Shown here piece by piece: positions 1 to 64,000 of a stretch of 64,000 nucleotides of DNA. The stretch lies in NCBI GenBank assembly GCA_963707025.1, contig CAVPOM010000005.1:352001-416000 (forward strand). The letters run 5' to 3'. A program made the position numbers and the translations under genes. This DNA comes from an uncultured Verrucomicrobiae bacterium (lineage in GTDB: Bacteria; Verrucomicrobiota; Verrucomicrobiia; Limisphaerales; Palsa-1400). Position 1 is the stretch's first letter; each line of letters begins with the position of its first letter. The notes beneath the pieces are model-generated. The model ran no database searches. It was not told the origin of the DNA and was given only the letters and a program-made list of their open reading frames with translations.

Positions 1-500
1 GCCGGGGGCAATTGCGTCAGGCCGAAGGGGTCGTAACTCCACTGGGCGAGATCGGCGGGCGAGAGCGTGGTGGCCAGTCGTTCGCGCGTGGCAGTGAGGA
101 CGGCGCCCAGGTTGGTTTCCGCGAGGCGGTCCGCCAGTTGGGCAAAGACTTCTGGCGGCTGATTCAACCAAAGGTAACCGACCAGTTCTGCCATTTGTTC
201 CGGGTGTTCAAGCCACGGTGGCTGCCAGGTGGCGTCGGCCACAAGATTGGTTTCCTGGCGCAAATTCGCGGCGATGGATTGGGCCGCGGATTTTGCCGCC
301 TCAGCGTCGGCTCCGCGGACTGTCAAAATGAGTTCGCGCGAGTTGGCAAAATGTTGCTGGTAAATCTTCAGCCCTTGCACGGCAGGAAGGCGCTCAGGCA
401 GAAGGCTCAGCACGTCGGCGTCGAAGTGGAGACGGGCAAACCCGGCGGCCATCGGGAGGAGCAGGGCCAGCCACCACCAGTGGAACCAGCGCGGCTTCAT
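1..500 (-). CDS. MMPL/RND-family exporter, N-terminal part (runs off the window start)
   Basis: Not in the ORF track. Read manually from ATG at 500: MKPRWFHWWWLALLLPMAAGFARLHFDADVLSLLPERLPAVQGLKIYQQHF...WSYDPFGL. The TM helix followed by 'D-V-L-S-L-L-P' and 'DPFG' is typical of MMPL exporters. ATGA overlap with the upstream gene's stop at 497. Confidence 0.7.
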   Translation of the reverse strand, partial: MKPRWFHWWWLALLLPMAAGFARLHFDADVLSLLPERLPAVQGLKIYQQHFANSRELILTVRGADAEAAKSAAQSIAANLRQETNLVADATWQPPWLEHPEQMAELVGYLWLNQPPEVFAQLADRLAETNLGAVLTATRERLATTLSPADLAQWSYDPFGLTQLPP

Positions 501-1006
501 TGGAAGAACTGGCCCTCCAGGAATTCTCCGGTCACGGAATTCTCCAGCCGCCAGGAACGGTCCGTCCGGCTGGTGAACTTCCAGGGGTCGTCGGCCGGTG
601 TTCCGGCGAGGATGCGCACCAGTTGAAACCAGACAAAGCGCGCTGGCGGTGCGCCCCGCCCGCGCCATGAATGCTGCCCGGCCCCGAATTCAATCTGCCA
701 GCGACTGTCCGCCACTTGCGCCGCGGCCAGCAGAAAAGGGGTTTTGGAGAATTGAACCACATAATTCCTGTTCGTGTTGACGGCCAGCAACAAATCGCCG
801 GCCAGTTCCGGCCGGCTTTGGGACGGTTTCCAGACAGCCTGCCCCTGGCGCAAGAGCCAGCCGGGCGCAGAGAAATCAGCGGGCGGCGGAGAAGTGGCCG
901 TGCGGCAGGAGATGCAGAACAGAAAGCCAAGCGCCAACAGCGTGAATCCATCAATCGCAAGGTGCGGCGGCCGGGCGGACGGAGCAATGTGAGGTTTAGG
1001 TTTCAA
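497..1006 (-). CDS. Hypothetical protein, probable lipoprotein
   Basis: C-terminal half of ORF 497..1375. Hydrophobic stretch ends in a lipobox-like 'FCISC'. Start placed at TTG 1006, which overlaps the halogenase stop (start uncertain). Confidence 0.55.
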   Translation of the reverse strand: MKPKPHIAPSARPPHLAIDGFTLLALGFLFCISCRTATSPPPADFSAPGWLLRQGQAVWKPSQSRPELAGDLLLAVNTNRNYVVQFSKTPFLLAAAQVADSRWQIEFGAGQHSWRGRGAPPARFVWFQLVRILAGTPADDPWKFTSRTDRSWRLENSVTGEFLEGQFFQ

Positions 1007-2307
1007 GTCTTCACAGGTCCGCGGTATGGGTTCAGCTTTCGCGGGCGGCTGGCGCCGAAAAAAATGCGCGGCACGATCGGAAAGAAGCGTTGAATTCTGA
1101 CCAGCAGGAAGAAATACTCCAGACGCCAGCGCAACGGCCATCCACCCTCCAGTTCTCCGGCCAGCACGGCGTTGACCGCGGAGGGGAGGTCGTAATGGTT
1201 GCTCGGGCGCAGGAAAATCTCCATGAACGGGGTGGTGTAGTAGTTCTCCACTACGCGCCAGTAAAATCGCAGTCCCCGGCGCACGCGCTTTTCGTAGGCC
1301 GCAAACAGGGCCGCGCGGGGTTGCCCGTGTGCCAAAGATTTTTCGACAACGCCCGCCGCCAGCTTGCCCGACCACATGGCCAGAAAGACGCCCGCCGAAA
1401 AAATGGGGTCCATGAAACCGGCGGCGTCTCCCACCCGCAACACACGATGGCCGACCAAGCGGCGGTTGTGATAACTGAAATCACTGGTGGTTTGAATCGC
1501 GCCCAGCAAGCGGGCCTCTTTCATGCGCTTGCTGACCGGTGGAGTGGACTCGACCCAGCGATGAAAGATATCCTGGGGCGAGCCTCCGGAGGTGGCGAAC
1601 TCATCCTTGTCAAAAACAATGCCGACGCTGGTTTTGGTCCCGGACAGCGGAATGATCCAAAACCATTTGTTTTCCAGGCGGACAATGATGGTGTCGGTGG
1701 CCGGTTCCCCGGCATCGCGGGCCACGTTTTCAAAATGGCCGAAAACGGCGAGCTTCTTCCATTTGGGATGCACCTGGCGCAGATTCTCCTGGTTGCCGGT
1801 CAGGTTGCCGCGCCCGGAGGCGTCCACCAAAAATGATGCGCGAAACTGGTGCGTTGTTCCGGCGGGATCGCGCGCCTCCACGCTGACTTGCTGCGCATCG
1901 GAATCAAAGCGGCTGACCGCCCAACCCTCCCGAACATCGGCCCCCGAGGCGCGGGCGTGTTTGAGCAGCACATGATCCAGGAGGGCGCGTTCGACCTGGA
2001 TGGCGTCCGGCGCCCGGTTGAACCTGCCCTCGCGGAAAACGAACCGGGTGCAGATCGAACCGTTGCCCAGCTCAAATTGCGCGGCGTATTTCATGGGAAA
2101 TCCCGCCTCCCGCAAGGCAGGCAGAACGCCCATCTCCTCGAAAATAATCATGTTGCACGGCAGCAACGATTCGCCGATGTGGAAGCGCGGAAAGACCTCC
2201 TTTTCCAGCACCAGCACCCGTTTGCCGGCCCGCGCCAGAAAGGTGGCGGCGCTGCTGCCGCCGGGACCGCATCCAATCACCAACGCATCGTAGGTCGTTC
2301 CAGTCAT
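1003..2307 (-). CDS. FAD-dependent oxidoreductase, flavin-dependent halogenase-like
   Basis: GCGPGG Rossmann motif, FPRFHIGESLLP, WFWIIP (WxWxIP), GDAAGFMDPIFSAG. Start set at MTGTTYD. Confidence 0.85.
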   Translation of the reverse strand: MTGTTYDALVIGCGPGGSSAATFLARAGKRVLVLEKEVFPRFHIGESLLPCNMIIFEEMGVLPALREAGFPMKYAAQFELGNGSICTRFVFREGRFNRAPDAIQVERALLDHVLLKHARASGADVREGWAVSRFDSDAQQVSVEARDPAGTTHQFRASFLVDASGRGNLTGNQENLRQVHPKWKKLAVFGHFENVARDAGEPATDTIIVRLENKWFWIIPLSGTKTSVGIVFDKDEFATSGGSPQDIFHRWVESTPPVSKRMKEARLLGAIQTTSDFSYHNRRLVGHRVLRVGDAAGFMDPIFSAGVFLAMWSGKLAAGVVEKSLAHGQPRAALFAAYEKRVRRGLRFYWRVVENYYTTPFMEIFLRPSNHYDLPSAVNAVLAGELEGGWPLRWRLEYFFLLVRIQRFFPIVPRIFFGASRPRKLNPYRGPVKT

Positions 2308-2705
2308 GCAAATCAATTGTCTTGGAAGCCCGCAATCATGGCAAGCACAGGAGGCCGCCGTCAAACATTACCAAGTGACGGTCAAGGGCCGCGAAGAGGC
2401 TGGTCCGGCTGCTGGATTTGCTGGCAACGCCCGCTCCCGGCGACGGTCGTGAGCGTCAGGTAGTTATGGATTCTGCCGGGCTCATCGGTTAATGTCGTGG
2501 CGCATGAACGGCGAGGCCATGAAGATCATAAGCGGAAGGCGCTTTTCCGCGTCGTAAATCTACCTGCGCGTTAAACCCATGCAGCGGAGGAAGCACGCGG
2601 ACCGGTGTCGTCCGGGAGTTGAAAACGAAGGGCTGGGTTCGACCGGCTGACCGGCAAACTGACAGACTGAAAACAGATATTGTCCAGATCCAAGAAAGCC
2701 AACTT

Positions 2706-5144
2706 ATGAAGCAAAAGAAATGGGTGTTTTGCCTGGCGGCTGCCTCGGTGGCGCTGGGAGTGATGCTGGCCGCCGCACCCCCGGCCAGCGCCGGCGAAAC
2801 GCCGCGCGAGAAACTGTTGATGGACTTTGGCTGGAAGTTCCATCTCGGGAACGAATGGGGCACCGGCGAGGAATTGATCAATTTGGGCATCAGCACCGGT
2901 CCGGCCAAGCCCAGTTTCAACGACGCCTCCTGGACCGCCATAAACCTGCCGCACGACTGGGCAGTCGCCCTGCCATTTGACCGGAGCGCACTTGGCAATC
3001 ACGGCTACAAAGCCGTCGGGGCTGGTTTTGCCCAAAACAGCGTCGGGTGGTATCGCCGCGCGTTCACTCTGCCGCGCGAGGACGCGGGCCGGCGTCTCTG
3101 GATCGAGTTTGGCGGTGTTTTTCGCAACAGCCTGGTGTACGTGAACGGCTGCCTGATCGGGCGTCAACCCCGAGGATACAGTTCCTTCCGTTACGACATT
3201 ACCGATGTTGCCAACTACGGGGGGAAGAACGTGGTTGCGGTGCGCGTGGATGCGTCGCAGGTCGAAGGCTGGTTTTATGAAGGGGCGGGCATTTACCGCC
3301 ACGTCTGGATGGTGAAGACCGGCCCGCTGGCCGTGGCCCCGGATGGCACTTTTGTTTACAGCCGGTTCAAAAACAATGTGCCGCAGGGCAAGGCTGAGAT
3401 AGACATCGAAACGCGGCTGGCCAATTGGCAAACCAATTCCGCCAGCGCTGAAGTGCGTTGCGAGATACTGGATGCCGGCGGCAAGACGGCAGCCACCACC
3501 CACGCCGCCGCCACCGTGGAGCCTTCCGCCACCACGGATGTCAAACAAAAGACCTTCGTTTCCTCGCCAGTCCTCTGGTCGCCTGAAGCGCCGCGGCTTT
3601 ACAAGCTGGTGACCACCGTCCTGTCCGCCGGCAAGATCGTGGACCGGACGGAGACTGAGTTCGGCATTCGCACGCTCGTCTTTGATCCCGTTAAGGGGTT
3701 TTCCCTCAATGGCAAACCATACGTCATCAAAGGCACTTGCAACCACCAGGATCACGCGGGCGTGGGGATTGCTTTGCCCGATGCACTGCAGTATTTTCGC
3801 GTCGCCAAATTGAAGGAGATGGGTGACAACGCCATCCGCACCTCGCACAATGAGCCAACGGAGGAATTGCTGGAAGCGTGCGACCACCTCGGCCTGTTGG
3901 TGATGGATGAGAGCCGGGTCTTTGCCAGCGACGCGGCCAATCTCGTGTTGTTGGAGAACCAGGTTCGCCGCGACCGCAGTCATGCCAGCGTCTTCCTCTG
4001 GTCCCTCGGCAATGAGGAACCAGTCCAAAGCACGCCCCTGTCGGCGCATGTTGCCCAAACCATGCAGAATTTGGTCCATCGGCTTGACCCGACTCGTGGT
4101 GTGACCTATGCCGCGAGCGTCGGCAACGAGTTCCGCGGCGCAAACAGCGTCACCGACGTGCGCGGCTGGAATTATCATACCGGCCGCGCCATGGAACAGT
4201 ATCACCAGGCCCATCCGCAGCAGCCCAACGTCGGGACGGAAACCGCCAGCACCCAAACCACGCGCGGGATTTACACGAGGGACCGTGCGCGAGGCTACCA
4301 AACCGCCTACGACGCCGCCGGCACGGAGACCGCCGAACACTGGTGGCCGTACTACGCCGACCGCCCCTGGCTTTCCGGCGGCTTCGCCTGGACCGGCTTT
4401 GATTATCGCGGGGAGAACAGTTGGCCCTGCATCAACGCGCACTACGGCATAATGGACACCTGCGGTTTCCCCAAGGACAATTATTATTATTATCAGTCCT
4501 GGTGGAGTGACAAAACGGTGCTCCATCTTTTGCCGCACTGGAACTGGCCCGGCAAGGAAGGGCAGGACATTGATGTGCGGTGCCTCAGCAATTGCGAGGA
4601 AGTGGAACTGTTTCTCAACGGTGCCAGCCTGGGCAGGAAAACCATGCCGAAGAATTCGCATCTCCAATGGATGGTGCCCTACGCTCCCGGCACGGTTTCG
4701 GCCAAAGGCTACAAGTCCGGCCAGGTCGTGGCCGAAGAAAAAGTCGAAACCACGGGCGCGCCTGCCTCCATCAAGCTCACGCCCGACCGCCCGGCCATCC
4801 ATGGCGACGGCGAAGATCTCAGCATCATCACTGTCGCCGTGACTGACGCGCAAGGGCGTGCCGTTCCCGTGGCGGGAAACCTGGTCAATTTTGAAATCAA
4901 CGGCGGGGGAAAAATCATCGGCGTGGGAAACGGCGACCCGAGTTGCCACGAGCCGGATGTTTACCTTGAGGAGGCCTCCTCCGGCTGGAAACGCAGCCTG
5001 TTCAACGGGCTGGCCCAAGTGATTGTCCAGGCGGGGACCAACGCGTCCGAAATCCGGTTGACCGCCCGTTCCGAGGGCCTGGCCGAAGACACCGTCGTCA
5101 TCCCAACCAGGGAAAGCCCTCTTCGCGCCACTGCGCCACAATAG
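2706..5144 (+). CDS. Glycoside hydrolase family 2 (beta-galactosidase-like), signal peptide
   Basis: LPHDW, WFYEGAGIYRHV, NHQDHAGVG, IRTSHN, WSLGNEE, WTGFDYRGE, plus C-terminal Ig-like domains. Confidence 0.9.
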   Translation: MKQKKWVFCLAAASVALGVMLAAAPPASAGETPREKLLMDFGWKFHLGNEWGTGEELINLGISTGPAKPSFNDASWTAINLPHDWAVALPFDRSALGNHGYKAVGAGFAQNSVGWYRRAFTLPREDAGRRLWIEFGGVFRNSLVYVNGCLIGRQPRGYSSFRYDITDVANYGGKNVVAVRVDASQVEGWFYEGAGIYRHVWMVKTGPLAVAPDGTFVYSRFKNNVPQGKAEIDIETRLANWQTNSASAEVRCEILDAGGKTAATTHAAATVEPSATTDVKQKTFVSSPVLWSPEAPRLYKLVTTVLSAGKIVDRTETEFGIRTLVFDPVKGFSLNGKPYVIKGTCNHQDHAGVGIALPDALQYFRVAKLKEMGDNAIRTSHNEPTEELLEACDHLGLLVMDESRVFASDAANLVLLENQVRRDRSHASVFLWSLGNEEPVQSTPLSAHVAQTMQNLVHRLDPTRGVTYAASVGNEFRGANSVTDVRGWNYHTGRAMEQYHQAHPQQPNVGTETASTQTTRGIYTRDRARGYQTAYDAAGTETAEHWWPYYADRPWLSGGFAWTGFDYRGENSWPCINAHYGIMDTCGFPKDNYYYYQSWWSDKTVLHLLPHWNWPGKEGQDIDVRCLSNCEEVELFLNGASLGRKTMPKNSHLQWMVPYAPGTVSAKGYKSGQVVAEEKVETTGAPASIKLTPDRPAIHGDGEDLSIITVAVTDAQGRAVPVAGNLVNFEINGGGKIIGVGNGDPSCHEPDVYLEEASSGWKRSLFNGLAQVIVQAGTNASEIRLTARSEGLAEDTVVIPTRESPLRATAPQ

Positions 5145-5167
5145 TCTTTCTAAACAAAAGTGCCATT

Positions 5168-6922
5168 ATGAAATTGCATCAAACCGCCCCGTCGCCCAAC
5201 TCCCTCCGAGTCGCGGCCACTCCGCTCCTCGCAAGAAAAATGAAAAATATCCATGTTCTGCGACTGGTTCCACCCGTTCGTAGTGTCTGGATTGTCAGTT
5301 TAATGATACTACAGGCGATTGGTGCCGGGGCCTCCCCAGGAATCCAGACCAACCAATTCCATAACCTTCAATCTGAACCGGATGCTGTCTCGGTGGTCAC
5401 GGAGACGGGTGCGGATGAACTTAAAGCGGAGGTGAAAGGTCTTTGGACCAATGGCAGTGTCAAAATCAGGTTCGACCCGAATGACAATGGCTTGACCATT
5501 GAACTGGCCGCGCCCAAGGAGGCTTTGAAGTGGTTGCAAATCCGGTGGAACGCGCCGCTCCCGTCAGATTGGAAATATTTGGGTGACGCGTGGGAACGCG
5601 CTTATGGCGATCTGCAATGGAAGGCTTTGGGTTCCAATCGGGTCATGCCTTGGTATTTTCTGGCCAGCGACGGCACTAATACACACGGCTATGGGGTCAA
5701 AACCGGCCCGTCGGCCCTCTGTTATTGGACGGCGGACGAGAACGGCATCACCCTTCACGCCGATGTCCGCTGCGGGGGAATGGGGGTTCAACTGGGGGAA
5801 CGCAAGCTGGATGTTTGCACGGTGGTCAGCCGCTGCGGCCAGTCCAATGAAACGCCCTTTGCCGCCGCCCAGGCGTTTTGCAAATTGATGTGTCCCAATC
5901 CGCGCCTGCCCCGGCAGCCGGTTTACGGTTTCAACGACTGGTATTGCACATACGGACACGACACCGCGGATAAGTTTCTGGACAATGTGTCCTGGCTGGT
6001 TTCACTCGCCCCCAAAAATGGCAACCGGCCCTTCGCCGTGGTGGATGATGGCTGGCAGTGGGCGGGTGAACACGGACAAAGCCCTGGCCTGTGGAACCAG
6101 ACCAAGCCTCAGTTTAGCCAAACCTTGACCATGGCGGAGTTCGCCAAAAAGGTCGCCGCTTTGGGCGCGCGTCCGGGATTGTGGTATCGCCCTTTGCTGG
6201 CCAACGCGGACCAGCCGCAGAGTTGGCGCTTGCAACGGGACTCTAAAATCCTGGATCCCACCGTTCCAGAAGTGCGGGCTTTCCTGCGCGAAACCATGGC
6301 CCGTTTTCGCGGCTGGGGCTATGAACTCATCAAGCATGATTACTCCACGGTGGACCTTTGCGGCAAATGGGGAAACAGAATGGGCGCGGCCGTTACTGCG
6401 GACGGCTGGGCTTTTGCCGATCGTTCCAAGACCACCGCCGAAGCCATTCGTGATTTCTATTCCGATCTTCGCGCCGCGGCCGGCGATCAAACTCTCATCC
6501 TGGGTTGCAATACGATGGGGCATCTGGCGGCGGGTCTTTTCGAGATGCAGCGCATCGGCGACGACACCAGCGGGCGGGATTGGACCAGGACGCGCGGAAT
6601 GGGCGTCAACTGCCTGGCTTTCCGCGCGCCGCAGCATGGAACCTTTTTTGCCGTGGACGCCGATTGCGCCGGCCAAGTTTCGAGCAATTCGGTGCCGTGG
6701 GAGAAGAATTCGCAATGGCTTGATTTGCTGGCGCGCAGTGGCACGCCGCTTTTTACATCCTTTCCGCATGAAACTGTGAATTCAGAGCAGGAAACCGCCG
6801 TGCGCGCGGCGTTGCTGGCTGCCTCCCGTCAACAGCCCTTGGCCGAACCTTTGGATTGGCAGGCGCAGCGCGCCCCAGCGCAGTGGCGCTTGGATAACAA
6901 GGAAGTGACTTTTTCATGGTAA
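5168..6922 (+). CDS. Clan GH-D (GH36/GH27-like) alpha-galactosidase-like protein
   Basis: YGFNDWY, VVDDGWQ, LIKHDY (nucleophile motif), QRIGDD. Start may be at 5240. Confidence 0.7.
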   Translation: MKLHQTAPSPNSLRVAATPLLARKMKNIHVLRLVPPVRSVWIVSLMILQAIGAGASPGIQTNQFHNLQSEPDAVSVVTETGADELKAEVKGLWTNGSVKIRFDPNDNGLTIELAAPKEALKWLQIRWNAPLPSDWKYLGDAWERAYGDLQWKALGSNRVMPWYFLASDGTNTHGYGVKTGPSALCYWTADENGITLHADVRCGGMGVQLGERKLDVCTVVSRCGQSNETPFAAAQAFCKLMCPNPRLPRQPVYGFNDWYCTYGHDTADKFLDNVSWLVSLAPKNGNRPFAVVDDGWQWAGEHGQSPGLWNQTKPQFSQTLTMAEFAKKVAALGARPGLWYRPLLANADQPQSWRLQRDSKILDPTVPEVRAFLRETMARFRGWGYELIKHDYSTVDLCGKWGNRMGAAVTADGWAFADRSKTTAEAIRDFYSDLRAAAGDQTLILGCNTMGHLAAGLFEMQRIGDDTSGRDWTRTRGMGVNCLAFRAPQHGTFFAVDADCAGQVSSNSVPWEKNSQWLDLLARSGTPLFTSFPHETVNSEQETAVRAALLAASRQQPLAEPLDWQAQRAPAQWRLDNKEVTFSW

Positions 6923-7092
6923 AATGAGCGAGGCTGAATCTTCCGGCGGCGGCGCAAGGGCGATGCTGGCATGGCGGCGCGATCAACCGGTGATAAAATA
7001 GCATCCGGATGCGCGAAAATGGCATCCTGATCGCCGTTTCCCGCAAACTCCCAAGGCAGGGCAGGAGGAATGCAGGCCAAGACGATTGCAGA

Positions 7093-7950
7093 TCAATAGG
7101 ACGGGTCCAGTTGGTTGGCGAAGTTGGGGGCTAACGCCGGCCAGGTCACCTCGAGATGGTATTGGTTGTCGTTGTTCCAACGGGGCCGCCAAATGCTGAG
7201 CGGAGATGGGTTGACGACATCATTGCGCGTTGCCTTTTCCACATGGCCATCGCAAAACGCGATGTCGGTTTTGTGATTGTGGCGGTTGGAGGGCAATTGA
7301 CCGCTATACCCGGTGGCGGAAGTGTCCTGAGTATCGGTGGGATCCAGATTTGCCTCCCACGAACCGTTGTCTTGAGTGACCGGGAGGGCGCGGGTTTCTC
7401 CGAGCGCGATCATTTGGCTTGGCGCGGCCACGTCCGAGTCTTTTACCTGGCCCTTGTAGAAGCCCCCCGTCACATCGCCACCGAGTCCGAGTTGAGGACT
7501 ATTGTTGAGATTCACTCCCCAATCGTTGTAACCCATTGAAAAGCGGCTGTTTGGAGTGACGATCAAAGAGTTGTAGTTGCCATTCAGGTCCGCTCCGCCC
7601 AGGGTCGGGTTTAAATTTGTATCCCAAGCGGCGTCCGACGGGGCTGCCGGGCAGCAGAAGGCGTGCCGGTTGTTGCCTGCGTTAATCAGCACGCGCACCA
7701 TCCAGACGTAACTGCCATTGACTGCGTCGTAGTCTCCGGGATAGCACTTGGCGTCCACGACATACATGGAAATGGCGAGGCCAACCTGCCTGAGGTTGTT
7801 GATGCACACGGTTTGCTTGGCGGCCGCCTTGGCGCGAGCCAGAGCGGGGAGCAGCAGCGCGGCAAGAATGGCGATGATGGCGATGACCACCAGCAACTCG
7901 ATCAAAGTGAAGGCCGCCCTCCCGGCGCGGATACAGACTCTCGTTTTCAT
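7093..7950 (-). CDS. Prepilin-type N-terminal cleavage/methylation protein with H-X9-DG motif (DUF1559-like)
   Basis: [29 protein letters not shown]...CINNLRQVG at the N-terminus and [15 protein letters not shown] near the C-terminus. Confidence 0.92.
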
Positions 7951-7977
7951 AAAGCGTCAGCGTTAGTATGCAGAAAT

Positions 7978-8006
7978 AATGTAATCGAACCAAGCCTCTT
8001 TGTCAA
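7978..8006 (-). promoter_or_regulatory. Sigma70-like promoter for the pilin-like gene
   Basis: Minus strand reads TTGACA-17 nt-TACATT. Confidence 0.55.
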
Positions 8007-8044
8007 AAATGAGTGCCGCTGCACCTGCTTCATCGTGTCAGGAA

Positions 8045-8068
8045 CGGCCGGAGCCGAAGCTCCGGCCG
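8045..8068 (-). terminator. Stem-loop downstream of the LamG mega-protein gene
   Basis: Perfect 10-bp stem CGGCCGGAGC/GCTCCGGCCG with a UUCG loop on the minus strand. The U-tract is weak. Confidence 0.5.
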
Positions 8069-8116
8069 CCCGGTTTAACACATAATGCAAGGTCAATACG
8101 CATCAGGCACAGTTGC

Positions 8117-11100
8117 TTATGGGAGCTGCACTCTGAAGAATTGGTTGCCGCTAGTCGCCGCGTTCGTGAAGGGCGAGACCGCGGTGAGGTTCGTGGTCCA
8201 CGGACCGAGCACGGTGGGGGCTTGCAGGAGCATGCCCGAGGGCCAAGTGAGCACGACGCTTGTGCCGGAGGGTGTGATGCTCATAATCGGCTGGCCTGAG
8301 TAGAGAGCACTGACCTCAGCGGCGGAGAGGGCCCGGGGAATGATGGCGGCATGAGCGATGTTGGCAGCCAACAATCGCGCCGTTCCATAGTCGGGCGCAC
8401 CGCCAATCCAAACATCAAGGTTGTTCCCGGTGGGAGCGATGAGAATGGAGTTGCTGGCCATAAGCGCTCCATCTACATAAAACAAACCATCGAAGCCAAG
8501 AGAGCCCCGTTGTAGGTATAGGCCACGAAATGCCAGTTGCCATCCACAATGGAGGTTGCACTGGTGGCGTCGGCGGCACCACCGTTGCCGTCGTTAGCGC
8601 CCGGGAAGCCGGAGCCGTTGACGCTTATGCGCCAGGAGGTGTCTCCGTGCCCGATTAGTCCCGCAAAATTGGGGTACCCTCCTACATAGACCCAAGCCAT
8701 CGTGGTGATGCCACCGGTGATGTTGAACGGGCCTTCGGGAATATCCACGTAAGCGGTGGTTCCGTCAAATGCGGCGGCATAACTGGGGGAGCCGAAGTAT
8801 GCATTGGGCGGGCCTGCCCCTCCAAGGACCGCACTGCCAACGTAGGTTCCGTTATAGCCTCCGGCCATGTCGTAAGCCACGGTGCCGATGGGTTCGTTCA
8901 AAGGCCAGTAGCCCAGTGGTTTGAGCGCCATCAGGTTCGCCTGATACGGGGTGGGGGAAAAGACGGTAAGGACCGCCGGCGCAGTGAAGAGACCGCCATA
9001 GGTATTGCTGACCGCGCAAGTGTAGCTGCCAGCATTGGCGGACTGCACGTTGGGTATCGTCAATGCGGCCGTGGTGGCTCCGCTGATGGGCTGCGTGCCG
9101 TTGTTGAAATACCAGTGATAGGTATAGGGCGGCAAGCCAACGTTGACCAGACTCAAGTTGAGCGTTCCGCCGGCCAGAAGGTTGACAACGGCCTCAGGTT
9201 GTTGCGTAATTAGCGGCTCGCTCAGCGGGACGGTGATGAGGGCGCTGGTTCCGGTGATGCCGTTGACCGTGGCGCTGATGGTGGCGCTGCCGCCGCCGAC
9301 GGCGGTGATCAAACCGCTGCTACTCACCGTGAGGGCGGACGGGTTGCTGCTGATCCAGTTGGTGGCGGAGCCGGTGACGGTCACACCCGATGCGTCGGCA
9401 AAATTTGCAACCACGGTGGCCTGCTGGGTTGACTCGCCAGGCATGGTGGTATTGGCCGTGACGGTAACCAAGGCCGGCGTGAGGTTGTTCACCAGGACAC
9501 CCGGACCGGCGGCGGCGCTGACCGCTATGAACAAGGGTGTGACGGCGCCGTGCCAGATCCGCAACTCGTAGATGGTGCCGTTAAACTGGTCGTCACCGCC
9601 GTAAGGGTCTGCTCCGAAAGTATCGTCGGACGTGTTACCAAAGTTGCCGGGAGAATGAGTGGCATTGGCAAAAGTCACCGTGCCGGGATTTCCAGGACCG
9701 GCATCCAAGGCTCCGTTGAGATAGAGATTGGCTGTCAAGGCGACGTTATCATAGGTTACAGCAAGGTATTCCTCGACGCCTGACGGCAAGCCGGGGGAAT
9801 TGATGTCAATCTCGCCGCCGTTTGGCGTGAAGGCCACTCTCATGTTACCGGAACTGCTGGAGGGGATCAGCCCGAAGTTGACCGAGCCGCCGCTGACGCC
9901 GAAGGACCATATCTCGGCCCACTCGCGCACCGCATTCTGCGTCACCCAGCATTCGACCGTGACGGAGTTGTCGCCCTGGACAATCCCATTGGGCAGAGAC
10001 ACATAACCTGAAGGAGCGCCGGAAGTCCCGGTCCCCGGCAGGGCAAGGCCGTTGTTGATGGTGGCGGGGTTGCTGCCTGCAACCAGGGTGCCATTGGCGG
10101 TGCCGAGAGCATCGGACGCATCGCTGACGAAGCTGTAGCGATGCTGAAGCACCGCCTGAAAAACCGTCAACGACACCACAACGCTGTTGCTGGTGCCGAG
10201 CGGGTTGCTGACATGGACGTAATAACTGCCGGCATTGGTAAGGACAACCGGGTTAAAAACAAGCGAGGCGTTGGTGGCGCCGGGGATGGCGTTGGTGACA
10301 TCATTGTTGACATACAGCCATTGATAGGCCAACTGTCCGCCGAGAGCGCTGACGGCAAAGGTCGCTGAGTCGCCCACAACCGCGGTGGCATCGGACGGCT
10401 GCTGCGTAATCCCCGGCGGGGTCGAGGCGACGGAAATCAACAGGCTCGTGGCGGTGAGGCCCGCGACCTTGGCAGTGACCGTGGCGCTGCCGTCATGTTG
10501 CCCGGTGATCAAGCCGCTGGCACTCACCGTGAGGACATTCGTGTCGCTGCTGGTCCAGTTGGTGACGGCGCCGGTGATGGTGACGCCGGAGGCTTGGGTG
10601 AAATTGGCCACCACGGTCGCTTGTTCGGTTTGCGCTCCCAATATGTTGGTGCTGGGAACATTGACAGTCACGTTGTGCGGGGTCAGGTCTGTCGCCACGA
10701 CGGCCGGACCGGTGGCGGCGCTGAGCGCCTCGTACAAGGGTGAAAGGGCGCCATTCCATATCCGCAACTCGTAAACGGTGCCGTCAAACTGCGCATCACC
10801 ATAGATGTCGGCTCCTATGTAATTGTTGACGGTGCCGCCCGCGCCGCCGTAGCTGCCAGGAGAATAATTAGGATAAATATTACTGGGATACGTAAAAGTG
10901 CCAATAAGGACACCATTGGTATAAAGACTGCCCAGCAGGCTGGCATTGTTGTAAGTTACGGCGACGTATTGTTCCGTACCTGACGGGAAGGTAATACCTG
11001 AAAAAATATAATCATTGCCCAAGCCGACACCAAAGTTGCCCACATCCGTGTGACCGCTGTTGTTGCCCGGATCCGGGATGAGGGCGAAGTTGTAGTGTTG

Positions 11101-13428
11101 GTTGTTGATGCCGAAGTCCCAAACCTCCGCCCAGGTGCGCTGCGCGGCCTGGGTCATCCAGCATTCAACCGTTATGGAGGAGTCGCCTTGAATAATGCCG
11201 CTGGGCAGAGACACATAGCCTGACTGTGTGCCACCGGTCGTCCCCGGCAGGATAAGGCCGTTGTTGAAGGAGGCGGCGGTTCCGGTGCCGGGAGGCACCA
11301 GCGTCCCATCCCAAGCGGAGCCCCCGACCGAATCGGAAGCATCGCTGACGAAGCTGTAACGATGCATCAGGGTCTGGGAGGTGACGGTAATGGAGCTGCT
11401 GGTGGCGGTCTGGCCGGCGACTGTGGCGCTGACCGTGGCGCTGCCGACACCAACCCCAGTGATCCAACCGCTGCTGCTCACGGTGAGAACAGCCGGGTTG
11501 CTGCTGATCCAGTTGGTGGCGTCGTCAGTTGCCGGCAGAATGGCTGCGGCTGTTTGGGCGAGCTGCACGGTGACCGCAGCTTGCTGGGTTCCAGTGACAA
11601 CCACCGTGGCGGGGGCCGTGACGGTGATGGAGGTGGGGGTCAGGCTTGTAATATCCACCAGGGCAGTGTAACCGAGCGCCAGGCTGGCAGAGATATACCG
11701 TTGTGGAACAGCGCCGTTCCAAATCCGAAACTCATAGATAGTGCCGCCAAACTGGGGATCATTAAAGCGGTCGTTTCCCAAATAATTTGCGGTTGTCCCG
11801 ACCCCGTTGGCGCTTCCATAGAAGCCAGGACAAAAATTAGTGCCGGGCAAAAGATAGCTGCCATCCAGGACGCCGTTGGTATAAAGTTTGCCTGTCACGG
11901 TGGTATTGTTGTAAGTTACGACGGTGTATGATGTTGTACCATCAGCCTGTATGTAATCAGGCGGATCTATATCCAGCTCTCCGTTGTTTGGGGCGAAAGC
12001 GACTCTCTTCTGAAGAGGCCCCGGGGAGTCTTGGATCAGCGCGAAGTTGGTCGTGGCCGAGCCGCCGGTGATGCCGAAGTCCCAAATCTCCGCCCACGTA
12101 TTTACCGCGGAAGGCTGTGCCCAGCATTCGACCGATATCGAGGAGTCGCCGAGAATAATCCCGTTGGGAAAAGAGAGATAACCTGAATGGACGGTGCCGC
12201 TGGTGGTGGTCGCCCCCGGCAGCGAAAGACCGTTGCCGATGGTGGCGGGGCTAAGTCCGGTGGTGGGCAGCACAAGGGTGCCATTCCAAGCGGCGCCTCC
12301 CACGGAATCGGAAGCATCGCTGATAAAGCTGTAACGATGTTGAAGGACCGGGGTGGTGACGGTGATGGTGCCGCTGGTGGCGGTGACGCCGGCGACCGTG
12401 GCGGTAACCGTGGCGCTGCCGAGGCCGACCGCGCTGATAAATCCGTTGCTATTGACCGTGAGAACGCCCGGGTTGCTGCTGATCCAGTTGGTGGCGTCGA
12501 GGGTTGCCAGCAAATTGGAGGAGCCTGTTTGCGCAAGCTGCACAGTGACTGTGGTTGGTGCCGTTCCAGTGACAGGCACGCTGGCGGGGCCTGTGACGGT
12601 GACGGAGGTGGGAGTCAGGTGCGTAGTATCCACAAGGACACTGGGGCCGAGCACGTTGGCGGCAGAGACATACCGTTGAGGAACGGCGCCGTTCCAGATG
12701 CGCAGTTCGTAGATGGTGCCGGCAAACTGGGGATCACCATACACGTCATTTCCCAGGGTATTATTGGTCGTCCCATTCCCGGAGACAGATCCATAGCTGC
12801 CCGGAGAAAAATTAGTATTGGCGAAGAACGTCGCGCCATCCAGGACTGCGTTGAGAAAAAGATTGCCTCTTAAGATGGAATTGTCGTAGGTTACGGCAAC
12901 GTAAGACGTTACCCCGACCGGCAGGACTCCACCACTCGCCACAATATCCACCTCTCCGTTGTTTGGAGTGAAGGCCGCTCTGATTTGACTCCCGCTGCCG
13001 TTGGGGATGAGCGCGAAGTTGGTCTTGGTCCCGTTGGTGATGCCGAAGTCCCAAATCTCCGTGTTCCGAACAGACGAGGTCGGGTTGACCCAGCATTCAA
13101 CCGTGACGGAGGCGTCACCCAGTACAATCCCTTGGGGCAAAGACAAATAACCCGCAATACCACTGCCGGCAGCCGGATTCCCCGGAAGGATAAGGCCGCT
13201 GCTGATGGTGGCGGCGCCTCCGCTTATGGGCGGTATGATTGTTCCATTCCACGCGGAGCCTCCCACGGAATCGGAGGCATCGGTGGCAAAGCTGTAACGA
13301 TGCGTCAGGGTTTGCGCCGAGAGCAAGCAAGGCAAACCGAGAAAAACCAGAGTCAAGGCAAACAGATGATCGGACGCAAGGCGGGCCAACCCAAGCCGTG
13401 CAAAGGTGGTCTTCATATTTCGTTTCAT
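8117..13428 (-). CDS. Large secreted LamG-like/Ig-like (Big_2) repeat protein, ~1770 aa, one frameshift near 8500
   Basis: Signal peptide; four modules starting 'HRYSFxSDASD' and ending 'YELRIWNGA', each followed by an Ig-like 'TNWxSS..VLTVSxxG' domain; further Ig and LamG domains. ORF 8473..13428 continues in ORF 8117..8485 (..NGA-LGFDGLFYVDG). Confidence 0.85.
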
Positions 13429-13629
13429 ATTTCTTTCTTTCGCTTAGCTACTTTGATTCACCCCGCACTCGGCGGGTGAAACTGGTTTCTTGCGGCTGGA
13501 ACGGTGCGAACCGCCGTACAATGCTGCCGCCAATGCCCTGAGGAGACGCCAAGGACGCCTTGAGGTTGCCAAGGCACCCAACATCTCCGGGCTTTCCAGA
13601 GTTTTATCACGGCGCGGTTGATGTTGTCA

Positions 13630-13649
13630 TGTGGCATGAAATGGCCACA
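13630..13649. promoter_or_regulatory. Palindromic operator, copy 1
   Basis: TGTGGC-ATGAAATG-GCCACA, extended by TGTC...GACA, upstream of the LamG gene. Confidence 0.7.
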
Positions 13650-13850
13650 CGACAGGCCAGGGGAAACGGAGTGTTGGAGCGCTGGAGCGTTGGGAAGGAT
13701 GGTGGCGGGTTTTTCCGGCAAAAAGCCAACTTTCGCTTGAATGGTGAGACAATTTGTCGCACCGTGCTGGTGATGGAAAGTCGAACAGGCATTCCCGCAA
13801 GACACCGTGCAAAGCACGATCAGAAGTCGCAGGCAAGCGACGCAGGGCAA

Positions 13851-13897
13851 TGTGACATGAAATGGCCACTTGGACGCTTCAAACAGTGTGGTATAGT
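13851..13897 (+). promoter_or_regulatory. Operator copy 2 plus -10 box
   Basis: TGTGAC-ATGAAATG-GCCACT (13851-13870), then 21 nt, then TATAGT (13892-13897). Confidence 0.7.
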
Positions 13898-13927
13898 CTT
13901 AGGGGGAGTCCCTGATAGAGGCCGGCT

Positions 13928-16900
13928 ATGAATCACCCATATCGTCCAGTTCGTTTTTCGATATTCGGAGGCGAGTTGGATTGTCTCCGGCTGTTGGGCG
14001 TGCTTTTTATTGGAGCGATGCAGGCTGGCATCGGTGTGGCCCGGGCGGATACCGTCACTGACGTGACGAATATTCAAGCCGGCGGTTACGGAGGGCTTTA
14101 TATTGGCAATCGCGCGCCGTTGGAGCCCAGTCCGCTTGTGCGCCTGCCGCCCGGCAGCATTCAGCCGCAGGGCTGGTTGCTCACGATGCTGCAAAACCAG
14201 AGCAACGGCTTGAACGGTTTGCAGGAAGAGATTTCGCCATTTCTACAGTTCTCCACCAGCGATTGGACCACGCCCAATGGTTCCGGCACGACGCAGGGAT
14301 GGGAACGCGTGCCTTACTGGCTGCGCGGCTACATTGACATGGGTTATTGTCTGAACAGCCCCGCGATCATCAGCAATTCCACCCGGTGGGTCAAGGGGGT
14401 CATGAACTCAGCCCGCACCAATGGATATTTCGGGCCGGCGCAGGATTACGCGGACGCGACGGTCACCTCGGACTTGGGAATAAATGTGCCGGATTTGTGG
14501 CCCAACATGCCGATGCTCGACGCGCTACGGTCCTATTACGAATACACTGGTGATTCCAATGCCCTGACCTTGATGCGGAATTATTGCTCCTGGCAGACAA
14601 ACTTGCCCGCGACCGATTTCGGCGCAGGTTACTGGCCGATGATGCGCATGGGCGACAGCATCAACAGCATTTATTGGTTATATAACCGGCTGGGGGAACC
14701 TTGGATGCTCAATCTTGCCTCCAACATGTATGCCAACATGGCGCGGTGGGACACGCCCAACACCCTGCCCAATTGGCATAACGTGAACATTGCCGAAGGC
14801 TTCCGCGCCCCGACCGTTTACTGGCAGCAATCCGGCGACCCGGCTCAATTCCAATTTGCCGAGTCCAACTACCAGGTGGTCATGGGTCAATATGGCCAGG
14901 TGCCGGGTGGCGGATTCGGCGGGGATGAGAATTGCCGCCCCGCTTATTATGGTCCTCGACAGGCCTTGGAAACGTGTGGGGTGGTGGAGTTCATGCGCAG
15001 CTTTGAAATTCTCACCCGCATCACTGGCAATCCGGTGTGGGCCGAGCGGTGTGAGGACATCGCGGCCAACACCTTCCCGGCGGCGTTGCGGACCAATCTG
15101 CTGTCGCTGCATTACTTGACGGCACCCAATCAGCCTGAAACGGACAACGAAAGCAAATCGCCCGACATCAACAACGGCGGCAACCCCTGGTTCTCCTACA
15201 GCCCCTCCGAGCCTAATTTCTTCTGTTGCGAGCATAATCATGGCATGGGCTGGCCGTATTTCTGTGAGGAAACATGGCTGGCCACTTGGGACAACGGCCT
15301 GTGCGCTTCGCTGTATGCGCCGACCACGGTGCGGGCGCGCGCGGGCGACGGCAGCACCGTGATTGTCAACGAATCCACCGACTACCCGTTCGGCGACACG
15401 GTTCAGTTGACGGTTTCGTTCCCGGTCGCAAACAGTGTGACTTTTCCGCTTTATTTACGCGTGCCGCAGTGGTGTTCCAACAGTTGGATCCAAATCAACG
15501 GGCAGAGCGTCGTGTCCAACAGCACACCCAGTTCTTACGTGTGCATCCTGCGCTCATGGTCCAAGGGCGACGAGGTTGTGTTGCATTTGCCGCGTCAAAT
15601 CACGCTGCGAACCTGGACGGCCAACAACAACTGTGTTTCGGTTAATTACGGTGCGCTGGCCTTCTCCCTGCAAATTGAGGAGAATTGGCAGCCTTACGGC
15701 AACAACCCCGCGCCCTGGACGGAAACCGAAGCCTACCCCGCGACTGCATGGAATTATGGGCTGGTGTTAAACAGCACCAATCCGGCCGCCTCGTTTACGG
15801 TGGTGACCAATCCCGGCACCATGGCGGCGAATCCTTTTACACTGGATGCGGTCCCGATCACTTTGCAGGTCCAGGCACGGCAAATTCCTGCCTGGACGCT
15901 CGACGGCCATTACGCCGTCGGCCCGATTCAACCCAGCCCGGTTTACAGCACACAGCCGGAACAGACAGCTACCTTGGTGCCGATGGGCGCGGCCCGGCTG
16001 CGCATTGCGGCGTTTCCGACCGTCAGCACAAATCCCAGCGCAACTTGGTGGAGCGCGCCGTATTCGCCCAGCGCTTCTTACACGAATTCCACCGACACCG
16101 TTCAGGCCATGAACGACGCCTTGCAGCCCGCCAGTTCCAGCGACACGAGCATTCCGCGCATGACGTGGTGGAATCATCTGGGCACGCTGGAGTGGGCCGA
16201 GGGGAAGTTCACGGGCTTGTGCCAGTTGAGCCAAGTGTCGGTTTATTGGTATGACGACACCGGTTTTGGCCAATGCCGGGTGCCGCAATCGTGGTGGGTG
16301 GAATATCTGGCCGGCACAAACTGGATGGCGGTCTCCGGCGCCAGCGCCTGCGGCGTGGCACGCAATCAATTCAACACGGTGCAATTTACTCCGGTGCAAA
16401 CGACCGCCGTGCGGCTTTACGTCCAACTCCAGAGCGGATTTTCGGGGGGCATTTTGCAATGGCAGGCGCCCGCGCCACCCGTGGTTTCGCTCACCGCGCA
16501 CTATCCCTTGGACGGCAGCCTGGCCGAAACCGCATCGAGTCAATCCGGCATCCTATACGGAGGCGCCTATGTGAGCGACCGGTTTGGCGCGGCCGGCAAA
16601 GCCCTTCAGTTCAACGGTACCAGCAGCGATTACGCGGTCATTCCCCGTCCAAACTGGATGGATTGGACCATCGCCTTCTGGGTCAAGACGACGGCGACCG
16701 GCGGCAGTGGCGGATGGTTTAACGGTCGAGGCCTGGTGGACGGCGAAGTGGCGGGCGTGGCGGATGACTTTGGCACTTCGCTCGTGGGCAACAAGGCGGC
16801 CTTCGGGGTGGGCAATCCGGACACCACCATTACCTCGACGACGGCGATCAACGACGGCCAATGGCATCATGTGGCGGCAACCCGCAGCACGTGGACTGGA

Positions 16901-17607
16901 CAGATGCAACTTTATGTGGACGGCGTCAGGCAGGCGAGTGCGACCGGGCCATTCGGCCCCAAAACCTCGCCGCCAAACCTGCGCCTTGGCAGCATTCAGA
17001 CGGGGGTTGCGGGAGGTTTCTTTTCCGGCGCGCTGGACGACGTGCAAATTTTTAACCGCGTCCTGTCGGCGCCGGAAATCACCGTGGTGATGAATGGATC
17101 CCTGACGATAAGTCCAATTGCCAGCACCGATCTGATCGCCGGGCAAACGTTGATGGTGAGCAATTCGGCAGTGGATCCTTATGCGCCGCCTGCGACGCTC
17201 ACTTGGAGCCTGCTGGAAGCTCCCACCGGCGCCGCCCTGGCTCCCGGCAGCGGGATGCTGACGTGGCGGCCGACGATTGGCCAATCGTCCACGACCAATT
17301 TGTTCTCCGTTTTCGTCAGCGATAATGGTTCTCCCAGCCTGAGTGCCACGGGGAATTTTCTGGTGAACGTCAGCCGCCGGCTCCTCCGCAAATAAGTTCT
17401 CCGTCCTGCGATGGCGGTTTGCTTCAATTCAACATCACCGGGGACGCGGGGCCGGACTACATTATCCAAACTTCGACCAACTTGAGCGTCGCAAACGGCT
17501 GGCAACCGGTGTTTTCCAACGGCTCGCCCGCGTTGCCCTTTATCTTCACCTGTTCGATTTCATCAAACTTCAACCAGCAGTTTTATCGCGTTCGCTTGGG
17601 GCCATGA
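13928..17607 (+). CDS. Multimodular GH127/GH146 beta-L-arabinofuranosidase-like enzyme (F5/8-like, LamG, cadherin-like and C-terminal domains), frameshift near 17380
   Basis: GWERVPYWLRG, HNVN, GGDE, ETC and FCCEHN (the Cys/Glu Zn site of the family). Restoring one base gives ..SRPAPPQISS..LQFNITG, joining ORF 17419..17607. Confidence 0.85.
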
Positions 17608-17649
17608 GAAGTTTTAATGGTGCCCACAACCGGCGCCGATTCCATTTCC

Positions 17650-17697
17650 TGTGGCCTTTTCATGCCACAGGACAATGGGACGTGATGGCTGTATCAT
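17650..17697 (+). promoter_or_regulatory. Operator copy 3 plus -10 box
   Basis: TGTGGC-CTTTTCAT-GCCACA (17650-17669), then 22 nt, then TATCAT (17692-17697). Confidence 0.7.
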
Positions 17698-17727
17698 AAA
17701 GCACATGATTACCCAAGGAGGCCTGAT

Positions 17728-20700
17728 ACGAACCTCGCTCAGCTAACAGGGCTGAGGGCGTTTTGCCTCTGCGCGACCGCATTCGCGGTCAGCGCCAAGG
17801 GCGGCCCTTGGCAAATGAAATCCGCCCCGTTGATGACACCTTGGGCCAGCCTGGTGGACACCAATGATCCCCTGCCCGAGTATCCGCGTCCGCAGATGGT
17901 CCGCAGCAATTGGTTAAGCCTTAATGGCATCTGGCAGTTTCAGCCGGGCCTGACCAACAACGACCCGGTTCCGACCAACCAAACCCTGGCCTCCAGCATC
18001 CTGGTGCCGTTTCCGATGGAATCGGCCCTGTCGGGCGTCATGCAGGTACCACGCCTGGTCGTGGCATCGGCGGACCTTCACCGTCCCAAGCGCCTGGAGC
18101 GGCCAGCGCGTCATTCTGCATTTGGACGCAGTGGATTGGCAGGCGCAAGTCTTCGTCAATGGCCAAAGCTTCGGCACCCACAAGGGCGGTTACGACCCTT
18201 TCAGCTATGACATTACCACTGCGTTGACCGGCAGCGGCCCGCAGGAATTGATTGTGCAGGTTTATAATCCGGTGGACAACGGCAGCCAGCCGCGCGGCAA
18301 GCAAACCCTTTATCCGGGCGGGATCATGTACACCTCCTCCACCGGCCTGTGGCAGCCGGTTTGGCTGGAACCGGTGGACGCTTCCGGCGCGCAGAATCTG
18401 GTGATCATTCCTGACATTGACAATTCCCGCCTTCGCCTGACTGTCAATACCTATGCGGCCAGCGGGGTGGCCGTGAACGCAACGGCGCTGGACGGCACGA
18501 CCGCGGTCGGCACCGCCAGCGGCGCCGCCGGCACGGAATTGGACCTGGCCATTCCGAATCCCAAGCTGTGGTCGCCCGACAATCCGTTTCTCTACGGCCT
18601 CCAAATTACCCTGACCCACAACGGCGCCACCAACGACAAGGTGACCAGTTACTTTGGCATGCGAAAAATCTCCACCAACCTGGTCGCCGGCGTGCCGCGG
18701 ATCTTTCTCAACAACCACTTGCTTTTTGGCATGGGTCCTTTGGACCAGGGCTTCTGGCCGGACGGGATTTACACCGCGCCAACCGACGACGCCCTCAAAT
18801 ACGACTTGCAACAGGAGAAGGCGCTGGGTTTCAACCTGGTGCGCAAGCACATCAAGGTGGAGCGGCCACGCTGGTACTATTGGGCCGACGCTCTGGGCGT
18901 CCTGGTTTGGCAGGACATGCCAAGCTGCAACTCCTATACCGGCAATCCATCGCCGCCGGCGGTGGACCCGGTTCAATTTCAAACCGAGTTGGCCGCCCTG
19001 GTGCAAAACCACTGGAACAGCCCGGCCATCATCATGTGGGATCTCTTTAACGAGGGCCAGGGGGAAGCCGGCAGCGGCAACGGAGTCGGGCAGGCCAGCA
19101 CCGCGTCCCTGGTTCAACTGGTCAAAACGCTGGACCCTTCGCGCCTGGTCAACCAGGCCAGCGGCGGCAGCTACTTTGGCGTGGGTGATGTCCTGGACAA
19201 CCATAGTTATCCCGCGCCAGGCGATCCGGCCAGCACGACGCAGGCCCCGGTGGACGGAGAATTTGGCGGCATCGGCTTTCCAGTGGCCGGTCATTTGTGG
19301 AATCCCGCCTTGGCTGGCGGCAGCTACATTGGAGCGACGAGCACGGCGGACATCGCGCCCATTTATGATTCCTTTATTGACAGCCTTCTCGCTTATAAAT
19401 CTGGCGGCTTGAACGCGGCCGTCTATACGCAAATCACCGACGTCGAAAACGAGTGCAATGGTTTGATGACTTACGACCGCGTTCTCAAGCCCGATCCCAC
19501 CCGGATAACCGTCTCCAACCAGAAAGCCATTTCGGGGCAGGCCAACCTTTCGACCGTGGTGCCCACGTCTCAAACGGTCCCGCAGACCTGGCAATACACC
19601 ATCAACACCAATACCGCGTCCACCAATTGGTATGCCACCGATTTCAATGACTCCTCGTGGAGCACCGGCTTGGCCGGCTTCGGGACGGACGATCCGGGCG
19701 TGACGCCCAACACAGCGTGGAACACGCCCGGTTATATCTGGCTCAGGCGCACGTTTAATCCGGGCAACCTTGGCAACCAGCAGATCAGCAACCTGGTCTT
19801 CTCCGTCTATCACGACGAGGACGTGGTCATCTATATCAACGGCGTGCTGGCCGGCCAGGATTCCGGTTACACGACCTCTTACATAACCCTGGCCATGACC
19901 CCGCAGGCAAAGGCCGCGATTATTCCCAACGGCGCCAATGTTATGGCCGTTTCCTGCCACCAGACCACAGGCGGGCAGTTCATTGATGTCGGCCTCAGTG
20001 CCGACATCATCACGGCCAATACCTTGACGGTGCCGTCGGATTACGCTGGCTGCTGGCACCTGGACGAAACCAACGGAACCGTGGCATCGGATTCGTCCGG
20101 GAATGGAAACAACGGAACGGTCAACGGGGCGGCCTGGAACCCGCAAGGCAAGGTCAACGGGTGTCTGAGCTTTAATGGAGTCAACAATTATGTCCAGGTC
20201 AATCGCGATGTCAGCAATGATTTCACCATCGCCTTTTGGGTGAAAACGACCTCGGTCGGCGGCCTGGGAACATGGCGCGACGGGGAGGGCCTGGTTGACG
20301 GAAGCGCGGGCGCGGCTGCCACCGATTTTGGCACGGGGCTGGTCGCCAACCTCTTTGCCTTTGGAACCGGAAATCCCGGCACGAGTCTGCTCTCCAGCAC
20401 ACCGATCAATGATGGGTCGTGGCATCACTGCGTCGGGACACGGGTCCAGTCCTCGGGCGCGCTGCAACTCTATGTGGACGGTAACCTGGAAGCGAACGGC
20501 GTCGGCACGACCGGTTCGCTGGCGCCCTCCCCTTATCTGCGGTTCGGCTCCCTGCAATCGGGCGGAGGATTCTTCCAAGGCAGCCTGGACGAAATCAAGA
20601 TTTACAACCGCGTCCTGGGCGATTTGGAAATCGCCGCCTTGTACGACGACAGCGCCTCTGCGCCCGCCGCGCCGACCAATCTAACGGTCGCCGCGGGCAA

Positions 20701-21823
20701 CGCCCAGGCGACGTTGAATTGGTGGGAGGCGCCCGCCGTCACGAGTTACAACGTAGGCCGGTCCGTCTCTCGCGGCGGCCCCTTCACTCTGATCGCCAAC
20801 GTGAGTGCGCCCGGCTACACGGACACCAGCGTCGTCAACGGCACGACTTATTACTACGTCGTTTCATCTGTGAATTCCGCCGGTTCCGGTCCCAACTCCA
20901 GCCCAGTCAGCGCGTTGCCTTCCAACCTGGGGGCCTGGTTCACCGCGGATGTCATCACCGGACTGGCCAACGGCGCCAGTGTGTCCAATTGGACGGATTT
21001 GAGCGGTCATGGGAATAATGCGACCCAGACGGTGAGCGGCAAGCAGCCCTCCTATGTGGTCAACGCGATGAATGGCCTGCCAGTGGTGCGGTTTAACTCT
21101 GCCAACAGCAGCTATTTGTCGTTCAATCGTCCGGTGCAGGATGATTTTACGATGTTCATCGTCTATCAGAGCACTCAAACGAACCAGGGCACAGGCACGG
21201 CATTCTACCGGGGGGCCGGGCTGGTCAATGGTGATCAGCCGGGGGTGCAGAATGACTTTGGCGTCCAACTCAATGCCGATGGGCAGGTCACGGCGGGGAC
21301 AGGCAATCCGGACACGTCCATCAGTTCGGGCGCCGGGTTTAATGACGGCAAGCCGCATGTAGTGACCTTCGAGCGGACCGAGAATACCGGTGCCCTGGTG
21401 TTGTACGTGGATGGTGCAGAGGCGGCGGCGGGGACGGCCGGCGCCCAATCGCTGACAGCGCCGCCAACCTTGGACTTGGGGGCGGTGCCCAGCGGCGGAG
21501 GATTTCTGAGCGGCGACATCGCCGAGGTGCGGGTTTACAATGGCGCCCTGTCAACCTCCTCCAGGCAATCGCTGGAAACGGCCCTGTTCGTCAAGTATAT
21601 GGGTCTTGTGCCGCCGTCTTTGCGCGTGGCCGCGGGGCAGAGCAACGGCATCACCTTCACTTGGTCCGCGATTCCAGGCTTCAATCTTTACCGCGCCACC
21701 AGCCTGGCGCCGCCCATCGCCTGGTCCCTCGTCACCAACACACCCGCCAGCGTCAACGGAACCAACACCCTCACTCTCAGCCCCGCCGGCGCCGCCTGTT
21801 TCTTCGCATTGATTGACCAATGA
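17728..21823 (+). CDS. Multimodular GH2 (jelly-roll module, LamG, FN3, LamG, C-terminal domain), frameshift near 18046, start uncertain
   Basis: ORF 17815.. (PEYPRPQ, VPFPMESALSGV) joins ORF 18122..21823 (AVDW, QPRGKQ, LDQGFWPDG, RKHIK, LFNEG) if one extra G is removed after ATGCAG. Confidence 0.85.
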
Positions 21824-21853
21824 TCCTGTGCAAGGATACCGCGAACCTAATTT

Positions 21854-24310
21854 ATGAATGCCATCACTCACTCCCGTCCTCTCGCCACCCTCTGCCTTGT
21901 CGCGTCCATGACGGCGGCGGTTGGCCAGGTTACCGTGGTTGAACATCCAGCCTCAACCTCGACCAACTCGTTCTACGTGGGCAATCGTCCGCCGCTGGCG
22001 CCCTCTCCGTTTGCCAAGCTTCCCATCGGCGCCATTACCCCGCGCGGCTGGCTGCGCCATCAACTGGAATTGGAACGCGATGGCATGACCGGCCACCTGG
22101 AGCAGATCTCGCCCTGGCTGGATTTCACCAGAAGTTCGTGGGCGGACCCGCAGGGCCGCGGCAAGTTCGGCTGGGAGGAATTGCCCTATTGGCTCAAGGG
22201 CTACGGCGATCTGGGTTACGTGCTCAAAGACCAAGCCATCAAAGCGGAGGCGAAAAAGTGGATTGAAGCCGTGCTGGCCAGCCAGCGCGAGGACGGCTGG
22301 TTCGGCCCGCGCGAATTGCTCACCAGCCTGAACGGCAAGCCCGATCTTTGGCCGCACATGATCATGCTCAACGTCCTTCAGTCCTGGTACGGGGCGACCG
22401 GCGATCCGCGCGTCATCCAGTTGATGGACCGCTATTTCAAATGGGAGAACGCGTTGCCCGTCAGCGCCTTTGGCGAAGGTTACTGGCCGAAAATCCGGTT
22501 CGGCGACAACCTCGAGAGCGTTTTCTGGCTTTACAACCGCACGGGCGAACCGTGGCTGCCCGACTTGGCGCGCAAGATTAACGCCGGCATGGCGCGTTGG
22601 GACCAGGACGTCATCAATTGGCACAACGTCAATATCGGGCAGGGTTTTCGCGCGGGCACGGAGTTCTGGATGCTCTCGCAGGACCCCGGCCATCTCGCCT
22701 CGGCCGAACGCAATTACCAAAAGATTTTCACCACCTACGGCCAGTTTCCCGGCGGCGGTTTTGTCGGCGACGAAAATTCGCGCCCCGGTTACACCGACCC
22801 GCGCGGCGGCATCGAAACGTGCGGGATTGTCGAACTGATGCACAGTTTCGAGATGCTGACCAAGATCACCGGCCAGCCAGTGTGGGCGGATCGTTGCGAG
22901 GAGATCGCGTTCAACACCTTCCCCGCCGCCCTGACGCCGGACGAAAAGGCGCTGCACTACATCACTTGCGCCAACCAGATTCAGCTCGACCGCCGCAACA
23001 AGTCGCCCGAGCTTCAGAACAGCGGCACGATGGTATCCTACAGCCCGTTTGAGGTTTATCGTTGCTGTCAGCATAATGTTTCGCACGGCTGGCCTTATTA
23101 CGCCGAGGAACTTTGGCTGGCCACGCCGGACAACGGCCTGTGCGCTTCGCTCTACGCCGCCTGCGAAGTCAGCGCCCAGGCCGGGAACGCGGCCGCCGTC
23201 AAAATCACCGAAGAAACAGATTACCCTTTTCGGGACACCATCAAACTCAGAATCGAGACCGCCCGACCCGCGAAGTTCCCACTCTATCTGCGGGTGCCGC
23301 GCTGGTGCGAGGCGGCGGAGGTGAGCGTCAATGGAGAGGCAGCCGGCGTGAAGTCCAATCCACTGGCGTATATCCGGCTGGAACGGGAGTGGCGTGGCGG
23401 AGACACCGTGACCTTGCGATTACCCATGAAGCTGGCCGTGCATCAGTGGCACAAAAACCAGGACGCCGTGTCGGTGGACTTCGGCCCGTTGAGTTTCTCG
23501 CTGGCGATCCAGGAGCGGTTCGCTTCCTACGGCACGCGCAATCCCAACTGGCCGGAGTGGGAAGTGTTTCCGGACTCGCCTTGGAACTATGGATTGGTCC
23601 TCGACGAGCAAAACCCCGCCTCCTCCTTCAAAGTAATTCAAACCGATGGGCCGCTGGCGGCGCAGCCGTTCACGCCGGAAACGGCCCCCATGAAACTGGA
23701 GGCCACGGGCCGGCGCATCCCCGGCTGGCAGGCCGATGCCAACAGTGTCATCGGCAAACTCCAGCCCAGCCCCGTGAAATCCGGCCAGCCGGACGAGAAG
23801 ATCACGCTCATTCCCATGGGCGCCGCTCGTTTGCGTGTCGCAATGTTTCCAGTGATTGGCTCCGGCCCCGGCGCCCACGAGTGGAGAGTGACGGCTTGGA
23901 AAGCAAGCGCCTCCCACACCTTCGAGGGCGATACGCTGGAGGCGTTGCAGGACGGCCTGGAACCCGCCAACTCCAACGACCACAACATCCCGCGCTTTAC
24001 GTGGTGGGACCACCGCGGCACCAAGGAATGGGTGCAATTGGATTTCCCGCAGCCGAAAAACGTGTCCTCGGTTGAAGTGTATTGGTTCGACGACACCGGC
24101 CAGGGCGAGTGCCGCCTGCCCGCCTCGTGGCGTTTGCTCTATCGCGATGGGACAGCATGGAAGGAAGTGGCAGAACCGGCCGTCATGCCGGTGACGGCGG
24201 ATCAATGGAATCCCCTCTCCTTCCGTCCAGTCGAAACGACGGCGTTGAGGATCGAAGCGCAGCTGCGACCCGGCTTTTCAGGGGGTCTTTTGGGCTGGAA
24301 GGTCAAATGA
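21854..24310 (+). CDS. GH127/GH146 beta-L-arabinofuranosidase-like enzyme with a C-terminal F5/8-like domain
   Basis: GWEELPYWLKG, HNVN, VGDE, ETC, RCCQHN. Paralogue of the 13928 gene. Confidence 0.88.
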   Translation: MNAITHSRPLATLCLVASMTAAVGQVTVVEHPASTSTNSFYVGNRPPLAPSPFAKLPIGAITPRGWLRHQLELERDGMTGHLEQISPWLDFTRSSWADPQGRGKFGWEELPYWLKGYGDLGYVLKDQAIKAEAKKWIEAVLASQREDGWFGPRELLTSLNGKPDLWPHMIMLNVLQSWYGATGDPRVIQLMDRYFKWENALPVSAFGEGYWPKIRFGDNLESVFWLYNRTGEPWLPDLARKINAGMARWDQDVINWHNVNIGQGFRAGTEFWMLSQDPGHLASAERNYQKIFTTYGQFPGGGFVGDENSRPGYTDPRGGIETCGIVELMHSFEMLTKITGQPVWADRCEEIAFNTFPAALTPDEKALHYITCANQIQLDRRNKSPELQNSGTMVSYSPFEVYRCCQHNVSHGWPYYAEELWLATPDNGLCASLYAACEVSAQAGNAAAVKITEETDYPFRDTIKLRIETARPAKFPLYLRVPRWCEAAEVSVNGEAAGVKSNPLAYIRLEREWRGGDTVTLRLPMKLAVHQWHKNQDAVSVDFGPLSFSLAIQERFASYGTRNPNWPEWEVFPDSPWNYGLVLDEQNPASSFKVIQTDGPLAAQPFTPETAPMKLEATGRRIPGWQADANSVIGKLQPSPVKSGQPDEKITLIPMGAARLRVAMFPVIGSGPGAHEWRVTAWKASASHTFEGDTLEALQDGLEPANSNDHNIPRFTWWDHRGTKEWVQLDFPQPKNVSSVEVYWFDDTGQGECRLPASWRLLYRDGTAWKEVAEPAVMPVTADQWNPLSFRPVETTALRIEAQLRPGFSGGLLGWKVK

Positions 24311-24350
24311 TCATCTCCTTGAAAAAGGATTCAAAATGGCGGGAGAAGAA

Positions 24351-24398
24351 TGTGGCCATTTTATGCCACGTGACTTGGCGAAACCGGCGCGCTAAGCT
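24351..24398 (+). promoter_or_regulatory. Operator copy 4 plus -10 box
   Basis: TGTGGC-CATTTTAT-GCCACG (24351-24370), then 22 nt, then TAAGCT (24393-24398), then 7 nt to ATG. Confidence 0.7.
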
Positions 24399-24405
24399 GT
24401 GACCA

Positions 24406-26952
24406 ATGAAGACCCGATTCTTAATCCCTGCGGCCGCCGTCATCTTCGGAATGATCCACGCTTCCGCGCAGTCCTTCCGGCCGCCTTCTGTGCCGCTGGT
24501 GACGTTTGATCCGTATCTGAGCATCTGGTCGGCCGCCGATCACCTGACGGACCGCGCGACGCAACACTGGACCAGGCGACCGCAGTCCCTGGTCAGTCTC
24601 ATTCGCGTGGATGGCGCCGCCTTCCGCCTCATGGGGAATGAGCCGGATTCCGCGCCCGCCTTGCCGCAAACCGGCTTGAAAGTCACCCCCACCCGCAGCA
24701 TCTACGATTTCGAGAACGATAAAATTCACGTGACGCTGGTATTTATGCGGCCGGCCCTGCCGGACGATTTGGACGCCCTGGCGCTGCCGTTGAATTATCT
24801 CACCTGGGAAGTTCGCTCCGTGGATGGCAGGGAACACGCCGTCTTCCTCTACGACAGCACCAGTTCCCAACTGGCCGTCAACAAGAATGACGAACCGGTG
24901 CAATGGCAGCGCGGCAAGGCCTGGGACCTCACGACTCTCCGCGTGGGCACGGTCGAGCAGGACGTGTTGGGGTCGAGCGGAGACGACCATCGCATTAACT
25001 GGGGCTATGCCTACGCCGCCGCCGGCGCCCAAGCCAAGGCCGCCATCGGGGCGGACAAAGCGCTGCTGGACGCGTTCGTCGCTGACGGCGCCCTCCCTGC
25101 CGCGGATGACGCGCGCATGCCGCGGGCGGTGAACGATGAACAACCCGTCTTGGCGTTTGTTTTCGACCTCGGCAAGGTCTCCGCCGCTCCGGTCGCCCGG
25201 CAAGTCATGGTGGCCTACGACGAAATCTTCGCCATCAATTATTTTGGCCGCAAGCTGTTGCCGTATTGGAAGCGCAACGGAGCCACCGTCGAACAAATGC
25301 TGGAAAAAGCGGCGCGCGACTATCCGCAGTTGGCCCGTCGTTGCGCGGAATTTGACGCGCAACTGACGGCCGACGCCACCAAGACCGGCGGGGCCAAGTA
25401 CGCGCAGATGTGCGCGCTGGCTTACCGGCAATGCGCCTGCGCCTGCGGCTTGGCCGCCGATGCCAACAAGCAGCCGCTTTTCTTCACCAAGGAGAACACG
25501 AGCAATGGTGACATTGCCACGGTGGATGTGTTCTTTCCGATGGACCCGCAATGGCTGCTGCTCAGCCCGGCTCTGGCCAAGGCGACGCTGGTTCCCATCC
25601 TGAGTTACGCGGCCAGTTGGCACTGGAAGTTTCCCAACGCACCCCACGACCTCGGCACCTACCCCATCGCGCGCGGCACCGATGACGGCGGCGAAGGCAT
25701 GCCGGTGGAAGAAAGCGGCAATATGCTCATCCTCTGCGATGCCGTCTCGCAATTGGACGGAAACACGCGCTTCGTTGATCCGTGGTGGCCCAAGCTGACT
25801 CAATGGGCCGGGTACCTGGAAGATTACGGATTGGACCCGGAAAACCAGCTCTGCACCGATGACTTCATGGGCAAACTCGCCCACAACGCCAACCTTTCCG
25901 TCAAAGCCATTTTGGGTCTGGCCTGCTACGGGGATATGTGCCGCTTGCGCGGCGACACGGCCGGCGCGGACAAATATCGTCAAATGGCCAAAGCGGATGC
26001 CGCGCACTGGCTAACAGCCGCGGCCGATGGCGACCACTTCCGGCTGGCCTTCGACAAGCCGGGCACCTGGAGCCAGAAGTACAATCTCGTTTGGGATCGT
26101 ATTCTTGGGTTGAACGTGTTTCCGCCGGAAGTGGCGCAAAAGGAAATCGCCCATTACAAAACAGTGCTGCAACGCTTTGGACTCCCGTTGGATTCGCGGA
26201 AAAACATAACCAAGACGGATTGGTCGCTTTGGAGCGCCACCCTGGCCGAAAACCAGGCCGACTTCGAGACGTTGATTTCGCCCATTACCGATTACCTCAA
26301 CCAAACCACGGCTCGCTCCCCTTTTGTCAATTCCTACAACACGGATAACGTTCGCAGTGACGGCATGCATGCGCGTCCCGTCATCGGTGGCGTCTTCATC
26401 AAAATGCTCGCCGATCGCGCTCTGTGGACCAAATGGGCCGGCGCCGATAAAACCAAAGTCGGCGACTGGGCGCCGCTGCCGGAGCCGCCAAAAATCGTGG
26501 AGGTGGTTCCGACCTCACAAAAGTCGGCGCTGCTTTGGCGTTACACGACCAACCGGCCGGCGGGTGATTGGACCAAGCCCAAGTTCGACGCCTCCTCATG
26601 GAAGGAAGGCCCCGCCAGTTTCGGCACCGCCGGGACCCCGGGCGCGGTGGTGCGAACCCGCTGGGACACTGATGACATTTGGCTGCGGCGCCAAATCACG
26701 CTGCCGGACCAGCCTTACCGCGGCCTTCAGTTCTATGTTGATCACGACGAAGATGTGGAAATTTATGTCAATGACATTCTGGCGGCGAAGGCAGGAGGAT
26801 TTACCACCGGCTATGTGACTTTGGCCATCCGGCCTGCTGCCCGCGCGCTGCTCCAGCCAAACGCCACGGTCACTCTGGCCGTGCATTGCCACCAAACCAC
26901 AGGAGGCCAGAACATAGACGTTGGGCTGGCCGACATCGTGGACCCGGAGTAG
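24406..26952 (+). CDS. DUF5127/DUF4965 (glutaminase GtaA-like) protein with C-terminal jelly-roll module
   Basis: FRPPSVPLVTFDPYLSIWS, KENTSNG..TVDV, APHDLGTYP, MPVEESGNM, QLCTDDF, WSQKYNL, GLPLDSR, ARPVIGG. Confidence 0.85.
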   Translation: MKTRFLIPAAAVIFGMIHASAQSFRPPSVPLVTFDPYLSIWSAADHLTDRATQHWTRRPQSLVSLIRVDGAAFRLMGNEPDSAPALPQTGLKVTPTRSIYDFENDKIHVTLVFMRPALPDDLDALALPLNYLTWEVRSVDGREHAVFLYDSTSSQLAVNKNDEPVQWQRGKAWDLTTLRVGTVEQDVLGSSGDDHRINWGYAYAAAGAQAKAAIGADKALLDAFVADGALPAADDARMPRAVNDEQPVLAFVFDLGKVSAAPVARQVMVAYDEIFAINYFGRKLLPYWKRNGATVEQMLEKAARDYPQLARRCAEFDAQLTADATKTGGAKYAQMCALAYRQCACACGLAADANKQPLFFTKENTSNGDIATVDVFFPMDPQWLLLSPALAKATLVPILSYAASWHWKFPNAPHDLGTYPIARGTDDGGEGMPVEESGNMLILCDAVSQLDGNTRFVDPWWPKLTQWAGYLEDYGLDPENQLCTDDFMGKLAHNANLSVKAILGLACYGDMCRLRGDTAGADKYRQMAKADAAHWLTAAADGDHFRLAFDKPGTWSQKYNLVWDRILGLNVFPPEVAQKEIAHYKTVLQRFGLPLDSRKNITKTDWSLWSATLAENQADFETLISPITDYLNQTTARSPFVNSYNTDNVRSDGMHARPVIGGVFIKMLADRALWTKWAGADKTKVGDWAPLPEPPKIVEVVPTSQKSALLWRYTTNRPAGDWTKPKFDASSWKEGPASFGTAGTPGAVVRTRWDTDDIWLRRQITLPDQPYRGLQFYVDHDEDVEIYVNDILAAKAGGFTTGYVTLAIRPAARALLQPNATVTLAVHCHQTTGGQNIDVGLADIVDPE

Positions 26953-27014
26953 TTGATTCTTGCCATCCTCACGCGGCGGTTGTTAACTGCCGATGATTTG
27001 CCTGCGGTTGAGGT

Positions 27015-30000
27015 ATGTTCAGACCGAATCGAGTTCTTCCACCGGCGGCCGTGTGGCGTGGCGTCGTTTCCGCTCAGTCGCGCCGACACCACTTTTGCGC
27101 CTTGCTTTTCGCAGTGGCGCTGGCGGGTTTGGCCTTTCCCGGCAGAAGCGACGACCTCGGGGCGGAACTGCGGGACTTTTCTCTCCGAACTTGGAGCAAG
27201 GCGGACGGCCTGCCCGACGGTTCGGTGACGGTGATCCTGCAAACTCAGGATGGTTACTTGTGGGTTGGAACGGCGGCGGGCTTGGCGCGCTTTGACGGAA
27301 TTAAGTTTGCCGGGGTGGACTTGCGCAAAGACCGCCGGGATCGGCCCGCCGCCATCACGGCGATGTGTGAAGACGCAACTGGCGCACTGTGGATTGGCAC
27401 CGAAGATCGGGGCATCTTTCGCTGGCAGGACGGCCAACTGCAACACTTCGGCGCGGCGGACGGATTGCTGGATGAAAATGTGACCAGCCTGACGTTGGAT
27501 TCCGGGGGCCAGTTATGGATCGGCACCAAGCGCGGCGTCAACCGCCGCGACGGGACCCGGTTTGTGGCGTTTACCACAGCGGACGGTTTGCCGGATAATT
27601 CGGTTTCCAGCGTCCACGCCGCCAGATCGGGCACGATCTGGATCACTACCGCCGGGGGCATGTGTCGTTTCGTGGATGGCCGGATCAGCCGGTTTGAGTT
27701 CCCCACCACCGGCCAGGAACGGCAGGAGGGATTCCTCGGGGCCTACGAGGACTGCCGGGGCAACCTGTGGGCGTTTTACGCCACCTACCTGATCAATCTG
27801 GCCGAAGGCAACAAACGCATCAACTACTTCCCAGGCGAGAAATCGGCCATGACGCGCATCTGGAGCTTGTGCGAAGGCCGCAGCGGGCGGTTGTGGATTG
27901 GCGCCAGCGGACGCGGCGTCTTCTGCTTCGATGGAACCAAGTTTCAACCCGTCACCCTCAACGAAGGCCACTGGCCCAACGACGTGCGCACCATTTGCGA
28001 GGACCACGAAGGCAATCTTTGGCTCGGAATTTCGGACGGCGTTCTGGTGCAATTGCGACTGCAACGATTTGCCTTGCTGACCGGCGACCGTGGACTGCCC
28101 GCCGACGCGGCCGCCTGCCTGATGGCCGATTCGCTGGGCCGCGTCTATGTCGGCATGGACTCGGGCGGCTTATACGTCAGCATCGGCGATCGCTTTGAGA
28201 AAGTGAGCGATGACACCAAATGGCTCGGCCAGGACCTGGTTGCCTCCGCTTGCGCCCAACCCGACGGCAGCCTCTGGGTGGGCACGACTGGCAGCGGCCT
28301 TTACCATATCAAGGATGGACGATCCGTGGTTTATTCCACGGCCAACGGCCTGTCGGACAACTGCGTCCTGGCGGTCTGCGCCGACGCGCAAGGAGCTGTT
28401 TGGGCCGGCACGCGGGCGGGAACCTTGCACCTGTTCAAGGACGGCAAAGTGTCCACCTTCACCAGCGCCGACGGGTTGCCTGGCCCGGCTATTACCGCAC
28501 TCTTGCCCGCACGCCAAGGTGGACTTTGGATCGGGACGGACCACGGGATGCTTCTCCATGGCGACGAGGCATTCCGCAACGTGACCGTGGCCAAATTGGC
28601 CCCGAAACTTGGCCGCAAGGCAATTCTCGGATTGTGCGAGGGACCGGACCAGTCTATTTGGGTCGGCAGCGCCGGCGGAGGGCTGGGATGCCTGGCAGGC
28701 AATCGCTGCCTGGCTTGGGACAACCGGGATGGCCTGCCGGATGACGTTGTCTCTGCGGTTGTCGAGGACACAGAGGCCAACCTCTGGCTGGTCATGCCCC
28801 GCGGCTTGTGTCGCATCGCCAGCAACTCGGTCGCATCCGCTCTGGCCGGGCGTGGTGCGCTCAAAGCTAAATTGCTGTTTGAGACCGAGACCGGGCCTGA
28901 TCGGGTGCTGAATCTGGGCTGGCCGAAGGCAGTGCGTTCGTCCGAAGGCCGGCTTTGGTTCGCCACCGCCAGCGGCCTGGTCGGCATTGATCCCCACGGC
29001 TGGGAAGGGGAAAACCCGGCACCGCAGGTTCATATCGAGGCCGTTTACATTAACAACGAATTAACTCCGCTGGCCGCGCCAAAACAGGGCCGCGCCGCCA
29101 GCCTCATGGCGGCGCCGGTGCCATTCCCTGCCGGCCTGCACTCGCTGGAATTTCAAGTCACCGGGTTGAGCTTCGAAGCCCCGGAGCGGATCCGTTTTCG
29201 CCACAAGTTGGATGGATTCGACACGGATTGGGTGGAAACAGGGCCGGAACGGCGAGTGCCATACGGACGGCTGCCGAGCGGGTCTTACACATTTCATGTG
29301 ACCGCTTGCAACGCCGAGGGCGTTTGGAACGGGCAAGGTGCCAGCCTGGCCTTTATCATCCCGGCTCCGCTCTGGCGCGCTCCCTGGGCGCTGGCTCTTT
29401 ACGGCTTGGCCGCTGCGAGCGCCGCTTTCGGCGCGATGCGCCTGGTTTCCCATCGGCGGCTGCAACGCCGTCTGGCGGGGTTGGAGCACCAGCGGGCGAT
29501 GGAGCGGGAGCGCATGCGCATCGCCCGGAACATGCATGACGAAATCGGCTCCAAACTCACCAAGATTTCCTTTCTCAGTGAACGCCTCAAGGTGGAGTCC
29601 AAGCCCACCGGACCGGCGGGCGACAAAGTTGATTCCATCGCAACCACCTCGCGCGATTTGCTCAAGGCCTTGGACGAAATGGTGTGGGTCGTCAACCCGC
29701 ACAATGACACCTTGGAAAACCTGGCTTCTTATTTGAGCCAGTACGCCAGGGAGTACTTTCAAGACACTCCCGTCGAATGCCATTTGCGGGTGCAGAGCGA
29801 ATTCCCGCCGTTGAGCATGTCCGCTGAATATCGGCACAACGTCTTTCTGGCTTTCGAGGAGTCTTTAAGCAATGTCCTCAAACACGCCCGCGCCTCGCGC
29901 GTCGAGGTGCATATTCAAGTCGAGTCGGGCATCTTGCGCATCCGCATCAGCGACAACGGACTTGGTTTTGCCCCTGGCGCGGGCAATAGCCCTGGCGCGG

Positions 30001-30215
30001 GCAATAGCCCTGGCGCGGGTAATGGCCCTGGCGCGGGTAATGGCCCTGGCGCGGGCAATGGCCATGGCGCGGGCGGCGGCCGCGACGGCCTGACCAATAT
30101 GCGCCAGCACCTGGCCGATGTGGGAGGCAGTTGCTTCATCCAGAGCCGGCCGGGCCAGGGCGCCAGCGTGGAGTTGCAAGTGGCCCTGGCTTCAGGCCAC
30201 ACGGAAGACCCATGA
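27015..30215 (+). CDS. Sensor histidine kinase (two-component regulator propeller repeats, Y_Y_Y, HisKA_3, HATPase)
   Basis: Repeated DGLP..V...DxxGxLWIGT units, YGRLPSGSYTFHV, TM helix, ERMRIARNMHDEIG, NVLKHA, DNGLG, GLTNM. Confidence 0.92.
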   Translation: MFRPNRVLPPAAVWRGVVSAQSRRHHFCALLFAVALAGLAFPGRSDDLGAELRDFSLRTWSKADGLPDGSVTVILQTQDGYLWVGTAAGLARFDGIKFAGVDLRKDRRDRPAAITAMCEDATGALWIGTEDRGIFRWQDGQLQHFGAADGLLDENVTSLTLDSGGQLWIGTKRGVNRRDGTRFVAFTTADGLPDNSVSSVHAARSGTIWITTAGGMCRFVDGRISRFEFPTTGQERQEGFLGAYEDCRGNLWAFYATYLINLAEGNKRINYFPGEKSAMTRIWSLCEGRSGRLWIGASGRGVFCFDGTKFQPVTLNEGHWPNDVRTICEDHEGNLWLGISDGVLVQLRLQRFALLTGDRGLPADAAACLMADSLGRVYVGMDSGGLYVSIGDRFEKVSDDTKWLGQDLVASACAQPDGSLWVGTTGSGLYHIKDGRSVVYSTANGLSDNCVLAVCADAQGAVWAGTRAGTLHLFKDGKVSTFTSADGLPGPAITALLPARQGGLWIGTDHGMLLHGDEAFRNVTVAKLAPKLGRKAILGLCEGPDQSIWVGSAGGGLGCLAGNRCLAWDNRDGLPDDVVSAVVEDTEANLWLVMPRGLCRIASNSVASALAGRGALKAKLLFETETGPDRVLNLGWPKAVRSSEGRLWFATASGLVGIDPHGWEGENPAPQVHIEAVYINNELTPLAAPKQGRAASLMAAPVPFPAGLHSLEFQVTGLSFEAPERIRFRHKLDGFDTDWVETGPERRVPYGRLPSGSYTFHVTACNAEGVWNGQGASLAFIIPAPLWRAPWALALYGLAAASAAFGAMRLVSHRRLQRRLAGLEHQRAMERERMRIARNMHDEIGSKLTKISFLSERLKVESKPTGPAGDKVDSIATTSRDLLKALDEMVWVVNPHNDTLENLASYLSQYAREYFQDTPVECHLRVQSEFPPLSMSAEYRHNVFLAFEESLSNVLKHARASRVEVHIQVESGILRIRISDNGLGFAPGAGNSPGAGNSPGAGNGPGAGNGPGAGNGHGAGGGRDGLTNMRQHLADVGGSCFIQSRPGQGASVELQVALASGHTEDP
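29973..30074 (+). repeat. In-frame 18-bp tandem repeat, five full copies plus a partial one (PGAGNS/G)
   Basis: CCTGGCGCGGG(C/T)AAT(A/G)GC units. Confidence 0.95.
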
Positions 30216-30850
30216 GCAAAGTCGTCACCATTGCCATCGTGGATGATTCTTCGGACCTGCGGGAAAATATTGGCGGCTATCTCGGGGCCTTCCCGGAATT
30301 CCGCTGCCTCAGTGCCTACGCCAGCGCGCGCGAAGCCCTGGAAGGACTGCCCAAAAATCCGCCGGAGGTCGTCCTGATGGATATCAACCTGGGGGAACAC
30401 GCCACCGACGGCATTGAATGCGTGCGCGCTTTGAAAACCCTGCTGCCCGGCGTTCTGGTCGTGATGTTGACGGTGTTTGAGGACACCGAAAAAATCTTTC
30501 GGGCCTTGGCGGCGGGCGCCAGCGGCTACCTGCTCAAACGGCAGCGGCCGGAGGAATTGCTGGCGGCGATTCGCGAAGTCGTGGCGGGAGGCGCGCCCAT
30601 GTCCACCTCCATCGCCCGCAAGGTGGTCCGGTCCTTTCAATCCGCCCCGCCGCAGGGAAGGGAATCAGCCGAACTGTCGCCCCGCGAATTGGAGGTGTTG
30701 CAAGCCCTGGCGCAAGGCCTGGCCTACAAACAAATCGCCGATCAACTCAACGTCAGCATTCACACCGTCCGCAATTATATCCGGCGCGTTTACGAGAAAC
30801 TGCACGTTCGTTCCCGGACTGCGGCGGTGGTCAAATTCCTCAATAAATGA
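30212..30850 (+). CDS. NarL/LuxR-family response regulator
   Basis: IVDD, LMDINL, GASGYLLK, LSPRELEVL...SIHTVRNYIRRVYEKLHV. ATGA overlap with the kinase stop. Confidence 0.93.
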   Translation: MSKVVTIAIVDDSSDLRENIGGYLGAFPEFRCLSAYASAREALEGLPKNPPEVVLMDINLGEHATDGIECVRALKTLLPGVLVVMLTVFEDTEKIFRALAAGASGYLLKRQRPEELLAAIREVVAGGAPMSTSIARKVVRSFQSAPPQGRESAELSPRELEVLQALAQGLAYKQIADQLNVSIHTVRNYIRRVYEKLHVRSRTAAVVKFLNK

Positions 30851-33102
30851 AGCCCATTCTGGCACGGCTCTTCTCCATTGGCATCTCGGGGGCGGTTCTT
30901 CATGCCCTCACCGGCCACGCGCAAACCGCCCCCGCCTGGCAACCCGCCAAAGCCCCGCTGATGACGCGTTGGGCTTCCGCGGTCGGTCCCACCAATTCTC
31001 ATCCGGAGTATCCGCGTCCGCAATTGGTTCGGCCAGACTGGCGAAGCCTTAATGGCTTGTGGGAGTACGCCGTCCGCCCGATTGCCTCCGCGCCGCCCGA
31101 AAAATACGACGGCCGGATTCTGGTGCCGTTTCCTGTGGAATCGGCTTTGTCGGGCGTGATGAAGCCGTTGGGCGCCAGGGAGGCGCTCTGGTATCGGCGG
31201 ACGGTGCAGATCCCTCCGGAGTGGAAAGGCCGGCGCATTCGCCTGCAATTCGGAGCCGTGGACTGGCAGTGCAAGGTCATCGTCAACGGCCGCGAAGTTG
31301 GCCAGCATCGCGGCGGCTTCGACCGGTTTGCCTTCGACATTACAGACGGCCTCCATTGGGACGGCCCTGAAGAGATCGTCGTCATGGACACCGACCCGAC
31401 CGAGGGCGATCAACCCCGCGGCAAACAGTCCCTCCATCCGCAGGGCATTTTTTACTCGTCCAATTCGGGAATTTGGCAGACGGTTTGGCTGGAGCCGGTG
31501 CCTGAGGTCTGCATAGACGGCTTATGGATGATGCCCGACCTGGAGGCCAAGGGATTGCGCCTGCGCGTGGCCGTCAACAGTCTGGCCGATGACCTGCAGG
31601 TGGAGGCGGTCGCCTCGGCTGACGGGGTCGGCGTCGGACGAGTGACCGGCCCGGCCGGCAGGGAACTGGTCCTGCGCCTGGCCAACCCAACGCTCTGGTC
31701 CCCGGATTCGCCATTCCTCTACGATTTGCAGGTCACACTGAAAAAGGGCGGGCAGGAGGCGGACCGCGTTTCCAGTTACTTCGGCATGAGACAGATCGCC
31801 TTGCTGGCGGACGCCCAGGGTATCGCGCGCATTATCTTGAATGGCCGGCCCTTGTTCCAAATCGGCACCTTGGATCAGGGGTTCTGGCCGGACGGTATTT
31901 ACACCGCGCCGACCGATGAGGCGCTCCGCTCCGACCTGGCCTTTCTCAAAGCCGCCGGTTTCAACTTGACACGAAAACACGTCAAGATCGAGCCGGACCG
32001 ATGGTATTATTGGTGCGACAAACTGGGACTGCTGGTGTGGCAGGACATGCCCAGCGGCAACAACGCCACCCCGGAAGGACAGCGTGAATTCGAGGCCGAA
32101 CTGCAGCACATGGTCAAGGACCTTTACAACCACCCCTCCATCATCCTCTGGGTTCTTTTCAACGAAGGCTGGGGGCAATATGACACGCAGCGCCTGACCC
32201 GGTGTCTCAAGACGCTGGACCCCTCGCGCCTGGTGGATGACGCCAGCGGTTGGGCCGACACGCATGTGGGCGACATTGCCGATGGCCATAGCTATCCGGG
32301 GCCGCCCCCTCTCGAACCCGAGGGCCGGCGCGCCACCGTGGTGGGTGAGTTCGGAGGCTTGGGGATGATCCCCGAGGGACATTGTTGGTCCGCCAGCCGA
32401 AACTGGGCCTACCGAATGGAACCGGACGCCGAGGCCCTGAGAAATGACTATCTCCTCCTGCTGCGGCAAGTTTGGAGTTTGCATCACCTGCACGGCTTAA
32501 GCGCCGCGGTCTATACACAAACCACGGACGTGGAAACCGAATGCAACGGCCTCCTCAGCTACGACCGGGCCGTGTCCAAACTGCCCCCGGAAATCCTGGC
32601 CCAAGCCAATGCCGTTGGGCGCGACCAAATCGCCGGGCGTGTGATTGTTCCGGACGCAATCTCCGCCAATGTATCGTGGAGCTACACCTTCCAGGCGCCT
32701 GGACCGGAATGGTTTAGACCCGGTTACAACGCCGCGGGCTGGAAAGAAGGAGCGGCTGGCTTCGGCACACCCCGCACGCCAGGCGCACTGGTCCACACCA
32801 TTTGGAACACGGACGACATCTGGCTGCGGCGGCAGTTCACACTCGGGGCCGAGGACCTGCGCGGCCTTAAATTAGAGGTGCACCACGACGAAGACCTCCA
32901 GGTTTATCTCAATGGCGTGCTCGCCGCCGAACTGCCGGGCTTCATCGAGCAGTATGGACAATTCGATTTGCGCCCGGAGGCGGTCGCCGCACTCAAGCCC
33001 GGCCTCAACACCCTGGCGGTTCATTGCCACCAAACGGTCGGGGGCCAGTACGTTGATGTCGGATTGATTGTGCCAGACGAGCCCAAACCGCCGGCGCGCT
33101 AG
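30847..33102 (+). CDS. GH2 glycoside hydrolase with C-terminal jelly-roll module
   Basis: PEYPRPQ, LDQGFWPDG, RKHVK, LFNEGWGQ, GEFGG. Paralogue of the 17728 gene. Confidence 0.88.
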   Translation: MKPILARLFSIGISGAVLHALTGHAQTAPAWQPAKAPLMTRWASAVGPTNSHPEYPRPQLVRPDWRSLNGLWEYAVRPIASAPPEKYDGRILVPFPVESALSGVMKPLGAREALWYRRTVQIPPEWKGRRIRLQFGAVDWQCKVIVNGREVGQHRGGFDRFAFDITDGLHWDGPEEIVVMDTDPTEGDQPRGKQSLHPQGIFYSSNSGIWQTVWLEPVPEVCIDGLWMMPDLEAKGLRLRVAVNSLADDLQVEAVASADGVGVGRVTGPAGRELVLRLANPTLWSPDSPFLYDLQVTLKKGGQEADRVSSYFGMRQIALLADAQGIARIILNGRPLFQIGTLDQGFWPDGIYTAPTDEALRSDLAFLKAAGFNLTRKHVKIEPDRWYYWCDKLGLLVWQDMPSGNNATPEGQREFEAELQHMVKDLYNHPSIILWVLFNEGWGQYDTQRLTRCLKTLDPSRLVDDASGWADTHVGDIADGHSYPGPPPLEPEGRRATVVGEFGGLGMIPEGHCWSASRNWAYRMEPDAEALRNDYLLLLRQVWSLHHLHGLSAAVYTQTTDVETECNGLLSYDRAVSKLPPEILAQANAVGRDQIAGRVIVPDAISANVSWSYTFQAPGPEWFRPGYNAAGWKEGAAGFGTPRTPGALVHTIWNTDDIWLRRQFTLGAEDLRGLKLEVHHDEDLQVYLNGVLAAELPGFIEQYGQFDLRPEAVAALKPGLNTLAVHCHQTVGGQYVDVGLIVPDEPKPPAR

Positions 33103-33449
33103 CGCCTTGAGTTCGCCAAAAAGGCGTCTTCAATATGAGGAAGCATATTGTGAAAAAAACAGACGGAATGCTGAATCCCGGCAATGGCGCCTTTCCAATA
33201 AAACCGCAGCCATGTCACCCCGCCGGGATGCCATGAACTGGTTTGCCTCCCGCAGTGGCCGTTTTATTCAAACTGCTCCAGAGCATTTTTATTCAGGATT
33301 ATGAACGTGATGCCAAAACGAATTCGTCTCGACCCCGCCGACCCGGTGGAAAGCCATGAAAAGAGGGCTTCGACCAGCGCGGAGCCAGGGCACGCCGCGC
33401 GGCAGGCGGTCGGCCAGCCGATGTGTCGTTGACAGCGGCTTCCGGGGGC

Positions 33450-35723
33450 TCATCGGCGATTAAGGTTCGCCGGGCTTGCGGAATAGGGCAGGTCCTCGTC
33501 CCGGATGGGCCGCATATTCGCCTCAGGTCCCATGACCAGGCGCAATTCCCCTCCTTGCAGCAGGTCCTGGTGGCTGATCCAGGTCCGGTTATCATCCGCA
33601 CCATTCAATTGCCGCTTTTGCACATAGACATTCTTTTCATTGTTGGACGAAGCGGTGATGACAAAGGTTCGGTCTTGCGGCAGATGCAGGGTGATTTTTG
33701 GAAACAACGGGCTGGTGAACATATAAGCCGGCGTGCCTGGACAGAGGGGATAAAGGCCGATGGAACTCAACAAAAACCAGCTCGCCATCGAACCGTTATC
33801 CTCGTCGCCCGGAAAACCCGCTGCCCCGGAACTGAACAATTCCGCGCACACGCGCCGGGTCCAATACTCCGTTTTCCAAGGCTGGCCAATGGCGGCGTAA
33901 AGATAAAGCACGTCGAAGACCGGCTGGTTGCCTTGGTCATACTGTCCAAACTTGGCAATGCCCATCTCCCGCATTTCGTGAATGATCGAGCCGTAGCCGC
34001 CCTTGTGAAAAACCGGGGGCAGCCCCATCATTTCATCCAATTTGGCCGCCAGCTTTTCCCGGCCGCCGAGCAGAGCGGCCAGACCGGCGGTGTCATGCGG
34101 CACAAACCAACTGCTTTGCCAGGGGCCTCCTTCCGCATAAGGGCCGCCCCAGGCAAACTGGTCAAAAGGCTTGACCCAATGACCTTTCGCGTCTTTGGGG
34201 CGCATAAAGCCAGTGCCGGCATCCCAGAGCCGGCGGTAATTTTGGGAGCGCGCCATCAGTTTCTTGTAATCTTTCCGCTGGTTCTGCTGTTTGGCGATTT
34301 GCGCCACACACCAGTCATCGTAGGCATAGTCCAGGCTGGCGGAAACGGCATAGGTGCTCGCCCCGTCCGGGATGTAACCGAGTTTGAGATAGTCAGCCAG
34401 ACCCCTTCTGACCAGGACTCCCTTGGCGGGCGGTTGATAAGCGCTTTGCCGCAGCGAGGCATAAGCCTTGGCTACGTCAAAACCCTGGTTGCCCTTGACG
34501 ATGGCATCCGCAAAAATCGCGGCGCAGTGCTGTCCGATCATGCAATCGCGATAACCCGGGCTGGGCCATTCCGGCAGGGTCCCGCCCTCCTCCGCCGCCT
34601 TGACAAATCCCTGAAGTATTTCGTTGAGTTGGGCCGGGTAAAGAATCGTGATCAACGGAAAAGTCGTGCGGAACGCATCCCAAATGCCGATGTCCCCGTA
34701 GAGAATGCCTTCATGAACCTGGCCATCATAGGGACTGTAATGCCGCGCTTTTCCGGCGGCATCCAACTCGTACAAACGGTGGGGAAACATCTGCGCGCGG
34801 TAAAGGCAGGAATAAAACGTCTTCTTCTGCTCCGCACCGGCCTGGATTTCAATCCGGCTGAGATTGGCTTCCCAGGTTTTTTGAACTCGCGCTTGCACCG
34901 CGTCGAACCCTCCGCCGGTTTCCGCCTCCAGATTCTGCCCGGCTTGCTCCCAACTGATCAGGGAGGTTCCAACCTGCATTTCCACCGGATGGCCGGGCGC
35001 GGTTTGAAACTCCACATACGCCGCCACATTGTCGCCTTTCCCCGAAGACCGGCCGGTCGCGGTGTTGCTCACATAGACGTCGGTTTTGGTAAGATCGCGG
35101 TCCAGCTTGACCACAAAGTAGGAGGCAAAATCTCCGCTCACTCCCCCGCTGTTGGTCCGGCTCAATCCGCGGATGGTGCGACCCTCGATCTTTATCTCCG
35201 ATCCACCGCAGGCATTGAGGATCAACCGGCCCGTTTCCCCTTGATGATAGGTAAGCCGGAAGACCGCACCCCGTTCGCTGGCGGTCAATTCCACGGTTAT
35301 TCCCCCCTTCTTAAGATCCAACTTTTCATAGTCGGGCCGTAAAACCGCAGTGGCCGTGTCGTATTCGGACATCCGGGCCTGCGCATCCATCTGCAAATCG
35401 CCCGACTGAGCCATCAAGACAAACTGACCGTAATCGTCAATCCATGGACTGGGCTGATGCGTGGCGCGAAATCCATCTATCTTCCCATTGGGCTCGAAAA
35501 ACCAACTCCCCTTGGCATTTTCAAGGGACCAATCCATCATTCCCCAAGGCGCGCCCACCAGCGGCAACGTGTTGCCATGAGACAAATCGGGATGGGAATC
35601 AGTTCCTTGGAGGATGTTGACATACTCCAGCCGGCCAGCCCCCTCGGGGGAGGCGGAGGCGGCGGCGCGAACCGCCGGATGAAAAGCCAGTCCCAGAAAA
35701 ATGAGCGGGAGGGTTTTATGCAT
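33450..35723 (-). CDS. GH92 alpha-mannosidase-like protein
   Basis: GNTLP, HQPSPWIDDYG, WDAFRT, CMIG, LDYAYDD, QGNQP, PGDEDNGSMASW. Confidence 0.92.
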   Translation of the reverse strand: MHKTLPLIFLGLAFHPAVRAAASASPEGAGRLEYVNILQGTDSHPDLSHGNTLPLVGAPWGMMDWSLENAKGSWFFEPNGKIDGFRATHQPSPWIDDYGQFVLMAQSGDLQMDAQARMSEYDTATAVLRPDYEKLDLKKGGITVELTASERGAVFRLTYHQGETGRLILNACGGSEIKIEGRTIRGLSRTNSGGVSGDFASYFVVKLDRDLTKTDVYVSNTATGRSSGKGDNVAAYVEFQTAPGHPVEMQVGTSLISWEQAGQNLEAETGGGFDAVQARVQKTWEANLSRIEIQAGAEQKKTFYSCLYRAQMFPHRLYELDAAGKARHYSPYDGQVHEGILYGDIGIWDAFRTTFPLITILYPAQLNEILQGFVKAAEEGGTLPEWPSPGYRDCMIGQHCAAIFADAIVKGNQGFDVAKAYASLRQSAYQPPAKGVLVRRGLADYLKLGYIPDGASTYAVSASLDYAYDDWCVAQIAKQQNQRKDYKKLMARSQNYRRLWDAGTGFMRPKDAKGHWVKPFDQFAWGGPYAEGGPWQSSWFVPHDTAGLAALLGGREKLAAKLDEMMGLPPVFHKGGYGSIIHEMREMGIAKFGQYDQGNQPVFDVLYLYAAIGQPWKTEYWTRRVCAELFSSGAAGFPGDEDNGSMASWFLLSSIGLYPLCPGTPAYMFTSPLFPKITLHLPQDRTFVITASSNNEKNVYVQKRQLNGADDNRTWISHQDLLQGGELRLVMGPEANMRPIRDEDLPYSASPANLNRR

Positions 35724-35880
35724 AGGGCGTTACTTTAAGGCGTTCAATTTTTTGTGCAAGTGCCGGTTCCGAACGGCACTTGGATTCTTCTATTTTTGCA
35801 TCAGGCAAAGGGAAGCACCGGCAGCATCTTTGTTCCCCAAAAAAACTCCAAATCACCCGGATTGCCGTGGATCGGCCTGC

Positions 35881-38082
35881 TTATTTGCCCGAGTAAGACA
35901 CGCGCCAAAGCGTGTTGTTGCCATCTTCGGTGACGAGCAAAGCCCCATCGCGGGCCACGGCAACGCCGACCGGCCTGCCCCAGACGCTGGTGTTGTCCAC
36001 GACAAATCCGGTCAGAAAGTCGTCGTATTCCCCCGTGGGCACACCGTGGTGACAGCGCACCCGCACCACTTTGTATCCGGTGCGATTGCTTCGATTCCAC
36101 GAGCCGTGGAACGCGGCAAAAATGTCGCCGCGGTAATCTTCGGGAAATGCGGCCACCCCCGACGCCGCCGTATAGAAAGTCATCTCGAGCGAAGCGGAGT
36201 GGGACTGCACCGGAACATCGGGCACCGTCACCCGCCCGGCCAAATCAGGCCGCTCGCCCGCGTGGCGGGGATCTTCGTGATTGCCCAGGTAGTACCAAGG
36301 CCAGCCATAGTAACCTCCCTCTTTGACCCGCGTGACATAGTCCGGAACCAAATCGTCGCCCAAGGCATCGCGTTCATTGACCGAAACCCACAAGTCGCCT
36401 GTCTGCTGATTCACCGCCATCCCCACGCCGTTGCGGATGCCAGTGGCGAATGAGTGGAGGGGCTCATGGCCCTCCGGATCGGTCACCACGATGACGGCGC
36501 GATTGCTTTCCGAATCCCAGGAGGCGCCCAGACCGTGTTCCGCTTCCCACTGGCGCGCCTCGTCCACGGTTTTCTTCTTCATGTCTTCGGCCACGTTGGA
36601 GCCGGAACCGATGGAGATAAACATGCGCTTGCCGTCCTTGGAGAAAGCCACATCGCGCGTGGTGTGTCCGCCCGTGCTGCGAGTCAACCGCGGCACCACG
36701 ACTTGGGCGGCCTCCGGCGCCTTGAGGCCGCCACTGCGATAAGGGATGCGCACGACCGAATTATTGTTGGCAACATAAAGCCACTGCGGCTCGCCGCCGG
36801 GAGGGTAGAAGGCAATGCCAAAGGGCCGATCCAGACCCTCAGCGTAAACCTGGTTTTCCGACGGAGCATCCGCCCCGTCCGCCGCCCGCATCACCCGGAT
36901 GCGATTGGCGCGCGTTTCCGCGATGAAGATATCACCGTTGGGCGCCACGCGCAGCAAACGCGGTCCCGACAGACCGGAAGCAAACAAACGAATCGTGAAG
37001 TTCGTCGGGACGGACAATTGAGCCTCCGCCGGCCGCGGCACGACGCGCGGGTTGTTTCCGACCGATGCCGTGCTGAAGGGCGCGGGCAACGCCGCCAGAT
37101 CAACGCGATGCTGCACGCCGGGAGCGGCGTGGCGCCAATCTCCCGGATCATTGGCGGGCAAGGGCGCGTTGCGCGCGGTCGTCGCGCCGGGCGAACCGGC
37201 TGCCGGCGCGGTCAGCGTGGCCAGATAGGCCAGCAAATGGGTTCGATCTTCCTTGTCCGGAACCAACACCAGCATGGTGGTTCCCGGGACGGCGGTCATC
37301 GGATTGGCCAGGAAACGATCCAGCGCAGCCGCGCTCCAAACCAAGCCGGCGTCGGACAGGGCCTTGGTATAATTGAAATTGGGCGCGGAGGCGGCGCGCC
37401 GCCCAACCACCCCGGCCAGGCTGGGTCCCTGGCCTCCCACGGCCGTGTTTCTTGGTCCTCCTTCCGCCGCGTGACAAAGCGCGCAATTCTGCTGAAAGAA
37501 CGCCCGGCCAAGCCTCACGTTATCCGGCGCGCCATTGCCGGCGACAATTTGTTCCGGGAGAGAAAGATCAATCATCGAAGCGCCCGGAGCATCGGGAATT
37601 TTCAGCCGAAGAAACGGTTTCCCGCACGCCCGGTGACAGGCATAACACCCCGCCATCGTCTCGCTGTAAGCTGTCTTGAAGCCCTCCATGTCCTTCTGCT
37701 TGATGGCGGTATCCACGGCCGCAAGAAAAGTATTGGTGACAGCTTGCAAAATGCCGTTCAAATCCACCGGCTCTCCCGATTCCGCCGGGCGAAATGGGCG
37801 AATTTGCACCGCCCATTTGAGGTGGGACTGGGAAGTGTCCAGGTAATATTTCGCCAGCGGCCAATTGGTATTCTGCGCGGCAAACCAGAGATTGGCAAAG
37901 TGGTAGCCGACATCGGCCATGGCGTGGGCCTGGTCGGGCTGGGTGCTTTGCAGATTATTTTGATCGCCTTGCCGGGCATGCGCTTGCGGGACAAGTGGTC
38001 CCGCCGTCATCGCCACGGCGCAAAACTGCCGCGCCAAACTTGCCAAAAGACCCTTCCAACTGCGCTTGGGTGAATTGCACAT
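35881..38082 (-). CDS. PQQ-dependent sugar/sorbosone dehydrogenase fused to two c-type cytochrome domains
   Basis: CYACH and CALCH haem motifs, GPSLAGVVGR..FNYTKAL (cytochrome c2-like), then GIRNGVG, NERDALGDDLVPDY, YGWP, HGSWNR. Confidence 0.85.
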   Translation of the reverse strand: MCNSPKRSWKGLLASLARQFCAVAMTAGPLVPQAHARQGDQNNLQSTQPDQAHAMADVGYHFANLWFAAQNTNWPLAKYYLDTSQSHLKWAVQIRPFRPAESGEPVDLNGILQAVTNTFLAAVDTAIKQKDMEGFKTAYSETMAGCYACHRACGKPFLRLKIPDAPGASMIDLSLPEQIVAGNGAPDNVRLGRAFFQQNCALCHAAEGGPRNTAVGGQGPSLAGVVGRRAASAPNFNYTKALSDAGLVWSAAALDRFLANPMTAVPGTTMLVLVPDKEDRTHLLAYLATLTAPAAGSPGATTARNAPLPANDPGDWRHAAPGVQHRVDLAALPAPFSTASVGNNPRVVPRPAEAQLSVPTNFTIRLFASGLSGPRLLRVAPNGDIFIAETRANRIRVMRAADGADAPSENQVYAEGLDRPFGIAFYPPGGEPQWLYVANNNSVVRIPYRSGGLKAPEAAQVVVPRLTRSTGGHTTRDVAFSKDGKRMFISIGSGSNVAEDMKKKTVDEARQWEAEHGLGASWDSESNRAVIVVTDPEGHEPLHSFATGIRNGVGMAVNQQTGDLWVSVNERDALGDDLVPDYVTRVKEGGYYGWPWYYLGNHEDPRHAGERPDLAGRVTVPDVPVQSHSASLEMTFYTAASGVAAFPEDYRGDIFAAFHGSWNRSNRTGYKVVRVRCHHGVPTGEYDDFLTGFVVDNTSVWGRPVGVAVARDGALLVTEDGNNTLWRVSYSGK

Positions 38083-38260
38083 AAACGGACATTATCGCAT
38101 CATCCCGGAAGATTCAATCGTCCGTTGCTGGACAGCCCCGCACTGGCGTCGGCGATGGGTGGCGGGCCTTGGAATGATGGGGCCGCATTTTTGGACTCCG
38201 ATTCTCCGGACTCGCGCGCGGAAACGGCGTGCCGCATAGCGCTGCATTGGGCAGATTTCA

Positions 38261-39421
38261 TCAAGCCCGCCACGCTGGGACAGCTTTAACCATGGTCCAA
38301 ACCATTTCGTCCAGGTTGAATCCCTCCGCCCGGGTATTGGTGAAGGCGGCCCAGCATAACCCGCTGGCGGTGCGCACCAGGATGGTCAGGGTTCCCGGCA
38401 AGCTGCCACTGTGCCACCAGTTGGGAACGTTGTTGACATTCCAGCCACAAGCATAATGAGGGTTGGCCGTGCTGGCTGTGGTCATGGTCTTGAGGGTGTT
38501 CCCGCCAAGGATATTCGGCGTGCTTTTGAAACCATCCACATGCATGGCGAATTGAACCAGGTCGCCTGACGTGGCAATCCAGCCTCCATGCGAATCCATG
38601 CGAGTGACATTCATGTTGTAGGGATTTGTTCCTGAGCCTGCCTGCCCGTAATAGACCACTTCGCCCGCAGCCCGTTGCGCGGAGGTGTTTCCGGCCAGGC
38701 GCATGTCGTTGATGCCGCATTTGGCAAGGACAGTTTGCTGCACAAACTCCGCGTAAGACTGCCCTGTGATTTTCTCGATCACGCGTCCCAAAAGGCAAAA
38801 GCCAAAGTTTGAATAGGCGTAGTGCGTGCCCGGGGCATATTGCAATGGCAGGTTGTGAACCGCCCAGGTGATGAGTTCCTTGTGGTTCATTTCCGGCCTG
38901 CTGAACATCGGATCGCGTCCGCTGTTGTCCCAGCCGCCGCAGGTATGGGTGAGCAAGTGGTGCAGGGTTATCTTGTTGACAACCTCGGGGTAGTCTTTCC
39001 CGTAGTCGAACTTGAAGAGTCCTTGCGCGCCGAATATCAAATCATCCAGCCCCAGGCGGCCCTGTTCGATCAGGCAGAAAATGGCGACGGACGTGATCGG
39101 CTTGCTGACGCTGGCGATGCGGAACAAGCTGGCAGGAGTCACCCGCTCACCGGCGGCTTTGTCGGCGTAACCAAATCCTTTCTGATAGACAAATTGTCCG
39201 TGCCGGGCAATCGCCACTGAAAGGCCAGGCGCATTGTATTTGGTCATATATTGTTGCGCGATGGCCGCGATGGCCGCCGCCTCGCTTTCTCGGGGTGTCG
39301 GCTCCTGAAATACGCCTCCCATCGCAAAAACCGGAAGTGGCCGGGAAATGGCCGGCAGAACGCTTGCGGCGGCGGTCCACGCCATTTGCTTCAAACAGGT
39401 GCGGCGGGTTACTGTCTTCAT
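38261..39421 (-). CDS. Serine hydrolase, beta-lactamase/PBP family, Tat-like signal
   Basis: TRRTCLK, FRIASVSK (SxxK), LLTHT, YSN, HSGSLPG. Confidence 0.88.
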   Translation of the reverse strand: MKTVTRRTCLKQMAWTAAASVLPAISRPLPVFAMGGVFQEPTPRESEAAAIAAIAQQYMTKYNAPGLSVAIARHGQFVYQKGFGYADKAAGERVTPASLFRIASVSKPITSVAIFCLIEQGRLGLDDLIFGAQGLFKFDYGKDYPEVVNKITLHHLLTHTCGGWDNSGRDPMFSRPEMNHKELITWAVHNLPLQYAPGTHYAYSNFGFCLLGRVIEKITGQSYAEFVQQTVLAKCGINDMRLAGNTSAQRAAGEVVYYGQAGSGTNPYNMNVTRMDSHGGWIATSGDLVQFAMHVDGFKSTPNILGGNTLKTMTTASTANPHYACGWNVNNVPNWWHSGSLPGTLTILVRTASGLCWAAFTNTRAEGFNLDEMVWTMVKAVPAWRA

Positions 39422-39529
39422 AACTTTTTCTTCGGATAAATAATCCAACCATTTGCAGGGCAAAAATTTACAGGATTTTCAATAAACAGAAGGCAGGATT
39501 CGTTGGTGGCGAGCCTGACCAGCCAGGCG

Positions 39530-40900
39530 CTACTTTGCCAGGTCCAGGCAGACCAGCCGGTCTTCGTCGCGCAGATAGAGCCTTTTTTGCGAGAGCACCG
39601 GCGCGGCCCAGCAGGGATAACGCAATACCGGCACCTGAAAATGGCAAATCTCTTCCGGCTGCACGGGGTTGGGCTTGAACAAACCAAGCAGTCCGCCTTC
39701 GCCAATCGTGATCAACTTCCCGTCCGCCAGAATGCTCGAGGCCCGGCCGTACACTCCCGGCGTCCGCGTGCTGTGCGCCGGCCAGCTTTCGTCCAGCTCC
39801 CACTTCAGTTTGCCCGTGCTCAGTTCCACGCAACGCATCCGGGCATCGGGTTCGTTGCGGCCGCTGAACGCATAAAGATAACCGTCCAGACAAATCGGAG
39901 TGGCCCAGTGAAGTTCCAGTGCGTCCCCGCGCCAGACTTCCTCCACGCTCCTGCCGTCCGGCTTCTCCCGCAGCAGGACCGAGCCGATTTTGTAGTAAGC
40001 CGCGGAAATGAAAATCAAATCATCCACCACCACGGGACACATGGCATTGACCGACTCGTTGACGGTCGAACAGAACCAAAAGCTGAAGTTCACCCCGCCC
40101 GTTTTGGGATCGAGCGAAACCAGCCCCTGGCGCGTCAAGCAAAGGACCTCCCGCCGCCCATGGATCGTCGCCGCGACCGGGGTCGAATAGCTGGCCTGCT
40201 TGTCCCAGGATTTCCAGCGCACCCTCGGTTCGCCCGGCCAGCCCGTCATCGGCACGCCTTGCCAATTGGCCTGGCCGACGCTTTGCCAAACCGTCCGGCC
40301 GCTCCCGGGCTCGAGCGCCACCAGGCCCGCATTGGGTTGTCCGCCCACCATCACGATGAGCAAGCCCTCATCCAGAATCGGTGTGCTGCCGACGCCGAAA
40401 AAGGCTTCCGGCACCTTGAAGTCAGCCGCCGTATCGCGCTGCCACACCAGCTTGCCGGTTTGCAGCTCCAGGCAGGTCAGCTTGCCTTCCGCGCCAAAGG
40501 CATAACAAAGATTGGAAGTGAGCAGCGGCGTGCAACGCGGGCCGTTGTTGTAACCGTAGGGATCTATGAAATGGCTTGGGTAACCGAAACGCCAAAGCGA
40601 TTTCCCGGTGTCGGCGGCAAAACATTCCACGACCTCCTCGTTGCCAATGCGATGGTGCAGCACCAATCTTTGACCGAGGACCGAAGGAGCGCCATAGCCC
40701 TTCCCGACACCCTTCTCCCAAACCACGGCCGGCCCGTTCGCCGGCCATTTGTCCAACAGCCCTGTTTCATCGCAAACCCCATTCGCGTGCGGCCCCAGAA
40801 ATTGCGGCCAATCCCCAGCCCACCCCTGGGCGGGGGCGCAACAACCGAGCATCAGGCAAAGGCAGAAGCTGCGAATCATGCCGGGCTTACCATACCGCAA
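39530..40900 (-). CDS. PQQ-binding-like beta-propeller repeat protein
   Basis: DWPQFLGP, repeated TGKxxW units, WAAPVLS..LYLR. Confidence 0.85.
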   Translation of the reverse strand: MRYGKPGMIRSFCLCLMLGCCAPAQGWAGDWPQFLGPHANGVCDETGLLDKWPANGPAVVWEKGVGKGYGAPSVLGQRLVLHHRIGNEEVVECFAADTGKSLWRFGYPSHFIDPYGYNNGPRCTPLLTSNLCYAFGAEGKLTCLELQTGKLVWQRDTAADFKVPEAFFGVGSTPILDEGLLIVMVGGQPNAGLVALEPGSGRTVWQSVGQANWQGVPMTGWPGEPRVRWKSWDKQASYSTPVAATIHGRREVLCLTRQGLVSLDPKTGGVNFSFWFCSTVNESVNAMCPVVVDDLIFISAAYYKIGSVLLREKPDGRSVEEVWRGDALELHWATPICLDGYLYAFSGRNEPDARMRCVELSTGKLKWELDESWPAHSTRTPGVYGRASSILADGKLITIGEGGLLGLFKPNPVQPEEICHFQVPVLRYPCWAAPVLSQKRLYLRDEDRLVCLDLAK

Positions 40901-41544
40901 TTGAAGACGGGATGCATCGGGTCTTTTGCACGAGTTTTTGTCGCGCCGCCGCCGCTGGGTCCATCAGTCCCTCCCACCTGCCCCTCACGGATTGACGGCG
41001 CCCGCCTTCAGTGTGTCATCCCCCGTCCTCTCCTCAATCCTCACATCCATCTTCCCGGCTTGGCGACCGTCGGACCGTCGCCCATTCACGCCACCGGCGC
41101 GATCCAGCAAGGGCAGGCGAACCAATTGCCTCAGTGAACGGTCCGAGACACAGGAGGCAAAGTCCGGCCTGCCTTGGGTGGCCAGGCCAAGCCGACGGCA
41201 ACCGCGCCCCACGACCAAACCCGCCACAAACAGTGCCAATCGCCCACAGGTGAGGGAAGCGATGCGCGCATCGAGAAGAACCATCGGATTCACGCAGCTT
41301 ACGCCTAAAGGGAGGAAGCAAAACCGCCGATAAGTGAAGTGTGCCAGCACAAACCTAACCGGTGTATGGATCCGAATCGCATCATCCCGGCCGGACGCAA
41401 GGGGTTTTTCGCGGAGGACGACCTGATTGTCAGCCAACGGACCCGCGCGGCGTCCTCCCCTGCCCAAACGATGTGCGCCTTCTTCGGAAACGAAGATTTG
41501 ACCTGTCGCTTGCCCAATGGCAAGTCTCTCCACGACTGACGATT

Positions 41545-41736
41545 ATGCGCACACTGTACTACGTGCTCCTGTTTGCTTTCCTGCTTCTGGTCCTCTTTTG
41601 CTTAAATTTGGTCCGCTGGGCAGTCTCCAAGGTTCAGCTTGCGCTGGTCTCGGTCGGCCGATGGCCTTCCCCTCGCAGTCGAGGATGGAGGAGAGAATCC
41701 GCCATGAAGGAAAACCCATCGCGCCGGATTTGCTGA
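41545..41736 (+). CDS. Possible small membrane protein
   Basis: MRTLYYVLLFAFLLLVLFCLNLVRW, a single TM segment with a basic tail. No family recognised. Confidence 0.3.
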   Translation: MRTLYYVLLFAFLLLVLFCLNLVRWAVSKVQLALVSVGRWPSPRSRGWRRESAMKENPSRRIC

Positions 41737-41755
41737 AAAAGAGGGGGATGAAGTG

Positions 41756-42763
41756 TCACAGTTTGAGCTTGAGGAGGGCCACTTCCAAGGCGAGGGCCTC
41801 TTGCACGTTGGTGTTGAGCTGGCGTTGCAGAAGGTCCACTTCTTCCAGGTTTCTCATGGCATCGGCGGGGGAAATGCGCGCGGCCACCGCGGCGGCCGCC
41901 CCCTCCAGGTCGGGAAAACTGAACAACCCGCCGCCGGCCTGCAAGGTGTGCAGCCAGACATCGCGCAACCACCAGTGCAAGGCGCCAAGCAGGTCGCCGC
42001 GCTGGTGGCGGTATTCGGATTCGATGGCGGCGGTTAACTCGTCCTCCAGCTTTTCGCGCACATCGGGATCCAGTTCATCGTATTGCTCCAGGGGCGAGCG
42101 CGCGGCGAGTGCCTTCTCAATGTCCGCCTTTTGGGCGGCGAGTTTCTTCATGAGCAGGCCCAGCAACTGGTAACGGGCCATCAAGCCGCGCCCGGACCGC
42201 GCCGCCAGTTGGCTGAAGGCGGCCAGCCAGGCGGCGTGTTGGGCGTGGGTCTGCGCGCTCTCGCCGCCAAAGCTCAGGCGCAGACAACGGGAGAGGATGG
42301 TTTCCAAAATGCGCTGCGGCGCGGTGGTCAGGAGAAGGAGAATGGAATCGGCGGGCGGCTCCTCCAGGGTTTTCAAGAACGCGTTGCCGGCCTGCGGGTT
42401 GAGCCGGTCGGCGGCCACCACCACGCCGACTTTGAATTTGGCGGCGGTCGGTTTTAAATGGAGGCTGTGCAGCAGGCCGCGGATCTGGTCAATGGTGATG
42501 ACGCGGGATCTGGATTCGGGGCGCACCCAGAGGACGTTGGGATGGACATCGCGTTGGATCCTCCGGCAGGGGTCGCACTGCCCGCAGGAATGAAGGGACG
42601 GTTGGGCGGCGGCACGGGCGGAGGCGCAGTTGAGGGCCTTGGCCAGGGTGCGCGCCATGATTTCCAATTCATCCAGGGAATCGCCGGAAAAGAGGCAGGC
42701 ATGGGCGAGGCGGTTTCGTTGCAGGCTTCGTTCCAGCAGGAGGGTCATGTTGGTTTGGGGCAT
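41756..42763 (-). CDS. holB: DNA polymerase III subunit delta'
   Basis: RLAHACLF, CGQCDPC zinc motif, HP, NAFLKTLEEPP, TILSRC. Confidence 0.9.
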   Translation of the reverse strand: MPQTNMTLLLERSLQRNRLAHACLFSGDSLDELEIMARTLAKALNCASARAAAQPSLHSCGQCDPCRRIQRDVHPNVLWVRPESRSRVITIDQIRGLLHSLHLKPTAAKFKVGVVVAADRLNPQAGNAFLKTLEEPPADSILLLLTTAPQRILETILSRCLRLSFGGESAQTHAQHAAWLAAFSQLAARSGRGLMARYQLLGLLMKKLAAQKADIEKALAARSPLEQYDELDPDVREKLEDELTAAIESEYRHQRGDLLGALHWWLRDVWLHTLQAGGGLFSFPDLEGAAAAVAARISPADAMRNLEEVDLLQRQLNTNVQEALALEVALLKLKL

Positions 42764-42796
42764 AGGGCGGGAGAGTGGGGCGGTCAGGGACCTCCG

Positions 42797-43219
42797 CTAG
42801 AGGGGCATGTTTCTGCCGGGATTCTTTTCGTCCATCATTTTGACCGCCAGCGGGATGCTGGCCAAGGGGCGTCCATCCAGGGACAAGTCAATGGAGTAAA
42901 GGCCGGCTTTGTCGAACTTCAACTGCTGGATGTTGACGACGAAATTGCGGGACATGAAAGTGGCGTCGGAGGGGAAAAGGATTTCCACGGGAACATTCAT
43001 GGCCGGCATGATGGGCTGGCCGTCCTCGTCCACGAAATTCATGGACAAATGATGCGAGCCTTCTTCGCCGCGGTCAAAGGCAATGCGCAGGGCGACGGCG
43101 CATTGGGGGTGCTGGGCGGGCAGTTGGGAGGCAAGGATGGTGTCGAAAGTGCCCAGCAAATTGAGTTTGCTGTTGTAATCGGTTGCCGCGTCGCAGAGAA
43201 CAGCCACTTGGATAGTCAT
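42797..43219 (-). CDS. Conserved hypothetical protein (DUF6941-like)
   Basis: AVLCDAA..KLNLLGTFD..F.KAGLYSI. Confidence 0.7.
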   Translation of the reverse strand: MTIQVAVLCDAATDYNSKLNLLGTFDTILASQLPAQHPQCAVALRIAFDRGEEGSHHLSMNFVDEDGQPIMPAMNVPVEILFPSDATFMSRNFVVNIQQLKFDKAGLYSIDLSLDGRPLASIPLAVKMMDEKNPGRNMPL

Positions 43220-43534
43220 AAGCTCAAGCAGTGTAGAATGCCGGCGGGGGAGTGGAAAAGGGAGAATTGAAAAAATGGTTGGATGAGGTTGGCCGGGCTT
43301 TTCCGTGGTTTGCCACAAGGATGGTTTGTGGAATGGACTTGGGCGGTGATGAAGGCATAGGCTCTAACGTTTGTCCATTTAAATATAGGGGGAAACTTTC
43401 TTTGTCAAAAGTGAAGCGGCCGGGGGGGGGCGTGGACGGCGGACGGAGAAACTCCGGGAGGTTTGGGGTCGGGCGCTATTTTGCGCCAACGGCGCGCCAT
43501 TTTCCAGAAAGTCCCCCGTTGGCCTGGGGAAAGT

Positions 43535-43619
43535 TGGTGCGCTTAGCAGGACTTGAACCTGCACGGCTTTCGCCACTACCACCTCAAAGTAGCGTGTCTG
43601 CCAATTCCACCATAAGCGC
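43535..43619 (-). tRNA. tRNA-Leu(GAG)
   Basis: GCGCTTATGGTGGAATTGGCAGACACGCTACTTTGAGGTGGTAGTGGCGAAAGCCGTGCAGGTTCAAGTCCTGCTAAGCGCACCA: cloverleaf, long variable arm, encoded CCA. Confidence 0.95.
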
Positions 43620-43741
43620 ACCCGCTCCGGGCTTATCAAAGCACGGCGCGGGGCCATTCGCAAGCGGAATTCGGAAGATGGGGAAGATTGATTTGCAAGA
43701 TTGCTGTGGATTTTTGCGGCCATCGGCCTAGAATTCCACCC

Positions 43742-45139
43742 ATGCCAGAGAAAACTTTGAGTCAGATCCCCCGGTCCTTGCGCGAGCAGTATGAAAAGGG
43801 AAAGGAGGCCCTGGACCGGCGCAATTATGATTATGCCGTTGTCATCTTCGCCGGCGTGCTGGAACAGGAGCCGGCTTTCTTCGATTGCCGCCAGCTTCTC
43901 CGTATCACCCAGCATAAAAAGGCGGAGGGCCACGGGCGGGGGTTTTTCAAAAAAATGATGAGCGGGGCCAGTTCCTCCCCCTTGTTTACCAAGGGGCAGT
44001 TCGCCTTGCGCAACGAGCCGCTGGAGGCCTTGAAGATCGCCGAACAGATTCTTAACTCCGATCCGCACAGCACGCAGGGACACAAGCTGCTGGCCGACGC
44101 GGCCATGGCGGCCGAGCTGCCCAAGACCGCGATTCTCTCCCTGGAAATCCTGGCCAAGAAATCGCCCAAGGACCAGGAGTTCCAAAAGGAACTGGGCCGC
44201 GGCTACTCCCAGGCGGGCCAAGTGGACAAAGCGGAGAAGATTTTCTCCGAGTTGGTCCGGCTCAACCCCGGCGACGCCAAGCTGCTGGAGGAGCTCAAGG
44301 ATATGTCCGCGCGCAAAACGCTGGCGGAGGGCGGTTACGACGCGCTGGCCGACGGGAAAGGTTCTTACCGCGATATCTTGAAGGACAAAGACCAGGCGGT
44401 CGCGCTGGAACAGGAGAACCGCCAGGTCAAGGACACGGACACGACACGGCGGCTGCTGGAGGAAGCCGAGGCCCGGCTGGTCCAGGAGCCCAAGAACTTG
44501 AAGCTGCTGCGCACCATTGCCGAGCTTTACACCCAGAGAAAAGAATATGGCCGGGCGCGCCAGGCCTACCACCAGATCGTGGCCACGGAAGGCCAGGCCG
44601 ATGCCAGCCTGCAAAAGGCCATTGCCGACGTGACGGTGCGGGAATTTGACCTGGCCCTGGCCGGCCTGGACGCCGCCGCGCCGGATTACGCCGCGCAATC
44701 CGCCCGGATTACGGCAGAGCGGGATAATTATATGTTGACAGAATGCAAGGAGCGGGCCGAGAAATATCCCAGCGACCTGTTCATCCGTTTTGAGCTGGGC
44801 CAGCTCTATTTTCAGGCCGGCAAAATCGGCGAAGCCATCCAGGAATTCCAAAAGGCGCAAAACAATCCCAACAAGCGGATCGCGGCCTTGAGCTGCCTGG
44901 GGCAGTGTTTTGCCCGCCGCAACATGAACGACCTCGCCGCCAAAACGCTGGAGAAGGCGCTGGCGGAGAAACTGGTTTTCGACGAGGAAAAAATGGAGAT
45001 CACTTACGAGCTGGGCCTGGTCCTGGAAAAAATGGGGAAAAAGGAGCAGGCCATCGAACAGTACAAAAAGATTTACGAAGTGGATGTCGGCTTCAAGGAC
45101 GTGGCCAGGAAGGTGGACGACTATTACGCCGGACAATGA
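43742..45139 (+). CDS. Tetratricopeptide repeat protein
   Basis: Helical TPR patterns (FELGQLY..AIQEFQKA; YELGLVLE..AIEQYKKI). Confidence 0.85.
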   Translation: MPEKTLSQIPRSLREQYEKGKEALDRRNYDYAVVIFAGVLEQEPAFFDCRQLLRITQHKKAEGHGRGFFKKMMSGASSSPLFTKGQFALRNEPLEALKIAEQILNSDPHSTQGHKLLADAAMAAELPKTAILSLEILAKKSPKDQEFQKELGRGYSQAGQVDKAEKIFSELVRLNPGDAKLLEELKDMSARKTLAEGGYDALADGKGSYRDILKDKDQAVALEQENRQVKDTDTTRRLLEEAEARLVQEPKNLKLLRTIAELYTQRKEYGRARQAYHQIVATEGQADASLQKAIADVTVREFDLALAGLDAAAPDYAAQSARITAERDNYMLTECKERAEKYPSDLFIRFELGQLYFQAGKIGEAIQEFQKAQNNPNKRIAALSCLGQCFARRNMNDLAAKTLEKALAEKLVFDEEKMEITYELGLVLEKMGKKEQAIEQYKKIYEVDVGFKDVARKVDDYYAGQ

Positions 45140-45157
45140 GGGGCCGCGCCGCGCGCC

Positions 45158-46465
45158 TCAATTCCCGCCGCCGCCTCTTTTTTTGGGCTGGACGATGTAA
45201 GCGGCAAATTCGCCGCGATAATGCGGCGACAGGCGCGCCTTGAACCGCGCGGCCTGGCCGGCGTAATCGTGTTCCAGGACCTGGGCCACTTCATGCAGCC
45301 GGGCGATCACGGCGGATTGCCCGTGCGGCACGGCCAGATCCACCAATTCGCGGCTGGGCCGCAATTGCGTGCCCAGTTCGTGGATCAGCCCGCCCAGGCC
45401 TTCGCCCGTTTTGGCGGACAGGGCAACGCTGTTAGGGAACTGGTCCAAAAACTTGGCGAGCAGGCCGTTGCTCCCCTCCAGCCGGTCAATTTTGTTGAAG
45501 ACCATGATGGTCGGCTTGCCCGCCGCGCCGATTTCCGCCAGCACCGTATTGACCGCGGCGATCTGCTCCGCCGCCTGCGCGTGTCCCGCGTCCACCACAT
45601 GCACCAGCAGGTCGGCCTGCGCCACCTCCTCCAGGGTCGCCTTGAAAGCCTCCACCAGGCCGTGGGGCAATTTGCGGATGAAGCCCACCGTGTCAGTCAA
45701 AAATAAATTCTGGTTGGTGGGCAGGCGCAGACGCCGGGTGGTGGGGTCCAGCGTCGCGAACAGCTTGTCCTCCTCCAGGGCATGCGCGCCGGTCAGGGCG
45801 TTGAGGAGGGTGGATTTGCCGGCGTTGGTGTAGCCGACGATCGAGGCCATCGGCCAGGGCTGGCGCTGGCGGCCGGTGCGTTGGGTGGCGCGGTGGCGGC
45901 GCACGGCCTGGAGGTCGGCGGTCAGGCGCTCGATCCGTTCCTGCACCCGGCGGCGGTCGGTTTCCAACTGCGATTCGCCTTCGCCCCCGCGCATGCCGAT
46001 GCCGCCGCTTTGCCGGGAGAGATGGCCCCAAAAGCGGGTCAGGCGGGGCAGCAGATGTTGCAACTGGGCCAGTTCGACCTGCAATTTCCCTTCCCGCGTC
46101 CGCGCCCGTTGCGCGAAAATATCCAGGATCAGCGCCGTGCGATCCAGCACCTTGCAGCCGAAAACATTTTCCAGGTTCCGGCTTTGGGCGGGCGAAAGCT
46201 CGTCATCGAAGACCACCGTATCCACCTTGTGCTCGCGGCAATAATCGGCGAACTCCCGGGCTTTGCCGCTGCCGATGAAGGTGCCGGCGGCGGGCGCTTC
46301 CAGTTTTTGCGTGCCGGTGCCCGCCACCAAGCCGCCGGCGGTTGCGGCCAACTCGGCCAACTCCTGCATGGATTCGCGCATTTGCCAGTTTGAGCCGGAT
46401 TTGAGTTCCAGTCCGATGAGAAAAACCCGTTCGGTTCGTTTGGCAATCGAGATGAGCGCTTTCAA
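45158..46465 (-). CDS. hflX: GTPase HflX
   Basis: ILDIFAQRA, GYTNAGKST, LFATLDPT, DTVGF, NKID. Confidence 0.95.
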   Translation of the reverse strand: MKALISIAKRTERVFLIGLELKSGSNWQMRESMQELAELAATAGGLVAGTGTQKLEAPAAGTFIGSGKAREFADYCREHKVDTVVFDDELSPAQSRNLENVFGCKVLDRTALILDIFAQRARTREGKLQVELAQLQHLLPRLTRFWGHLSRQSGGIGMRGGEGESQLETDRRRVQERIERLTADLQAVRRHRATQRTGRQRQPWPMASIVGYTNAGKSTLLNALTGAHALEEDKLFATLDPTTRRLRLPTNQNLFLTDTVGFIRKLPHGLVEAFKATLEEVAQADLLVHVVDAGHAQAAEQIAAVNTVLAEIGAAGKPTIMVFNKIDRLEGSNGLLAKFLDQFPNSVALSAKTGEGLGGLIHELGTQLRPSRELVDLAVPHGQSAVIARLHEVAQVLEHDYAGQAARFKARLSPHYRGEFAAYIVQPKKRGGGGN

Positions 46466-46503
46466 TTCTTATCTTATTCCGGTCGCATCCAACGTAGCAT
46501 CTC

Positions 46504-47457
46504 TTAACTTTTGTGCAAAGGGGATAAGCAGGCGGGCAAACGCGCGGCCAGTTGTGCGGCGGCCGCTTCCGCGCTTTGCCCCTCCAGCGAAATCCAGTCC
46601 AGGCGCATCTGCCGCCGGAACCAGGTGAGCTGGCGCTTGGCGAATTGGCGCGTGCGGATTTTCACCAGCTCCTTCGTTTCAGGCAACGTCCGCCGCCCGC
46701 GCAAGTGTTCCACCACCTGCCGGTAGCCCAGGGCCTGCATGGCGGTCGGATTCCGTTCCAGCCCGCCTCCCAGCAATGATTCGGTTTCCGCCAGCAACCC
46801 TCTGGCGAACATCTCCTCCACCCGCCGCTCCATCCTCTCACGCAATTCTCCGGCCGGGCGTGTCAAACCAAAAAAGCATCCCGCTTCCCCGCCCTGCCTT
46901 CCCTGCCCTGCCACCCGCTGCCCGGAAAATGGCTTGCCCGTCAGCCGGATCACCTCCAGCGCGCGGATGACGCGGCGCGGATTCTGCCGGTCTATTCGTT
47001 GAAAAGTCACCGGATCGCTTTTCTCCAACTCCGCCAGCAATTCCGCCAGCGGCTGCGCCTCAAGCCCGGCCCGCAAGGCGGCGTCCGCCCCGGGGGCTTC
47101 CCCCAGGCCTTCCAGGAAGGCCTTGAAATAAAACCCGGTGCCGCCGCAAAAGATCGGGACATGGCCGCGCGCCTGGATTTCCGCCACGGCCGCGCCCGCC
47201 AACTGGACGAAGCGGGCCGCATCAAACCTCTCCTCCAATCCCGCCACATCAATCAGATGATGCCGCACCCGTTGCAACTCCTCCCGCCCCGGTTTGCCCG
47301 TGCCGATGTCCAATCCCCGATAAACCTGCATGGAATCCACCGAAATGATTTCGCCAGCGATGCGTTCCGCCAGCGCCAGGGCCACGGCGGATTTGCCCGC
47401 GGCCGTCGGGCCGGCCAGATAGATGGCGGACGGCGGAGGATGAATTGCTGTTGCCAT
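46504..47457 (-). CDS. miaA: tRNA dimethylallyltransferase
   Basis: GPTAAGKS, DSMQVYRGLDIGTGKP, GGTGFY, RQFAKRQLTWF. Confidence 0.95.
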   Translation of the reverse strand: MATAIHPPPSAIYLAGPTAAGKSAVALALAERIAGEIISVDSMQVYRGLDIGTGKPGREELQRVRHHLIDVAGLEERFDAARFVQLAGAAVAEIQARGHVPIFCGGTGFYFKAFLEGLGEAPGADAALRAGLEAQPLAELLAELEKSDPVTFQRIDRQNPRRVIRALEVIRLTGKPFSGQRVAGQGRQGGEAGCFFGLTRPAGELRERMERRVEEMFARGLLAETESLLGGGLERNPTAMQALGYRQVVEHLRGRRTLPETKELVKIRTRQFAKRQLTWFRRQMRLDWISLEGQSAEAAAAQLAARLPACLSPLHKS

Positions 47458-47460
47458 TGT

Positions 47461-48322
47461 CTATTCCCCCTTGTCGGCCGGCTTGTCCGCCAGAGCCTTG
47501 GCGTCGGCGGAATTCGCCATCCCGGCAACTTTCCCCTTGGGCAGCAGAAACAGCAGCAGCGCCCCGGCCAACAGCGTGCCCACGCTGACCAGTTGCGCCG
47601 CGTGATCCGCCCCCACACCAGGTTTGCCGGAGGATAATCGCCCCGGAAATACTCGACGAAGGAACGCAAAACGGCATAACACACCAGGTAAAGGGCAAAG
47701 ACCTGTCCGTCGAACTTCCGGCGCTTGTAAAACCACGCCAGCGCGGCGAACAACGCCAGATTCAGCAGGGAATCGTAAATTTGGGTCGGATGCACAAAAT
47801 GCGGCTGGCCGTCGTCATGCAAGTGCGACGGGTGGCCCACCGGGAATTGGATGCCCCAGGGCAAATCGGTCGGGCGGCCATAGCAACAGCCGTGCATCAG
47901 GCAACCCCAGCGGCCAAAAAACGATCCCAACGCCACGCTGGGCGCCAGGATGTCGGCCAATTTCCAGAGCGCAAGACGCTTTCGCCAGGCGAACACCGCG
48001 CAAGCGGCCGAAGCGCCGATCAGGCCCCCGTAGTAAACGACCCCGCCGTGTTGCACCATGAAGATTTCCAGCCACGGCGAGTGGCCGTGCTGACGGGCCG
48101 CCTCGGTAATGTCCGGCCAATACGAAACCACATAGACGGCGCGCGCGCCCGCCACCGCCCCGATCAACAGCCAGGTGCCGCAATCGAAGATTGCTTCCGG
48201 GTCAGCTTTTGCCGCAAGGCGCGGCGGCTGGCGTTCCACAGGCCGAACAAAAAACCAGACGCCACCAAAATGCCATACCAGGTGATGGTCAGCGGCCCCA
48301 ATTTAAAAGCAATGTCATGCAC
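47461..48322 (-). CDS. lgt: Prolipoprotein diacylglyceryl transferase (frameshifts near 48205 and 47600)
   Basis: LGPLTITWYG / GARAVYV, YYGGLIG, GRWGCL.GCCYG, HPTQIY, RSFVEYFRG / AQLVS, spread over three frames. Confidence 0.9.
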
Positions 48323-48615
48323 CGCCGACAAAATAGAATCGCCCCGCGCAAAGAGCAAGGGGGGCCTGGGAGGCCACGGCCGGCCGACTGCTCCGGCGCC
48401 ACCGGGATTGACGCTGCTGATTCATCGGCGCACACTCTTCAGCCATGCCGCTATTTACCCTGGTTTGCGGCGGTCATGGACCGCCGCTCCAATCGTGGAA
48501 GCGCCTTTTGCCGAGGTCTCATTCTTCATATTGCATTTATTCGCTGGCGCGGAACCGGAAGTGCTGGCAGATTAAAACTGTTGCGGGCAGTCCCAAACAG
48601 TGATTCACATAGAAT

Positions 48616-49035
48616 ATGCAAACAAATACTGAGACCGAAGACGCCATCGTGCAAAAGACCCGGGAGTTGTGCGAAACCATCGTGCAGCAGCCCCAGTTTC
48701 AGAGCATCCGCCAGCGGGTGGACGCCTTCCTGGCCGATGCCGAAGCCCAGTCGCAATACCAGTGCCTGAGCGATCTGGGCCAGCAGCTTCACGATAAACA
48801 GCACCAGGGGCAGACCCTGACCAGCGCGGAAATCGCGGCCTTTGACCGGCAGCGCGACATCTTTGCCCGCAATGCGGTGGCCCGGGCTTTTGTGGAGGCG
48901 CAGGAGGAAATGCACCAGCTCCAGCAGCAGATCAGCCAATACGTGAGCAAGACCCTCGAACTGGGCGCGGTGCCCACGGCCGAAGACCTGGCCGAGGGCG
49001 GCTCCTGCGGCACCGGTTGCGGCTGTCACCACTAA
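48616..49035 (+). CDS. YlbF/YmcA-family regulator
   Basis: Helical Gln-rich protein with NAVARAFVEAQ and a C-terminal GSCGTGCGCHH. Confidence 0.75.
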   Translation: MQTNTETEDAIVQKTRELCETIVQQPQFQSIRQRVDAFLADAEAQSQYQCLSDLGQQLHDKQHQGQTLTSAEIAAFDRQRDIFARNAVARAFVEAQEEMHQLQQQISQYVSKTLELGAVPTAEDLAEGGSCGTGCGCHH

Positions 49036-50429
49036 TTTTGAGCCAGCCGGCCATCCAGGAAAAGTTCTTGCAGTCCGCCGCCCGGCACGGCTACGCTACC
49101 GCGCCGGTCAAAACAACCCGGCTGCCGCCGGGCATTCCCTACATCGTAGGCAACGAGGCGGCGGAACGGTTCAGCTTTTACGGCATGAACGCCATCCTGA
49201 CCGCGTTCATGGCCCACAACTTATTGGATGCCAACGGGAGGCCGGATCCGATGAGCAATTCAGACGCGGTGGCCTATTCCAACCTGTTTGTCGCCGCCGT
49301 TTATTTCACTCCGTTTTTGGGCGCGGTCATCTCCGACGCCTTCCTGGGAAAATTCCGAACCGTTGTCATCCTGTCCATTGTTTATTGCTTCGGTCATTTG
49401 GCGCTTTCGCTCAATGCCACCCGCCTGGGTCTGTTGGTCGGGCTGTCGCTCATAGCTCTTGGAGCCGGCGGCATCAAACCCTGCGTGTCGTCGAATGTGG
49501 GGGATCAGTTCGGGGCGTCCAATCAGCATTTGATGGCCCGTGTTTTTGGCTGGTTCTATTTCGCGGTCAATTTCGGGGCATTTTTTTCCCAATTGCTGAC
49601 TCCGGTTCTCCTGGACGACTGCGGACCGCATGTGGCGTTTGGCGTGCCTGGAATTCTGATGCTGGCGGCCACGATTATTTTCTGGCTTGGCCGTCGGAAG
49701 TTTGTCCATGTCCCCCCGAGCGGGAGCGGCATTCTCAAGGACGCCATCAGCCCGGAAGGCCGGGGCGTCATCGGCCGGTTGACTGTCCTATATATTTTCT
49801 TCGCCGTTTTTTGGTCGCTCTATTATCAAACCACCAACGCCTGGGTGTTGCAGGCGGACAAAATGGACCGGCATTGGCTGGGCCACGATTGGATCTCCTC
49901 ACAGTTGCAGGCCATCAATTCCATCCTGATTCTGGTTTTTATTCCGCTGTTCTCATACGTGATTTATCCGTGGCTCGACCGTGTTTTCAAGCTCACGCCC
50001 TTGCGGAAAATTTCCATCGGGTTTTTTGTCACCGTGCCGTCGTTTTGGATCACAGCCTGGGTGGAAGAACAAATCAGCCACGGATTGCATCCCAATATAG
50101 TCTGGCAGTTCGTGGCCTACATTTTTATCACGGCCGCGGAAATCCTGGTCTCCATTACCGGGCTGGAGTTTTCCTACACGCAGGCCCCGAGGAAAATGAA
50201 GTCATTCGTCATGGCCCTTTTTTACGGCTCTATCACGCTTGGCACTTTCTTTACCTTCCTCGTGAATAAATTCAATGCGCACGATGGCAAGCTGTACCTC
50301 GTGGGAGCGGATTACTACCTGTTTTTCACCTGGCTCATGCTGGCCGCTTCCGTCGGCTTCATTTTTGTGGCGCTAAAATTCAAATCGCGCGAGTTCCTCC
50401 AAGAAGAATCCCCCGCCGCCCCGGCCTAA
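49017..50429 (+). CDS. POT-family proton-dependent oligopeptide transporter (true start probably near 49100)
   Basis: EAAERFSFYGM (ExxERFxYYG), GGIKP, FYFAVNFG, GLEFSYTQAP. Confidence 0.92.
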   Translation: MRLSPLILSQPAIQEKFLQSAARHGYATAPVKTTRLPPGIPYIVGNEAAERFSFYGMNAILTAFMAHNLLDANGRPDPMSNSDAVAYSNLFVAAVYFTPFLGAVISDAFLGKFRTVVILSIVYCFGHLALSLNATRLGLLVGLSLIALGAGGIKPCVSSNVGDQFGASNQHLMARVFGWFYFAVNFGAFFSQLLTPVLLDDCGPHVAFGVPGILMLAATIIFWLGRRKFVHVPPSGSGILKDAISPEGRGVIGRLTVLYIFFAVFWSLYYQTTNAWVLQADKMDRHWLGHDWISSQLQAINSILILVFIPLFSYVIYPWLDRVFKLTPLRKISIGFFVTVPSFWITAWVEEQISHGLHPNIVWQFVAYIFITAAEILVSITGLEFSYTQAPRKMKSFVMALFYGSITLGTFFTFLVNKFNAHDGKLYLVGADYYLFFTWLMLAASVGFIFVALKFKSREFLQEESPAAPA

Positions 50430-50477
50430 GCGGCTCCCTTTGACTTTCGCCCGGCCTTCCTCTAACTTGGCCGCCTC

Positions 50478-51776
50478 GTGAATGTCCTGCTCCTCAAGGC
50501 CCCGGATTTCAGCGATCAATGCAACCGCCTGATCGCTTCTTCCAGCCTGTTTGATCCGGCCATCGAGCAGCGTTCCCGCGAAATCATTCAGGCCGTGCGC
50601 GAGCGCGGCGACGCCGCCATCAGCGAGTTTGCCCGGCGCTTCGACGGCGCGACGCTGGCACCGGACCAATTCGCCGTGTCGCGCTCCGAATTGATGGCCG
50701 CTTCCTTGCGCGCCGATGAAACGCTGCGCGCGGCGGTGGCGGAAGCGTCCGCCAACATCGAGGCTTTCGCCAAACGCTCCCTGCGCCGGGGCTGGACGAT
50801 GCGCAACTCGCATGGCGCCAGGGTGGGCGAAAAGTTCGATCCCTTTTTTCGCGTCGGGATTTACATCCCGGGCGGCATGGCCCCGCTGGTTTCCACGGCG
50901 CTGATGACCATTCCGCTGGCGCGCGTGGCTGGTTGCCGCCAGATCGTCGTCTGCTCGCCCTGTGATCGCACCGGGGAATTGAACCCCGCCCTGCTCTACG
51001 CCGCGCGCCGCGCCGGGGCGACGGAGATTTACCGCATCGGCGGGGTGCAGGCCATCGCCGCCCTGGCGCTGGGCACGAAAACCATCCGCCCTGTGCAGAA
51101 GATTTTCGGGCCGGGCAACGCCTATGTCGTCGCGGCCAAGCGCCTGCTTTACGGTTACGCGGCCATGGATTTGCTGCCGGGGCCCAGCGAGTTGCTCGTG
51201 CTGGCGGATGACACGGCCAAGGCCGCCTTCATCGCCGCCGATTTGCTGGCGCAGGCCGAACACGGGTCGGGGCGCGAGCGGGTCTGGCTGATGACCCCTT
51301 CGCTCGAGCTGTTGCGCGCCGTGCAAAAGGAAATCGCGCGGCAATTGCCCCGGCTGGCGCGGCGCGAACTGATTGAACGCGTCCTGCGCGACAATGGCTG
51401 GCTGATCCAGGTCGCCGGCCTCGCACAGGGGGTGGAGTTGGCCAACCGTCTCGCGCCGGAGCATCTGGAAATCATTTGCCGCCACGGCGTGGATTTGGCG
51501 GAGAGAATCACGGCGGCGGGGGCGATTTTTCTGGGGGGCGATTCGCCCACCGTGCTGGGCGATTATGTGGCCTGCCCCAGCCACACCCTGCCGGCGGGCG
51601 GGACGGGGGCTTCCTTCGCCGGCTTGACCGCGGACCAATTTCAGCGGCGCACCAGCCTGGTCGAATACAAAAAACCCGCCCTGAGAAAGGCGCTGAAAAC
51701 CGTCCAAAAATTCGCCCAATTGGAAGGATTGGACGCGCACGGACGTTCGGCCGAAATCCGTTTTCGCAAGCGATGA
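50478..51776 (+). CDS. hisD: Histidinol dehydrogenase
   Basis: GIYIPGG, GPGNAYV, GPSE, AQAEHG, APEHL, PSHTLP. Confidence 0.95.
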   Translation: MNVLLLKAPDFSDQCNRLIASSSLFDPAIEQRSREIIQAVRERGDAAISEFARRFDGATLAPDQFAVSRSELMAASLRADETLRAAVAEASANIEAFAKRSLRRGWTMRNSHGARVGEKFDPFFRVGIYIPGGMAPLVSTALMTIPLARVAGCRQIVVCSPCDRTGELNPALLYAARRAGATEIYRIGGVQAIAALALGTKTIRPVQKIFGPGNAYVVAAKRLLYGYAAMDLLPGPSELLVLADDTAKAAFIAADLLAQAEHGSGRERVWLMTPSLELLRAVQKEIARQLPRLARRELIERVLRDNGWLIQVAGLAQGVELANRLAPEHLEIICRHGVDLAERITAAGAIFLGGDSPTVLGDYVACPSHTLPAGGTGASFAGLTADQFQRRTSLVEYKKPALRKALKTVQKFAQLEGLDAHGRSAEIRFRKR

Positions 51777-51794
51777 TTCACCGGCCGCGCTCCC

Positions 51795-52931
51795 ATGGAC
51801 ACCCTTTCCCGCAGTCCACAATCGTATGTCCGGCCCATCGTGCGCCGGCTCCAGGCTTACGTTCCGGGCGAACAGCCGCAGTTCCAGGGCCTGGTCAAAC
51901 TCAACACCAACGAGAACCCTTATCCTCCTTCCCCCAAAGTGCTCCGCGCCATCAAGGCCGCCGTGGACGCGCGGCTGCGCCTTTATCCCAATCCGACGGC
52001 GGCGCCCTTGCGCGCGAAACTGGCGGCGTGGCACCATTGCCGGCCTGCCAACCTCATCGTGGGCAACGGCTCCGATGAATTGCTCGCCCTGGCTACTCGC
52101 GCCTTTGTCGAGCCGGAAAGCGCCTGCCCGCCCCTCCCGCGACGCCGGTTGGTGGTTCAATACTTTACGCCCAGCTACTCACTCTATCCGGTATTGGCGG
52201 ACATCGCCGGCGCGCGCCGCAATCCGGTCCGGCTCGCGGCGGATTTCGGCCTTCCGTCCACAGCCGAACTGAAGGCGGGCCGGTGGGATTTCCAGGCGGC
52301 GCTCACTTTCATCACCACGCCCAACGCGCCCAGCGGACGCGGTTACGCCACGGCGGAACTGGAGAAACTGTGCCGCGCCCAGCGCGGCGTGGTGGTTTTG
52401 GACGAAGCCTATGTGGATTTTGCCCGGGAAAATGCGCTCGCCCTGGCCTTGCGCCATCCGCACGTCCTGGTGGCCCGGACCTTTTCCAAGGCCTATTCCC
52501 TCTGCTTTCAGCGCATCGGTTATTTCGTGGGCCACCCGGACTTGATCGCCGCGCTCCAGAAAATCCGCGACAGCTACAACGTCAACGGCCTGGGCCAGAT
52601 TGCCGCGCTGGCCGCGCATTCGGACCTGCCGTACTACCGGCGCGGTTTCCAGCGCATCATCGCCACGCGCCAGCGCTTGTCAAACGAATTGACCGGGCTG
52701 GGATTCACCGTCCTGCCGAGCCAGGCCAATTTCATTTTCGCGCGCCCCCCGAAATTTCCCGCCGAAGTTTGGCTGCAAAAACTGCGCCGGCACAAAGTCC
52801 TGGTCCGCTGGTTCAATTACCCCGAAACAAAAGATTACCTCCGCATCACCATCGGCACCGATAGGGAGGCCGACGCCCTCTTGCGCGCGTCCCGATCCGT
52901 CGTGCTTACTCGCACGCAACCCACGCGATAA
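51795..52931 (+). CDS. hisC: Histidinol-phosphate aminotransferase
   Basis: KLNTNENPY, GNGSDE, DEAYVDF, RTFSKAY. Confidence 0.93.
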   Translation: MDTLSRSPQSYVRPIVRRLQAYVPGEQPQFQGLVKLNTNENPYPPSPKVLRAIKAAVDARLRLYPNPTAAPLRAKLAAWHHCRPANLIVGNGSDELLALATRAFVEPESACPPLPRRRLVVQYFTPSYSLYPVLADIAGARRNPVRLAADFGLPSTAELKAGRWDFQAALTFITTPNAPSGRGYATAELEKLCRAQRGVVVLDEAYVDFARENALALALRHPHVLVARTFSKAYSLCFQRIGYFVGHPDLIAALQKIRDSYNVNGLGQIAALAAHSDLPYYRRGFQRIIATRQRLSNELTGLGFTVLPSQANFIFARPPKFPAEVWLQKLRRHKVLVRWFNYPETKDYLRITIGTDREADALLRASRSVVLTRTQPTR

Positions 52932-52961
52932 AGCCTTGTCTCGCGGCTTGACACTGATGTT

Positions 52962-53288
52962 ATGAAGACCAAGAAACTCCGGCCGGTTCATCCCGGCGAA
53001 ATCCTGCTCCACGACTTCATGGAGCCGCTGAAGCTCACCCAATATGCGCTGGCCCAGGCCATCGCGGTGACGCCCATCCGCGTCAGCCAGATCGTGCGGG
53101 GGCAGCGTGGCATCACGGCGGACACGGCCCTGCGGCTGTCCCGCTATTTCGGCACCAGGCCAGGCTGGTGGCTGGATTTGCAGACGCATTACGACTTGGA
53201 AACGGCGGCGGACAAGCTCGAGGCCCGCATCGCCCGCGCGGTGAAGCCCTGTGCGCTGCTCTCCAAGCTTGCTGATGTCGCCTTTTAA
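52962..53288 (+). CDS. higA: HigA-family antitoxin (HTH)
   Basis: PVHPGEILLHDF..ITADTALRLSRYFGT..WLDLQ.YDL. Confidence 0.9.
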   Translation: MKTKKLRPVHPGEILLHDFMEPLKLTQYALAQAIAVTPIRVSQIVRGQRGITADTALRLSRYFGTRPGWWLDLQTHYDLETAADKLEARIARAVKPCALLSKLADVAF

Positions 53289-54871
53289 TCCGCATACCCG
53301 AAGGCCCGGCAGTACGGAGCCAGCGCGGCCTGGAGCGGCGCCAGCGCCTCCGCGTAATGTTCCCAGCGCCGCACGGCCCGTTGATAGACCGGCTGGGTCA
53401 CGTCGTGGTAGGTCGGCGCAAAGACGAATTTTTGCCGCGCCGTCTCGTAATACTTCGCCTGCGCCTCATGCCACGGCAGGCCCAGGAAATCCGTCAGCCG
53501 CCGCCCCTCCGCTTCCAAATTATTGACCACGTCTTCATAGCGCGTTTCCATCCACGCGAAGCCGCCCAGATCGCGCAGGCGCAGCCACCCATCCATGCAG
53601 TCGGCATAGAATTTGGCCGTCCGGCTGAGGCTGAGAAAATTGGCGTTCACGGCGGTCAGGGTGAGATTCTGGAAAAAGCAACTGATGACGAGGTCCCGCG
53701 GATCACGCAAGGTGATGATTATTTTCGAGGCGGGCAGGAGCCGCAGCCAGACATGGAGCGAGGCGGTCAGGGAGGGATTCTTGTCCAGCAGCAAACTGCC
53801 GCCCGGCCCGTCCTCCCTCTCGCGCAAGAGGCTTTTGCAGTAGCGCCGGAGCAAAGCGGCCCGCGCGGACGAACCCAGCGCGTTCAAGGATTTCAAGCTC
53901 AGCGCCCTGGCCGGCGGCATGGGCGCCAGGGTGTTCAACACCTCCTGCGCGAAGGATTCCGGTTCGTCAAATACCAGAATCCGCGGGTGCGCGCCCAGAA
54001 CTTGTTCAATCAAAGTCGTGCCGCTGCGCGGCGGGCCGCCCAGAAAAGCCAGTGGATACGGGCAGGGGGCGGTGGCCGCTTCCTCGCGCCAGCGCCGGAG
54101 GCTCTCCGGCGTCAAGGCCGCCAGCAGCTCCCGCCGCGCGCCGGCCATCTTGTCGTATATTTTTTCCAGCGAGGCTGTGTCCGCCAGTTGCCGGGCCAGC
54201 GCCTTGGCGCCGCCCAGAAAACGCAGCGCCTCCGCGTATTGCCCGGTGGCGTCCAGCACGACGCCGAGCAGATGGCCGGCCGAGATTTCCACGTTCGGGT
54301 CCGGCGGATTGCTTTTCAGCAAATCGCGCAAGGCCGTCTCCGCTTCCCCGTTGCGTCCGGCGCGATGCCGGAGAAAGGCGAGAAAATAGAGGGCCCGCGC
54401 GTCCGTCGGATGCTGTCGCAGGCAGAGCTCGACACACTCGAGCGCCTGGTCCAGCCGCCGGTCCCTTTCCAGCCAGGCGGCCAGGCTGAGGCGCGCATGA
54501 ACGGAGGAAGGGTCCGCCGCCACCGCCTGGGCGAAGCAGGCGGAGGCCTCCTCCAGGCGGCGCAGCCGATGGTATTGTTGACCGATGGCCACCAGCAAAG
54601 TGGCATCGGCGCCGGCCAGGGCCGCGGCCCGCCCGCAGGCCTGCCGCGCCAGGGCGAAATCCAGTTCCCCCGCGCCCGCGATGCCCAACTCCAGCCAGAG
54701 GCCGGCCACGCCCGGAAATAATTTGACCAGGTTGCGGTAAGCGTGCAAAGCGGCGGCCGGACGGCCCTGGATGAGATTTTGTTGCGCCGCCTGCCAGGAA
54801 GCCACGGCATGGGGCTGGCGCTGCAATTTTGCCAGATCGTCCAGCGGGCCGCCTTTGGCGCTTTCTGTCAT
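53285..54871 (-). CDS. TPR-containing sulfotransferase-family protein
   Basis: TPRs, then GPPRSGTTL, DKNP, RDPRD..SC, RYEDVV. Confidence 0.9.
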   Translation of the reverse strand: MTESAKGGPLDDLAKLQRQPHAVASWQAAQQNLIQGRPAAALHAYRNLVKLFPGVAGLWLELGIAGAGELDFALARQACGRAAALAGADATLLVAIGQQYHRLRRLEEASACFAQAVAADPSSVHARLSLAAWLERDRRLDQALECVELCLRQHPTDARALYFLAFLRHRAGRNGEAETALRDLLKSNPPDPNVEISAGHLLGVVLDATGQYAEALRFLGGAKALARQLADTASLEKIYDKMAGARRELLAALTPESLRRWREEAATAPCPYPLAFLGGPPRSGTTLIEQVLGAHPRILVFDEPESFAQEVLNTLAPMPPARALSLKSLNALGSSARAALLRRYCKSLLREREDGPGGSLLLDKNPSLTASLHVWLRLLPASKIIITLRDPRDLVISCFFQNLTLTAVNANFLSLSRTAKFYADCMDGWLRLRDLGGFAWMETRYEDVVNNLEAEGRRLTDFLGLPWHEAQAKYYETARQKFVFAPTYHDVTQPVYQRAVRRWEHYAEALAPLQAALAPYCRAFGYAD

Positions 54872-55135
54872 GAGACGCAGTTGTTTTGGAGACTTGTAAG
54901 GTTTTCCCCGGCGGCGGTCAAGGGAAGCCTGGCGGAGCCTTGCTCCCTTTTTCCACAGTTCCCACGCAGGGACGCCGTGCTGCGGCCTCCGCCTGGGCGC
55001 AGCGCCGGCCCCGCCAAAAACCGGGATGCGCCCAGCCGCGCGTTGCCTGTCGTATTTGCCTTGAGTTGCAAGGCCGGCGGAGTCAAGATTTCGGCGGTGG
55101 GGATGAAGTTGGTGTTCCTGTCACCCGATGAAATT

Positions 55136-55534
55136 ATGCCAAAGATGAAAAAGATTTTAATCCTGCTCGTGTTGCCGCTGGCGCTGGCCGGCTGCAGTTC
55201 TTCCATCATCAATTTGACGCCCAGCCGCCTGGCCCGAAACAGTGACGGCACTTACCGGGTGGAAGCGGCCTGGCGGACCCGCGAACAGACCATCCGCCCG
55301 GAGACCATCATGCCTTGTGTGATGGTGGGATTCGAGAAATACGAGATGAGCCCGGAGTTGGTGGTGAGGGATCGCTGGGAGACGTTTCTCCCGGTGCCGG
55401 CGGACCAAAAACTGGTGCATTACCGGTTCAGATTCGATTTCTCCCGCAACGCCATTCCCACGCCGGTGGACGACAGCAAGATGTCGCAGGAATTCAGCCT
55501 GGAAATTGTGGACAAGGCGGCGGCGGCAAAATAG
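55136..55534 (+). CDS. Hypothetical lipoprotein
   Basis: MKKILILLVLPLALAGC lipobox. Confidence 0.7.
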   Translation: MPKMKKILILLVLPLALAGCSSSIINLTPSRLARNSDGTYRVEAAWRTREQTIRPETIMPCVMVGFEKYEMSPELVVRDRWETFLPVPADQKLVHYRFRFDFSRNAIPTPVDDSKMSQEFSLEIVDKAAAAK

Positions 55535-55616
55535 GCAGGGGCGCAGGAGCGGCGGGCAGCGCAGTGCCCGCCCCGCCGTGGATGCCCAAGCCAGGAAGGA
55601 TGGCCTGCGCCCCGGA

Positions 55617-56801
55617 TCATTTGGATTTTTCCCAGGCGGCTTCGAATAACCTGGCAAAATCAGCGGCGGCGACGGGGCGCGGATTAAAGGAGGCGGTCCA
55701 CTGGCGGGCGGCTTCACGCGCCAGCACGGGGATGCTGGATTGGGTCACGCCGCATTGGGAGAGGGAGCGCGGCAGGCCGGCCAGGTCGAGCCAGGATTCC
55801 AGTTGCCCGGCCAGTTGATCGGCGTTGGACGAATCCAGGCTGGCATAGAGGCGGGCGGCGGCGGGGTTGCGGCCGTTGAAGCGCAGGACATGGGGCAGCA
55901 TCAGGCCGATGGCCTGGCCATGCACGAGCTTGAAATGAGCGGACAACGGGTTGGCCGCCGCATGGGCCGCCCCCAACATGCTGTTCTCAATAGCCAGGCC
56001 GGCCAGGGCCGCCCCGAGCAACATGCCGGCGCGCGCGTCCACATCCTCCGGTCGTTTCAGCACCCGCGGGAAACTGGACCAGCAAAGGCGGAAGGCCTGG
56101 CGCGAATAGGCCAGGGAAATGGGATTGCGCGGTTTGGTCACGGCCGTTTCCAAGGCGTGGCTGATGGCGTCCAGGCCGGTGCAGGCCGCGACACGGGGCG
56201 GTTGGGAGAGGGTGAGGAGAGGATCGAGAATGGCGATGCGGGCGGCGGCTTTGGCATCGCCGCATGCCATTTTTTGATGGGTGGTTTCATCCGCAATCAG
56301 GGCGAAGGACTGGCATTCGCTGCCGGTGCCGGCGGTGGTGGGAATGGCGATCAAGGGAAGCATCGGCCGGGCCGCTTTGCCCACGCCCCAATAGTCCTGC
56401 ATGCGGCCGCCGTTGGTCAGGAGGAAATTGCAGCCTTTGGCCGTGTCCAGGCTGCTGCCCCCGCCTAGCCCGAGGAAACCGTCAATGCCGGCGGCGCGGG
56501 CGGCGGCCAGACAGACGGCCACGTCGCCGGTGGCGGGGTTCTCCCGCACTTTGTCAAACAAAACTGTTTTGACGCCCGCCGCCTGCAAGGAACGGCGGAC
56601 CCGCTCCATGTGGCCGGCGGCGACGACGCCGGCGTCGGTGACCAGGAGGACTTTTTTCAGGCCAATTTGGCGGGCCAGTTCGCCGGCGCGTTGCGCCATG
56701 TTGCGGCCGAAGACGATCCGCGTGCGGGGCTGGTGATCGAAGGGGGCGAAGACGGCGCTGGCCGCGCGGCGGTTCCTGGGTTTGGCGGGGCGGTGGTTCA
56801 T
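55617..56801 (-). CDS. Iron-containing (group III) alcohol dehydrogenase
   Basis: GGGSSLD, PTTAGTGSE, DAISHALE, HAAAN..HG metal ligands. Confidence 0.92.
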   Translation of the reverse strand: MNHRPAKPRNRRAASAVFAPFDHQPRTRIVFGRNMAQRAGELARQIGLKKVLLVTDAGVVAAGHMERVRRSLQAAGVKTVLFDKVRENPATGDVAVCLAAARAAGIDGFLGLGGGSSLDTAKGCNFLLTNGGRMQDYWGVGKAARPMLPLIAIPTTAGTGSECQSFALIADETTHQKMACGDAKAAARIAILDPLLTLSQPPRVAACTGLDAISHALETAVTKPRNPISLAYSRQAFRLCWSSFPRVLKRPEDVDARAGMLLGAALAGLAIENSMLGAAHAAANPLSAHFKLVHGQAIGLMLPHVLRFNGRNPAAARLYASLDSSNADQLAGQLESWLDLAGLPRSLSQCGVTQSSIPVLAREAARQWTASFNPRPVAAADFARLFEAAWEKSK

Positions 56802-58228
56802 GCGGCAATGTCCAGAGAGCGCCGTTTGCAGAGGAACTCAAACAAGTTGCCTTCGTGCGGCTGGTCCCAGGAGATGTTGAGGGTGGAGATCGGGCCCAGA
56901 TTCAGCCGTTCGATGAGGGGCGACTCCAAAAGTTGTTCGATGAAGGCCGGGTCTTTGGTGATGGCGGTGACCGCCAGCGACGGCCCGATGTGCCGGAGCA
57001 TCTCCGCCTGGGCCACGGTCACAACGCTGGCGTAGGGGCAAAGAAATTCGCGGTTGGCCAGGGGATGGGCGAAGGAATCGCACAGCACGATGGTGGGCCG
57101 CAAATAGGCTGCGCCTTCGAACCGGACCTGGCGCGGGCCGGCGCGAAAGGCGGCGGTGAGGTCGCTCGCCCCCGGCGTTTTCAGACCCTCTTCAATGCTG
57201 GCGTCAATCAACTCAGCCATTTTCCGATTGGCGAAGCCGGCCAGCCGGGCCTGCTCGTCGCTGGCGGAGCGCGGCGCAACGGGACCGAGTTTTTCGGCCA
57301 GGGCGCGGCCGATTTCGGCGGCATGGCGCGGCACCACCACCGCCGACACGTTGATGCAACTGCGTCCGCCGTTGTCGGAAATGGTGGAGACGATCAAATC
57401 AATGAAGTCGGGCCAGCGCTCGATTTCGTCCTCGCCAATGAGAATTTTGCTGCAGCCAGGCCCGTGAATTTGGATGGCGGGATTGCCGGCGTAACCGGCC
57501 GTGGTGCTTTGCTCGCCGAAAAGAAGGGCGCGTCCGCAGCCGCGCAAAATCTCGGCCGCCCCCTCGTGATCGGTGGGATAGAAGCCAAACGCCTCCGCCG
57601 GACAACCCGCCGCGACAAAAGCCTGGATCAGGCGCCAAGGCGTCCACGGCTCCTCCCGGCCCGGTTTGATGACGACGGGGATTTTCAGCGGGATGGCGGG
57701 CAGCCAGAGGGAGTTGACGGCGGGGGAATTGCTGGGCATGACCAGGCCGAGGCACTGGGTGGCCGGATAAAAACTGAGGCGGGCGCCGAATTGCTCGCGC
57801 ACGGCGCCGTCGAGCACGGCCGGGTCCAGCCCGCGGGTCAAACCGTTCAGGACGGTTTTCATGTTGACAAGCGCGCCGTGAATTTTCGCCATGTTGCGGC
57901 GCACCATGACCTGGGGCAAACCGCTTGTGGCGGAAAGCGTCTCGATGTATTGCGGCGGCGACTGGGTTTCGACCGGGCCGCCCAGCGGGAGAGTGCCGTG
58001 GAGAAATTGTTCCCCGGCGCCGGCGCAAATTTCCATCAACTGCCCCGTGGAAAATTTCTTCAAGGCGGCGCGCGATTCGGAAAATTTCGCCAAATCCTTG
58101 CGGATGATTCCGGCGTTGACCTGGCTGACGGTGGCCAGGACGGCGCCGGTGCGGTAGTCGGTGACGCTGGACTTTTCCAGGCTTTCGTAAGGGCGCCCGC
58201 GGCGAAGAGCTGGGAGGTGGGAGGGCAT
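56798..58228 (-). CDS. Atypical aldehyde dehydrogenase / acyl-reductase-like protein
   Basis: MPSNSP, IKPG.EEP, GRSCIN (catalytic Cys), REF..P. HGPGCSK sits where hydrolytic ALDHs have ELGG. Confidence 0.8.
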   Translation of the reverse strand: MPSHLPALRRGRPYESLEKSSVTDYRTGAVLATVSQVNAGIIRKDLAKFSESRAALKKFSTGQLMEICAGAGEQFLHGTLPLGGPVETQSPPQYIETLSATSGLPQVMVRRNMAKIHGALVNMKTVLNGLTRGLDPAVLDGAVREQFGARLSFYPATQCLGLVMPSNSPAVNSLWLPAIPLKIPVVIKPGREEPWTPWRLIQAFVAAGCPAEAFGFYPTDHEGAAEILRGCGRALLFGEQSTTAGYAGNPAIQIHGPGCSKILIGEDEIERWPDFIDLIVSTISDNGGRSCINVSAVVVPRHAAEIGRALAEKLGPVAPRSASDEQARLAGFANRKMAELIDASIEEGLKTPGASDLTAAFRAGPRQVRFEGAAYLRPTIVLCDSFAHPLANREFLCPYASVVTVAQAEMLRHIGPSLAVTAITKDPAFIEQLLESPLIERLNLGPISTLNISWDQPHEGNLFEFLCKRRSLDIAA

Positions 58229-58288
58229 GGAGGATCAGAAAAAAGCGGCCGATTGCAAACCGCGGCTGCCAATGCTATAACAAATAAC

Positions 58289-58522
58289 ATGACAATTGAA
58301 GCCGTCAGAAAGTATTACGACGCCCAGCCTTTCACGCCGTTTGAGATTCATTTGGCCGATGGCCGGGTATTCCCGGTCGCGCATCGAGAGTTCCTCGCCT
58401 TGGGGGCGACAGGGCGGACGGTGGCTGTCACTCAACCGGGCGAAGATGCCTTCGATATTCTCGATGTCAGGCTGGTGACTGGTTTGCATGTGAAGTCTGG
58501 CAGCGCCATGAATGGCGGGTAA
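58289..58522 (+). CDS. Small conserved hypothetical protein (77 aa)
   Basis: MTIEAVRKYYDAQPFTPFEIHLADGRVFPVAHREF. Own promoter TTGCAA-17-TATAAC, 7 nt before the ATG. Confidence 0.75.
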   Translation: MTIEAVRKYYDAQPFTPFEIHLADGRVFPVAHREFLALGATGRTVAVTQPGEDAFDILDVRLVTGLHVKSGSAMNGG

Positions 58523-58537
58523 CGGCTCGCGAGCTTG

Positions 58538-59624
58538 CTAATAGACGCCTTCCACGATGGTCTTCTCCATGGCCCCGAAGGGGCGCACTTCGGCCACGCC
58601 ATCCCAGGCATACGGTGGGCGCGGCTCGCGCCGCAATGGCCTCGTCGCGCTCCAGAAAACGCGGCAGGAAAAATTCGCGCGTCAGCGTGGTCAGTTCAAC
58701 CCGGCCCCATTGTCCATACGGAACGACCTGAGCGGTGTCCTCGGGATTGACCACGCGCAAGCACGGCGCGCGGCTGCGGGGCATAATAGGTGATGGAGAA
58801 ATTGTCTTCCGGGCGCAACGGAACGCTGGCGGCCAGGCCCATCAGCGTGTTGCCGTAAGTCGGATAAAAGCCGATGTGGCTTTCCAAAACCTCCTCCACA
58901 AGGTAAGCGGACATATTGCGGCGCCATGGTCGTGCCGCCGCAAAACACGCCGCGGATGCCCGCTTCCCGCAAATCAATTCTTTCGCCGATGGCCTCGAGC
59001 AATTTGGGCGTGGTGAAAAGCCCGCTGATCTTTGCGGTGTTTCAGAATCATCACCGCCTGGTCCACAACGTGGTCCATGTAGGCGCGGGCCTGGTCGGCT
59101 TTTTTTTCGCCCAGGACCTTCTTGACCCAGCGCGGGTCGAGGTCAATAAAGTAGCACGGACTGCCGCGGAAATTGGCCAGGTGCTCGATGGCCAGGCGCA
59201 GGCGGCGCGGGCCGGTCGGGCCGACCATCAGCCAGGCGCCGCCGCGCGGGAAATGCGCGTCGGAGATTTTGGCGGAGAATTCCTCGTAATCGGTCTTGTA
59301 ATCATCCCAGCCGATGCGTTGTTTGGGCATGCCGGTGGTGCCGCCGGTTTCAAAGATGTTGAAGGGGCGGCCCTTGAATTTTTCGGGCACCCAGACTTCG
59401 GGCTGCAAGATCGCGCAGCCATTCGTCCTGGAAATGGGGAAACGCGCTGGAGATCGGCGAAGACCTTTGATCGCCGGCGGCGGGTCCCAGCCGGCCTTGC
59501 TGGCCCAATCCAGCCAGAAGGGGCAGCCGGTGTCGGGCGAGAAATGCCATGCGATGATCTCGCGCACGTGGGCGTCGAGCGCTTGGCGGGCGGATTGGAC
59601 GGCGGTGGAATCAACAGAAGGCAT
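58538..59624 (-). CDS. EhpF-like adenylate-forming (ANL superfamily) enzyme, multiply frameshifted
   Basis: Rebuilt from several frames: WHFSPDTGCPFW, FETGGTTGMPK, IDLDPRWVKK, FTTPKLLE, GGT, YGNTLMG, GRVELTTL..FLERD, ending WDGVAEVRP..IVEGVY-stop at 58538. Confidence 0.75.
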
Positions 59625-59632
59625 GGTTTAAA

Positions 59633-61215
59633 TCAAGTGGCCGTCGGGAAAGCGGTGGTGGCAAAGTATTTGTCAATGGTGGCCCGGCAGGGCGGAGGGG
59701 TGACCAGGGAAACCAGGAGCATGCAGAGGGCGGAGCCCAACACCATCGGCACGACGGTCATGAAGCCGTTGCAAAAAGCCACCTCGCCGGTGGGGTTGAG
59801 AAAAAAGACCTTCAGGGCATCGTTGCCCGCGCCCATCTGCCACAGAATGTCCCCGGCTTTGTGCGTGGATTGCATCAGGGCCGTCCACACCAGGAAGCCG
59901 GCGACAAACAAGGTCGCGGCCAGGGCGCCCCATTTGGTGCTGCGTTTCCAGAACAGCGCGGCGACCATGACGGGGGCCATGGCCGCGAAACCGGAAAAGG
60001 CGTAGCGGACCGCGATTTCAAAGATGCCCTGCTTCTCCTTGAGCCGCAGCGCGACGAAGTAGGCGATGACCGTGACCACCACGATAAAGCCGCGCGCAAA
60101 ATGAACGGCGCGGCTGCTCGCCATATCTTTCCCGGCCGCCGTAATGGGCGAACACGTCCTTGGTGAACATGGTGCTCATGGCCAGGACCTGGTGGGCGTC
60201 CGAACCCATCACCGCCGAAATGATGCCCGCGCCCAGCATGCCGGCCAGCCAGACCGGCGCAGTAGTCGTGCAGCAAACGCAGCAGGATCCGTCGGGATCG
60301 GGAATTTTGCCCAGCGCCGCGAAGCCCAAGCACCCCGAGAAAAACGCAGGGCAGCCAGATGACCATGATGGCAAGGGGATAGGCGACGACCGTGCGCTTG
60401 AAGGCGGTCACGCGCCGGGCGGAAAAGCACATGATGGCCATGTGCGGAAACATGATGGAGGAGAGCGGGATCAGGGTGTAGCTCCAAAAGGCTTGGGGCG
60501 GCATCTTCTCGCGGGTGACGAGGAACCGGCTTTTTGGATCGCCCGCCAGCTTGCCGATGTAATCGCCAAAGCCGAGCGGCAGGGCGTGGCTGATGACCGC
60601 CACCGCGACGGCACCAAAACAGAGGAAGAGAATGGTTTGAAAAATGTTGACCCAGACGGTCCCGCGCATCCCGCCGAAAAACACATTGGCCGTCACCACC
60701 ACCGCCACGATGGCGCAGCCGAAGGGGTAGGAAATCAGCGAATGATGGGTGTCCGCGTTTAGCGAGATGCCTGCCAGGACAGTGCCGCCGCCCATGATGC
60801 TGATGATCATGTAAGGAACGAGCATGGCGGCGCTCAACGCAAAAATGACCGTGCCGATGTGGTTGCATTCCCAACGGTCGCGGAAAAAGGAAACCTGGGT
60901 CTGGTGGCCGAATTTTTTGCCCAGCGCCCACAGCCGCGTGCCGATGAAGAAAATGGTCAGCGGGATGACGAGGCCGGAGGAAGAGGCCATCAATCCATAG
61001 ATGCCGATGCCCTGCCGGTAGGCCTGCCCGGAGCTGCCGAGAATGGCGAAGGCGGTCATGTTGGTGGCGAAGAGGGAGAGAAAAAAAACCATCGAGCCGA
61101 CCGAGCGGCTGGCCAGGAAAAAATCCTCGGTGTTGTCCTTGCCGCGTCGGTAGGCGATGCTGCCGATGAAGGCGATGACCGCCAGGTAAACGAAGATGAC
61201 GATGACCGGAATCAT
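59633..61215 (-). CDS. Sodium:solute symporter family protein (frameshifts near 60.1-60.3 kb)
   Basis: [48 protein letters not shown], spread over ORFs 59875..61215, 60018..60374 and 59633..60124. Confidence 0.88.
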
Positions 61216-61454
61216 GAACGAGTAACGGAGTCCGCCTCCGCGCCCGTGTTTTCTTCCGCCTCAAGATGCTTTGGCCAGGCAAACTTGACCAGCACGGCCA
61301 TCAGCACGGCGCAGACCACCGAGTAGCCGGCGTGGTAGGCCAGGCCGGTCGGGAGAAAGCCGAAGACCAGCGGTTCGGCTTTCTTCCAATTCCAGAGGTC
61401 CTGGTGCGCCACATAGACCAGCGCAATAAGGAGGAACAAGAGGAGTTTCTTCAT
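61212..61454 (-). CDS. DUF3311-like small membrane partner of the symporter
   Basis: HQDLWNW..PLVFGFLPTGLAYH, two TM segments, overlapping both neighbours. Confidence 0.8.
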   Translation of the reverse strand: MKKLLLFLLIALVYVAHQDLWNWKKAEPLVFGFLPTGLAYHAGYSVVCAVLMAVLVKFAWPKHLEAEENTGAEADSVTRS

Positions 61455-63124
61455 TTGTTGGCGGGGTTCAAATCCAGGTTCATGGCCGGTTTCTGATCGC
61501 TCAGGAACGGCGTCTTGTCGTGATTGTAGAAGGCGAAAAGGTGGGTGTTGGAATGGACGTAAAGAACGCCATTGGCCACAATGGGAGTGGAATAGATGGG
61601 GGCGCCGAGGTTGACCAGGCTCAGGATTTTCTTCTCCTTGCTGGCGGCGAAGACGACAAAGTCGCCGTCTTCATCCCCGCAATAGACCTTGCCGTCGGCC
61701 ACCAGAGTGGATCCCCACATGTGCGATTTCATGTCATGCTGCCAATACAGCTGGCCGGTGTCGGCGTCGAAACAATGGACGAAGCCGGAGAAATCGCCCA
61801 CGAACAACAGCCCGTCGGGGGTGATGCCGACGGTGGAAAGACTGCGGTGGATTTTGTCGTAGCTCCAGATTTTGGCGGTTTTGGTGACATCGCCCGTTTT
61901 GGTGGCGTCAATGCAAGAGATATTGCCGACGCCTTCGCCGTGTTCGGGGTCCTGGCCGACGGCGACGTAAACGCGGTTGTGCCAGAACACCGGGGTGGCG
62001 TTGATTTCGCTCGGGCCGTCCGGAGCCGGGTATTTGTGGGCGGGATCGTTGGCCCGGCGTTCGGGGGGATTGCAGTCGAACCACCAGACTTTTTTCATGT
62101 AATCGGTGTCTTTGTCCTCGAAACGATTGACGGGGGGGCCGGGCACGACCGGGACGATGGGCGCGCCCGTTCCTTTTTCGGGCGTGGCGTTGAAGGCGTA
62201 GCAGATGCCGTCGCCCCCGCCGAAGAAGATCAATTGTTTGCCGTTGACCACGCCGGTGGAGGGGGAAGTCCATTGCCCGTGGAAAATGCGCGGGCCGATG
62301 CCGGCGTTGTCCTCCGCCACCAGCTTGCCGGTTTTTTTGTTGAGCACGATGTAGCTGGGAGAGAAGGGCGAGGGAATGTTGACATGCCCCCAATCCTGGC
62401 CGTTGGAGGTGCAGGCATAAATGTTATCGCCCACGATAAGCAGCGAGCAATTGGAGGCGTTGTGCGGAAAGACGCCCAATTCATCCATCATATCGTAGCG
62501 CCAAATGATGTCGGCGTCGCGCGGGCCGATCTTGGCCGGCGGGTTGCCCGGCCCGGCCACGTATTGGGCTTCGGCGGTGAAAGGGCCTTCATTTTTGCCC
62601 GAAGCCATGCCGTCGGTGCTCAGGCAGATGACTTCGCAACGGCTGGTGACCAGATATACCCGGTTTCCCTCCACGCAGGGCGAGGAGAGCAGGCCCAGGT
62701 TTTCCCAGTCGTTGACCTTGCCGGAGGCCAGTTTGGGAACGACCAACTGCCAGAGAAAGTCCCCGGTCTTTTCATCGAAGCACATCAGGATGCTGCGGTC
62801 GCCCTGGTGCTGCGGGTCGCGCGGATTTTCGTTGTTGGTGCCGATGAAGACCTTGCCGCCGGCCACCACCACGTTGCCGTAACTTTGCGAGCCGACCTTG
62901 GCGATCCACTTGACGTTGGGGAGGTTGTTCGTCTGGATTTCCTCCGTGCCGGGCTTGAACTTGACACTGGCCTTGTTGGTGCTGGCGAAGTGGTCGGGCA
63001 GGCCGGTTTCCGGCGAATACATGTTGCGCCCCGGATCGTTGCCGCCCCAGCGGGGCCAGTCGGCCGCGGGGGAAACCAGGCCGCACAGGGCCAGCGCCGC
63101 GGAGAGAGTGGAGAATTTTTTCAT
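61451..63124 (-). CDS. Secreted PQQ-binding-like beta-propeller protein
   Basis: DWPRWGG..RN, repeated D.KTG..LW units, YSTPIVANGVLY. Confidence 0.85.
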   Translation of the reverse strand: MKKFSTLSAALALCGLVSPAADWPRWGGNDPGRNMYSPETGLPDHFASTNKASVKFKPGTEEIQTNNLPNVKWIAKVGSQSYGNVVVAGGKVFIGTNNENPRDPQHQGDRSILMCFDEKTGDFLWQLVVPKLASGKVNDWENLGLLSSPCVEGNRVYLVTSRCEVICLSTDGMASGKNEGPFTAEAQYVAGPGNPPAKIGPRDADIIWRYDMMDELGVFPHNASNCSLLIVGDNIYACTSNGQDWGHVNIPSPFSPSYIVLNKKTGKLVAEDNAGIGPRIFHGQWTSPSTGVVNGKQLIFFGGGDGICYAFNATPEKGTGAPIVPVVPGPPVNRFEDKDTDYMKKVWWFDCNPPERRANDPAHKYPAPDGPSEINATPVFWHNRVYVAVGQDPEHGEGVGNISCIDATKTGDVTKTAKIWSYDKIHRSLSTVGITPDGLLFVGDFSGFVHCFDADTGQLYWQHDMKSHMWGSTLVADGKVYCGDEDGDFVVFAASKEKKILSLVNLGAPIYSTPIVANGVLYVHSNTHLFAFYNHDKTPFLSDQKPAMNLDLNPANK

Positions 63125-63133
63125 GGGTTTCGA

Positions 63134-64000
63134 TCAATTGCCAGTGACGGCGATGTTGTCAATATAAACGCGCTGGGCTTGCGGCGAAAATCCAAACAAC
63201 CCGGGGCAGCCGCTGGCGTTGATGTGTTTGAGGGGCACTTCGCTGGTCCAGGCCTCCGGCTCCGCGCCGCCTTTCTTCCAGGCTTTGGCGCGGACGACGC
63301 CCGAGCCGTCGCTGGCCGCGTCCACGCGCGTTTTCAGATGGTACCAGGCGTTGGGCTCCCAGGCGAAGGGCGTCTCCACCCCGGGCACGGCTTGACTGAG
63401 CAATTCCTGGTTGGAGGTAATCTCCAATTTCTTGGCGTTGCCTTTGAGCATGATGAGGTAACGCTGGTTGATCAGCCCGACATCGGACATTTTGAATCTG
63501 TTGCCTTCGCTCATGACGTCGGCTTCGATGGTGTAATTCCTCAGCCCGGGCAGGCCCATGAAAACCATGGCCCGCTGGAAAAACGGGTTGTCAACCGTCT
63601 TGACAAGGCAGTTGTTGCCGTCTTTTTCCCGCACCTCAAATTTGAAGCGCGCCCCGATCCACGGCAGCGGCGGGTAGGCGAATTTGGTCGGCGGCTCCAT
63701 CGCATTGGTGGTGGTCTCGTTCAGCGTGAATTCGTCGAAATTCTCCCGGATCGGCAGTCCGGGCAGGATGCGTCCGCGGATGGTGCCGGACAGACCGCCC
63801 ATCTTGGCCATGAACGCTCCGGCCGAGGGAGTCTTGTCGGGGGTGGCGATCAATTCTCCCTGCGCGTTGAACTCGGCCTTCATGACTGACTTGACCTTCG
63901 CCGTCGGCGGCACGTAGTGAGCCCATTCGATTCTTTGCGGATCGCTGATCTCCTCCACGGTCAAACCGTTGGCGTCCAGCGAACGGACGCGCACGCCGGC
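63134..64000 (-). CDS. C-terminal part of a protein running off the window (beta-sandwich tail, probably of another propeller protein)
   Basis: Open frame to the window edge. WYHLKTRV..VRAKAW..EPEAWT..YIDNI resembles a lectin-like fold. Confidence 0.6.
   Translation of the reverse strand, partial: AGVRVRSLDANGLTVEEISDPQRIEWAHYVPPTAKVKSVMKAEFNAQGELIATPDKTPSAGAFMAKMGGLSGTIRGRILPGLPIRENFDEFTLNETTTNAMEPPTKFAYPPLPWIGARFKFEVREKDGNNCLVKTVDNPFFQRAMVFMGLPGLRNYTIEADVMSEGNRFKMSDVGLINQRYLIMLKGNAKKLEITSNQELLSQAVPGVETPFAWEPNAWYHLKTRVDAASDGSGVVRAKAWKKGGAEPEAWTSEVPLKHINASGCPGLFGFSPQAQRVYIDNIAVTGN

Follow-up and report, generated by a model that had tools for sequence, protein, structure and literature searches.

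According to the accessible parts of the sources, the AMP-binding protein of the GriC/GriD pair in the grixazone pathway of Streptomyces griseus converts 3-amino-4-hydroxybenzoate to the acyl-AMP, from which the partner forms the aldehyde, both being encoded in one secondary-metabolite cluster (Suzuki 2007, via PMC10179220). EhpF is encoded in the D-alanylgriseoluteic acid (phenazine) operon of Pantoea agglomerans, and EhpF and GriC are both assigned to aromatic-acid pathways (PMC3175449, PMC10179220). Our literature search retrieved no biochemistry of the EhpF/EhpG pair. LuxE is described as an adenylase without C-terminal subdomain that bears the acyl group on a C-terminal Cys and forms a complex with LuxC, an aldehyde dehydrogenase (ALDH)-fold protein without hydrolytic residues (PMC9157457). 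GriC/GriD as well as LuxC/LuxE are described as running reductively (PMC10179220, PMC9157457). In planctomycete strain 10988, the baaAB locus was described for 3,5-dibromo-p-anisic acid (bioRxiv 10.1101/723874). For fungi, an aryl alcohol/aldehyde cycle was outlined in which the organisms form aromatic aldehydes themselves, reduce them with NADPH-dependent dehydrogenases, and re-oxidise them by means of secreted enzymes (PMC8140971). No paper on the PVC cluster treated here was found in the literature outside subscription journals.

The window, i.e. the whole stretch of 64,000 nucleotides of an uncultured Verrucomicrobiae bacterium that was analyzed, contains a block of seven genes. To judge from sequence comparison, these most likely specify a two-protein carboxylate reductase of the known GriC/GriD and EhpF/EhpG kind, supplemented by an iron-containing alcohol dehydrogenase (Fe-ADH). 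Most likely, this rare enzyme converts an aromatic acid via the aldehyde to the alcohol. The co-oriented cluster of the original prediction was recovered in full, since Fe-ADH, ALDH-fold protein, adenylase, sodium:solute symporter (SSS), DUF3311 protein, and two propeller proteins are all encoded by genuine genes on the minus strand (Table 1) and the adenylase motifs ETGGTTGMPK, YGNT, and ERD as well as the EGVY end were all located in the window. Genes overlap by 4 bases at three junctions (ALDH/ADH, DUF3311/SSS, and propeller/DUF3311) and gaps of less than 10 bases were found at two further ones. The gene of propeller protein 1 begins 1.46 kb past the window end, which corresponds to position 65464. 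A promoter scan was uninformative (4 sites vs 2.0 expected).

Table 1. Positions of the block genes and of an inserted reading frame in the window.
Feature	Position	Strand	Remarks
Propeller protein 1, 3' part	63134..64000	-	776 aa whole; PQQ-like propeller, then C-terminal domain without Pfam match
Propeller protein 2	61451..63124	-	557 aa; signal-peptide-like N-terminus, eight-bladed PQQ-like/BamB-like propeller
DUF3311, small membrane partner of symporter	61212..61454	-	PF11755, 28 bits, slightly below cut-off 30
Sodium:solute symporter (SSS)	59633..61215	-	PF00474, in three pieces; 4 single-base indels in this assembly
EhpF-type short adenylating enzyme	58538..59624	-	several frames; 359 aa in relatives; 9 single-base indels in this assembly
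Small inserted ORF	58289..58522	+	77 aa; no Pfam or NCBIfam match; inside 298-base insertion
ALDH-fold acyl reductase, EhpG-like (putative)	56798..58228	-	476 aa; PF00171, weak, E 1.8e-9
Iron-containing (group III) alcohol dehydrogenase, Fe-ADH	55617..56801	-	394 aa; PF00465, E 2.4e-48

The predicted likeness of the adenylase to EhpF was clearly borne out. With an intact copy from the same genus (L004/L021) as query, EhpF (PDB 3HGU, 3HGV, 3L2K) was the sole strong PDB match (E 1.5e-42, aligned over residues 16-359), and full-length agreement in sequence and fold included the EGVY end. The TM score to EhpF was 0.83, compared to at most 0.71 for PaaK-like ligases, and PaaK itself reached only E 0.39 by sequence. 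The enzyme stops where EhpF stops and thus is devoid of the C-terminal ANL subdomain of the ~430-aa ligases. All PVC adenylases share P[TS]GPRR, where EhpF has PTGPHI, and they formed a branch of their own (49 rows, support 99) in a quick, unrooted tree with long branches, from which we claim neither root nor donor. Relatives from Streptomyces bear the name 'arylcarboxylate reductase'. In the only three long hits examined, the adenylase was fused to an aminotransferase or a zinc ADH, not to an ALDH.

As anticipated, the ALDH-fold protein is by its residues of the acyl-reductase and not of the hydrolytic type. All 36 of 36 rows have Cys291, Asn167, and His255, and His255 sits opposite the general-base Glu of KauB; thus the hydrolytic Glu is replaced. 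At position 191, 29 of the 36 rows have Arg or Lys and none has Glu; this basic residue would represent an NADP(H)-type motif. No solved ALDH matched the protein as well in sequence (best database E 1.5e-5) as did the related ALDH-fold protein whose gene follows ehpF in the Pantoea cluster (25%, pairwise E 2e-30). The presumed pairing with the adenylase is reflected in a concordant presence or absence of both genes in 39 of 41 genomes. Furthermore, a model of the complex scored 0.67 (best control 0.00), with at least 90% of contacts agreeing between runs and a partner pLDDT of at least 88. For comparison, 116 of 157 solved complexes and 2 of 215 mismatched pairs attained the applied mark; these figures are only approximately valid here. 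Of the predicted interface residues, Ser16, Asn38, and Gly40 are invariant and Glu243 is nearly so. The model supports that both proteins bind each other.

The short adenylase would thus use ATP to form the acyl-AMP and dock on the ALDH-fold partner, in which Cys291 would very probably accept the acyl group as a thioester. Barred from the usual hydrolysis, the thioester would be reduced to the aldehyde, probably by NADPH, without participation of a carrier protein or CoA. Gene linkage suggests that the Fe-ADH then forms the alcohol from the aldehyde. Among the annotated conserved neighbors, no acyl carrier family was found. The originally proposed route from acid via acyl-AMP and aldehyde to alcohol is supported by our comparisons, although its chemistry had already been published for GriC/GriD. 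Its CoA-independence holds for the reductase step only, because the pathway as a whole is accompanied by a PaaK-like ligase and a thioesterase.

The closest systems differ from this locus in several respects. PhzA/B were not found in this genome (88% complete) or in four others with the pathway (G003, G019, G041, G299), whereas the Pantoea plasmid control was found. Unlike EhpF, the PVC adenylases are joined to Fe-ADH, propellers, and symporter. The likeness to GriC/GriD is drawn from the chemistry as described, and in contrast to that single cluster the PVC pathway is widespread and includes a further reduction step. LuxE/LuxC share the combination of a truncated adenylase with an ALDH-fold reductase without hydrolytic residues, but the adenylase here ends in Tyr (79 of 80 rows), has no invariant Cys, and gave no LuxE or LuxC Pfam match. 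The label 'Type IV CAR' was dropped for this pair, as it denotes fungal enzymes. The pair represents a candidate carboxylic acid reductase without need for phosphopantetheinylation.

The block had been regarded as an orphan. Instead, it belongs to a set of ~16 pathway genes that lie side by side in other PVC genomes. Synteny is conserved there, and the further genes form a single co-directional run with the seven block genes, e.g. in L103, in L114, and in L088 with L187. In this genome, orthologues of all further pathway genes are spread over other contigs. These encode a chorismate-lyase-like protein, a PaaK-like ligase, a halogenase-like flavoprotein, a HemN-like radical SAM protein, a thioesterase, a GT4 glycosyltransferase, an ABC exporter, and a third propeller. 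Most likely, many Verrucomicrobia and Planctomycetes keep or lose this larger pathway as a whole. We slightly favor the view that this conserved pathway is biosynthetic, that it leads to an exported aromatic compound, and that the block contributes its reduction and uptake steps. This proposal is based on the genes themselves, their motifs and folds, their linkage, and the fact that they are present or absent together, whereas activities, step order, and product are predicted.

The adenylase was found in most of the relatives within a large verrucomicrobial order (31 of 40) and in 53 of 251 sampled Planctomycetota genomes. Hence, a reductase chemistry previously known from few antibiotic clusters appears here in a frequent pathway. 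The adenylase occurred in only 3 of 200 other genomes sampled across the entire home phylum and is therefore not phylum-wide. Among the 251 Planctomycetota genomes (53 with the main-clade adenylase, 198 others), the radical SAM gene was present in 52 of the 53 and in none of the 198, and the lyase-like gene in 39 (not found in the other 14) and none, respectively; such counts overstate the support because kin are not independent. GT4 was found in 52 of the 53 but also in 27 of the 198, and may therefore serve a wider system. Of 28 good relatives, 21 each possess adenylase, ALDH, radical SAM, and lyase-like genes, and all four are missing in the same 7. In all 7 the halogenase orthologue is missing as well, and for propeller 2 six gave no match and one only a 45% paralogue. 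This joint loss of unlinked genes supplies a ready gene list for the study of the pathway. No mapping onto pathway genes was obtained from the accessible part of the Planctopirus TraDIS data.

The chorismate-lyase-like protein had no Pfam match. It gave a profile hit to 2NWI (E 3.7e-6) and groups with Rv2949c-like/chorismate lyase clusters (atlas score 0.97, 15-16% of members annotated). It may form 4-hydroxybenzoate, and given its co-occurrence the acid can be made inside the cell. This acid may then be loaded on CoA by the PaaK-like ligase, a separate, full-length protein, and may be halogenated (or hydroxylated) in the CoA-bound state by the flavoprotein. The HemN-like radical SAM protein probably C-methylates it before the thioesterase would free the acid. 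The best PDB matches of the flavoprotein were phenol and pyrrole halogenases (CndH/PltA/ChlB4). All 15 full copies contain GxGxxG and WxWxIP, and 14 of the 15 show the Lys-region pattern; we take these, including the catalytic Lys, to be flavin-dependent halogenase motifs, and all of them were found across the two pieces of this genome's flavoprotein. They are also compatible with a hydroxylase or reductase. Only 10 of 142 mapped loci contain the halogenase-like gene, which often lies elsewhere in the same genome. As far as described, baaAB likewise combines a chorismate-lyase-like gene with a flavin halogenase in a planctomycete, leading to a halogenated 4-hydroxybenzoate. However, by that description BaaB is ~44% similar to Bmp5, in contrast to the CndH/PltA/ChlB4 matches of the flavoprotein here, and the accessible description of the locus contains no reductase (bioRxiv 10.1101/723874). 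The pathway predicts that an undescribed and possibly halogenated aromatic metabolite is widespread among bacteria of soil, peat, and aquatic habitats.

As to its fate, GT4 might glycosylate the benzyl alcohol, the ABC system might export it, and the three periplasmic propellers might bind or turn over the exported compound. This offers a testable function for PQQ-like propeller proteins, of which numerous copies are encoded in these phyla. Propeller 2 was modeled as an eight-bladed PQQ-type fold (pLDDT 88.9), which matched Cake8 (Z 37.5, rmsd 1.8, 313 aligned), YxaL (Z 33.3), and BamB (Z 32.0). Its conserved polar face comprises His221, His247, His282, His395, Asp139, Asp392, and Glu394. Quinoproteins aligned across the last blades only, far under NCBIfam cut-offs. 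pqqC was not found in the host genome by a search that gave no match in control genomes either. In the 251 Planctomycetota genomes there were at least 38 propeller 2 hits, 32 of them in adenylase genomes, an undercount since 5 candidates per genome were scored.

More tentatively, and on balance doubtfully, the pathway might make a new redox cofactor or diffusible shuttle, i.e. a halogenated, methylated hydroxybenzyl (glyco)compound for the PVC PQQ-like propellers. The propellers would oxidise it outside, the symporter would return the acid, and reductase and Fe-ADH would recharge it with ATP and NAD(P)H. The fungal aryl alcohol/aldehyde cycle is an analogy only, since the proteins are unrelated and no GMC oxidase was found among the conserved neighbors. 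In other Planctomycetota, the core of GT4, ABC, and propeller genes is coupled, instead or additionally, to a prenyl and sulfur module (DUF116-polyprenyl synthase, cyclase-like, GcvH-like, and NifS-like proteins, second radical SAM) and also to NuoEFG-like and polyferredoxin genes. If the shuttle proposal is true, the prenyl/sulfur coupling would point to a family of related cofactors. A hopanoid or meroterpenoid was considered as core product because in 4 of 20 loci DUF116-polyprenyl synthase and cyclase-like genes are found beside the lyase or radical SAM gene. It was rejected: this genome has neither gene, and the synthase occurs in only 8 of 41 relatives yet in 22 of 198 adenylase-negative genomes.

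Alternatively, the symporter could import an external carboxylate and the three enzymes of the block could reduce it for catabolism or detoxification (the forward route of the original prediction); the tailoring genes would then be a separate system. Both here and in the majority of Planctomycetota loci whose block is complete, the symporter and DUF3311 genes immediately precede the adenylase gene. A divergent MarR regulator lies upstream in 41 of 80 close loci, and in 19 of 142 loci an MFS transporter gene is located close to the adenylase gene. On two haloarchaeal plasmids, symporter, adenylase, and ALDH genes occur without tailoring genes nearby; therefore, a plain uptake use of the enzyme pair exists. 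Nevertheless, this explanation seems unlikely for the PVC block. The unlinked radical SAM, lyase-like, and halogenase-like genes come and go with the adenylase, and no downstream catabolic genes are conserved among its neighbors. Moreover, the supposedly dedicated importer is the least constant neighbor, with SSS (32-92% identity) near the adenylase in 28 of 80 close loci, many of which ended by contig edges, in contrast to 62-64 for propeller 1 and 69 for propeller 2. Every named NCBIfam subfamily scored below cut-off for the symporter. In the biosynthetic pathway preferred here, it may import or salvage the acid.

Similarly unlikely is a Lux-like reduction of an aliphatic or lipid-linked acid toward an envelope glycolipid, with propellers and ABC system as assembly machine. 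GT4, a duplicated FtsX-type permease, thioesterase, and BamB-like propellers accompany the block, and polyprenyl synthase and squalene-cyclase-like genes adjoin pathway genes in ~10 Planctomycetota genomes. On the other hand, the prenyl module was not found in this genome and is present in just 1 of the 24 other genomes of the same family, the C-terminal Cys used by LuxE has no invariant counterpart and Lux Pfam matches are lacking, and EhpF and GriC serve aromatic-acid pathways.

The interrupted reading frames of adenylase and symporter were compared with three close loci (L021-L023). All 13 single-base indels, 11 of them insertions, are concentrated in one 1.7-kb patch (58639-60330) of these two genes, which are intact in relatives, while ALDH, ADH, and both propeller genes are uninterrupted in frame. 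This concentration and the insertion that parts adenylase from ALDH would fit true pseudogenes. We consider this improbable, and the indels are probably sequencing errors. They are uniformly single-base and mostly insertions, the GT4 and halogenase-like genes on other contigs are likewise frameshifted, and at several sites contigs from public runs, which belong to relatives and not to this strain, are without the extra bases.

The suggested reverse direction, from alcohol via aldehyde to acyl-AMP and with pyrophosphate to ATP, found no support and is very unlikely. In principle each reaction can be reversed, and 45 of 50 Fe-ADH copies have an Asp that we take as NAD-type. However, by rough estimate from standard values the overall reverse reaction is close to zero under standard conditions and becomes uphill at the pyrophosphate and ATP/AMP ratios of the cell, the basic residue of the ALDH appears to be of NADP(H) type, the relatives GriC/GriD and LuxC/LuxE work reductively, and the co-occurring genes are biosynthetic in appearance. 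The combination of an ordinary PaaK-like CoA ligase with an independently acting hydrolytic aldehyde dehydrogenase is hardly credible: one source names the family 'phenylacetate-coenzyme A ligase PaaK-like' and such ligases are next in structural likeness, but the short EhpF-like enzyme lacks their C-terminal subdomain, the general-base Glu is missing in every ALDH row, and the pathway already has its own full-length PaaK-like ligase.

The 298-base insertion between the adenylase and ALDH genes, unnoticed in the original prediction, is lineage-specific. In relatives 58232 is joined to 58531, and contigs of relatives from two public runs join across the site. Its small plus-strand ORF is outside the pathway.

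On the minus strand of the window (positions 352001-416000 on contig C5 of G000, our 6.96 Mb, 88% complete Palsa-1400 genome), genes for a 776-aa propeller, a 557-aa propeller, DUF3311, an SSS symporter, an EhpF-type adenylase, an ALDH-fold protein and an Fe-ADH follow each other, with a divergent MarR gene upstream; the 776-aa propeller gene begins 1.46 kb beyond the window. The synteny check put forward in the original prediction turned out positive for Planctomycetota, where the seven-gene order was found again. There it runs on into genes for a third propeller, a HemN-like radical SAM protein, a chorismate-lyase-like protein, a halogenase-like flavoprotein and a GT4 glycosyltransferase, and also holds a 4HBT thioesterase, a small membrane protein, a PaaK-like ligase, an ABC ATPase and a duplicated FtsX permease. 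All these pathway genes have counterparts in G000, located outside the block (see table). Among the closest 80 of at least 582 confirmed loci, many of which were ended by contig edges, the MarR gene was found near the adenylase in 41, the ALDH gene in 38 and the Fe-ADH gene in 30. The steadiest neighbors in these best 80 of at least 582 were propeller 2 (69) and propeller 1 (62-64) rather than the symporter (28), which speaks against the importer dedicated to this route that had been proposed.

Adenylase matches were present in 78 genomes of one fixed set of 251 Planctomycetota. A main clade was defined by E below 1e-100 and comprises 53 of them; the remaining 25 represent a distant group whose genes lie in a different setting. 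Of the 53 main-clade genomes, 52 contained the radical SAM orthologue, versus none of the 198 others; the lyase-like gene was found in 39 versus none, and GT4 in 52 versus 27, counts which, like all co-occurrence counts given here, are inflated by kinship. Frequently these genes are megabases apart, e.g. in genome G279. The adenylase is uncommon when the whole home phylum is considered, occurring in 3 of 200 genomes. The order of the window is represented by 41 genomes, of which 32 contain the adenylase and 34 the ALDH; the radical SAM gene and the lyase-like gene are each present in 33. All four were present in 21 of the 28 good genomes of this order and none in the same 7, which span five families; a single genus (g10) includes one genome with all four and two with none. 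These 7 genomes are also devoid of a halogenase orthologue, and for propeller 2 six have no match and the seventh only a 45% paralogue. Despite this inflation by kinship, unlinked genes that are missing together time and again are difficult to account for unless they belong to one pathway.

Based on gene content, motifs, folds and co-occurrence, the most economical reading of the block and the wider gene set is a biosynthetic one, for which we infer the following order of steps and product. Chorismate would be converted to 4-hydroxybenzoate, which the PaaK-like ligase would load onto CoA. Halogenation or hydroxylation of the CoA-bound 4-hydroxybenzoate would be the task of the flavoprotein, whose closest matches are CndH, ChlB4 and PltA. 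HemN-like methyltransferases exist, and the radical SAM enzyme probably methylates this intermediate. Following release of the tailored acid by the thioesterase, adenylase, ALDH and Fe-ADH would convert it to a benzyl alcohol, which by means of GT4 and the ABC system would be glycosylated, exported and reach the propellers. The symporter may supply or salvage the acid. Counting against the biosynthetic reading, the lyase-like gene was not found in 14 of the 53 main-clade Planctomycetota genomes, its family assignment is indirect, GT4 is distributed more widely than the adenylase, and haloarchaea use the symporter-adenylase-ALDH trio by itself. The reverse, ATP-yielding direction that had been considered received no support. 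A pathway around the enzyme pair was not described in the literature searched, subscription journals lying outside this search.

Intact adenylase copies comprise about 359 aa. EhpF was the only strong match among solved structures, nearly over the full length (E 1.5e-42), and the predicted fold resembles it (TM 0.83), with PaaK-like ligases of about 430 aa ranking behind; hence the adenylase is devoid of the C-terminal ANL subdomain. The same applies to LuxE according to PMC9157457. A LuxE identity was ruled out by zero invariant Cys residues; a C-terminal Tyr is found in 79 of 80 aligned rows. A quick tree built from 68 rows grouped 49 main-clade adenylases from PVC phyla into one branch (support 99) that left outside EhpF, two Streptomyces proteins, two haloarchaeal proteins and the distant planctomycete group. 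All 49 share the motif P[TS]GPRR, corresponding to PTGPHI in EhpF. Judged from this motif, the paired arginines suggest that the substrate may bear a second anionic group, e.g. a phenolate, carboxylate or sulfonate.

EhpF-like adenylases were also observed in other contexts. In two natural fusions (P0177 and P0246) the adenylase follows another enzyme, a class III aminotransferase in one (824 aa) and a zinc alcohol dehydrogenase in the other (725 aa). A Streptomyces 'arylcarboxylate reductase' (L020:7983-9065) lies amid futalosine-pathway (mqn) genes, the stretch shown having no annotated ALDH partner. On haloarchaeal plasmids of Halalkalicoccus and Halomarina (L018:8523-12581 and L101), the SSS symporter, EhpF-like adenylase and ALDH-like genes keep the same order, with a convergent SDR gene and no propellers. 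A distant adenylase clade (L143-L160, about 32% identity) has no nearby ALDH partner and belongs to a different conserved cluster with an MMPL transporter, a U32 protein, a class III aminotransferase, a fatty-acyl-reductase-like protein, SCP2 and multiheme cytochromes.

The ALDH-fold protein shares 25% identity (pairwise E 2e-30) with the product of the gene after ehpF in the Pantoea phenazine cluster, here named EhpG after its place in the ehpA-O operon, and only weak likeness with solved ALDHs. Cys291 and Asn167 do not vary across the 36 aligned rows. At position 191, 29 of the 36 have Arg or Lys and none has Glu; by ALDH numbering, a basic residue there presumably favors NADP(H). His255 occupies the position of the general-base Glu of hydrolytic ALDHs. 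In LuxC, which runs reductively, the same hydrolytic residues are missing, as stated in PMC9157457. A complex model of the window ALDH and a same-genus adenylase scored 0.67 versus 0.00 for the best control. Of 157 solved complexes, 116 attained this mark, as did 2 of 215 mismatched pairs; these counts apply only roughly to our own alignments with ligand. Model runs shared at least 90% of contacts, with a partner pLDDT of at least 88. The modeled interface involves Ser16, Asn38 and Gly40 of the ALDH, all invariant in its alignment, and the nearly invariant Glu243 of the adenylase. Sequence searches of the PDB found no EhpG-like chain; LuxC-LuxE is a distant solved analogue of the pair. The pair belongs to a known, little-studied enzyme kind. 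Conversion of acyl-AMP to aldehyde is already known, since a later paper (PMC10179220) states that GriC makes acyl-AMP, from which GriD forms the aldehyde by reduction.

Propeller 2 was modeled as an eight-bladed PQQ-like propeller nearest to designed propellers, YxaL and BamB; tetrathionate hydrolase matched at Z 28.6. With loops assigned by hand from the secondary structure of the model, one face has 31 of its 178 positions taken by polar residues that are conserved in at least 95% of 59 rows, compared with 5 of 118 on the other. These conserved residues include four His and several acids and would fit a binding site for a ligand or metal better than a scaffold. The pathway GT4 of G000 (L165:7546-8872, contig C1) carries a CxxC-type N-terminal motif (e.g. 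CGSCLRD), present in 15 of 15 copies; glycosyltransferases do not usually have such a motif, which may be a metal site.

A second module adjoins pathway genes in about ten Planctomycetota genomes (many, in another count). It consists of a DUF116-polyprenyl synthase fusion, a squalene-cyclase-like protein, a prenyltransferase-repeat protein, a ferredoxin, a CobW-like GTPase, GcvH-like and NifS-like proteins, another radical SAM protein and a small Cys-bearing protein. The synthase occurs in 65 of the 251 Planctomycetota genomes and 8 of 41 relatives. In adenylase-negative genomes the module adjoins GT4, mostly with ABC and propeller genes, and in some NuoEFG-like and polyferredoxin genes lie alongside. 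At five adenylase-negative Planctomycetota loci (L189, L191, L193, L194 and L205), the genes that accompany GT4, ABC and propellers suggest a periplasmic redox system: NuoEF-like and NuoG-like genes together with a membrane polyferredoxin, an NHL-repeat protein and a small ferredoxin. A bolder reading would have GT4, the ABC system and the propellers furnish a home-made cofactor to periplasmic redox enzymes, with the second module in support; the fungal aryl alcohol cycle (PMC8140971) provides the analogy. The synthase and cyclase-like genes are absent from the 88% complete G000, and the second module was therefore excluded from the finding.

Among the matches listed, the closest relatives of G000 as judged by the adenylase carry Verrucomicrobiota names, for many of them Limisphaerales or Pedosphaera. 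All adenylase motifs of the original prediction were recovered, though scattered over several frames. Compared with three close loci, the adenylase contains 9 and the symporter 4 single-base indels, all inside 58639-60330, and the remaining block genes are uninterrupted. Two pathway genes on other G000 contigs are also frameshifted and several of the extra bases are absent from related contigs in public runs, which makes sequencing error a likelier cause than gene decay. Only in this lineage are adenylase and ALDH parted by an insertion of 298 bases, which carries a small plus-strand ORF.

Locations of pathway counterparts in G000, second-module loci and minor features of the window
Feature	Location	Strand	Remark
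Propeller 3, radical SAM, lyase-like protein, flavoprotein	G000 C3:96178-101687		
Membrane protein, PaaK-like ligase	G000 C3:78235-80106		
GT4, thioesterase	G000 C1:12563-14340		
Permease	G000 C9		
ABC ATPase	G000 C6		
Second module	L201:7992-17263, L207:7936-17433, L173, L180, L181, L184, L198		
Insertion with 77-aa ORF	window 58232-58531	+ (ORF)	no known family; similar small ORFs in 4 of 80 close loci
Small lipoprotein	window 55124-55534	+	convergent with Fe-ADH; same place in 10 of 80 close loci
TPR and sulfotransferase protein	window 53285-54871	-	followed by the next ORF
ORF	window 52962-53288		presumably antitoxin-like helix-turn-helix, from sequence likeness
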